From contig CM082584.2 in assembly GCA_040954595.2 (NCBI GenBank), positions 10,568,552 to 10,632,551 of the forward strand: DNA of 64,000 nucleotides, in the 5' to 3' direction. Position numbers and translations under genes: made by a program. Of this stretch, positions 1 through 64,000 are shown in pieces. This DNA comes from Balanoglossus misakiensis (lineage: Eukaryota; Animalia; Hemichordata). Position 1 is the stretch's first letter. The number at the start of each line of letters is the position of its first letter. The notes under the pieces are model-generated. The model saw nothing but the letters and a program-made list of their open reading frames with translations. It was not told where the DNA came from and ran no database searches.

Positions 1-3000
1 TTGGTCATTTTTGAAAAAACCATGGTTATAGCTCAGGAAAATGTTGAAAAATCGACGATTTTTCGACTTTGCGAATTTGAAAATTTGGTCATTTTTGAAA
101 AAACCATGGGTTATAGCTCAGGAAAATGTTGAAAAATCGACGATTTTCGACTTTGCGAATTTTGAAAATTTGGTCATTTTTTGAAAAAACCATGGGTTAT
201 AGCTCAGGAAAATGTTGAAAAATCGACGATTTTTCGACTTGCGAATTTTGAAAATTTGGTCATTTTTTGAAAAAACCATGGGTTATAGCTCAGGAAAATG
301 TTGAAAAATCGACGATTTTTCGACTTTGCGAATTTTGAAAATTTGGTCATTTTTTGAAAAAACCATGGGTTATAGCTCAGGAAAATGTTGAAAAATCGAC
401 GATTTTTCGACTTTGCGAATTTTGAAAATTTGGTCATTTTTGAAAAAACCATGGGTTATAGCTCAGGAAAATGTTGAAAAATCGACGATTTTTCGACTTT
501 GCGAATTTTGCATTTTTTGAAAAAACCATGGGTTATAGCTCAGGAAAATGTTGAAAAATCGACGATTTTTCGACTTTGCGAATTTTCGACTTTGCGTAAA
601 ACCATGGGTTATAGCTCAGGAAAATGTTGAAAAATCGACGATTTTTCGACTTTGCGAATTTTGAAAATTTGGTCATTTTTTGAAAAAACCATGGGTTATA
701 GCTCAGGAAAATGTTGAAAAATCGACGATTTTTCGACTTTGCGAATTTTGAAAATTTGGTCATTTTTTGAAAAAACCATGGGTTATAGCTCAGGAAAATG
801 TTGAAAAATCGACGATTTTTCGACTTTGCGAATTTTGAAAATTTGGTCATTTTTTGAAAAAAACCATGGGTTATAGCTCAGGAAAATGTTGAAAAATCGA
901 CGATTTTTCGACTTTGCGAATTTTGAAAATTTGGTCATTTTTTGAAAAAACCATGGGTTATAGCTCAGGAAAATGTTGAAAAATCGACGATTTTTCGACT
1001 TTGCGAATTTTGAAAATTTGGTCATTTTTTGAAAAAACCATGGGTTATAGCTCAGGAAAATGTTGAAAAATCGACGATTTTTCGACTTTGCGAATTTTGA
1101 AAATTTGGTCATTTTTTGAAAAACCATGGGTTATAGCTCAGGAAAATGTTGAAAAATCGACGATTTTTCGACTTTGCGAATTTTGAAAATTTGGTCATTT
1201 TTTGAAAAAACCATGGGTTATAGCTCAGGAAAATGTTGAAAAATCGACGATTTTTCGACTTTGCGAATTTTGAAAATTTGGTCATTTTTTGAAAAAACCA
1301 TGGGTTATAGCTCAGGAAAATGTTGAAAAATCGACGATTTTTCGACTTTGCGAATTTTGAAAATTTGGTCATTTTTTGAAAAAACCATGGTTATAGCTCA
1401 GGAAAATGTTGAAAAATCGACGATTTTTCGACTTTGCGAATTTTGAAAATTTGGTCATTTTTTGAAAAAACCATGGGTTATAGCTCAGGAAAATGTTGAA
1501 AAATCGACGATTTTTCGACTTTGCGAATTTTGAAAATTTGGTCATTTTTTGAAAAAACCATGGGTTATAGCTCAGGAAAATGTTGAAAAATCGACGATTT
1601 TTCGACTTTGCGAATTTTGAAAATTTGGTCATTTTTTGAAAAAACCATGGGTTATAGCTCAGGAAAATGTTGAAAAATCGACGATTTTTCGACTTTGCGA
1701 ATTTTGAAAATTTGGTCATTTTTTGAAAAAACCATGGGTTATAGCTCAGGAAAATGTTGAAAAATCGACGATTTTTCGACTTTGCGAATTTTGAAAATTT
1801 GGTCATTTTTTGAAAAAACCATGGGTTATAGCTCAGGAAAATGTTGAAAAATCGACGATTTTCGACTTTGCGAATTTTGAAAATTTGGTCATTTTTTGAA
1901 AAAACCATGGGTTATAGCTCAGGAAAATGTTGAAAAATCGACGATTTTTCGACTTTGCGAATTTTGAAAATTTGGTCATTTTTTGAAAAAACCATGGGTT
2001 ATAGCTCAGGAAAATGTTGAAAAATCGACGATTTTTCGACTTTGCGAATTTTGAAAATTTGGTCATTTTTTGAAAAAACCATGGGTTATAGCTCAGGAAA
2101 ATGTTGAAAAATCGACGATTTTTCGACTTTGCGAATTTTGAAAATTTGGTCATTTTTTGAAAAAACCATGGGTTATAGCTCAGGAAAATGTTGAAAAATC
2201 GACGATTTTTCGACTTTGCGAATTTTGAAAATTTGGTCATTTTTTGAAAAAACCATGGGTTATAGCTCAGGAAAATGTTGAAAAATCGACGATTTTTCGA
2301 CTTTGCGAATTTTGAAAATTTGGTCATTTTTTGAAAAAACCATGGGTTATAGCTCAGGAAAATGTTGAAAAATCGACGATTTTTCGACTTTGCGAATTTT
2401 GAAATTTGGTCATTTTTGAAAAAACCATGGGTTATAGCTCAGGAAAATGTTGAAAAATCGACGATTTTTCGACTTTGCGAATTTTGAAAATTTGGTCATT
2501 TTTTGAAAAAACCATGGGTTATAGCTCAGGAAAATGTTGAAAAATCGACGATTTTTCGACTTTGCGAATTTTGAAAATTTGGTCATTTTTTGAAAAAACC
2601 ATGGGTTATAGCTCAGGAAAATGTTGAAAAATCGACGATTTTCGACTTTGCGAATTTTGAAAATTTGGTCATTTTTTGAAAAAACCATGGGTTATAGCTC
2701 AGGAAAATGTTGAAAAATCGACGATTTTTCGACTTTGCGAATTTTGAAAATTTGGTCATTTTTTGAAAAAACCATGGGTTATAGCTCAGGAAAATGTTGA
2801 AAAATCGACGATTTTTCGACTTTGCGAATTTTGAAAATTTGGTCATTTTTTGAAAAAACCATGGGTTATAGCTCAGGAAAATGTTGAAAAATCGACGATT
2901 TTTCGACTTTGCGAATTTTGAAAATTTGGTCATTTTTTGAAAAAACCATGGGTTATAGCTCAGGAAAATGTTGAAAAATCGACGATTTTTCGACTTTGCG

Positions 3001-6000
3001 AATTTTGAAAATTTGGTCATTTTTTGAAAAAACCATGGGTTATAGCTCAGGAAAATGTTGAAAAATCGACGATTTTTCGACTTTGCGAATTTTTGAAAAT
3101 TTGGTCATTTTTTGAAAAAACCATGGGTTTATAGCTCAGGAAAATGTTGAAAAATCGACGATTTTTCGACTTTGCGAATTTTGAAAATTTGGTCATTTTT
3201 TGAAAAAACCATGGGTTATAGCTCAGGAAAATGTTGAAAAATCGACGATTTTTCGACTTTGCGAATTTTGAAAATTTGGTCATTTTTGAAAAAAACCATG
3301 GGTTATAGCTCAGGAAAATGTTGAAAAATCGACGATTTTTCGACTTTGCGAATTTTGAAAATTTGGTCATTTTTTGAAAAAACCATGGGTTATAGCTCAG
3401 GAAAATGTTGAAAAATCGACGATTTTTCGACTTTGCGAATTTTGAAAATTTGGTCATTTTTTGAAAAAACCATGGGTTATAGCTCAGGAAAATGTTGAAA
3501 AATCGACGATTTTTCGACTTTGCGAATTTTGAAAATTTGGTCATTTTTTGAAAAAACCATGGGTTATAGCTCAGGAAAATGTTGAAAAATCGACGATTTT
3601 TCGACTTTGCGAATTTTGAAAATTTGGTCATTTTTTGAAAAAACCATGGGTTATAGCTCAGGAAAATGTTGAAAAATCGACGATTTTTCGACTTTGCGAA
3701 TTTTGAAAATTTGGTCATTTTTTGAAAAAACCATGGGTTATAGCTCAGGAAAATGTTGAAAAATCGACGATTTTTCGACTTTGCGAATTTTGAAAATTTG
3801 GTCATTTTTTGAAAAAACCATGGGTTATAGCTCAGGAAAATGTTGAAAAATCGACGATTTTTCGACTTTGCGAATTTTGAAAATTTGGTCATTTTTTGAA
3901 AAAACCATGGGTTATAGCTCAGGAAAATGTTGAAAAATCGACGATTTTTCGACTTTGCGAATTTTGAAAATTTGGTCATTTTTTGAAAAAACCATGGGTT
4001 ATAGCTCAGGAAAATGTTGAAAAATCGACGATTTTTCGACTTTGCGAATTTTGAAAATTTGGGTCATTTTTTGAAAAAACCATGGGTTATAGCTCAGGAA
4101 AATGTTGAAAAATCGACGATTTTTCGACTTTGCGAATTTTGAAAATTTGGTCATTTTTTGAAAAAACCATGGGTTATAGCTCAGGAAAATGTTGAAAAAT
4201 CGACGATTTTTCGACTTTGCGAATTTTGAAAATTTGGTCATTTTTGAAAAAACCATGGGTTATAGCTCAGGAAAATGTTGAAAAATCGACGATTTTTCGA
4301 CTTTGCGAATTTTGAAAATTTGGTCATTTTTTGAAAAAACCATGGGTTATAGCTCAGGAAAATGTTGAAAAATCGACGATTTTTCGACTTTGCGAATTTT
4401 GAAAATTTGGTCATTTTTTGAAAAAACCATGGGTTATAGCTCAGGAAAATGTTGAAAAATCGACGATTTTTCGACTTTGCGAATTTTGAAAATTTGGTCA
4501 TTTTTTGAAAAAACCATGGGTTATAGCTCAGGAAAATGTTGAAAAATCGACGATTTTTCGACTTTGCGAATTTTGAAAATTTGGTCATTTTTTGAAAAAA
4601 CCATGGGTTATAGCTCAGGAAAATGTTGAAAAATCGACGATTTTTCGACTTTGCGAATTTTGAAAATTTGGTCATTTTTGAAAAAACCATGGGTTATAGC
4701 TCAGGAAAATGTTGAAAAATCGACGATTTTTCGACTTTGCGAATTTTGAAAATTTGGTCATTTTTTGAAAAAACCATGGGTTATAGCTCAGGAAAATGTT
4801 GAAAAATCGACGATTTTTCGACTTTGCGAATTTTGAAAATTTGGTCATTTTTTGAAAAAACCATGGGTTATAGCTCAGGAAAATGTTGAAAAATCGACGA
4901 TTTTTCGACTTTGCGAATTTTGAAATTTGGTCATTTTTTGAAAAAACCATGGGTTATAGCTCAGGAAAATGTTGAAAAATCGACGATTTTCGACTTTGCG
5001 AATTTTGAAAATTTGGTCATTTTTTGAAAAAACCATGGGTTATAGCTCAGGAAAATGTTGAAAAATCGACGATTTTTCGACTTTGCGAATTTTGAAAATT
5101 TGGTCATTTTTTGAAAAAACCATGGGTTATAGCTCAGGAAAATGTTGAAAAATCGACGATTTTTCGACTTTGCGAATTTTGAAAATTTGGTCATTTTTTG
5201 AAAAAACCATGGGTTATAGCTCAGGAAAATGTTGAAAAATCGACGATTTTTCGACTTTGCGAATTTTGAAAATTTGGTCATTTTTTGAAAAAACCATGGG
5301 TTATAGCTCAGGAAAATGTTGAAAAATCGACGATTTTTCGACTTTGCGAATTTTGAAAATTTGGTCATTTTTTGAAAAAACCATGGGTTATAGCTCAGGA
5401 AAATGTTGAAAAATCGACGATTTTTCGACTTTGCGAATTTTGAAAATTTGGTCATTTTTTGAAAAAACCATGGGTTATAGCTCAGGAAAATGTTGAAAAA
5501 TCGACGATTTTTCGACTTTGCGAATTTTGAAAATTTGGTCATTTTTTGAAAAAACCATGGGTTATAGCTCAGGAAAATGTTGAAAAATCGACGATTTTTC
5601 GACTTTGCGAATTTTGAAAATTTGGTCATTTTTTGAAAAAACCATGGGTTATAGCTCAGGAAAATGTTGAAAAATCGACGATTTTTCGACTTTGCGAATT
5701 TTGAAAATTTGGTCATTTTTTGAAAAAACCATGGGTTATAGCTCAGGAAAATGTTGAAAAATCGACGATTTTTCGACTTTGCGAATTTTGAAAATTTGGT
5801 CATTTTTTGAAAAAACCATGGGTTATAGCTCAGGAAAATGTTGAAAAATCGACGATTTTTCGACTTTGCGAATTTTGAAAATTTGGTCATTTTTTGAAAA
5901 AACCATGGGTTATAGCTCAGGAAAATGTTGAAAAATCGACGATTTTTCGACTTTGCGAATTTTGAAAATTTGGTCATTTTTTGAAAAAACCATGGGTTAT

Positions 6001-9000
6001 AGCTCAGGAAAATGTTGAAAAATCGACGATTTTTCGACTTTGCGAATTTTGAAAATTTGGTCATTTTTTGAAAAAACCATGGGTTATAGCTCAGGAAAAT
6101 GTTGAAAAATCGACGATTTTTCGACTTTGCGAATTTTGAAAATTTGGTCATTTTTTGAAAAAACCATGGGTTATAGCTCAGGAAAATGTTGAAAAATCGA
6201 CGATTTTTCGACTTTGCGAATTTTGAAAATTTGGTCATTTTTTGAAAAAACCATGGGTTATAGCTCAGGAAAATGTTGAAAAATCGACGATTTTTCGACT
6301 TTGCGAATTTTGAAAATTTGGTCATTTTTTGAAAAAACCATGGGTTATAGCTCAGGAAAATGTTGAAAAATCGACGATTTTTCGACTTTGCGAATTTTGA
6401 AAATTTGGTCATTTTTTGAAAAAACCATGGGTTATAGCTCAGGAAAATGTTGAAAAATCGACGATTTTTCGACTTTGCGAATTTTGAAAATTTGGTCATT
6501 TTTTGAAAAAACCATGGGTTATAGCTCAGGAAAATGTTGAAAAATCGACGATTTTTCGACTTTGCGAATTTTGAAAATTTGGTCATTTTTTGAAAAAACC
6601 ATGGGTTATAGCTCAGGAAAATGTTGAAAAATCGACGATTTTTCGACTTTGCGAATTTTGAAAATTTGGTCATTTTTTGAAAAAACCATGGGTTATAGCT
6701 CAGGAAAATGTTGAAAAATCGACGATTTTTCGACTTTGCGAATTTTGAAAATTTGGTCATTTTTTGAAAAAACCATGGGTTATAGCTCAGGAAAATGTTG
6801 AAAAATCGACGATTTTTCGACTTTGCGAATTTTGAAAATTTGGTCATTTTTTGAAAAAACCATGGGTTATAGCTCAGGAAAATGTTGAAAAATCGACGAT
6901 TTTTCGACTTTGCGAATTTTGAAAATTTGGTCATTTTTTGAAAAAACCATGGGTTATAGCTCAGGAAAATGTTGAAAAATCGACGATTTTTCGACTTTGC
7001 GAATTTTGAAAATTTGGTCATTTTTTGAAAAAACCATGGGTTATAGCTCAGGAAAATGTTGAAAAATCGACGATTTTTCGACTTTGCGAATTTGAAAATT
7101 TGGTCATTTTTTGAAAAAACCATGGGTTATAGCTCAGGAAAATGTTGAAAAATCGACGATTTTTCGACTTTGCGAATTTTGAAAATTTGGTCATTTTTTG
7201 AAAAAACCATGGGTTATAGCTCAGGAAAATGTTGAAAAATCGACGATTTTTCGACTTTGCGAATTTTGAAAATTTGGTCATTTTTTGAAAAAACCATGGG
7301 TTATAGCTCAGGAAAATGTTGAAAAATCGACGATTTTTCGACTTTGCGAATTTTGAAAATTTGGTCATTTTTTGAAAAAACCATGGGTTATAGCTCAGGA
7401 AAATGTTGAAAAATCGACGATTTTTCGACTTTGCGAATTTTGAAAATTTGGTCATTTTTTGAAAAAACCATGGGTTATAGCTCAGGAAAATGTTGAAAAA
7501 TCGACGATTTTTCGACTTTGCGAATTTTGAAAATTTGGTCATTTTTTGAAAAAACCATGGGTTATAGCTCAGGAAAATGTTGAAAAATCGACGATTTTTC
7601 GACTGTGCGAATTTTCAAAATTTGGTCATTTTTTGAAAAAACCATGGGTTATAGCTCAGGAAAATGTTGAAAAATCGACGATTTTTCGACTGTGCGAATT
7701 TTCAAAATTTGGTCATTTTTTGAAAAAACCATGGGTTATAGCTCAGGAAAATGTTGAAAAATCGACGATTTTTCGACTTTGCGAATTTTCAAAATTTGGT
7801 CATTTTTTGAAAAAACCATGGGTTATAGCTCAGGAAAATGTTGAAAAATCGACGATTTTTCGACTTTGCGAATTTTCAAAATTTGGTCATTTTTTGAAAA
7901 AACCATGGGTTATAGCTCAGGAAAATGTTGAAAAATCGACGATTTTTCGACTTTGCGAATTTTCAAAATTTGGTCATTTTTTGAAAAAACCATGGGTTAT
8001 AGCTCAGGAAAATGTTGAAAAATCGACGATTTTTCGACTTTGCGAATTTTCAAAATTTGGTCATTTTTTGAAAAAACCATGGGTTATAGCTCAGGAAAAT
8101 GCTGAAAAATCGACGATTTTTCGACTTTGCGAATTTTAATTTTGAAAATTTGGTCATTTTTTGAAAAAACCATGGGTTATAGCTCAGGAAAATGTTGAAA
8201 AATCGACGATTTTTCGACTTTGCGAATTTTGAAAATTTGGTCATTTTTTGAAAAAACCATGGGTTATAGCTCAGGAAAATGTTGAAAAATCGACGATTTT
8301 TCGACTTTGCGAATTTGAAAATTTGGTCATTTTTTGAAAAAACCATGGGTTATAGCTCAGGAAAATGTTGAAAAATCGACGATTTTTCGACTTTGCGAAT
8401 TTTGAAAATTTGGTCATTTTTTGAAAAAACCATGGGTTATAGCTCAGGAAAATGTTGAAAAATCGACGATTTTTCGACTTTGCGAATTTTGAAAATTTGG
8501 TCATTTTTTGAAAAAACCATGGGTTATAGCTCAGGAAAATGTTGAAAATCGACGATTTTTCGACTTTGCGAATTTTGAAAATTTGGTCATTTTTTGAAAA
8601 AACCATGGGTTATAGCTCAGGAAAATGTTGAAAAATCGACGATTTTTCGACTTTGCGAATTTTGAAAATTTGGTCATTTTTTGAAAAAACCATGGGTTAT
8701 AGCTCAGGAAAATGTTGAAAAATCGACGATTTTTCGACTTTGCGAATTTTGAAAATTTGGTCATTTTTTGAAAAAACCATGGGTTATAGCTCAGGAAAAT
8801 GTTGAAAAATCGACGATTTTTCGACTTTGCGAATTTTGAAAATTTGGTCATTTTTGAAAAAACCATGGGTTATAGCTCAGGAAAATGTTGAAAAATCGAC
8901 GATTTTTCGACTTTGCGAATTTTGAAAATTTGGTCATTTTTTGAAAAAACCATGGGTTATAGCTCAGGAAAATGTTGAAAAATCGACGATTTTTCGACTT

Positions 9001-12000
9001 TGCGAATTTTGAAAATTTGGTCATTTTTTGAAAAACCATGGGTTATAGCTCAGGAAAATGTTGAAAAATCGACGATTTTTCGACTTTGCGAATTTTCAAA
9101 TTTGGTCATTTTTTGAAAAAACCATGGGTTATAGCTCAGGAAAATGTTGAAAAATCGACGATTTTTCGACTTTGCGAATTTTCAAAATTTGGTCATTTTT
9201 TGAAAAAACCATGGGTTATAGCTCAGGAAAATGTTGAAAAATCGACGATTTTTCGACTGTGCGAATTTTCAAAATTTGGTCATTTTTTGAAAAAACCATG
9301 GGTTATAGCTCAGGAAAATGTTGAAAAATCGACGATTTTTCGACTGTGCGAATTTTCAAAATTTGGTCATTTTTTGAAAAAACCATGGGTTATAGCTCAG
9401 GAAAATGTTGAAAAATCGACGATTTTTCGACTGTGCGAATTTTCAAAATTTGGTCATTTTTTGAAAAAAACCATGGGTTATAGCTCAGGAAAATGTTGAA
9501 AAATCGACGATTTTTCGACTTTGCGAATTTTCAAAATTTGGTCATTTTTTGAAAAAACATGGGTTATAGCTCAGGAAAATGTTGAAAAATCGACGATTTT
9601 TCGACTTTGCGAATTTTCAAAATTGGTCATTTTTTGAAAAAAACATGGGTTATAGCTCAGGAAAATGCTGAAAAATCGACGATTTTTCGACTTTGCGAAT
9701 TTTCAAAATTTGGTCATTTTTTGAAAAAACCATGGGTTATAGCTCAGGAAAATGCTGAAAAATCGACGATTTTTCGACTTTGCGAATTTTGAAAATTTGG
9801 GTCATTTTTTGAAAAAACCATGGGTTATAGCTCAGGAAAATGTTGAAAAATCGACGATTTTTCGACTTTGCGAATTTTGAAAATTTGGTCATTTTTTGAA
9901 AAAACCATGGGTTATAGCTCAGGAAAATGTTGAAAAATCGACGATTTTTCGACTTTGCGAATTTTGAAAATTTGGTCATTTTTTGAAAAAACCATGGGTT
10001 ATAGCTCAGGAAAATGTTGAAAAATCGACGATTTTTCGACTTTGCGAATTTTGAAAATTTGGTCATTTTTTGAAAAAACCATGGGTTATAGCTCAGGAAA
10101 ATGTTGAAAAATCGACGATTTTTCGACTTTGCGAATTTTGAAAATTTGGTCATTTTTTGAAAAAACCATGGGTTATAGCTCAGGAAAATGTTGAAAAATC
10201 GACGATTTTTCGACTTTGCGAATTTTGAAAATTTGGTCATTTTTTGAAAAAACCATGGGTTATAGCTCAGGAAAATGTTGAAAAATCGACGATTTTTCGA
10301 CTGTGCGAATTTTCAAAATTTGGTCATTTTTTGAAAAAACCATGGGTTATAGCTCAGGAAAATGTTGAAAAATCGACGATTTTTCGACTGTGCGAATTTT
10401 CAAAATTTGGTCATTTTTTGAAAAAACCATGGGTTATAGCTCAGGAAAATGTTGAAAAATCGACGATTTTTCGACTTTGCGAATTTTCAAAATTTGGTCA
10501 TTTTTTGAAAAAAACATGGGTTATAGCTCAGGAAAATGTTGAAAAATCGACGATTTTTCGACTTTGCGAATTTTCAAAATTTGGTCATTTTTTGAAAAAA
10601 ACATGGGTTATAGCTCAGGAAAATGCTGAAAAATCGACGATTTTTCGACTTTGCGAATTTTCAAAATTTGGTCATTTTTTGAAAAAACCATGGGTTATAG
10701 CTCAGGAAAATGCTGAAAAATCGACGATTTTTCGACTTTGCGAATTTGAAAATTTGGTCATTTTTTGAAAAAACCATGGGTTATAGCTCAGGAAAATGTT
10801 GAAAAATCGACGATTTTTCGACTTTGCGAATTTTGAAAATTTGGTCATTTTAGAAAAAACCATGGGTTATAGCTCAGGAAAATGTTGAAAAATCGACGAT
10901 TTTTCGACTTTGCGAATTTTGAAAATTTGGTCATTTTTTGAAAAAACCATGGGTTATAGCTCAGGAAAATGTTGAAAAATCGACGATTTTTCGACTTTGC
11001 GAATTTTGAAAATTTGGTCATTTTTTGAAAAAACCATGGGTTATAGCTCAGGAAAATGTTGAAAATCGACGATTTTCGACTTTGCGAATTTTGAAAATTT
11101 GGTCATTTTTTGAAAAAACCATGGGTTATAGCTCAGGAAAATGTTGAAAAATCGACGATTTTTCGACTTTGCGAATTTTGAAAATTTGGTCATTTTTTGA
11201 AAAAACCATGGGTTATAGCTCAGGAAAATGTTGAAAAATCGACGATTTTTCGACTTTGCGAATTTTGAAAATTTGGTCATTTTTTGAAAAAACCATGGGT
11301 TATAGCTCAGGAAAATGTTGAAAAATCGACGATTTTTCGACTTTGCGAATTTTCAAAATTTGGTCATTTTTTGAAAAAACCATGGGTTATAGCTCAGGAA
11401 AATGTTGAAAAATCGACGATTTTTCGACTTTGCGAATTTTGAAAATTTGGTCATTTTTTGAAAAAACCATGGGTTATAGCTCAGGAAAATGTTGAAAAAT
11501 CGACGATTTTTCGACTTTGCGAATTTTGAAAATTTGGTCATTTTTTGAAAAAACCATGGGTTATAGCTCAGGAAAATGTTGAAAAATCGACGATTTTTCG
11601 ACTTTGCGAATTTTGAAAATTTGGTCATTTTTTGAAAAAACCATGGGTTATAGCTCAGGAAAATGTTGAAAAATCGACGATTTTTCGACTTTGCGAATTT
11701 TGAAAATTTGGTCATTTTTTGAAAAAACCATGGGTTATAGCTCAGGAAAATGTTGAAAAATCGACGATTTTTCGACTTTGCGAATTTTCAAAATTTGGTC
11801 ATTTTTTGAAAAAACCATGGGTTATAGCTCAGGAAAATGTTGAAAAATCGACGATTTTTCGACTTTGCGAATTTTGAAAATTTGGTCATTTTTTGAAAAA
11901 ACCATGGGTTATAGCTCAGGAAAATGTTGAAAAATCGACGATTTTTCGACTTTGCGAATTTTGAAAATTTGGTCATTTTTTGAAAAAACCATGGGTTATA

Positions 12001-15000
12001 GCTCAGGAAAATGTTGAAAAATCGACGATTTTTCGACTTTGCGAATTTTGAAAATTTGGTCATTTTTTGAAAAAACCATGGGTTATAGCTCAGGAAAATG
12101 TTGAAAAATCGACGATTTTTCGACTTTGCGAATTTTGAAAATTTGGTCATTTTTTGAAAAAACCATGGGTTATAGCTCAGGAAAATGTTGAAAAATCGAC
12201 GATTTTTCGACTTTGCGAATTTTGAAAATTTGGTCATTTTTTGAAAAAACCATGGGTTATAGCTCAGGAAAATGTTGAAAAATCGACGATTTTTCGACTT
12301 TGCGAATTTTCAAAATTTGGTCATTTTTTGAAAAAACCATGGGTTATAGCTCAGGAAAATGTTGAAAAATCGACGATTTTTCGACTTTGCGAATTTTGAA
12401 AATTTGGTCATTTTTTGAAAAAACCATGGGTTATAGCTCAGGAAAATGTTGAAAAATCGACGATTTTTCGACTTTGCGAATTTTGAAAATTTGGTCATTT
12501 TTTGAAAAAACCATGGGTTATAGCTCAGGAAAATGTTGAAAAATCGACGATTTTTCGACTTTGCGAATTTTGAAAATTTGGTCATTTTTTGAAAAAACCA
12601 TGGGTTATAGCTCAGGAAAATGTTGAAAAATCGACGATTTTTCGACTTTGCGAATTTTGAAAATTTGGTCATTTTTTGAAAAAACCATGGGTTATAGCTC
12701 AGGAAAATGTTGAAAAATCGACGATTTTTCGACTTTGCGAATTTTGAAAATTTGGTCATTTTTTGAAAAAACCATGGGTTATAGCTCAGGAAAATGTTGA
12801 AAAATCGACGATTTTTCGACTGTGCGAATTTTCAAAATTTGGTCATTTTTTGAAAAAACCATGGGTTATAGCTCAGGAAAATGTTGAAAAATCGACGATT
12901 TTTCGACTTTGCGAATTTTCAAAATTTGGTCATTTTTTGAAAAAAACATGGGTTATAGCTCAGGAAAATGTTGAAAAATCGACGATTTTTCGACTTTGCG
13001 AATTTTCAAAATTTGGTCATTTTTTGAAAAAAACATGGGTTATAGCTCAGGAAAATGCTGAAAAATCGACGATTTTTCGACTTTGCGAATTTTCAAAATT
13101 TGGTCATTTTTTGAAAAAACCATGGGTTATAGCTCAGGAAAATGCTGAAAAATCGACGATTTTTCGACTTTGCGAATTTTGAAAATTTGGTCATTTTTTG
13201 AAAAAACCATGGGTTATAGCTCAGGAAAATGTTGAAAAATCGACGATTTTTCGACTTTGCGAATTTTGAAAATTTGGTCATTTTTTGAAAAAACCATGGG
13301 TTATAGCTCAGGAAAATGTTGAAAAATCGACGATTTTTCGACTTTGCGAATTTTGAAAATTTGGTCATTTTTTGAAAAAACCATGGGTTATAGCTCAGGA
13401 AAATGTTGAAAAATCGACGATTTTTCGACTTTGCGAATTTTGAAAATTTGGTCATTTTTAGAAAAAACCATGGGTTATAGCTCAGGAAAATGTTGAAAAA
13501 TCGACGATTTTTCGACTTTGCGAATTTTGAAAATTTGGTCATTTTTTGAAAAAACCATGGGTTATAGCTCAGGAAAATGTTGAAAAATCGACGATTTTTC
13601 GACTTTGCGAATTTTGAAAATTTGGTCATTTTTTGAAAAAACCATGGGTTATAGCTCAGGAAAATGTTGAAAAATCGACGATTTTTCGACTTTGCGAATT
13701 TTGAAAATTTGGTCATTTTTTGAAAAAACCATGGGTTATAGCTCAGGAAAATGTTGAAAAATCGACGATTTTTCGACTTTGCGAATTTTGAAAATTTGGT
13801 CATTTTTTGAAAAAACCATGGGTTATAGCTCAGGAAAATGTTGAAAAATCGACGATTTTTCGACTTTGCGAATTTTGAAAATTTGGTCATTTTTTGAAAA
13901 AACCATGGGTTATAGCTCAGGAAAATGTTGAAAAATCGACGATTTTTCGACTTTGCGAATTTTGAAAATTTGGTCATTTTTTGAAAAAACCATGGGTTAT
14001 AGCTCAGGAAAATGTTGAAAAATCGACGATTTTTCGACTTTGCGAATTTTGAAAATTTGGTCATTTTTTGAAAAAACCATGGGTTATAGCTCAGGAAAAT
14101 GTTGAAAAATCGACGATTTTTCGACTTTGCGAATTTTCAAAATTTGGTCATTTTTTGAAAAAACCATGGGTTATAGCTCAGGAAAATGTTGAAAAATCGA
14201 CGATTTTTCGACTTTGCGAATTTTGAAAATTTGGTCATTTTTTGAAAAAACCATGGGTTATAGCTCAGGAAAATGTTGAAAAATCGACGATTTTTCGACT
14301 TTGCGAATTTTCAAAATTTGGTCATTTTTTGAAAAAACCATGGGTTATAGCTCAGGAAAATGTTGAAAAATCGACGATTTTTCGACTTTGCGAATTTTGA
14401 AAATTTGGTCATTTTTTGAAAAAACCATGGGTTATAGCTCAGGAAAATGTTGAAAAATCGACGATTTTTCGACTTTGCGAATTTTGAAAATTTGGTCATT
14501 TTTTGAAAAAACCATGGGTTATAGCTCAGGAAAATGTTGAAAAATCGACGATTTTTCGACTTTGCGAATTTTCAAAATTTGGTCATTTTTTGAAAAAACC
14601 ATGGGTTATAGCTCAGGAAAATGTTGAAAAATCGACGATTTTTCGACTTTGCGAATTTTGAAAATTTGGTCATTTTTTGAAAAAACCATGGGTTATAGCT
14701 CAGGAAAATGTTGAAAAATCGACGATTTTTCGACTTTGCGAATTTTGAAAATTTGGTCATTTTTTGAAAAAACCATGGGTTATAGCTCAGGAAAATGTTG
14801 AAAAATCGACGATTTTTCGACTTTGCGAATTTTGAAAATTTGGTCATTTTTTGAAAAAACCATGGGTTATAGCTCAGGAAAATGTTGAAAAATCGACGAT
14901 TTTTCGACTTTGCGAATTTTCAAAATTTGGTCATTTTTTGAAAAAACCATGGGTTATAGCTCAGGAAAATGTTGAAAAATCGACGATTTTTCGACTTTGC

Positions 15001-16592
15001 GAATTTTGAAAATTTGGTCATTTTTTGAAAAAACCATGGGTTATAGCTCAGGAAAATGTTGAAAAATCGACGATTTTTCGACTTTGCGAATTTTGAAAAT
15101 TTGGTCATTTTTTGAAAAAACCATGGGTTATAGCTCAGGAAAATGTTGAAAAATCGACGATTTTTCGACTTTGCGAATTTTGAAAATTTGGTCATTTTTT
15201 GAAAAAACCATGGGTTATAGCTCAGGAAAATGTTGAAAAATCGACGATTTTTCGACTTTGCGAATTTTGAAAATTTGGTCATTTTTTGAAAAAACCATGG
15301 GTTATAGCTCAGGAAAATGTTGAAAAATCGACGATTTTTCGACTTTGCGAATTTTGAAAATTTGGTCATTTTTTGAAAAAACCATGGGTTATAGCTCAGG
15401 AAAATGTTGAAAAATCGACGATTTTTCGACTTTGCGAATTTTGAAAATTTGGTCATTTTTTGAAAAAACCATGGGTTATAGCTCAGGAAAATGTTGAAAA
15501 ATCGACGATTTTTCGACTTTGCGAATTTTCAAAATTTGGTCATTTTTTGAAAAAACCATGGGTTATAGCTCAGGAAAATGTTGAAAAATCGACGATTTTT
15601 CGACTTTGCGAATTTTCAAAATTTGGTCATTTTTTAAAAAAACCATGGGTTATAGCTCAGGAAAATGTTGAAAAATCGACGATTTTTCGACTTTGCGAAT
15701 TTTGAAAATTTGGTCATTTTTTGAAAAAACCATGGGTTATAGCTCAGGAAAATGTTGAAAAATCGACGATTTTTCGACTGTGCGAATTTTCAAAATTTGG
15801 TCATTTTTTGAAAAAACCATGGGTTATAGCTCAGGAAAATGTTGAAAAATCGACGATTTTTCGACTGTGCGAATTTTCAAAATTTGGTCTTTTTTTGAAA
15901 AAACCATGGGTTATAGCTCAGGAAAATGTTGAAAAATCGACGATTTTTCGACTTTGCGAATTTTCAAAATTTGGTCATTTTTTGAAAAAACCATGGGTTA
16001 TAGCTCAGGAAAATGTTGAAAAATCGACGATTTTTCGACTTTGCGAATTTTCAAAATTTGGTCATTTTTTGAAAAAACCATGGGTTATAGCTCAGGAAAA
16101 TGCTGAAAAATCGACGATTTTTCGACTTTGCGAATTTTCAAAATTTGGTCATTTTTTGAAAAAACCATGGGTTATAGCTCAGGAAAATGCTGAAAAATCG
16201 ACGATTTTTCGACTTTGCGAATTTTCAAAATTTGGTCATTTTTTGAAAAAACCATGGGTTATAGCTCAGGAAAATGTTGAAAAATCGACGATTTTTCGAC
16301 TTTGCGAATTTTCAAAATTTGGTTATTTTTTGAAAAAACCATGGGTTATAGCTCAGGAAAATGTTGAAAAATCGACGATTTTTCGACTTTGCGAATTTTC
16401 AAAATTTGGTCATTTTTTGAAAAAACCATGGGTTATAGCTCAGGAAAATGTTGAAAAATCGACGATTTTTCGACTTTGCGAATTTTCAAAATTTGGTCAT
16501 TTTTTGAAAAAACCATGGGTTATAGCTCATGAAAACCTTCAAAAATCGACGATTTTTCGACTTTAAGAATTTGTCATTTTTTGACATTTTTC
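1..16592. repeat. Tandem satellite array, 87-bp monomer, ~190 copies; continues past the left edge of the window
   Basis: Consensus TTGGTCATTTTTTGAAAAAACCATGGGTTATAGCTCAGGAAAATGTTGAAAAATCGACGATTTTTCGACTTTGCGAATTTTGAAAAT repeated head-to-tail. The last unit degenerates from ~16530 to ~16592. Confidence 0.99.
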
Positions 16593-16660
16593 ATGTGTAA
16601 ATGTGCACTTAAAACATACACTACCAAATAACACACACAACAATTTTCAGCCCAATGTAA

Positions 16661-16677
16661 TTTATTGACAATTTATT
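16661..16677 (-). terminator. Tandem poly(A) signals, probable distal 3' end of Rab3 mRNA
   Basis: TTTATT at 16661-16666 and 16672-16677 (AATAAA on minus), followed on the minus strand by GU-rich TTGTTGTGTGTGT (16643-16631). No other gene seen between here and the Rab3 stop at 19645. Confidence 0.55.
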
Positions 16678-19644
16678 CTCAACTGGTACACAATATACAA
16701 AGAATTATACCATACAATGCCTTATACAGCCATCTTATTTTTATATCTAGATCTAGGGAGCCTGAAATCACACAGACATTGAATTATCGCCAAGTTAAAT
16801 AGTCACTTCTAGATTCTGGGCTGCTGTAATAATACCTGAAGCTAGTTTCTTGGTTTGTTTATTTCAATAGTTACAGAACTAAACTCAGATTGTTAAAACT
16901 AGTTTTCTTTAGAATATATTATTTGTCTATACATACAGAGAATTCTATGGTTCTATTGCTAAGTCACATGGATTCATATTGGCTCAGATATCATGAGAAA
17001 TATATCCTTTTGGAAAAATGCTAAGTCGGAACAGTTATTTCAGAGCTCTGGGTTCATCAAACCACATAAATACATCAAAGCTGCATGCATAAACAATGAC
17101 ATCAGAATGCTTAAAGGGCTCTTCGAAGGTGAAAGGGTGGAATGGCACCCGTACCCCCACCCCCGCCCAAACACTGGTGACTGAATATACAGTTTTTGAT
17201 TGCAGTCGCAATTTTGATTTCTGACCCATCGAAACACTGGATCTTTTTCTTCAGCATTCACCTACCTGTTGGCATCATTGTCCCTGCATTTGCAATCTAT
17301 GGTTTGGGTCTCTTCGGACAGAGAGCAGAGGCATATTATCAAACAGAAATGCACAAAGATCTATGCATGCACCATTGTTAGGCTCAGAGTCCCCCTACCC
17401 ACAAACATATCCTACGAGCAAAGAAACCAGTTAGTCACACCACAACTCTTCCCTCCCCCCCCTCCCCCCCCCCCCCCCCCCCCCACGATGTAACATACCA
17501 CACCCCATTTTTAGAATAAATAAAGACAAGCAACTGAATATGTTTGAGAGGGGAAAGCTAGTTGCTACATATTTAATTTTTTTTCCTAATCATTTTTATC
17601 ATGCAAGCATCATTGTCGAGGTTTGGGTATTGTCAAAATTATGTTGAATATGGTAGTATTTTTTGTTTTTGTTTTTTCTTACGTGCAAGTATATATAAAT
17701 ACAGGACCACGGGATCACCAGAAAATCACAACATCTTGGAATGGTAACTTTTTTGGAATGGGGAAAGCAAACAAAACACATGAGAAATTATTAATGAGTG
17801 ATTTGTTATGTAAGATAATTGATACACTGCTGATTGCTAAAAGCACATTTAAATACCATGATTTCATGAGAGCCAAAGATTCCTGCAAGCTTGGCTTCTT
17901 GCGTTGTTTTTTTTGTACAGGTCTGTGTTCATCCCGTGCTCAGAATGCATCATTTAAAATTCTGCCATCTCAATTACATCATTTACAGTTCTGCGAAATT
18001 AATTAACATGGAAAAATTCGTGAAATCACCAATCGTAAATTATGCATGTACATTTGCTTGACAATACTGAGGAGAATAAAACATCCTGATCATTCACCTT
18101 GTGGGTTTCTTAAACAAAAAATTCTGCCCATATAATGGATTCCTTCTATGTACCGGTAATCTTTTTATAAACACAAGAAATGATACATCAAGACCTCTTA
18201 AACCCCCCCCCCCCCTGAAACCCAATTCCAAATCAATGTGCCAGTTTTATTCTCCACATAATGCATACCGGTTTGCAAGATTTCTGGGCGCTTTCAGTTC
18301 AAATATTTTGAACAGACTGCAAAGTGGAAAGCAATTATACAGAATGGAATAGCACAGTCACAAAAAATTTATCCTTTTGAAATTATGTCATGAAAACAAC
18401 GTTCCTTGATTTGATGAGAACTCAAACCTTGAGTGGAAAGAAACTGCAGCAATTGTTGTTCTAAAATGATCTGAATCTATTTATGAAGCCATGCCCTCAA
18501 AGTGGCAAAAAATGCACATTCTGACAAACACCCTTCTCGGGACCCCCGGAGTCTGAATTGCAAATGAAATCTGGACTGAACTGACTCAACACAGTGACGT
18601 CAAACAGTCCTTCCCGGTTCTATTCTCTCTTTCCACCAATCACAGCAAACTATGCGTCCGCAGCGAATTCAGTAATTACAGTAGGAGCGGATGTATCCCC
18701 TCAAACACTCAGACAGACACAGACGCCCAGACAGACACACACACAAACCACTCAATTTAAATTCGGCATTTCATCTCAACTGACTAGCATTTTTGTATTT
18801 CTGCACGAATGCTACCTCAATGAGACAAATATTGCATCAGAATTACCTCTGTCTTCTTGCTTTTCAACCCCCCCCCCCCCCCCCCCCATATTAACACAGT
18901 CTATCCTTGCATATTGAACACTGAAAACAGTGGCTATTGTCCTTTGTATGGCTGAGCAAAAAATTTCATCTCCCAAAGGTCAGGGGCACTTAAGATCAAT
19001 GAACTTCTCTAATCCGTCATCCATTACAGAGAATTAGTGGCAGTTAAACAGGAAACGAGTCGTGTATTCTCTCTGTTTCCAGACGACAAAACGGACATTT
19101 TCGGTTCAAAACGGTGAAAGACCTGATTTCAACTTTTGGCAGATTCTCAGACAAATCATTGATCAGAACAAACCATTGCCGGTTTATTTGTATGTACAGC
19201 AAAAGAAACCTTCACCATTTATACCCCCCCCCCCCCAACAATTGACACAAGCTAGGAAACGTTGTTTTCATGATATTGCAAAACGTCCCAATCGTTGACT
19301 GCTGTATAATGTGTTTCACCAAAAAAGCGTGACAGTTTATAAACAGTTAACATTGCACCACTGATGATGAAACTTAGTCACGGTCCACCCCTATTTCACT
19401 GTCGCAATGGTACGACCCAGCTAACTCAAAACATGCAAGGATCATACCAAAGCGGGGGTAAAATAGGGGTGTTCCTGCACTGTAAGATGACAGTAAAAGA
19501 TAAAATGATACTGATCTTTTTTAAAGAGTATATTATCTCTACTTGAACTTTTTTTTTTACTTTCTCTCTTTTTTTTCTGTACCCTTCTTTTGTTGCCCAT
19601 CCTTTAAAACAAAGAACTTGATTGGTCATCTCTTCATCATGTGA

Positions 19645-22600
19645 TTAACAAGCACAGCCGCCACTGGATGGCTGAGGTTCCTGCGTGAGCCGTGTGCCTT
19701 TCTGGGAGTTGTTCACAATCGTTGGATCCGAATCCAGGCTTTCCGACATTTTGTCACAGATTATATCCACCAGGCGCTCGAAGGTCTGTTTGACGTTGAT
19801 GTTCTCCTTAGCACTTGTTTCAAAGAATTCCAGTCCTGGAAATCAAACAAAGGGGAGAGAGAAAAGAGGTTTTAGTGACTTAACTTCAAGGAGACTAACC
19901 ACCTTGAAAACAAGAGGAAAGCTTTTACCATATAAAGATTTGATCAACAACATCCTATGACATCAATGCTGTGTGGGTGTGTGCCCACACTTTATCTTTT
20001 TTTATGCATAGTATAGTTTCATTCCTTGACAATCAATCAAATCATCAGGGAGGAGAGCTCAACAGACTTCCTGATCTATTCTTAAAGCTGGAGGCAACCA
20101 AAATTTGTTATTGCTGCTATTATTGGAAGCCCATTTTAATAGTAATGACATGCAAATGAATGCCAATAAATTTAGCAAATTCAATGATGACCCAGATTGC
20201 AGATGCTGGCATGTGCAAAATACGGCTGCCATGCCAGTACATGGTGGCTGCTGTCTGCATAATTCACAAACATTTTCCTGTGATAGATGGTTTGGATGAA
20301 GGAGCTTATTCATTCTGACACCTAATTCAACACAGATGGTAGTTTCTATAGCAGTCAATGATTTTTCACGAGAACAATGGCAAGTCCAAAAATCTGTCTT
20401 GATTTACCTGATGAGGTGACAGCCAGTTTTATGGATGAAAGCAATGACGGACATGCTTGAATGACATATCGCATCAATTCAGCTCATATGTGGGTGTCAT
20501 GTGGGATTATACTCCTGACTAAATGAATTTATCATATATGACTTGAGATAATAAATTTATTATAACACAGATGACAACCACTGTCCCCCATACGGAATAG
20601 CTTGAAATATGTTGACACATGACAGGATTTTACTAACTACACTACGCATGTGATAAGCAGGCGATATTATCACAACTGAAGAAACTTAAACGGAGATGCG
20701 CATTTGCAAAACGTTCATTTTCTGTGCTATAGCGAAAATAAGCTATCCTCAGCAAAATATTAAAGTGCGGCATATAATCATGTACGAGCCAGATGAAAAT
20801 CTATGCAACGCCTCCAGGCAAATATCACTTAATTTACAGACAGTGATGTTCTGTTACACAACACCTGATTTTTGGCCCCCAAAAACATTGATATCTCTTC
20901 GCTGATATACAACGGCTAATGGAAAGCCCATTAATCTATCCACTGGCTACATTCATGTCATATTAATTGAATATTGTTACCCATCATACCTTGGGAAGTG
21001 TAAGTGACTGTACAGCCCTGATAAAGAGCTAACACAGAAAATGTACTTATATGCAAACCGTAAATTCAAAAGGCAGTGAAAACTGTCAACACCCACAGCA
21101 TGTGGTCACCTCTCCCGTTCACCTTTGAAGATTGATGCATAATGTAAATGTTATATTACATGTGCATACAACCTCTGCTTCAGCAGCGATCAGAGACACC
21201 AGAAACTACCACGTACCTAGCTGGTCAGCAAGCTGTTTACCACGTTCTGTGGCCACGACTCGTTCATCCTCCATGTCGCATTTATTACCTACAAGAATGA
21301 CCTGGGCATTGTCCCATGAATACGTCTTGATTTGAGTAGACCTGGAAGAAAATGAAAAAGAGGAAATAACTATTAGTTTCAAAACATCAAGTGCAATTTT
21401 CGAGTAGAAAGAACTGTTCAGAATTCAACAAACGTAGAGATAGTCTAAGCTGACTGCATAAATAATTAATTGAAAGGTTACTAGTCACAAGGTCAACCTA
21501 GTGTCATCCAAGCTGTCATCTTGCAAATTTTACAAAAAATGTCATTAGTTGTCAGATAAATATGCAGATTCTCGAAGTAAGTATACACCAGTCCATCAAT
21601 GCAGTGAATGACTTCCTACTGTATCTTGTTCCCAATACCTTTAATGGAAACATTTTTCTTCAAACAGAGTATCACAAATTAAAACCACCAACGGGTTTTT
21701 TTTCCTCCTGAAAGCATTTTTCAATAAGCCTACCAAAGAAATCAATATTTTGCAGCAAAAACTTGTGTAAACTCAACTGAACAATCATCGATCACAATCA
21801 TTAATAGCCAGCCACACTTATGATGGCAAATTTAACAGAAATGAAATCAGCGAGAGTAAACTATAAGAGTACAGTGACACTGTGTTTCTTCGTGAACTGA
21901 AATCCTCTAACAATCATGACGCTTGAAAATTCTGCGTCAGATTGAGGACTGCTACACGCATCTTTGCGTCAGTTTGTCAGTTTGACATCTTCACATGTAA
22001 TGTGAACACGTTCCTTACGTCACAAGATAATTTTTATACGTCAGTGGTGTGTCATTGTGACTCGGAAGTTAGAGTCGGTGTACTGCGTATATGACATGTG
22101 TGTGCACGTGATGTGTGTGAGTTTGCCATAGTATGCAAACACAAACAGTCATAATCATTTATACAGTTTTCACTATTGACTGACTGCAAATGGAGAAAAC
22201 ACTTTCTTGTTTCAGATAAATGGATACTGCTCATTGAATACCTCAACATGAAATGTATGACTGTTTCAAGAAGAAAGCAATTAGAATCCTGCTTGAATTG
22301 AGCAAATTTGAATTCAAAATCAATACCACCCCTTGATTATCAAGCTCATTAATTCTGCTAATTGAATGCATAACAATATCTCGATCAATAGTTTCCACAA
22401 CGTATCGAGAAGCTGATTCAGAAATCAACCACAAGTGACAAGCGAAAACGTTTTCCTAATGAATATTCTTCTCAGCAGAAATAAAAAAATACAACATGTT
22501 CAATATTTGTATTCTTACTTCTGTAAACACAGAACCAGCTGCTCCTCAACTAGGTGACGGCAGAATCAGGTGTGATTTCTAAGCAGCAATTTCATAACCG

Positions 22601-25600
22601 CCATGCAGATACTTTATTAGATTAAATCTCACGTTGCCATGGAAATTCTCATATTCTTGAGTTGACGCAACACATCTGTTTATCATCCACCCAGATTGAA
22701 CATGGCCAGTAAATGTGATTCTGCGATACAGTGAATGTTTTGCTTTTTTCATGTGAAGTACAAATCTGACGGCAGAGTCAAAGTCAAGCAAAAAAGTCTT
22801 AGTTCAGGCTTTTCATGAACTACCGAGTAAAACACAATTCTGGGTTCGATAACTGAGGAAAAAGCTGTACACGCTTAGTGTTCAAATGACACTCACATAG
22901 ACATTTTTTTTATTATTTTGAAGGACCTCAGATGTCATTCACTGAATTGGTTACATCATCAATGTATAAAATTTCCGTCTTGCCCAAGTCAATTTTCATT
23001 ATTTTTTAATGACAGGACAAACGAACCTGTTATTTCATAAGCCATAATGAATGGTTGCCATGGATATTAGTTTTTGCGGGGCAAAATCTTGAATAGGTTC
23101 CATATATTAATCAGTACTTTTCAGAAAGCTCTACCCCTAGGGTGAATTCTCCAGACTATACCATAGTCTTTGAGGGCTTCTGGATTGACATTTCCAGAAC
23201 AATACCAAATTACTTTCTGAATGATTCAAATTTCTCTACCATGACGTCAAGATTTCCCGAGCTGTGGTCTCTGTGCCCGTGGCTTAAGATGCGCACAGCT
23301 GATCAATGCTCTCCAGACTGACTAAACTTGTTATCCAATCAGAATTGAACTTTGCAGTCACATGACCAGAGAACACTGGCCAATCACATTTGCACCGTGA
23401 AGTCACATGACCAGAGCCCTCACCAATCACACCTAAACTATGCCGTCACATGGCCAACTACTCACCAGTCTTGTACAGCTTGGAAAGATTCTTCATTCGT
23501 CACATCGTACATGAGAATAAAACCCATCGCTCCCCTGTAATATGCTGTCGTTATGGTGCGGTATCTTTCTTGTCCAGCGGTGTCCTGAGGTAAAAAAAAA
23601 AAGAAACCCTGAATAAGACGAATGTCTTCCAACACTTAGATACACTCCCAAAACTATATTAATACATGTATCTCATGAAAGCACATGCCAATAAGTAACA
23701 GATCTAAGTAATGGAGTTGGAAGGTTAAATCGTCTGACAGATGCATTGTGGTGGTAACTGTATCCTGAATACCATCAAATTTAGTGGTTGATTTCTTAAT
23801 TACATTTGAATATACTGATGATAGCAAAGGGGTACAGTTGCAATTCACCCAGTCAAGTCATTGATGATCTGTTTAGAAAGAGACAACCATCACCATGCCG
23901 ACTTCAGTTCAGAGATTTAATAAATAAACCATTTTGATGCATTGCCATGGTTTATACAGTATTCCTAAACTCCAGCAACCCTACATGTTATCATAATCTT
24001 CCTGCTTTTCCACTAAGGCCAAACAGAAATGATGAAATTCTGATTCAATTATGCAAAACATCGGGGTGAACCGTTACTGCATGAATACTGGGGGCCATCC
24101 AGGTAAATTGCATCCATGGACCAAGGATTATTGAGCAGCGATCGCACACAGGCTGAATATATAGCGAAAAGACATGCGAGATGGATTATCCTTCGACATG
24201 ATCCAGTGACACTGTGTCTCCTCTCATACATACAAGGCAGCTTTATGAGCAGACATAAGGCTGACCCTAATTTGACTCCCTACCTTACGAAATAACTTCT
24301 CAAACCAGGATGTGTGATTAGCAATGTGATGTTTTCAAATTGCCTTGTGAAAGTGGGGAGGGCCGCTGAAGGTTTAGCTATTGCCTGTATGTTAACGAAC
24401 TTACCAATGACAGAAAATAATATAAACACAAAGTTTTTTCTCATGACGCCAGCTTCATAGTCGGTGAAAAATATCATCAACATATACTCTGTGTGTGGTC
24501 ATGTCTTTTTGCCAGCTATTACGCCTGATATTTAAAAAAACAGAATCTTATCTGCCCTTCTGAACACAAGCTTCAAAAATTCAAAACATGGACCTTGGGT
24601 GGTTACAGATTTCGCCAATAACTTGGCAAGTGTCCTCTGATCCCACTGCAAAGCCGATTTACATTTACTGGTATGCCGTAAACACTCCATCACAGTCACA
24701 TCTCCAAGATGCCAGCCAATTCACTCCCACCGTTTCAGTCCCACCATCAGTTTTAATTCAATCCGTTTTCCACTTGACATTTCATCGAAGTGGCCGCTGC
24801 CAAACTCTCAACAACGCGCCGTCGCAGATACATGTATATCACCAAGCCACGCGAAACAACCTATCACTCGCGCATCACGTTAAGTGCAGTAAAGTTTATT
24901 AGTTTCATTCTCCAAAAAAACGGGCGGCAAACGCCCGCCGATATCGCCAACAAAGTGAGAGTGAGTGATTCAACAAAGTGTTTCTGTCTGGAGATTCGGC
25001 GACAGCATTAAGATGTTCGAGCAGTAAAGGCAAATGCCATTTTGATAGCTTTATCTAATCTTTGAGGCTTTTACAGTATATTCCCGCGTTTATACGCCAT
25101 GCACGATGCACTCTTGTGATTTACAAGAGTCACAAGCTGCATGTCATTTAATACCAGACCTGCAAAGTTATTTTTTTTAATATTTGACTACCAGTACTGC
25201 TATTGAAACAAACAGTCTGCTTAAAATCCACATACTCTGATGAACTGACATTCAACCTATGATATTATCTTGTCTCGACGGAACAAAAACAACTACATGC
25301 AATGACGGTGCACTGAGGACAAACCAGCAAAACACCTGACCAGTCAATACACTTGCAGAATTCAAGCCTCCAAGAAACAGCTGACTGTTTCCCAAGGTAG
25401 CTTCGGAAAGGAAAGGGTTATCAGAGGACAACGTACTGATACAATATCACGCACGTACTGATAACAACATTATTATTGAGAACCATCAAGAAACTCCACT
25501 TCAAAACACAGCTGCAATAAAATAGAACTGGCAGCATCACATGTTGTTTACAAGAATTCACACATGCCCTTTAGCAGCCAAATAATATTGCAGTGTACAG

Positions 25601-28600
25601 TTCAACTTCATTTCAGTCTGGTCATCAATTTTTGTTAACTTTTCAACCTCAAAATGCGTGAAACACAAGTTTTTTTTAATTAATATCCAGCTGGGCCCAT
25701 TAACCATCTGCGATTTTATTTAAAATACAAGTACCATATTTTTTTATATTCATATGTATTATGTACAATGGTATGAGCCATGTTATTTTTTTTGGCATGA
25801 TGGTCACAGACACAAAGCTGACCATATTTCGTTGTTAACACTGCATGGACACCATCAGGCGTCAACAAGGGATGCATTGAGCTAAATATGGAACACCACA
25901 CACTGCACAAGGATCCATTTAGAACTGCAATTGCAATTTAATGTACATGTGCGTTTGATCCATTCACGTAAGACTTTTGATACCTTGGTGCAAACGGTCC
26001 TGCTAGCCTTTTGTGTCATGTCACGGCTGATTGGAGATCAATGAAAGAGGTTTGCATCTCAGGCTCGGCCTTTGTGGCCAGAACATTCTTTGGACCTGTG
26101 GTTATTGAGAAAGGTACATCTCAAAACTGGTTCAGTCAAACGAACAGAATTCTGGAAGTTAAAATATTGCTGTGTCATCATAATCCATACGTGATTGCGA
26201 ATAAGCACATGACAAAACATTTAGGTTTTCAATTTTGGAAGTTGCTGGTCAGTCTCTGTACAACTCTGGCAATAAAACCAGCAAGGTCGTCCAGAGACTT
26301 CCATCTGTACAGGACAGAAAGACCCAGACTTATCACCAAAGTGTAAACAGCCACGATATTGGAATTAGACTGGCACCGACTATGAAACCCAACTGGCGTC
26401 GGAAATTTTAACATTCTCTCACTATCTCATATGTGGGCTATAAATTCTTAAGTGGCCTCTCCAAAGCTGAGCACATGCATATTGCATTCATACATGGCCA
26501 TAAATCTCTTTTAAAAGGCCACAGTATGTTTTGATCATGCGCTGTTTTTCTCTCTTCGTAATATGTAGATGGGCTTCCCATCAATATCCCAGCACGAAAC
26601 AGATAACAATTAATTGAAATCAAGATTTTAATCAGCTAATCAAATATTACGACATAAATTAGATTTACCCACAGCTGAAATTTAATTCCTGAAGATGTTG
26701 GGGAAATGATTGACGCTACAAAGCTCGTATTAATTTTTTACTGATTTGTTGGGGTTGCAAGAGCAGCAATTATGAGCTGACATGGTGAGAATATCAGAGA
26801 AAACGACACAATATCTTGGCATTTTTTTGCCTCCTATGGCTTCTTGTGACCGAAAAATTTTCAAATGATCACATCAGGAACCGAAAATCAGAGAAGACAT
26901 TTAGAGACCCATGCATGGTTCCGGCCAGGAGGCTGTGGATTGCCACTGAGCAAAACACAACCAGGTCATAACTACAACTTCAGGTCAATGGATCTAGACA
27001 ACTTAATTACAGTGGAGAAAACAACACTACAAAAATAGCCCTGTTTACACAGATTTTCATCAGTGATTCCAATGCCATTTAGATTCATATGATGATAAAT
27101 ACTTGCCTTCTCCTTGGTTCCCATGGCGACAAGATGCCCCATGACGACAGGATGGATGACGACAGCTTGATAAGATGAACCCATCACCCTTTTTTAATGC
27201 ATCTCATTAAAACCTTTCCCCTCCTTTCAAGAGCCTTTTCTACGGCTGCAACATTAAGCATCAAGGTTGATTGATAATGTCTTTACAAGAAAGCCACAGG
27301 GTCTCAATTTAAGTTCAGAAATGCATGGAACACAATATCAGTCCTCACATCAGTGATGATTTCTAGGCGAATCGAGATGTTTTATCAACAAGATATCATT
27401 CCGAGCAGCTGAATTTGTAAATTTTCTCTGACTGTTTGCAAACTACAATCATGTATATGCAAATTTTGATGGTTCAATGAGGAAAACCAGGACTATGCCT
27501 CTTTCTTGATTTTCGACATTGATTTCATTATTGATTAGTACTTGCATGAATGGTTTTGCTCTAAAGTAATACCTGCTGGCTGTGCTCTGTGTGTTCAACA
27601 TTTGCATCTGTCAAATGCAGTGATAACAAATATTGAATACTGTAATTATTTTTACTGTAGTATAAAACTGGTGCCAGCATATCTGTTAGAATTCAGGTGA
27701 GACAGACATCCATCTCGAGTTACTGAGTATTAACCACCGTGATAAATGCAAATATCCTCTTCAAAAAAGGGTAACTCAACATCTCACCTGTTCAAATTTG
27801 ATTTTTAGGAAGGTGGGTGTGGGGTGGGGGGAATACCCTCGGGAAGGAATTCCCTTTATCATATAGTATAGCGTGCGATTGAAAATCACTGCCTAGAAAG
27901 ACCAATTCACACCAAAAAAAATCAGTCTAACTTTCATGACAGTCTAGTAGTGGCTTATTTAATATTAATACCACCCCTTCGTCTAATTTCCCTAATAATT
28001 TAATCACAGCGGTGTATTTCAACGGGAAAAAAATTATCCCATTTGCAAACTGGGAAGGCAGGCACAAAATCAGCTTTTCACAGTTATTGCTCCGACATGC
28101 TTTCAAACAGTTTTGTGATATCACAGTCAGTGTTCTCGTTCAGGAAAATCACCTGCCCGGGCCTCAGTCACTCCTATTAGTGCAGTTAATGCAATTATGG
28201 CAATCAGAAAAAAGCTGGATTGTGTATCCTTGGTTTAGATTTGATGGACTGAGGTGGAATATGTCAAAGAGAGGCTGGCCAATGCAGGGTTGGGAACGTT
28301 GGGAATCGTTGAAGCGTATGATTCCGTACGTGTAACGCATTTGGATATTGACAATACCAAATTTCTACTATGGTGTCACCTGTATTAAAACGTTTCACCC
28401 AGACAATGTTGAAAGTAACAATGAATATTTCAGAATGATTACTAATTCAATAGTCTATAGATGGGAAAAAGTTACCCCTCAAGTACAAAGTACCTGCCTT
28501 TACAAATACAGTTTTGTGTCGAATACATAACAATTTTAAATCCTCAGTTAAACAAGCGGGAATTAATTGAAGCATTTTTACAGGCCTGACACGGAAGTGC

Positions 28601-41185: not shown

Positions 41186-41195
41186 GATGACGTGA
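41186..41195. promoter_or_regulatory. UPRE/XBP1-type element upstream of TXNDC12
   Basis: GATGACGTGA ~95 bp upstream of the TXNDC12 ATG; matches TGACGTG(G/A). Confidence 0.4.
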
Positions 41196-42248
41196 CAGGT
41201 GGATTTCAATCAACGCAGTCATGTCCTTTAATGATCCAATAGCCATAAATATGAAAAGATGTTACTAGAAATGGGGTTTGTTAATGTAAATCGAGGTTTA
41301 CTGCAGGTAACTCGAAGGGTTAAAAGTTCAAAGCAGCCAGGGGCAAGCCGTTAACTTTTGAGAGGGGATTGGTACGTAGAACGGAATGGGGCCATTTCTC
41401 CCTAAAGGCTAAAGTTCCAGTACTTGAAAGCGAAATAAATGCCAACCCCTTTTTTCTTGGACATGGTATAATTTATCTTCAATTTTATATTTTTGTAATG
41501 CGTATGTGACGATTATATGATTACCTCGACGACCCGGCCGGGTCACAGGGATGAAACTTAGTCGGAGTCACGCCACCTACGGCAGCTATGGCCTATGGAT
41601 TTCTCAGGAAATTATGGAGCGACGTTCGCTGTGCATTTATTATTTTATACAATCACATGCTCAAAAATTATGCAGCTTTTGTTCCTGTGATCTTTAAAAC
41701 ACGCAAGTCTGAAAATAAATCACTTTCATTTGAAATATGTTTCACATGCATTCGTACGTAGAGGGGAGGACGTCCACCCTCCCTCGAAATCAAATGGTTT
41801 ACTCCTTTATTAACGTCACGTGTTAACTCCACGTGCCCGCCTGTGTTGTTGCGTGAGTTCTCTTTGTTATGCTAATGAGAAATCCGCCAACAAATGAAAG
41901 TGTATCACCGATTAGCATAAACTCATCAAGGTGACCGACCTTTTTATCCTTACAGTAGCGTGTATTTGCAGAGAATACTTGATCGCATCGCACTGAATGA
42001 GATCGCGTTGAGATCAGCAAGTAGGGAAAGTCTGCTAGTGAGTTACCGATCGATCTACAGGGTAAACTTGGTATTTCACTGCAGTTTCTCTCTTGTACTG
42101 CATCGATTATCAACGCGATCACCTGGGAACACCGGAACGATTTTTCACAGAGGATACAAGGAAATAGGTCGGACAAATCGTTAATTGTAATTTGGTTCAA
42201 CAGTCTGAGATTCAAGTATAATTTCTACCACATGCCCTGTTATCATCA

Positions 42249-43803
42249 ATGACCAACGGCAACGGAACCGATTCGCAGGAAAACGCGACACCGAGCCGAC
42301 TGAAACAATGTAGCAACGCGATCGTCACCGTCCTCGAAAGCGGGTTTTACAGGTATGTATCCGCGGGTTACATCACCATTCACGAGTATAAAACAAGTTC
42401 AGACTTCGGGTTGGAACCTTTTCCCCACAGCAAACGCATGATCAAGCCGTAAATAGCCGAAAACATGTGATCGACATGTAAACAATAACATAACGGTGAC
42501 TCCGTGGGAAAGAGTCAAGTAACCATGGCTACAGACGTTCGGCGTATCCTCGTTCCACAAATAGATTGTTTATCTAATTTAAAGCCCCCCCCCCCCCTCA
42601 ATAAACATGTTGTAATTTAATATAAACTGTTATATCAATATTTATTTAGTAATTTATTAAAGCAGTTGATTTATGTATTATTCCAAACTTCCAAAAGACT
42701 GAAAACAAAGTTAGAAAAGTAAACGAAATAAAATAAAATTTGTTTGTTTAAAGTTGTGATATTGACCATAACTACAGTAAAAGAATATTGCTGCACGAAA
42801 ACTTAAGTGCGAATGTGCACAAGATGTTTGAACTTCAGCTGATGTACATATACTTTGGTATAATTATTTGTATACCTATCCTCTATAAATGTGTGATGGA
42901 GATTTCAAGAGTGTTCTACAATATTCTTCTGGTAGGCATGGAAAACTGGTTGGAAAGTATCCCTGGATCACAATCTTGTTATCTGTCCTGGTTGCTGCCG
43001 GATTTGCCATCGGAATGTTCAACTTCACGGAAGAGAACCGACGGGAGAAACTATGGATTCCCATGGGATCAAAGTCTATCGATCACCTGTACTGGGTCCA
43101 AGAAAACTTCGCCAGTGACATCAGATTTTCCCAGTTTTTGATTGAGGGCAATAATGTCTTAACACCAACAGTACTACAGGCGGTATGTTTGCAAGAGTTC
43201 AAAATTGAGATGTGAAGATTTGTAGAGACAATTTCCAATCCCTGGTTCTCGCAGTTGTTGAAATCGAATGTTTTTTGTGGTGGAAAGCCCTTGTTTTCCA
43301 GTGAAATATTTATCAGGTTAATCCATTTAAAATGTGTTCCAGTCTCTGTCAAGGGATTTCTCTAAAAGAAGTGCCCCTGGACATCAAAGTTTGGCAAGCA
43401 TTTCAGAAAGAAAATTAAAGTGAATTTTCTAGGGTTTTGTCTGGTCAGGGTTATAGGTTGTGACCAGGGCCCTGTCAGATGTTTAACTTCTTTGTTACAC
43501 AGAATCCAAAAACCCAAAATTGATTGATAACTAAGTCTCTCTACCAGTATATACAATGACGTGTATAAATGCTCATGAAATGTATATGTGTATTTTTCTA
43601 AAATCTCTCCCAGTGAGATGAGGATAGGAGCTGGGAACAGTAAAAAAAGAGTTGAATTTCTTTGTTCACAGATGTTAGACTTAGACAAGTCCGTGAGATC
43701 CATCAATGCCTCAGGAGCTGTATGGGAAACGGTTTGTTACGAGTAAGTTAATTAATCTGTCATAAAAGAGAAAATACCATGATTTCATACATTTCCAGAC
43801 AGC

Positions 43804-43873
<70 letters not shown>

Positions 43874-46800
43874 ACAACAACATCAAGAACAACAACATCA
43901 TCATCTTCATTATCATCATCATTTATTGCCAGTAACGTACAAAAAAAAGATTCACAGTTGACCAAAATATGATGCTGGCAATTATTATGGAAGCATTCAC
44001 AACAATTAGTACTATCGTCAGAAAGAGTACATCAAGGGAGGTTGTGTATTTAAAAAAGATAAAAATTAATTAATAATTTCAAAGTTAACATGTTGTACAT
44101 TGTACCTAATTGTCCATTTCTTTTTTTTACCAGGATTGGTGGTCTGTGTGTGGTGAGTAGTCTGCTAGAGCTGTGGTCATTTAACGAGACGGTCATCAAC
44201 AATCTTGATACAAGTGACATTCTGGATATGGTCAACACTGACAACCTGACAAGGTAAAACAGAAAACTTGCTGTCTCTAAATTGATCCCCATATCATTAT
44301 GTACATTGGCAAAGTTAAATTGTCATCAGTCAGCTGCTGTATTCTAGCTTTCACTTTTTTGTCGCTTTTTTATATCAGTCTTTAAATATTTAAGCAGCCT
44401 CAACATTATAAATGGGTGCAGTTTTGCAATTCTTTTTGAAGATGCATTATGTGGGGTCAGAAAATCTCAGTCATTCAAAGATCATTCAGATGCCCAACTG
44501 ACTTTGTTGTACTCGTCCTTGAACAATTAAAGGTAGTTGCCGAATTCTGTGGCTGCAGACAATATCATTTGTGAATCGCACAGAAAACCAGACATTGAAC
44601 CATCATGCCTTGAGACTTTGAAGATTTTAAAGCTCTTTGATCACAATACTGTGGTTAACATGTTTAGAAGGGCATGGGTTAATCCGTTTTTAACAGAGAA
44701 ATTGGAATTAGAAAGGTCGCATGCTGAGTGTGCCGTCGGGCAATTTGTAATGAGAGGTCATCAAACTGAATAGCACAAGAAAAATATCCCCTCCCCAATA
44801 TCTTATGTGTACATCAAGACAGATCGAGAGACATGCTCAACTTTTACATCTATGCATTGCAATGCATTCTGGGTCAAAACGTGCACATTTGAAGGATACT
44901 TCCACATCAAATTTCCTTGTACAGTACACTTTGAAAATTTTTTGCCGATAGTGCCATGCTAAATTATCTGCCAATTTGTGCTGTTGTTACAGTTTAACCA
45001 TTTTAATATTTCTGTCATATGACTCGGTGTTTGAAAAACAAAAACAGACATACAAAAGCTATAGGGAGTATTTAAATGGAACATCACATGCACAGGCGAT
45101 GATCTGGGGTCATTGAACTCTAGAAACCTTGACCTCTGTCAAGTAAAAGTTGACCTCTACCAGCCAAGAGCAGCATCGGTCGTTCAACTATTCCGAATAT
45201 CACTGTTGTAGCTCAGACTTATAAAAACAACCTGCAGTTAAAATAAGTTTTAAAAGGAACATTTTGAAAATTAACTGCCATTTCCATAAGTTGGCATTAT
45301 CAACAGTTCTGCTTATTGTGAAAATATAAATGTACGCCTGTACTGTACATGAAAGATTTTGTAATTATGTGATTATATCTTTGGTCTGTTGCAGTCCCGT
45401 GTACTACAGCCCTCTGGACATCGAGAACATGATTGGTGGAATCATTCGAGACTCCAGCGGGGCAATCATCTCAGCACAAGCCACGACCATGAATTTTCTG
45501 TTAGCAGACAACCGACAATACGATCCGTCTGTAGGCGATGAAGTACGTAGTGTGCAGATAGACATCCTCAAGGATTTTATAATTTTTTTTTATTAGGCTT
45601 GTACAAGGTTCCCGTATGAAAATGAAATGTGTCTCGACAATGAAAGATCCCTGAAGAATTATTTGTCTTGTTGGAGCCAAAGATGCATTTGTAACCATGG
45701 CAATCTAGTGCTAAATTATCAAATAATGATAGAAAGCAGATATGAAGTGAGAATAATTCATGATGCAAAATAGACACTCTGGGATTTCATTTTATTCTCT
45801 AATCAATCTAATGGGGTTACATTTTTTTTTAGAAATGTTAAATTGTTTTCCATTAGTAAACATTCTAAATTTGTCATGTTCATCACCATCTACATTAACA
45901 TAAAACACAGAGATGTGAAGAGTTGGTGAAACACTCAGACATGCAGTGAGTTGAGTTATTTCTCATGATGGAAAAATGACAGTTATCAATGCTCCTGGAA
46001 AATTCTGACAAATTAGTTCAGATCTCCATTTTCCCACACTGCAGTGCATTTTTCTTTTTCATTTCAGGGCGTCTCGATCACAGTCACCTCCATTACCGAC
46101 TTCGTTGCCTTTGGCATTGGCGCCACGACCATCCTGCCTGCTCTGCGATCGTTCTGCGTCTACTGCGCCATCGGCATCTTCTTCCTGTTCTTCTTCTGCG
46201 TCACCTTCTTCTCGGCCGTCCTGGCCATCGACCAGCGGCGCATCAAGAGCATGCGCAACGCCTGCTGCTGTTGCTTCACGCACCAGGAGGATCGCCCTCG
46301 GTGGCAGTGTGGGCGGGACGACAAGGGCATGATGGCTTCGTTCTTCAGATACATGTTCGCCAATGGATTGATGAAACTGCCCGTGAAGGTCAGTCAGTTA
46401 TCACACCTTTCACTGCACACAATTTCCATGCTGTTGCACAGAATTGCACAAGATCTTTTCTGTAATTACTATTCACAGACTATGTCTCAACAACACGTAG
46501 ACAGATGGTGCATCTTCTATGGTACTAATGGCTGTACAAATTAAGTCACTAATTTTACACAAATGATTGGACTCAATACAATCAAATCTGATTTTGCACA
46601 CAGATTTTGGTGGTCATTGCAGCTTTGGCTTTAGTTGGTGTGAACATCTGGGGCACCATCAGCCTCAAACAAGAATTTCAGTTTGAGTGGTTCCTGCCTG
46701 AAGACTCGTATGTGGTGGACTACCTAGATGCCCAGGACACAGTAAGTTTCATCTGCGATCTCTGATGGAGTAATTTGACACAAGCTCACTCACATCCTAC

Positions 46801-49800
46801 ATCAAAGCATGTCTGGTGCACCTGTCAAACTCTTACATTGATATATAAGTCGGTGTGCTGCTACGCTTAAAGTAAAATCACCATTGTGTGATTTATATTC
46901 AACTCACCCCCAAATCTTATTTTGGCCAATTTTCCAGTATTTCCCATCGGGAGGTTTTGTCGGCAATGTTTACCTGCGGAATGTGGACTATTACTCGGAG
47001 TATCAGGCCCTGGACGAACTCTATGATCAACTGGACGCCAATCAGTACATCTTTGTGGTGGACAGCTGGTATGAAGATCTCAGGGAGTGGATTAAGAAGG
47101 TGAAAAGCGATGATCCTGCGTTGGGAGCAAGTAAGTGTGGAGTTGCAGTTTCTTTTTGAACAGGTCTACTCTTGCATAATCATAGTACCCTGTTTGCTTT
47201 AACTGAATGGAAAATTTATGTGCATTGTGCTGGGATTCATTTGTGTGCATGTTTTGATTGTCATCACTATTATTCTCTGGTTATATGTCTTTAATATTAT
47301 CTGGAGTGATTACTGTTGCATCCACCATTGAAATGGCATCTTATTATGTAAATGTGACAGCCATAATCTTTAACATCTTTGACTTTTCCATCTTTTTTTT
47401 CAGATAACCTTCCAGGCAATGAAACACAATTTTTCACTTGGACCCTGGAATTTCTACAAGTCACCAATGAAGGCAGGAGACATTCTGATGATGTCAAAAT
47501 ATCCCAGAACAATATTACTGTAAGTAGGCACATTATCCACTAAGAATGTTTCCAAGTCAAGCTGTAAGACTTTTAAAGTGGAAACGTTTTCCTGCATTCA
47601 AAAGCATTATTTGTTTTTCACTTTGTAGTTCTCTCGGATCAATTTTCAATTCCATTCTCTCGTGGACTCATCAGAGGAGATCGACGCCATGACGACCATT
47701 GATAGACTCATCAAGAATATAGGTTTCTCTGAAAGTGATTCTGCGTTTGCGTATGCAGATGCCTATCCAAACTGGGATGCTAAGAAGGTACGATAGTCTT
47801 ATGCCTCTTGTCTTTCCAAAATGGTTTATACAAAATATCATTTGCTTAATCTGGAGGGTTTGGTCCCTTCAAATACTGTAATATGTATGAGCTGCATCAT
47901 TCTCTAACAGTTACTGATTTGTCATTTGTGAATGAAAATCCTTTTTATGTCAATTAATTTTATTACAGGTCATTAAGGAAGAGTTGTATCGCAATCTCGG
48001 TCTTGCAATGGCCGCCGTGTTCATTGTAACGCTCATACTGATAGCCAATCTCTGGACATCCCTCCTCGTCTTCTTGTGCGTCATTTTCACCCTGGTAAGT
48101 TTCAAGGTATTTTTTGCTCAGCCACATGTTGTGTTCGTTTCACATCAGACAGATTTAATCTCTGAATTTGTGAGACATGATTATTGATCCAGTAGAATTA
48201 ACCAATTTTGATTCACACAGATCGACGTAACAGGAATGATGCATTTCTGGGGACTGACGATCGACACCGTCACCACCATCAACCTCATCCTGGCGGTGGG
48301 ATTAGCCGTTGACTATTCAGCACACATCGGCCACACCTTCATGACAGTACGGGGAACCAGAGACCGTGAGTCGATCAGCTTTTTATAAAAATAAACATTG
48401 ACACCCAAAGGGTGAAGATCGACACTATGATTGAGACTGCTTCAGATATGACAGTGTTGTCTCAGTATTCTATGATTTCAATGCTTGAAAGAAATGTAAA
48501 ACATCATGTCAAATAGCTAGTGCAACGATTTTGTTGCATCCATCTTGGCACATTGGTTGCCATCACAACCAATCAGAGTAGAACTCTGTGGCAGTGACAC
48601 CAAACTATCTGCTTCCTTTTACACATCTTGAAATCATAAAAAAAATCTTACAATGGAATTATTTCTTTGTTGAACTTTGCAGGTCGCGCCAAGTACACCC
48701 TTGGCGACATGGGGCCGGCCGTTTTCAACGGCGGTTTCAGTACTTTCCTGGCCTTTGTTCTACTCATTTTCTCCAACTCGTACATCTTCAAAGTTTTCTT
48801 CAAGGTGAGATTTAAATTTGCTAACACGCCTTGGTCATCAGAGAGACAATTATCAACCAAAAATCCCACGAGCAACCGTTGCCTAGCAGTGTGAATCCAT
48901 TGGTAATATCACCTTGAACATGTTGATACACGATGGCCTACAGGGGATTGTGCAGTGGTGGAAAATAACACAAGAGAACAGCTTGTTAATATGCCAGAAA
49001 GTAGAAACCTTGATTTGGTCACTGCAAGAGTTTCAAGCTCATGCGCACTATCTGGAGCAATTTTACTAATAGCCCATTTAGATGATGAGGTACCCACCCC
49101 CTTCTGGGTAAGAGAGAAGCAATGAGAAGTAAGATGAATTGTTCAAGGGTATAACATCAGGGCCAATTCCCTGTTTCTTGACCTTGCCAATCTTCCAATG
49201 GCGAGATTGATAATGTACATCTGCTATACGCTATTTGGAAATAAAACACACAGCCCCAGATATGAAAAGTTAAAAAAGAAACAAGTCTATTTGCTATTCT
49301 TTTCTCAGTTTACTTGAATTTTATAGTGACATAAAACAATATGTAGAAGAAACAATTCCACTGAATCGCTTTTAAAAAATTAACATTGATATTATTCATC
49401 AATTTTCTCTCAAAACAGATCTTTTTCTTGGTGGTGGTGTTTGGGCTATTTCATGGTCTGGTATTTCTGCCAGTCATGTTGAGTTGGATCGGACCATCCC
49501 CCTACCTCTCAGCAGAAAACCGAGCCACCGAGGGAGACGATGACGACGACGACAAGATCACCCTGGATACCAAGGAGGAGAAGGTTGCCAAGGCGATGGA
49601 AGGGATCACCAACCCCGTCTTCATACCCAGGGTGAAGCAGCCGATGGTGGATGGGGAGGATGTGGAAGCGATGAGGAGTAATGGAACGCAGGTACTGTGT
49701 GATGATGAGAAAGTAATGGACGGGGAGGAGATAATGTCCGAGCGGAATGATTCCGCGAAAGTGATAATGGTTGGGGAGACGGCTGAAAGTAATCATGTGT

Positions 49801-50180
49801 TAGCGAAGGAAGGTGGTAATGATGTGGCAGACAAATTGCAGGGTGGTGACAAGGTTGAGGAAACATCAAGCGATGTTGGGGGCCCTGTTGGGGAGAAAAC
49901 GGGTCTTGGTGATGAAAATGATGCAGAAAAAACAAGTAGTGTAATTGATGATAACTCAGAGACAAAAATGCAGGAAAATGATGTAGAGGGTAAAAATTCT
50001 AGTGATCAGCTATCTCGAGATGACACAAACTACACTAATGAAGTTTCGGAGGGTAAAACGCAGAGGGGTGATGATGAAGAGACAAGGGACAGTCATAACA
50101 AAGTAGAAGAAAATTCACAGGTGAACGTTTTAGAAGTTGAGGAAAATTTGAATGAAAATGATGACGAAATCTTCTTGTAG
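42249..50180 (+). CDS. Patched domain-containing (PTCHD3/PTR/NPC1-like, RND-fold) membrane protein; 923 aa as assembled, apparently lacking TM2-TM4
   Basis: Exons 42249-42352, 42936-43182, 43672-43742, 44134-44253, 45395-45542, 46068-46388, 46604-46741, 46938-47130, 47404-47519, 47629-47787, 47969-48094, 48221-48365, 48683-48804, 49419-50180; all GT-AG and phase-compatible. Motifs KLWIP, GVSITVTSITDFVAFGIG, LPALRSFC, FLPEDSY, AVGLAVDYSAHI, GPAVFNGGFSTFL, FGLFHGLVFLPVMLS. Confidence 0.9.
43806..43920. repeat. (CAT)n/(CAA)n microsatellite in an intron
   Basis: Long pure CAT run followed by CAA/CAT units; this produces the spurious poly-His and poly-Asp ORFs. Confidence 0.95.
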
Positions 50181-52249
50181 AACAAGATGTCGTGATCAGT
50201 TATTGTATAAAAATACATTCCACAAACAACAGATTAGGTTAAAATGTAGCAAAACTACCATCATCAATTAAATAAAACATTAACTTTGATTCCCATCATG
50301 CATGTCAACTAAGGCAGTATAGACAATAATCAGTTATATATTTACATGTACACAAAAATATTTACATTTATATGTATTTTGGTGTAAACAATTTGTTAGA
50401 AGAGATATATTCGAAAAATAGCAGTGGATACTTCGTAGGGGTGTAAACTACTAGGACGCTGTATTATCTGCTGGTACCAAGAATTAGCAAATACATAGAG
50501 TGTACACATTTTGAACTATTGGTACACTAATATTAATACATGTGATGGTAAATGTCATCTTTTATCAAATTCCTCATTATAGACTCTAATATATTCAAAA
50601 GTGTAAGTTTCAGATTTGGTTTTAAAACAAAATTCATGTCAACAAATGTTCAGCAAACTATTTTTGTAAAATAACACTAGCAGAAAAGCTGGAATATTTT
50701 TGTTTTTTACTAAAATTTAACATGTTTACAAATCTAATGTGTTTTAAGCAACAGAAGTCCTTACTCAACTCAATTAAAATTATTTATTATGAAAGATGTG
50801 ACATAGCTCCCTCATTCTGTAGTTTTCCCTTTTATAATGAGGCTTCATCATATCTATTAATAGACTCTGTGAATCACGTTTATGCAATTTGTGTCTCAAT
50901 TATTTTCTGGGAGCGTGTATGCTTCCTGTCAGTGAAAATAGGATTCCCATGGCCGTGGGTGGGCTAATCAGCTCAGTAGGGCTTCACAATTATCAGGGTA
51001 AAATGAAAAACAGTCTGTAAACAGTTCCCAGAGTGTCATAAAGGTGGCCTGTCGCCAAAGACAGATCAGGCCTGCAGTAGGTCATGTGACCAGTCAGTGC
51101 CTTTAGGCTATCAATCATGTGACATGGTTTGAACCAATCAGTGCCTTTTAAGACCATCAACCATCCAATGGTATTACAGGTCCTTTTCAGACAGGATGTA
51201 GACAGATAATTCTTGCATATAGGCCAGGAAAAGATCCTTAGACAATGAAGTAAATAGTTAAACGTATTTTTGATATGTTCCTTCAAAAGTGCTGGCTGAA
51301 GAATCTTGCCCAAGCTTTTTAACAAAGACGGTTTACTGACCGTAATGCTGTTTTATATTCTTAATACCATACTCTAAATTACTTCATTTTGTACACTAAA
51401 ATCATCTTTTGAGAGATGTTGTGCTGTTTTCTTTGCTGAGATTTGTTGAACACTTTAACAATACTTTTAATACTCCCAACTTTGCTCACAACCCTAGTGG
51501 CTGCATCTGATAACATCACGTTTGCACTTTTTCTGTGTTGTGTGAGCCATTGCTTTCTTAGCTTTGGAGTATACCTGTGGCTGTATTTATAATTTGTCTT
51601 GTTCATATTAAAGGGACAATAACTGTAACTTCAATAATGCATGTTTAAACGCCATGTATTCAGCTTGCCAAAAAAATGTATGTATGTGTAGTGCAATACT
51701 ATTGGCGACATTCAATTTTTAGTCCGGTTATGTGACACTGACAGGTTTGAGATGACATAACTTATACATTTTGATTGTATGTGTTGTTAGAATGATAGAA
51801 AGCTTAGAATTTACGCCCACCTTAGGTGTACTTTTTTCAATGCAATGTTTCATCTCACCGCATAATTTCTGTTTGCATGTGTGGCATTTGTTGCAAGTAT
51901 TTGCTGTAATTTGCACAATGAATAAAATAACCTAGATTTGAATCCAAATATTCATCTGGCTCTTTTTATCATGCTGTGTGCTTGCTTGGCTAATGCTTGC
52001 TTCTGTCTGACACACACTATTCTTCCTAAAGAGATGAATGATTGTGGCGGCATGGTCTTGTCTGTTATGCTGCATAACCATCAGGCAGAAAGCTGCCACT
52101 GAAGAGTCAATATTCATTTGAGTTCCCCCCAATGGTTGTGCCGTGACCCAGCCCCTCTGCTGTATACAAAGCAACCCAAGCCGAGGGTCTGGGTCCACAA
52201 GACTTATGCCAGAAACTCAAGTTGAACGCCATGTCTTCTTGATTTTCAG

Positions 52250-52516
52250 ACCCAACATCAAGGCAAGAAAAACGGAGACCCGATGTCCAACGGAAGACCA
52301 AACAGCCAGACAACAAAACCCACGGATGTCAAACCAACCATACCACAGAATGACAAAATTCCACCTTACGGAAGACCCGAAATCCCTCCACCAGACTATG
52401 ACCTGCCCAAGTCAAGTCAAAGATCGGTGAGGTCATCCAGTCCGGGGTCACCAATTACCAAGACATTCAGTAGTCATGAGGTCAACACAGAGAATGTCCC
52501 CAATGTCAATGTCTGA
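52250..52516 (+). CDS. Alternative terminal exon of the Patched-domain gene (PPxY-containing tail)
   Basis: Acceptor CTTCTTGATTTTCAG| in phase 0, reading TQHQGKKNGDPMSNGRP...IPPYGRPEIPPPDYDLPK...PNVNV*. Matching phase-0 internal donor CAG|GTACTG at 49691/49692. AATAAA at 53158. Confidence 0.65.
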   Translation, partial: TQHQGKKNGDPMSNGRPNSQTTKPTDVKPTIPQNDKIPPYGRPEIPPPDYDLPKSSQRSVRSSSPGSPITKTFSSHEVNTENVPNVNV

Positions 52517-55500
52517 GTTTTGTTCCATTTCATATACAAACATATAGACAACTGGATGCTGAATTTGAAAAATGCAAGTCTTGTTTGTTTTGTAATTCTG
52601 TGAGAATTTATTTGCTTGCCGTTCCCATTTCTTGTCAATGAGAGAAGTAATATGATTGAAAACAATGCCACAGCTCATTATAATAAAGATGCATTCAAGA
52701 CCTGTAAACCAGTTCGTGATATTGAAGTTTATTTTCTATCAGTGTTTTTGTTTTAAAACAACATGTAGAGATATTGTGGAAATTTTTATGTGTTTCAATC
52801 TCTAAAAGAGCATGCACAGACCAAGTTTGAAGTGATGGACGTGAAATGATTTTTCTTATAATATTACTAAGAATTTTAATGCAGCACTGATTACATTCTC
52901 ATTGTTATAGCAAAATTCAGTACGTATTTGTAAATATGTGAAACAGTAATATCTAAATTTGTGTGTATATATATGAAACTTTTCAAGAGAAAACTGTTTG
53001 TTTTCGATATTTTAACAGGGTAAATTAACGAGTTGCTGAATTCGAACGTTTTCTCTGTCCATGTGCACTGTACTGATGCAATATGAGGCCCTCTACGGTG
53101 GTCTGTATTTTCTCCGCCATCTCAAATGTACATGATGTTGATATGCTATTGTTTTTAAATAAAAAAAAAAGATAAAAATGTTATGACTTAAAGCCTGATA
53201 TGTATTTTTGTGTTTTTCTTCTTTCTTCTAGTATTTTTTTCGATTGAAAATGCCACGTGCCACATCATATACACATCAGTGTGCATTCCGATTATATAAT
53301 GCATGTATATTAAAATAGTATGCAGATTTTATCTTAATGCGACAGATGTCGCCAACGACATACCTCTTTTAATATGACACAGAATTCATGCACTAAGAAA
53401 TGTTAAACGATGGATGTGAATGTACTTAACAGATAAACTATCAGTGTTTTGACGCGAATGATGAAAATTCTGCGAATTTAATTTTCAAAGACGTATAATA
53501 TGAACATTTTGGGAAGTGAAAGCTATGTTCCGATTTTATACAACCGCGTTGTATGTACGTCCGCGTCATTAACACCGGGTACGTACCGGTAAAACCCATC
53601 AATCGAATAAAATGGGAAGTAAATTGTTTTTATTTTATTAGAAAACATTTCGCGACCACGATTGCCATCCGGGTTTAATGACAATGATTTATCGCCGGCA
53701 AAATTTTGATTGGTAGCGCCGATACAAATAAGACGAAAATCCACCAAAGACTCAGGACATTTCGGGAAGCAAACGAACACGAATTTGTGACACGTCACAT
53801 CAAGATTGATATTTTTGTCGTCGCTTGAATGAAAAGCTTCTGACAGTCGTGACGTGGAAACAAACTTGATGTGGGTGACTTGAGTTTGCTCGCGTTTCTT
53901 TTATTTGTACGACAGTGTTTTAAAGTTACAGAAACCTGTCACGGTGTGCGTACCCGCAACGAAATGCACGCCATGATTTATATGTTTGCTGTAAGAAAAC
54001 TTCAAAGAGTACGTGTATACACATGACCGTCCAGTACGACACACATCACCTTGGGCAAAAGCTGCGATTCGGACAAGGCTGAAGCATAGTAACGGCAAAT
54101 GTATTATCCTCTTACAAAAAAAAAAAACTGATGAAAAGTTTACGAGAACAATAATAGTAAAGACAAGCATTATGTGTATAAGGGGCTTTTTCTGCCAATA
54201 CATGTACTGGGCTCTTCAGTTACGTCACTAGTGAAGTAGGCCCTACTTATTGAATCACGGTAGACCCTGGACTGACACTTTCCAGTCAGCGTAATCCCAA
54301 TGCTTTCAACTTTTCTGCATAACAAAACTCGGCATTCCTTGGGTCATTAACACTGTTATTACAACGTCACCCTCCTTTCCAAAGGCTGCATTATTATGAA
54401 CAAACAAAGTCTCCGAATTCCCTAATCCCATCTTTTCAAATGACGCGTCTCATTCACGTTTCTGAAACAAAGGAGGAATGCGGCGGCTTTTTTTTCTGGG
54501 GTAGTTCCTCATATACGAAGAGAAGAATCGCATGATTGGTTTCCACATCACAAAAAAAATATCTGCAAATTAACTTGGACAACGGACCCAGAAAAGACGC
54601 AGACTTGGTCGCATATTTCCACGAATACAACTTGTTGACACTAAGCTAACTTTCCCTCCTGATCAGGCCTGCCTCCTCATCAGCGCCGGATGCAAGTTAC
54701 GTAACACCGAAAAAAACTTTCGATGACATTGATACCAGTTGTGTGACCGCGGTTTAGATATCGCGGGGAAATTCATCCCATGCGGCGTTCTTGAAATTCA
54801 TGCAGGAACATGCCGTAAAAATTCTCACTGTGTTAGAAATTTCGTTTGGTAATATACCCGAGATGACAAAAATTACCCGAATAGGCCTACATTTCGAAAA
54901 GGGGTTTTGAAGAACGCGCCTCGTGGTCCCAAGGCCACGCCCTCAATTAAAGTTTCCAATTTTCAAGAAGTAGACGGTGTAACTGGTGGGAAATGACCTT
55001 ACATGAAAAATCGGCGATTCTATTATGAATGCTGGTGTCACGCGAAACTTTGCCACCGCGGTTGCACATCGAGGGGGTCTCTACGTTAAATTTTGTTTGA
55101 CGTCCATGCGCGTTTACCAGTTTCAGGAATGCCCGGATGTTGTGCCATATAAGTGACAGCGTGCAGTAGCAGGCCATTCGGGAATACTAGTTTGCTGTTA
55201 GTAGGTGACCTATATTTGAAAGACAATGTATAGAAAAGTATGCCAATGTATTTCAGTGATTACTAGTGTTAATAGTGATAACAAATGTTACGTATAAAGA
55301 AGTATCTGAAAAGGGGGGACGTTATTATGATCGCTGACATTTGTGCATGTATTACCATCCATACATGTATTGTTTGACAGCTATAACTCAAATTGGGCCA
55401 TACCATTTTCACCATTGGTTTCAGGGAGATCGGGTGGATTTATTTAAGTTTTTTCTCGCTGGTATGTAGCTTTACCGACGTGTTCCACAGTAAGCGTTCA

Positions 55501-55815
55501 AGTAATAGATAACGGAGACGATTTTTGGCATAATCGTGTGCAATTCGAAGCTTAAAATCAGCCACAATGCAACTTGTTTGATGCACCACCAATAAACCCT
55601 ACCCTGTCCCCGGAAAGTGGTTCCAGTCGAGCTGGTTGCAAGAAATTTACATTCCAGGTCACTTCTGTATACCAATAATCCCCAGTCTTTATACTACGCA
55701 CAGGCTTGGCCCATTGCACACACAGCTCGACCGTGTCAAAACTGACCCTGCACTTCAACTTGCACGCAAGAGGAGCCGCAACTTTAATTTAAGCCAATTC
55801 GTGCCCAAGGTTAAA

Positions 55816-56551
55816 ATGTCGAACGATCCTCAGCTCGAAATTAGCCACTCTGATAAAGACATCGATGTCAGAATTAAGGCCCCGGACAGCGCACATCTGG
55901 ATATGGAAGATCGGGACCCGACAAACATGAATGAATTCGTCAAGGTACGTGAGAGTGACACCCCTTTTACGAACAAGACTGACATTTCCCCCACACCCTC
56001 CCCATAAGCGCTTTATATTCATACGCATTCTGATGACACTGCGCAAATAGTTGACCGTGGAACTGATAGAATGGAAAACAAATGAATTATCACCCGAAAA
56101 ATTTATAGAATTTGTAAGAGTTGCGGGTTGGTTTGCACAGTTGACATAGGCCTACACTCGTCCCATGTGTGAACTCTTTACGTCCACCGACACACCACCA
56201 AGCTTATGTACATGCGTATGTGACACAATTACAGTTAATCTCTTACACTCTCGCTTCCTCGCATCTCGTAAATATGAGCGGTATTTTTCGTAAATGAAAG
56301 ACCTCATGAGTCTATCTATATGTTTCAGTTGCAAACCCGAGTTCGTGAATTGTCCTCAATAGCGATTTGGAAACATAAAAGTTGACCGATTTTTCGGAAT
56401 GCACAATAGACTCGTATGTCAAGGGACCGCAGTGTTTGAGCATTCTTTTGACTCTGCATTGTGTACTGAGCATTGTTTAAGTAAACACGTGTTCAATTTT
56501 ACGACAGTGGGTGTCAGGGACCAGCCTACTCCACAAGTGGCTGTGATTTCT

Positions 56552-56591
<40 letters not shown>

Positions 56592-59391
56592 TCGGATACC
56601 AACATGTACACCGTGACGGGCAAAAATCTTCGGGGATTTCTTTTGATTCAGTATTCGGACCGCGTCACATATTTCAGCTTAGACGCCCACCCACACGGTT
56701 GTAAAATATATTGACATTTCTAAGACATTGACAAGATAAGTCAAGCTTCGATAAGATACGATACATTTATTGCCCCGCGTAGAGAAATTACAAGCAAGCA
56801 AATAACACAATTTATCACCATGGTGCTCACGGGGAAAGGAGGTACTGACCGATCAAATGATCTAAAACTCGACCCTCGACCCTCAGTGACAAGAGGTTTC
56901 CATAAGATAACGCACAACAATGCATGTCCACGAATAAACACCGACTAAAACTTCCTCAACCTTTTCTTAGGAAAGAACACTGCGGAGGAAATACAGGACT
57001 TGTCAATTCTCATAGCCAGCTGAAACATTCCTGCGCCCGCAAAATGAAAATTAACATCTTTCATTGTGTAACATTGATCCGGATAAATCATCCGTAAAAC
57101 AATGGAATATTCATACAAATGAATGCATTATGAGTTTATTATCTAACTGCAGTGTCGTAATCAACCAAAACTGAACGGTAATATTATTTAAATGAAACGT
57201 GACGCGCATGTTCGAATGTTTCCCATACCTCTCCGCCCCAAGAGAGATATTACCAGTCACAATGTTACATGAATCTCATTACATACATGTAAATCAAAGT
57301 TTACATCATTGCTGATATGATATCGACCCCCGGGCCCCGTGGATATGCTGGTCGGCAATTTCGCCAAATATCCGGATCCGGCATCAGGTTACCGTCGATC
57401 GCACCAAGCACGATACACTTCTGTCAGCTTATACATTTTGGCCTATATTTGCAGGAAATTGTGATAAATACTATTTGAAGTTGAGGAATAATGAACTTAA
57501 TGAGGCAACACAGGCACAACCAAAAAGGCCTACGCATCAGTCCCACAATGCATTGCGCTAACTGCAGGTCACTGGGACGCATCATGATTACACTTGTTAG
57601 AACACGAAAAATTTCTCAACTTGAACGACCGTTTGCATTGTAGCCGGGAATATCTGGGAAAGGTTCGTTCGTGCCAGAGGGCTGGATGGAATCCACTGAA
57701 TTCACAATTCCCGGCCACGTGACAATTCTGGGAAATGCAGATTGTCCACTACGCTGTGTTTGTGTTGTGCTGAAAATGTTGTTTCTATTTTTGTATATAA
57801 AGAAAAGCACAGCTGTCAAAGTCCGTCCATTTATGATATATTAACCCGCATTATGAACGATGTTGCGTTCTTATTCTGTTTAATTAGCACCACGGCTTAC
57901 ACGGCAAAACTGGTGCAATATATTAATATATTTAGGCCTATGATTTGAATAATTTACTCCTTGAAAATATAGTGCATGTCCGACCTGCCTACCCTAAATT
58001 TGGAAAGCGTGTCATGCATTCCGTTCTGCAAACAATACATGTATTGATGACACGGTGTCATTTATTTATCCTGATACCATGGTAACTGTTTGGCTTCAAA
58101 GACATTCTGTTTGCTACCATTTTAGTCGAGTCGTGTAAAAGACAAACATCGCACGGTCTTTTCATCTCGAATGTTTGTGGCCACCGCTAAAATTACCATT
58201 CTCGATGTTTCGCATTATCACATCGACTTTTTGCATAATTTGACATTTGTTTCTGACAAACTGGTTTGAACTGGTTGGACGAACAATACTTTGCTATAGG
58301 TATTTAAATAAATACACTTTTGGACTAGTAATAGTCAGTTGGAATATCAAAAAAATACTCCCGTCGTCAGATAGGAGTGGTCAACGGCCCTCTAATAATG
58401 AATGCATTCAGAAACAGGCGTCAGAGGGCAGCTAACAAGACATGTTATTGGCAACAACCATACGAATCATAATTCAGATCCATTCGGATTTTGTTATATC
58501 ATGGGCGCATTGGACACCTCTGTCCTCTCATCCTTCACCTACGCACGTGGGACATCACCATGCACACCTTACGTCATCAAACCCGACTGGATTTCACGAG
58601 AATTTCACGAAGTTCACCGATCTCATTGTGAGTATTCTGTCATTGTGTTGTTATGTCTATCATATTCTCACAGGCACTTTCGTTCAAAAAACGCGATTTT
58701 ATGATTTATACCCACTCCTTTTCATTTCCTTGGTAATGTTTGTTGCACCAGTAATATCCACCAAGAAAAGTTTTGAGTGAAAAAAGACTGTATCAGACGT
58801 GTGGACTAATGTAACAGACTTGTGAACAGTAATATTTAAACGACAAACTTTTACACTTTCAGGTGAACTTCGACGATATTTTTGCCGAACCGGAAGGGAT
58901 CCACAGTTACGACGCCGTTTGGCGGTGGAGTTTCAAGTGCTTTGTTGGTTCCAAGTTCTGGTGCTACAGAATCTGCACACTCATCTGTGGAATTCCTTTT
59001 GCTTTCTGCTGGGGTGAGTTCAGTTTTCGGTGTTTCAGAAGAACATGTAGAATAGAAATGGCAAAATCTGTCAGAGAGCACTGATGCGCTCTAAACAAGA
59101 AACCGCTTTGTCGCATCATCGTCTAGCAACCAATTGATAAAGGCACATTATAAGGGCGAAAGATAGAAAGAATTCAACATTTCTTTTCGTTTCTCCCTCC
59201 TAGGTATCAACTTCGCCTGTTTGGCGTTCTGGCATATCTGGTATGTAGTGCCGTGTACAAAGGCCTATCTGATCGGCATCTACTGGTTCCAAAGACTCTG
59301 GGAGATCTTCATCAAGTGCTTCTGTGATCCGCAGTACGATTCGTGCAGTCGATTCTTCTCCAATATCAAAGTGTCTCTCACCAAGCAGTAG
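55816..59391 (+). CDS. Caveolin, isoform A (155 aa): exon 1 + cassette A
   Basis: Exons 55816-55944 (MSNDP...DRDPTNMNEFVK), 58863-59013 (VNFDDIFAEPEGIHSYDAVW...), 59204-59391 (...FSNIKVSLTKQ*). Caveolin signature FEDVIAEP-like. AATAAA at 59667. Confidence 0.93.
56547..56592. repeat. (TTTC)n microsatellite in caveolin intron 1
   Basis: Tandem TTTC units. Confidence 0.9.
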
Positions 59392-60070
59392 TTACTTAAT
59401 TATCCGGTAACTATGGCAGCGACCAGGAGGCTATGGCTTCTCCGGTTACCATCGAGACCACTCCGAAGATGCGTGTGTTCATTAGCTCCGTTATCAAACA
59501 GCTCAGATCGAAAAAAACACTGGGTACAAAGATGGGGATCGGAAGTATAGACTCTTCTTAAATAGGACAGACTTGGTGAACTTAATGACTTTCCCAGTGT
59601 TTCGTATGTACAGAAGTCTTGATGTAATGTAAACTTTCCAACTATGTATAAGTTTTATCCAACTTGAATAAAATCACTATCCTCGAAGAGATTGAGGCCA
59701 ATTTGACCACTTGTCTTGATCATCACCAGAAGATCGATGAACGATATCGCTGATCAGAAGTTGATCAGGAATTATCGAGCAAACTGCCAACTGCAAATAC
59801 TAGTACAGTTAGTTCAGGCCGACGACCCCCATCACTGGTAGTACGTGCCACTGGACACGTGCCACATAACTGAATAAAAACAAAAGCAGGGAGGAAGTTT
59901 AATCAGAGGGCGCGGTTTAGTTCCCCCGCACCCCTAGTGACACCCATAGACATAGTTCGTTTCCTACGATATATTTGCATGTAAAGATATATCTATTGTA
60001 TTCTTCATTTTACTTTAAAAATCTATCGGTCCATGCCTGTAAATTTCATAATTACTTTCTCTTTCATTAG

Positions 60071-61000
60071 GTGTCGTTCGAGGAAGTGTTTGCCGAGCCT
60101 GTTGGAATGCACAGTTTTGATGGCGTGTGGAAGTACGCTTTCATCACGTTTACCGGCGTGAAGTTCTGGTGTTACCGCTTGACCACACTGATATGCGGAA
60201 TTCCCTGTGCATTTTGCTGGGGTAAGCGATACACAACGTCACTTTCACGCTTCCCTATACACAGTTCTCGCTGGATCATGCTAATGTATACCGCGATTTT
60301 CCAACATCCCTTTCTGATGTTAATTTTTTCTTCACTCAAAAACAAACAGCCATTCCTCTCCCACTCATGACAAATAATACAAAGTAAATTACCGTACCGA
60401 AATAACTGATGCTTCAGAGTTCATCCAGGCATCACAGAGGAACTGGTCAGCAGCCCAAGGTGGAGGCGGTGTTCCTTCGCAAAGCAAACGTCGTCAGTAG
60501 AATTACATCTGCTCAAAAACGGCCGTTCGTTGCTTGACATCAAGTAGACGGGCGGCAGTACAACGTGGTGGCTCTTCTTCTTGGCCACTGTTAGGGGTAA
60601 TTTGCATATTATGTTGTATGCACCTGGAGTCCGTGCCAAATAGACAACATATGCATATGCAATGCGCATCGCAGTCTACGCTCACCTAACAGAGGTCATT
60701 CTATCATAATTCCGCCTGGAGAGACAATATCTCACATTTTATTCATGAAGGAGATACGTATTTATAACCTCTCCACCTATGATGTTATAAACTATTCCTT
60801 CTACCCCCATAGGTATAGAGTTCGCTTGCCTGACGTTCTGGCACATATGGTACGTGGTTCCTTGCACCAAGGCATGGCTGATCTCTATCCACTGGTTCCA
60901 GAAGCTGTGGCAGATCTGGATAGCCTGCTTCCTAGACCCCCTCTTCGATTCCATCAGTCGGATATTTTCAAATATCAAGGTGATAGTTCACAAGGAGTGA
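60071..61000 (+). CDS. Caveolin cassette B (duplicated exons 2 and 3), predicted to splice to shared exon 1 (55816-55944); 155 aa isoform
   Basis: Exons 60071-60221 (VSFEEVFAEPVGMHSFDGVW...) and 60813-61000 (...FSNIKVIVHKE*). Same lengths (151, 188 nt) and phases as cassette A, intact splice sites, no internal stops. Confidence 0.9.
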
Positions 61001-63799
61001 CACGACCGCAGCTGACAGTTTTTGCATTGATGATCACTATGCTCACCTGACGGCCTTTTTAGTTCATTTTTTTCAACACTACACATCGGAAACGTTTGGC
61101 TGACTTTGTTTTAACGACACATTTACTTCGTTATGGGTTGAGGAGAGAAAGATAATTTGTATTGGTATTTTGTGGAATTTTTCGATTTACAAATTCACGA
61201 TTTAACTTTGTAATGGTATAAAACAATCGCTGAAAAAAAATCTCATGCTATCTTGCAGCCCAATGCTGAGCAAGTTTCCATTTTTTGGTAGAATTTGGTA
61301 GAAAGTCACATAAAAAGGGTGTCATTGCATTTCTTGTACCAGTCATTTGAATTTTTAAAAACGTTTGTGAGCAGAGTTTTTAACATATGACTATGTATTG
61401 CATATATTAATTTAATCCAGGTTATCCAAACGTATTTTACTCTATCAATAAAATATACTGCCTTTTCCGTAAAAAAGATGTTGCTGTTTCCTTGCATTCA
61501 CTTAGTGGCAATGTACCCCCCCCCCTCCTCTCTGTGTGCTTGGATTTGCCTCAAAATCATATTCTTTATTGTCACCGACGATCCGTCCGCACTTATCATG
61601 GACGAAGGACCACCATCAGCCTCGTTTTCGCCCGAACTTTCTGAAGTGCGCCCTCTTTAGGGGATTGGTGTACAGTATTCAATGCACAGGTCCCTCAAGA
61701 TTGGTCGAAATTGTGACAAAACTTGCAATATTGTATTTCAGGCAATATGTGAGAGGTCGTTTCCTCTCGCCTAAAAACCCTCACATCCTGGTGTTTAAAA
61801 TTTACTATTTGCATGAAGTTAGGGGAGCTGAATTGCCACACACATTTTCATGAAAGAAAGAGAGATAACAGATGTGCATAGGGTTAAAAACTAATAAGAT
61901 TTATTCTTGCGATAAAATATTTTAAATAAAACCATACAAGGATTCTCCACAGGGAAGTGAAAACAGTTTAACTCACGACAGTCATCAGTGGGCAACATTA
62001 CCAGATGGAAGTGTCGGAAAAAACCAACCACAGCAAATGAAGGGGAAAAACACCAGTAACATGAACTTTGACCTATGAACTTTCAACTCAACTTCCACAG
62101 GTTACAAGCCCACTACAGGACTGCTCTCTCACATTCTGTAAATATTCTTTATACAGGATTTCAAAAAAAAGGAATCACTGAATATACATTTGATTGGATA
62201 CGGTGTTTAGGAAAGAATGTTTTCAACTGGTTTAAAGAATACATATGCGGACAAATCTTATCAACAATTTGAAAGTATTTGAAGTGACAAATCAGAGTAT
62301 ATTTTTTGTAAGAAAGTGGTTTCTGCTCGAACTCAATGCACTGCACTGGTCTAGAACCACCAACACGCTCAACAGATGTGCTTACTGACAGATACTGACT
62401 GCCTGAAAGACTTTACAACACATCGAGTTATTCACAAAGAAATTGATGCCGTCAGTGTTGATGAAGTACTTGGATTAAAACTGACAGTTGCTTAAATGAT
62501 TGTACACAGAAACAAACCCTATTCTCCACTGCTATTACCCTGAATTCACATCTCAGTTGTAAACTGGGATTTTAGAACAGTGCACATGTTATGGCATAAC
62601 AATCTGGACAGACACACACAGAGAACATGGCCGCCCTAGGGTTATTCAACACAGCAAGTCAATTTGTCTCTAGGAAATATCAGTGAACATGAATCTTGTT
62701 CGAAAGAAAATTTCAACTCTTCGTCAAGTGTCTGATGATTTTCTACATTGTTTCATACCTCGGGATCAAGCACTTAAATACGACAGCCACGGCAATGGGA
62801 AATATTAAGTATTTTCAATGGAGTTTTCCCCCATGTCGAAGTAACTCTCATTGCCATGGGATACAAATACATTTGAGACATCCTTGACAAGTCGTAGTGT
62901 GAAGAGAAAATGGCAGACACTTGGCCAAGAGTTGATTCTGTTGTAAATAACAATTCAAAGAATGACAGCAACATTGGAATTCCGGGTCAAACACTAACCA
63001 AACTTACTGGGATCAAATTCGGCAACATAATAAAGTTCATTCCTATCTTTCTTTTTTCAAATCCACAGCTATCTAGCTAGGACTCCACTTTGTACAAGAT
63101 ATGAACACGTGAATTTACTGACAGTAGAAACCATGACATGGTGGCATGGTGTTAGAGCGACTGACACGATAAACTAACCTACCAAGGTGGCACCTTGCTC
63201 ACTACTGTTTACAACCCATCTTCCGCAACAAACTGATAGCGACGGGGTTGTAAAGAGAACAAATTTCTACAATTATGAGGGTTTTTTAACACTAACACAT
63301 AAAATTGGCAAGAATTTAGTCATCCAACGAAACTATGTATAAAACATTTCGTTTTCACTCTTAGTTGAACCAACTATTTAAACAATTATAAATTACAGAA
63401 ATATATGCTTAAAAGTAATTTGTACAGTGTTCATTTTCTCCTAGATATGCTTCTCTTGCAGGTAACAAAACCTCCCCCATGTGTACTCATTAAATTGGAT
63501 GTGGTCATAATACAAAATACTGTGTCTTACAAATACCACACTTTTTGTTTTGTGATCATATTTTAACTAACAATGATGACAACTTCACACAAAAACATAC
63601 ATTATCTGTGACTGGATTTTGCAAGTGTTGAATGCAAGTAAAACTCACCCCTTTCTAGTTCTAGGCGTCTTAATTGCAATCAACACAGTTCCCAAGTACA
63701 ATACACAAATTACAGAAGAAGAAAAAAACAGTTATGTCTATGGAAGGCACACTGCATTATTGGTTACACTTTGAAACAAAGGTGAAATTACAAGTTATT

Positions 63800-63889
63800 C
63801 TAAGTATTTGAATCAAGTGTATCGTTCTTTCGTTTGAGGACAATCTCCTCGGAGGGACTCGGATCGGCAGAGACAAAGCTTGCACAGTC
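63800..63889 (-). CDS. Possible last coding exon of an unidentified gene extending past the right edge
   Basis: Acceptor TTTACACTTTGATTAG| then DCASFVSADPSPSEEIVLKRKNDTLDSNT* if phase 0. Followed by ~1.9 kb of U-rich minus-strand sequence ending at AATAAA (61905-61900). Frame and identity uncertain. Confidence 0.3.
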   Translation of the reverse strand, partial: DCASFVSADPSPSEEIVLKRKNDTLDSNT

Positions 63890-64000
63890 CTAATCAAAGT
63901 GTAAATGCTCTCTGTATTCTAGTCTACGACCGTGTTTTTGCATAGCTTGTTTTTCAGAACCCCCCAAAAGGACACCCTCGCCACCCTCCACGTTTTCGCA

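What the first reader, a model, noticed from the sequence alone, without database searches (positions are those of the whole stretch)
55816..61000. One caveolin gene with two mutually exclusive two-exon cassettes encoding two distinct caveolins
Seen: a single first exon (ending DRDPTNMNEFVK, phase 0) is followed by cassette A (58863-59013 + 59204-59391, stop, AATAAA at 59667) and cassette B (60071-60221 + 60813-61000). Exon sizes and phases are identical. Hand alignment gives 76/112 identical residues, with many synonymous differences, no frameshifts and no premature stops. I found no DRDP-type first exon in the 680 bp between the cassettes. Cassette A has 10 Cys and B has 7; the signatures differ (FDDIFAEP vs FEEVFAEP). 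Known: vertebrates encode CAV1/CAV2/CAV3 as separate genes, CAV1 and CAV2 hetero-oligomerise, and caveolins are palmitoylated on Cys. Inference: an old intragenic duplication kept under purifying selection yields two caveolin cores (scaffold, hairpin, C-terminus) from one promoter and N-terminus, chosen by poly(A) use versus skipping of cassette A. This could supply hetero-oligomeric caveolin discs from one locus.
Basis: partly seen in the sequence, partly recalled or inferred. Interest (0 to 1): 0.82.

Follow-up and report, generated by a model that had tools for sequence, protein, structure and literature searches.

The report
Acorn-worm caveolin with two swappable cores
This DNA, likely from an acorn worm, holds one start exon for the membrane-shaping protein caveolin followed by two intact, long-diverged copies of the rest of the gene; a related acorn worm is annotated with both versions joined to one start, so the gene likely makes two different caveolins from one locus, a known gene design that our searches did not find described for caveolins.

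Summary
Observation confirmed: one first exon, then two intact two-exon cassettes (76 of 112 residues identical, dN/dS about 0.14), and no second pin-motif exon in the 64 kb. No RNA run was listed for this species, so no junction was seen here. The best evidence is comparative. RefSeq isoforms X1 and X2 of the acorn worm Glandiceps talaboti share their first 46 residues, ending exactly at this exon border, and carry a B-type and an A-type core. A and B types are orthologous across the two species: 13 diagnostic columns, an identical 10-cysteine pattern in A, and species-specific duplication rejected. The design is GNAO1/PGRP-LC-like alternative 3' cassettes, not strict mutually exclusive exons. 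No A-type protein turned up for Saccoglossus or Ptychodera. Origin is unresolved: exon-wise trees hint that cassette A's first exon descends from a paralogue that is a separate gene in brittle stars. Mixed discs remain untested.

The parts
55816..55944 (+). Shared first coding exon E1 (43 aa): variable N-terminus, pin motif and start of the hook; donor AAG|gtacgt, phase 0
   Evidence: best matches are the N-termini of Saccoglossus, Glandiceps and Ptychodera caveolins; aligns to human CAV1 44-65 through the Glandiceps protein
58863..59013 (+). Cassette A exon 2 (signature motif and scaffolding helix; A-type residues S88, K90, C91, V93, C103, F111 in CAV1 numbering)
   Evidence: acceptor has 12 pyrimidines in 20 nt, the fewest of the four acceptors
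59204..59391 (+). Cassette A last exon (spoke region, C-terminal strand, TAG); keeps C133 and C156
59667..59672 (+). Candidate poly(A) signal for A (AATAAA); use not tested
59873..59878 (+). Second candidate poly(A) signal for A, upstream of B2; use not tested
60071..60221 (+). Cassette B exon 2 (B-type residues A88, I90, T91, T93, T103, C111)
   Evidence: acceptor has 15 pyrimidines in 20 nt
60813..61000 (+). Cassette B last exon (TGA); keeps C133, lacks C156
61447..61452 (+). Candidate poly(A) signal for B, with a T-rich stretch downstream; use not tested

Best explanation
One caveolin first exon is followed by two intact, diverged two-exon cassettes, and it is likely spliced to either, so the gene would make two 155-residue caveolins that share the N-terminus and pin motif but differ over the remaining 112 residues. 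Inferred mechanism: splicing E1 to A2 commits the transcript to A3 and a poly(A) site at 59667 or 59873; if the pyrimidine-poorer A2 acceptor is passed over, E1 joins B2 and the transcript ends near 61447. Frame logic leaves one more full-length product, the hybrid E1-A2-B3 (shown by translation only). B is probably the main form (inferred: it is the only type found in Saccoglossus and Ptychodera and is X1 in Glandiceps). The two types are old and separately constrained; A carries extra cysteines (91, 103, 156, 163 in CAV1 numbering; 156 is a palmitoylation site in human CAV1), so the likely purpose is two discs with different acylation and scaffolding-helix surface under one promoter. Co-assembly in one disc is possible because both would carry the same pin, but is untested.
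For: Anatomy and frames. Only one pin-type exon in 64 kb; the pin locks protomers and is found in Type II caveolins (PMC9094659 passages; PMC12330381 part 3), so B would be crippled without E1. Window A is closest to X2 (83 of 112), window B to Ptychodera, Saccoglossus and X1 (97, 92, 88). The A pair has 13 private columns against at most 4 for the other 14 possible pairs and the same ten Cys positions. AU tests reject window A+B (p 6e-6) and X1+X2 (p 8e-5) as clades. pN/pS 0.32 (bootstrap 0.22-0.45), corrected dN/dS about 0.14. An E1-like N-terminus on a B-type core is also in Saccoglossus NP_001161512.1, whose longest record is 897 nt and so must be spliced.
Against: No junction, start or 3' end was observed in this species. 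The Glandiceps models are XP_ records (automatic annotation, from my knowledge of RefSeq); I could not see their read support or genomic layout. No A-type protein appeared for Saccoglossus or Ptychodera among 64 hits, and their clusters have one member each, so A is lost, unannotated or missed there, and the Saccoglossus record does not prove skipping of an A cassette. Support for the A pair as a clade falls from 100/96 (54 rows) and 99/97 (17 rows) to 57/1 in the 24-row set. No docking-selector pairing above shuffles (8-16 of 30 shuffles as good), so how the choice is made is unsupported.
Confidence: 0.85

Rival explanations
1. Two separate tandem genes: one cassette has its own, unrecognised first exon or promoter, as in ordinary invertebrate caveolin clusters.
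For: Tandem caveolin genes are common: Amphiura has several on one contig, each with an N-terminus, and the Mytilus 279-aa model holds two pin motifs. Two AATAAA lie between the cassettes. Four short ATG-to-GT frames in the gap could formally splice to B2.
Against: None of the four is pin-like (2-20 aa), no GTRAG donor lies in 59015-60070, and the pin profile finds nothing there or in intron 1 (best 1.7 bits). Glandiceps annotates both cores on one N-terminus.
Confidence: 0.07
2. Only one cassette is used today in this species (probably B); the other is a recently silenced remnant.
For: A-type proteins were not found for Saccoglossus or Ptychodera; the A2 acceptor is the pyrimidine-poorest of four.
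Against: Cassette A is intact with canonical splice sites, keeps all 13 A-type residues and all ten Cys positions shared with Glandiceps X2, and has a normal branch length (0.13-0.16).
Confidence: 0.06
3. Assembly artefact: an uncollapsed allele or misjoin produced the second cassette.
For: None found.
Against: Coding identity is only 228 of 336 nt, the longest identical run is 11 nt, flanks and introns share nothing, and each cassette has its own orthologue in another species.
Confidence: 0.01

Closest known systems
Glandiceps talaboti caveolin isoforms X1/X2 (RefSeq XP_077981671.1, XP_077981672.1)
   Same: Shared N-terminus to the same exon border, one B-type and one A-type core, same cysteine pattern in A. 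Very likely the orthologous locus.
   Different: A database annotation only; I found no paper on it. Different species (A 83 of 112, B 88 of 112 identical).
Human GNAO1 (tandem exon duplication-derived C-terminal substitution; PMC8373072, passages)
   Same: Two final coding exons swapped together for a duplicated pair; such C-terminal swaps are made by alternative poly(A) use.
   Different: Here the swap covers 112 of 155 residues, all of the folded protomer except the pin and the start of the hook, in a protein that works as a ring oligomer.
Drosophila PGRP-LC, CG42235 and Pip 3' variable regions (PMC6191721, abstract and introduction)
   Same: Common 5' exons joined to alternative duplicated 3' cassettes, each with its own 3' end.
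   Different: Choice there is controlled by competing RNA pairings; none was detected here. Different protein family.
Vertebrate CAV1/CAV2/CAV3 (PDB 7SC0; PMC9094659 and PMC10212548, passages)
   Same: Pin, signature, scaffolding, spoke and C-terminal strand align (E 2e-39 for Glandiceps X2). CAV3 has more cysteines than CAV1; CAV2 hetero-oligomerises with CAV1.
   Different: Separate genes with their own first exons; neither A nor B groups with a vertebrate paralogue in the trees.

Membership tests
Caveolin (Pfam PF01146), Type II | Caveolin profile above the curated cut-off | tested here: met
   4 of 4 core exon pieces score 56-67 bits against 25
Caveolin (Pfam PF01146), Type II | Pin motif (found only in Type II, PMC12330381) | tested here: met
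   E1 scores 39.3 bits with a pin-region profile; the homologous stretch aligns to CAV1 49-60
Caveolin (Pfam PF01146), Type II | Assembly into an amphipathic oligomeric disc | not testable with these tools
   Needs cryo-EM or sizing; only a 3-chain model was run
Duplicated alternative 3'-terminal cassettes (GNAO1 / PGRP-LC class) | Homologous tandem terminal exon sets with the same entry phase, each with its own stop | tested here: met
Duplicated alternative 3'-terminal cassettes (GNAO1 / PGRP-LC class) | One upstream exon spliced to each cassette | tested here: inconclusive
   No RNA run listed for this DNA; annotated so in Glandiceps; no other first exon found
Duplicated alternative 3'-terminal cassettes (GNAO1 / PGRP-LC class) | Separate poly(A) sites in use | not testable with these tools
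   AATAAA after each cassette; use needs 3'-end sequencing
Strict mutually exclusive exons (internal MXE) | Internal exons flanked by shared exons on both sides | tested here: not met
   Each cassette has its own stop and no shared downstream coding exon; PMC8373072 excludes C-terminal swaps from the strict definition
Docking-selector RNA pairing control (Dscam / PGRP-LC) | One docking site pairing competitively with selectors upstream of each cassette | tested here: inconclusive
   Best duplexes no better than shuffles (10, 16 and 8 of 30); only three region pairs tried and no second genome for conservation
Tandem caveolin gene array | Each copy has its own pin-encoding first exon | tested here: not met
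   One pin-type exon for two cores in 64 kb

The most novel reading that the evidence does not exclude
The locus is not an intragenic duplication but a merger of two ancient caveolin paralogues. Cassette A's scaffolding exon descends from a lineage that is still a separate gene in brittle stars, one first exon was lost in acorn worms, the last exons were homogenised early, and the single promoter now yields two protomers that build mixed discs, a CAV1/CAV2-like partnership encoded by splicing and kept for over 370 million years.
Probability: 0.2. Interest if true: 0.68.

Novelty: new member of a known kind. Interest (0 to 1): 0.42.

Why it matters
Caveolin diversity is normally described as separate genes. 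Here one promoter and one pin motif would serve two nearly whole protomers that have stayed distinct since before the spengelid and ptychoderid lineages split (more than 370 million years by PMC11175523, if the window species is a ptychoderid as the tree suggests). The 13 conserved A/B differences, several of them cysteines, give a natural matched pair for asking what acylation and the scaffolding helix do in animals without cavins, and whether different protomers share one disc, a question still open for CAV1/CAV2 (PMC10212548). The gene design itself is known and the orthologue is already annotated automatically, so this is a neat undescribed case rather than a new mechanism.

Tried and rejected
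No whole genome is held. No RNA holder was listed; this says nothing on expression, and no reads were laid. A search with E1 alone among longer proteins gave no candidate. A metagenome scan with Glandiceps X2 confirmed 0 of 21 pattern matches, so no relative's genomic layout was seen. Long-range RNA pairing: 58 inverted repeats, none striking; three duplex scans no better than shuffles. Recent gene conversion between the window's cassettes: longest identical run 11 nt, only 2 columns shared within species rather than type. Complex prediction, two copies of Glandiceps X1 with one X2 (residues 24-158): weak support, 0.47 against best control 0.00, runs agreeing in at least 85% of contacts, partner pLDDT at least 69; at 0.60 or under only 5 of 78 solved complexes and all 4 passing mismatches fall, and a like complex is solved (7SC0), so I give it no weight for mixed discs. 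The Mytilus 279-aa model looked similar but has a pin motif before each core, so it is a different thing. Echinoderm 'isoform X1/X2' sets of sea cucumber, crown-of-thorns star, crinoid and one Amphiura gene differ only N-terminally (cores 108 of 108 identical). Out-of-frame splice combinations (E1-A2-B2-B3, E1-A3, E1-B3, retained A intron) stop at 44-116 residues.

Full report
Observation. E1+A and E1+B each give 155 residues; the cores share 76 of 112 residues and have 10 and 7 cysteines; AATAAA occurs at 59667, 59873 and 61447. All four core exon pieces pass the Pfam Caveolin cut-off. A core profile finds four strong hits in the window and no other caveolin exon, and a pin-region profile from 113 homologues finds only E1 among 3465 six-frame segments (39.3 bits, next 7.2, best in the gap 0.8). 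Nei-Gojobori counts give pS 0.69 and pN 0.22 (ratio 0.32, bootstrap 0.22-0.45); corrected dS 1.92 and dN 0.26 give about 0.14, with exon 3 saturated. Introns and flanks of the two cassettes share no similarity.

What animal. E1 and both cores are closest to acorn-worm caveolins; core B is 97 of 112 identical to Ptychodera flava and groups with it at 99/90. The window is therefore likely from an enteropneust near the Ptychoderidae (inference). No genome is held and no RNA run was listed, so nothing below is a direct observation of splicing in this species.

The key comparison. Glandiceps talaboti (Spengelidae) has two RefSeq proteins with consecutive accessions, labelled isoform X1 and X2, on contigs of the same length. 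Their first 46 residues are identical and end exactly where E1 ends; their cores share 71 of 112. X2 is A-type and X1 is B-type. Of 222 fetched proteins, 115 could be split at the pin; 20 pairs share 25 or more N-terminal residues up to that border, and the Glandiceps pair has the most diverged cores (69 of the first 108). The next is a Mytilus pair that involves a fused two-pin model (84 of 108); all others are 99 or more. Window A and X2 share 13 columns that differ from all four B-type cores, against at most 4 for the other 14 possible pairs, and have cysteines at the same ten positions. AU tests on 24 cores reject window A+B (p 6e-6) and X1+X2 (p 8e-5) as clades. The B clade is starred in all three whole-core trees (100/91, 99/94, 97/92). 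The A pair is starred in two (100/96, 99/97) and not in the 24-row set (57/1). The trees used 54, 24 and 17 rows picked from 216 extracted cores plus the two window cores: named proteins and the top unnamed hits. The split into A and B thus predates the two lineages; PMC11175523 (passages) puts the ptychoderid-spengelid ancestor at more than 370 million years.

Against full generality. Only B-type proteins were found for Saccoglossus and Ptychodera among 64 hits, each in a one-member cluster: both types in 1 of 3 annotated acorn-worm species. A may be lost, unannotated or missed. The Glandiceps records are automatic models whose read support I could not see.

How it likely works. By frame, only E1-A2-A3, E1-B2-B3 and the hybrid E1-A2-B3 give full-length protein. 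The A2 acceptor has 12 pyrimidines in 20 nt against 15 for B2, which would let the spliceosome pass it over some of the time; use of A would end the transcript at a signal before B. This is inference. No competing RNA pairing rose above shuffles. E1 encodes the stretch that aligns with human CAV1 up to residue 65, including the pin (49-60) that locks neighbouring protomers (PMC9094659, passages) and marks Type II caveolins (PMC12330381, parts 1-3 of 12 read). Both products would have the same pin and differ in the scaffolding helix (positions 88, 90, 91, 93, 103) and spoke (111, 137, 149, 153, 156, 159, 163, 166). Human CAV1 is palmitoylated at C133, C143 and C156 on the membrane face; both window cores keep C133, and only A keeps C156. 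Different acylation is therefore my preferred functional difference, untested. Mixed discs are plausible but not shown; the complex model is listed under tried and rejected.

Origin is open. On whole cores neither 'all six acorn-worm cores' (p 0.46) nor 'A with brittle-star-like genes' (69/61) is excluded. Exon-wise trees disagree: A2 groups with Amphiura caveolin-1-like proteins and similar unnamed ones at 97/90, and A3 groups with B3 at 99/97. Holding the six together on exon 2 gives p 0.037; holding A with the brittle-star set on exon 3 gives p 0.064. These tests were chosen after seeing the trees and rest on 50 and 59 columns, so they only hint at a mosaic: an older paralogue absorbed into the locus with later homogenisation of the last exon. 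Convergence at a few cysteines and a lysine could give the same signal. Amphiura isoforms X1/X2 also share 54 N-terminal residues, with 11 differences spread over both core exons, which may be a second, younger case or a mapping artefact.

Comparison with what is known. PMC8373072 (passages) lists 77 C-terminal substitutions from tandem exon duplication in human, names GNAO1 as a swap of the two final coding exons, and assigns such events to alternative poly(A) use rather than strict mutually exclusive splicing. PMC6191721 (abstract and introduction) describes the 3' cassette clusters of PGRP-LC. The design is therefore known. I did not find it described for caveolins: eight searches held the word caveolin or Glandiceps (listings only), the caveolin evolution paper has no occurrence of isoform, splic, exon, Saccoglossus or Hemichordat in its main text, and its six supplementary files held as text name none of four acorn-worm genera. 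Its other supplements, Kirkham et al. 2008 (cited there, not read) and subscription journals were not seen. The scan's own notes hold no look-alike of the sequence; of 12 caveolin notes 8 were shown, none with this layout.

Verdict. Interest 0.42, higher if the merger origin or mixed discs are shown.

Noticed in passing
window:1-16572: Very homogeneous satellite array: 87-bp unit, 190.9 copies, 98% matches, 0% indels, running off the window's left end.
   Followed up: no
window:32801-33205 (-): Exon of a Rab3-like GTPase (best PDB hits Rab3, E 4e-41).
   Followed up: partly
window:46017-46541 and 49365-50180 (+): Exons of a sterol-sensing-domain (Patched/NPC1-like) gene about 5.6 kb upstream of the caveolin, same strand; the last ORF has a hydrophobic stretch followed by a long acidic tail. 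Proximity to caveolin may be chance.
   Followed up: partly
P0012 / P0018 / P0019 (Amphiura filiformis XP_072026422.1, XP_072026423.1, XP_072025545.1): Two annotated isoforms share 54 N-terminal residues and differ at 11 positions across both core exons; a third copy has its own N-terminus on the same contig. Possibly a younger, parallel shared-first-exon layout in a brittle star.
   Followed up: partly
P0006 (Mytilus edulis CAG2255000.1): 279-aa model with two pin-plus-core repeats, likely two tandem genes fused by gene prediction.
   Followed up: partly
window:59013-60813: A hybrid splice from A2 to B3 would be in frame and give a third, chimeric 155-residue caveolin.
   Followed up: partly
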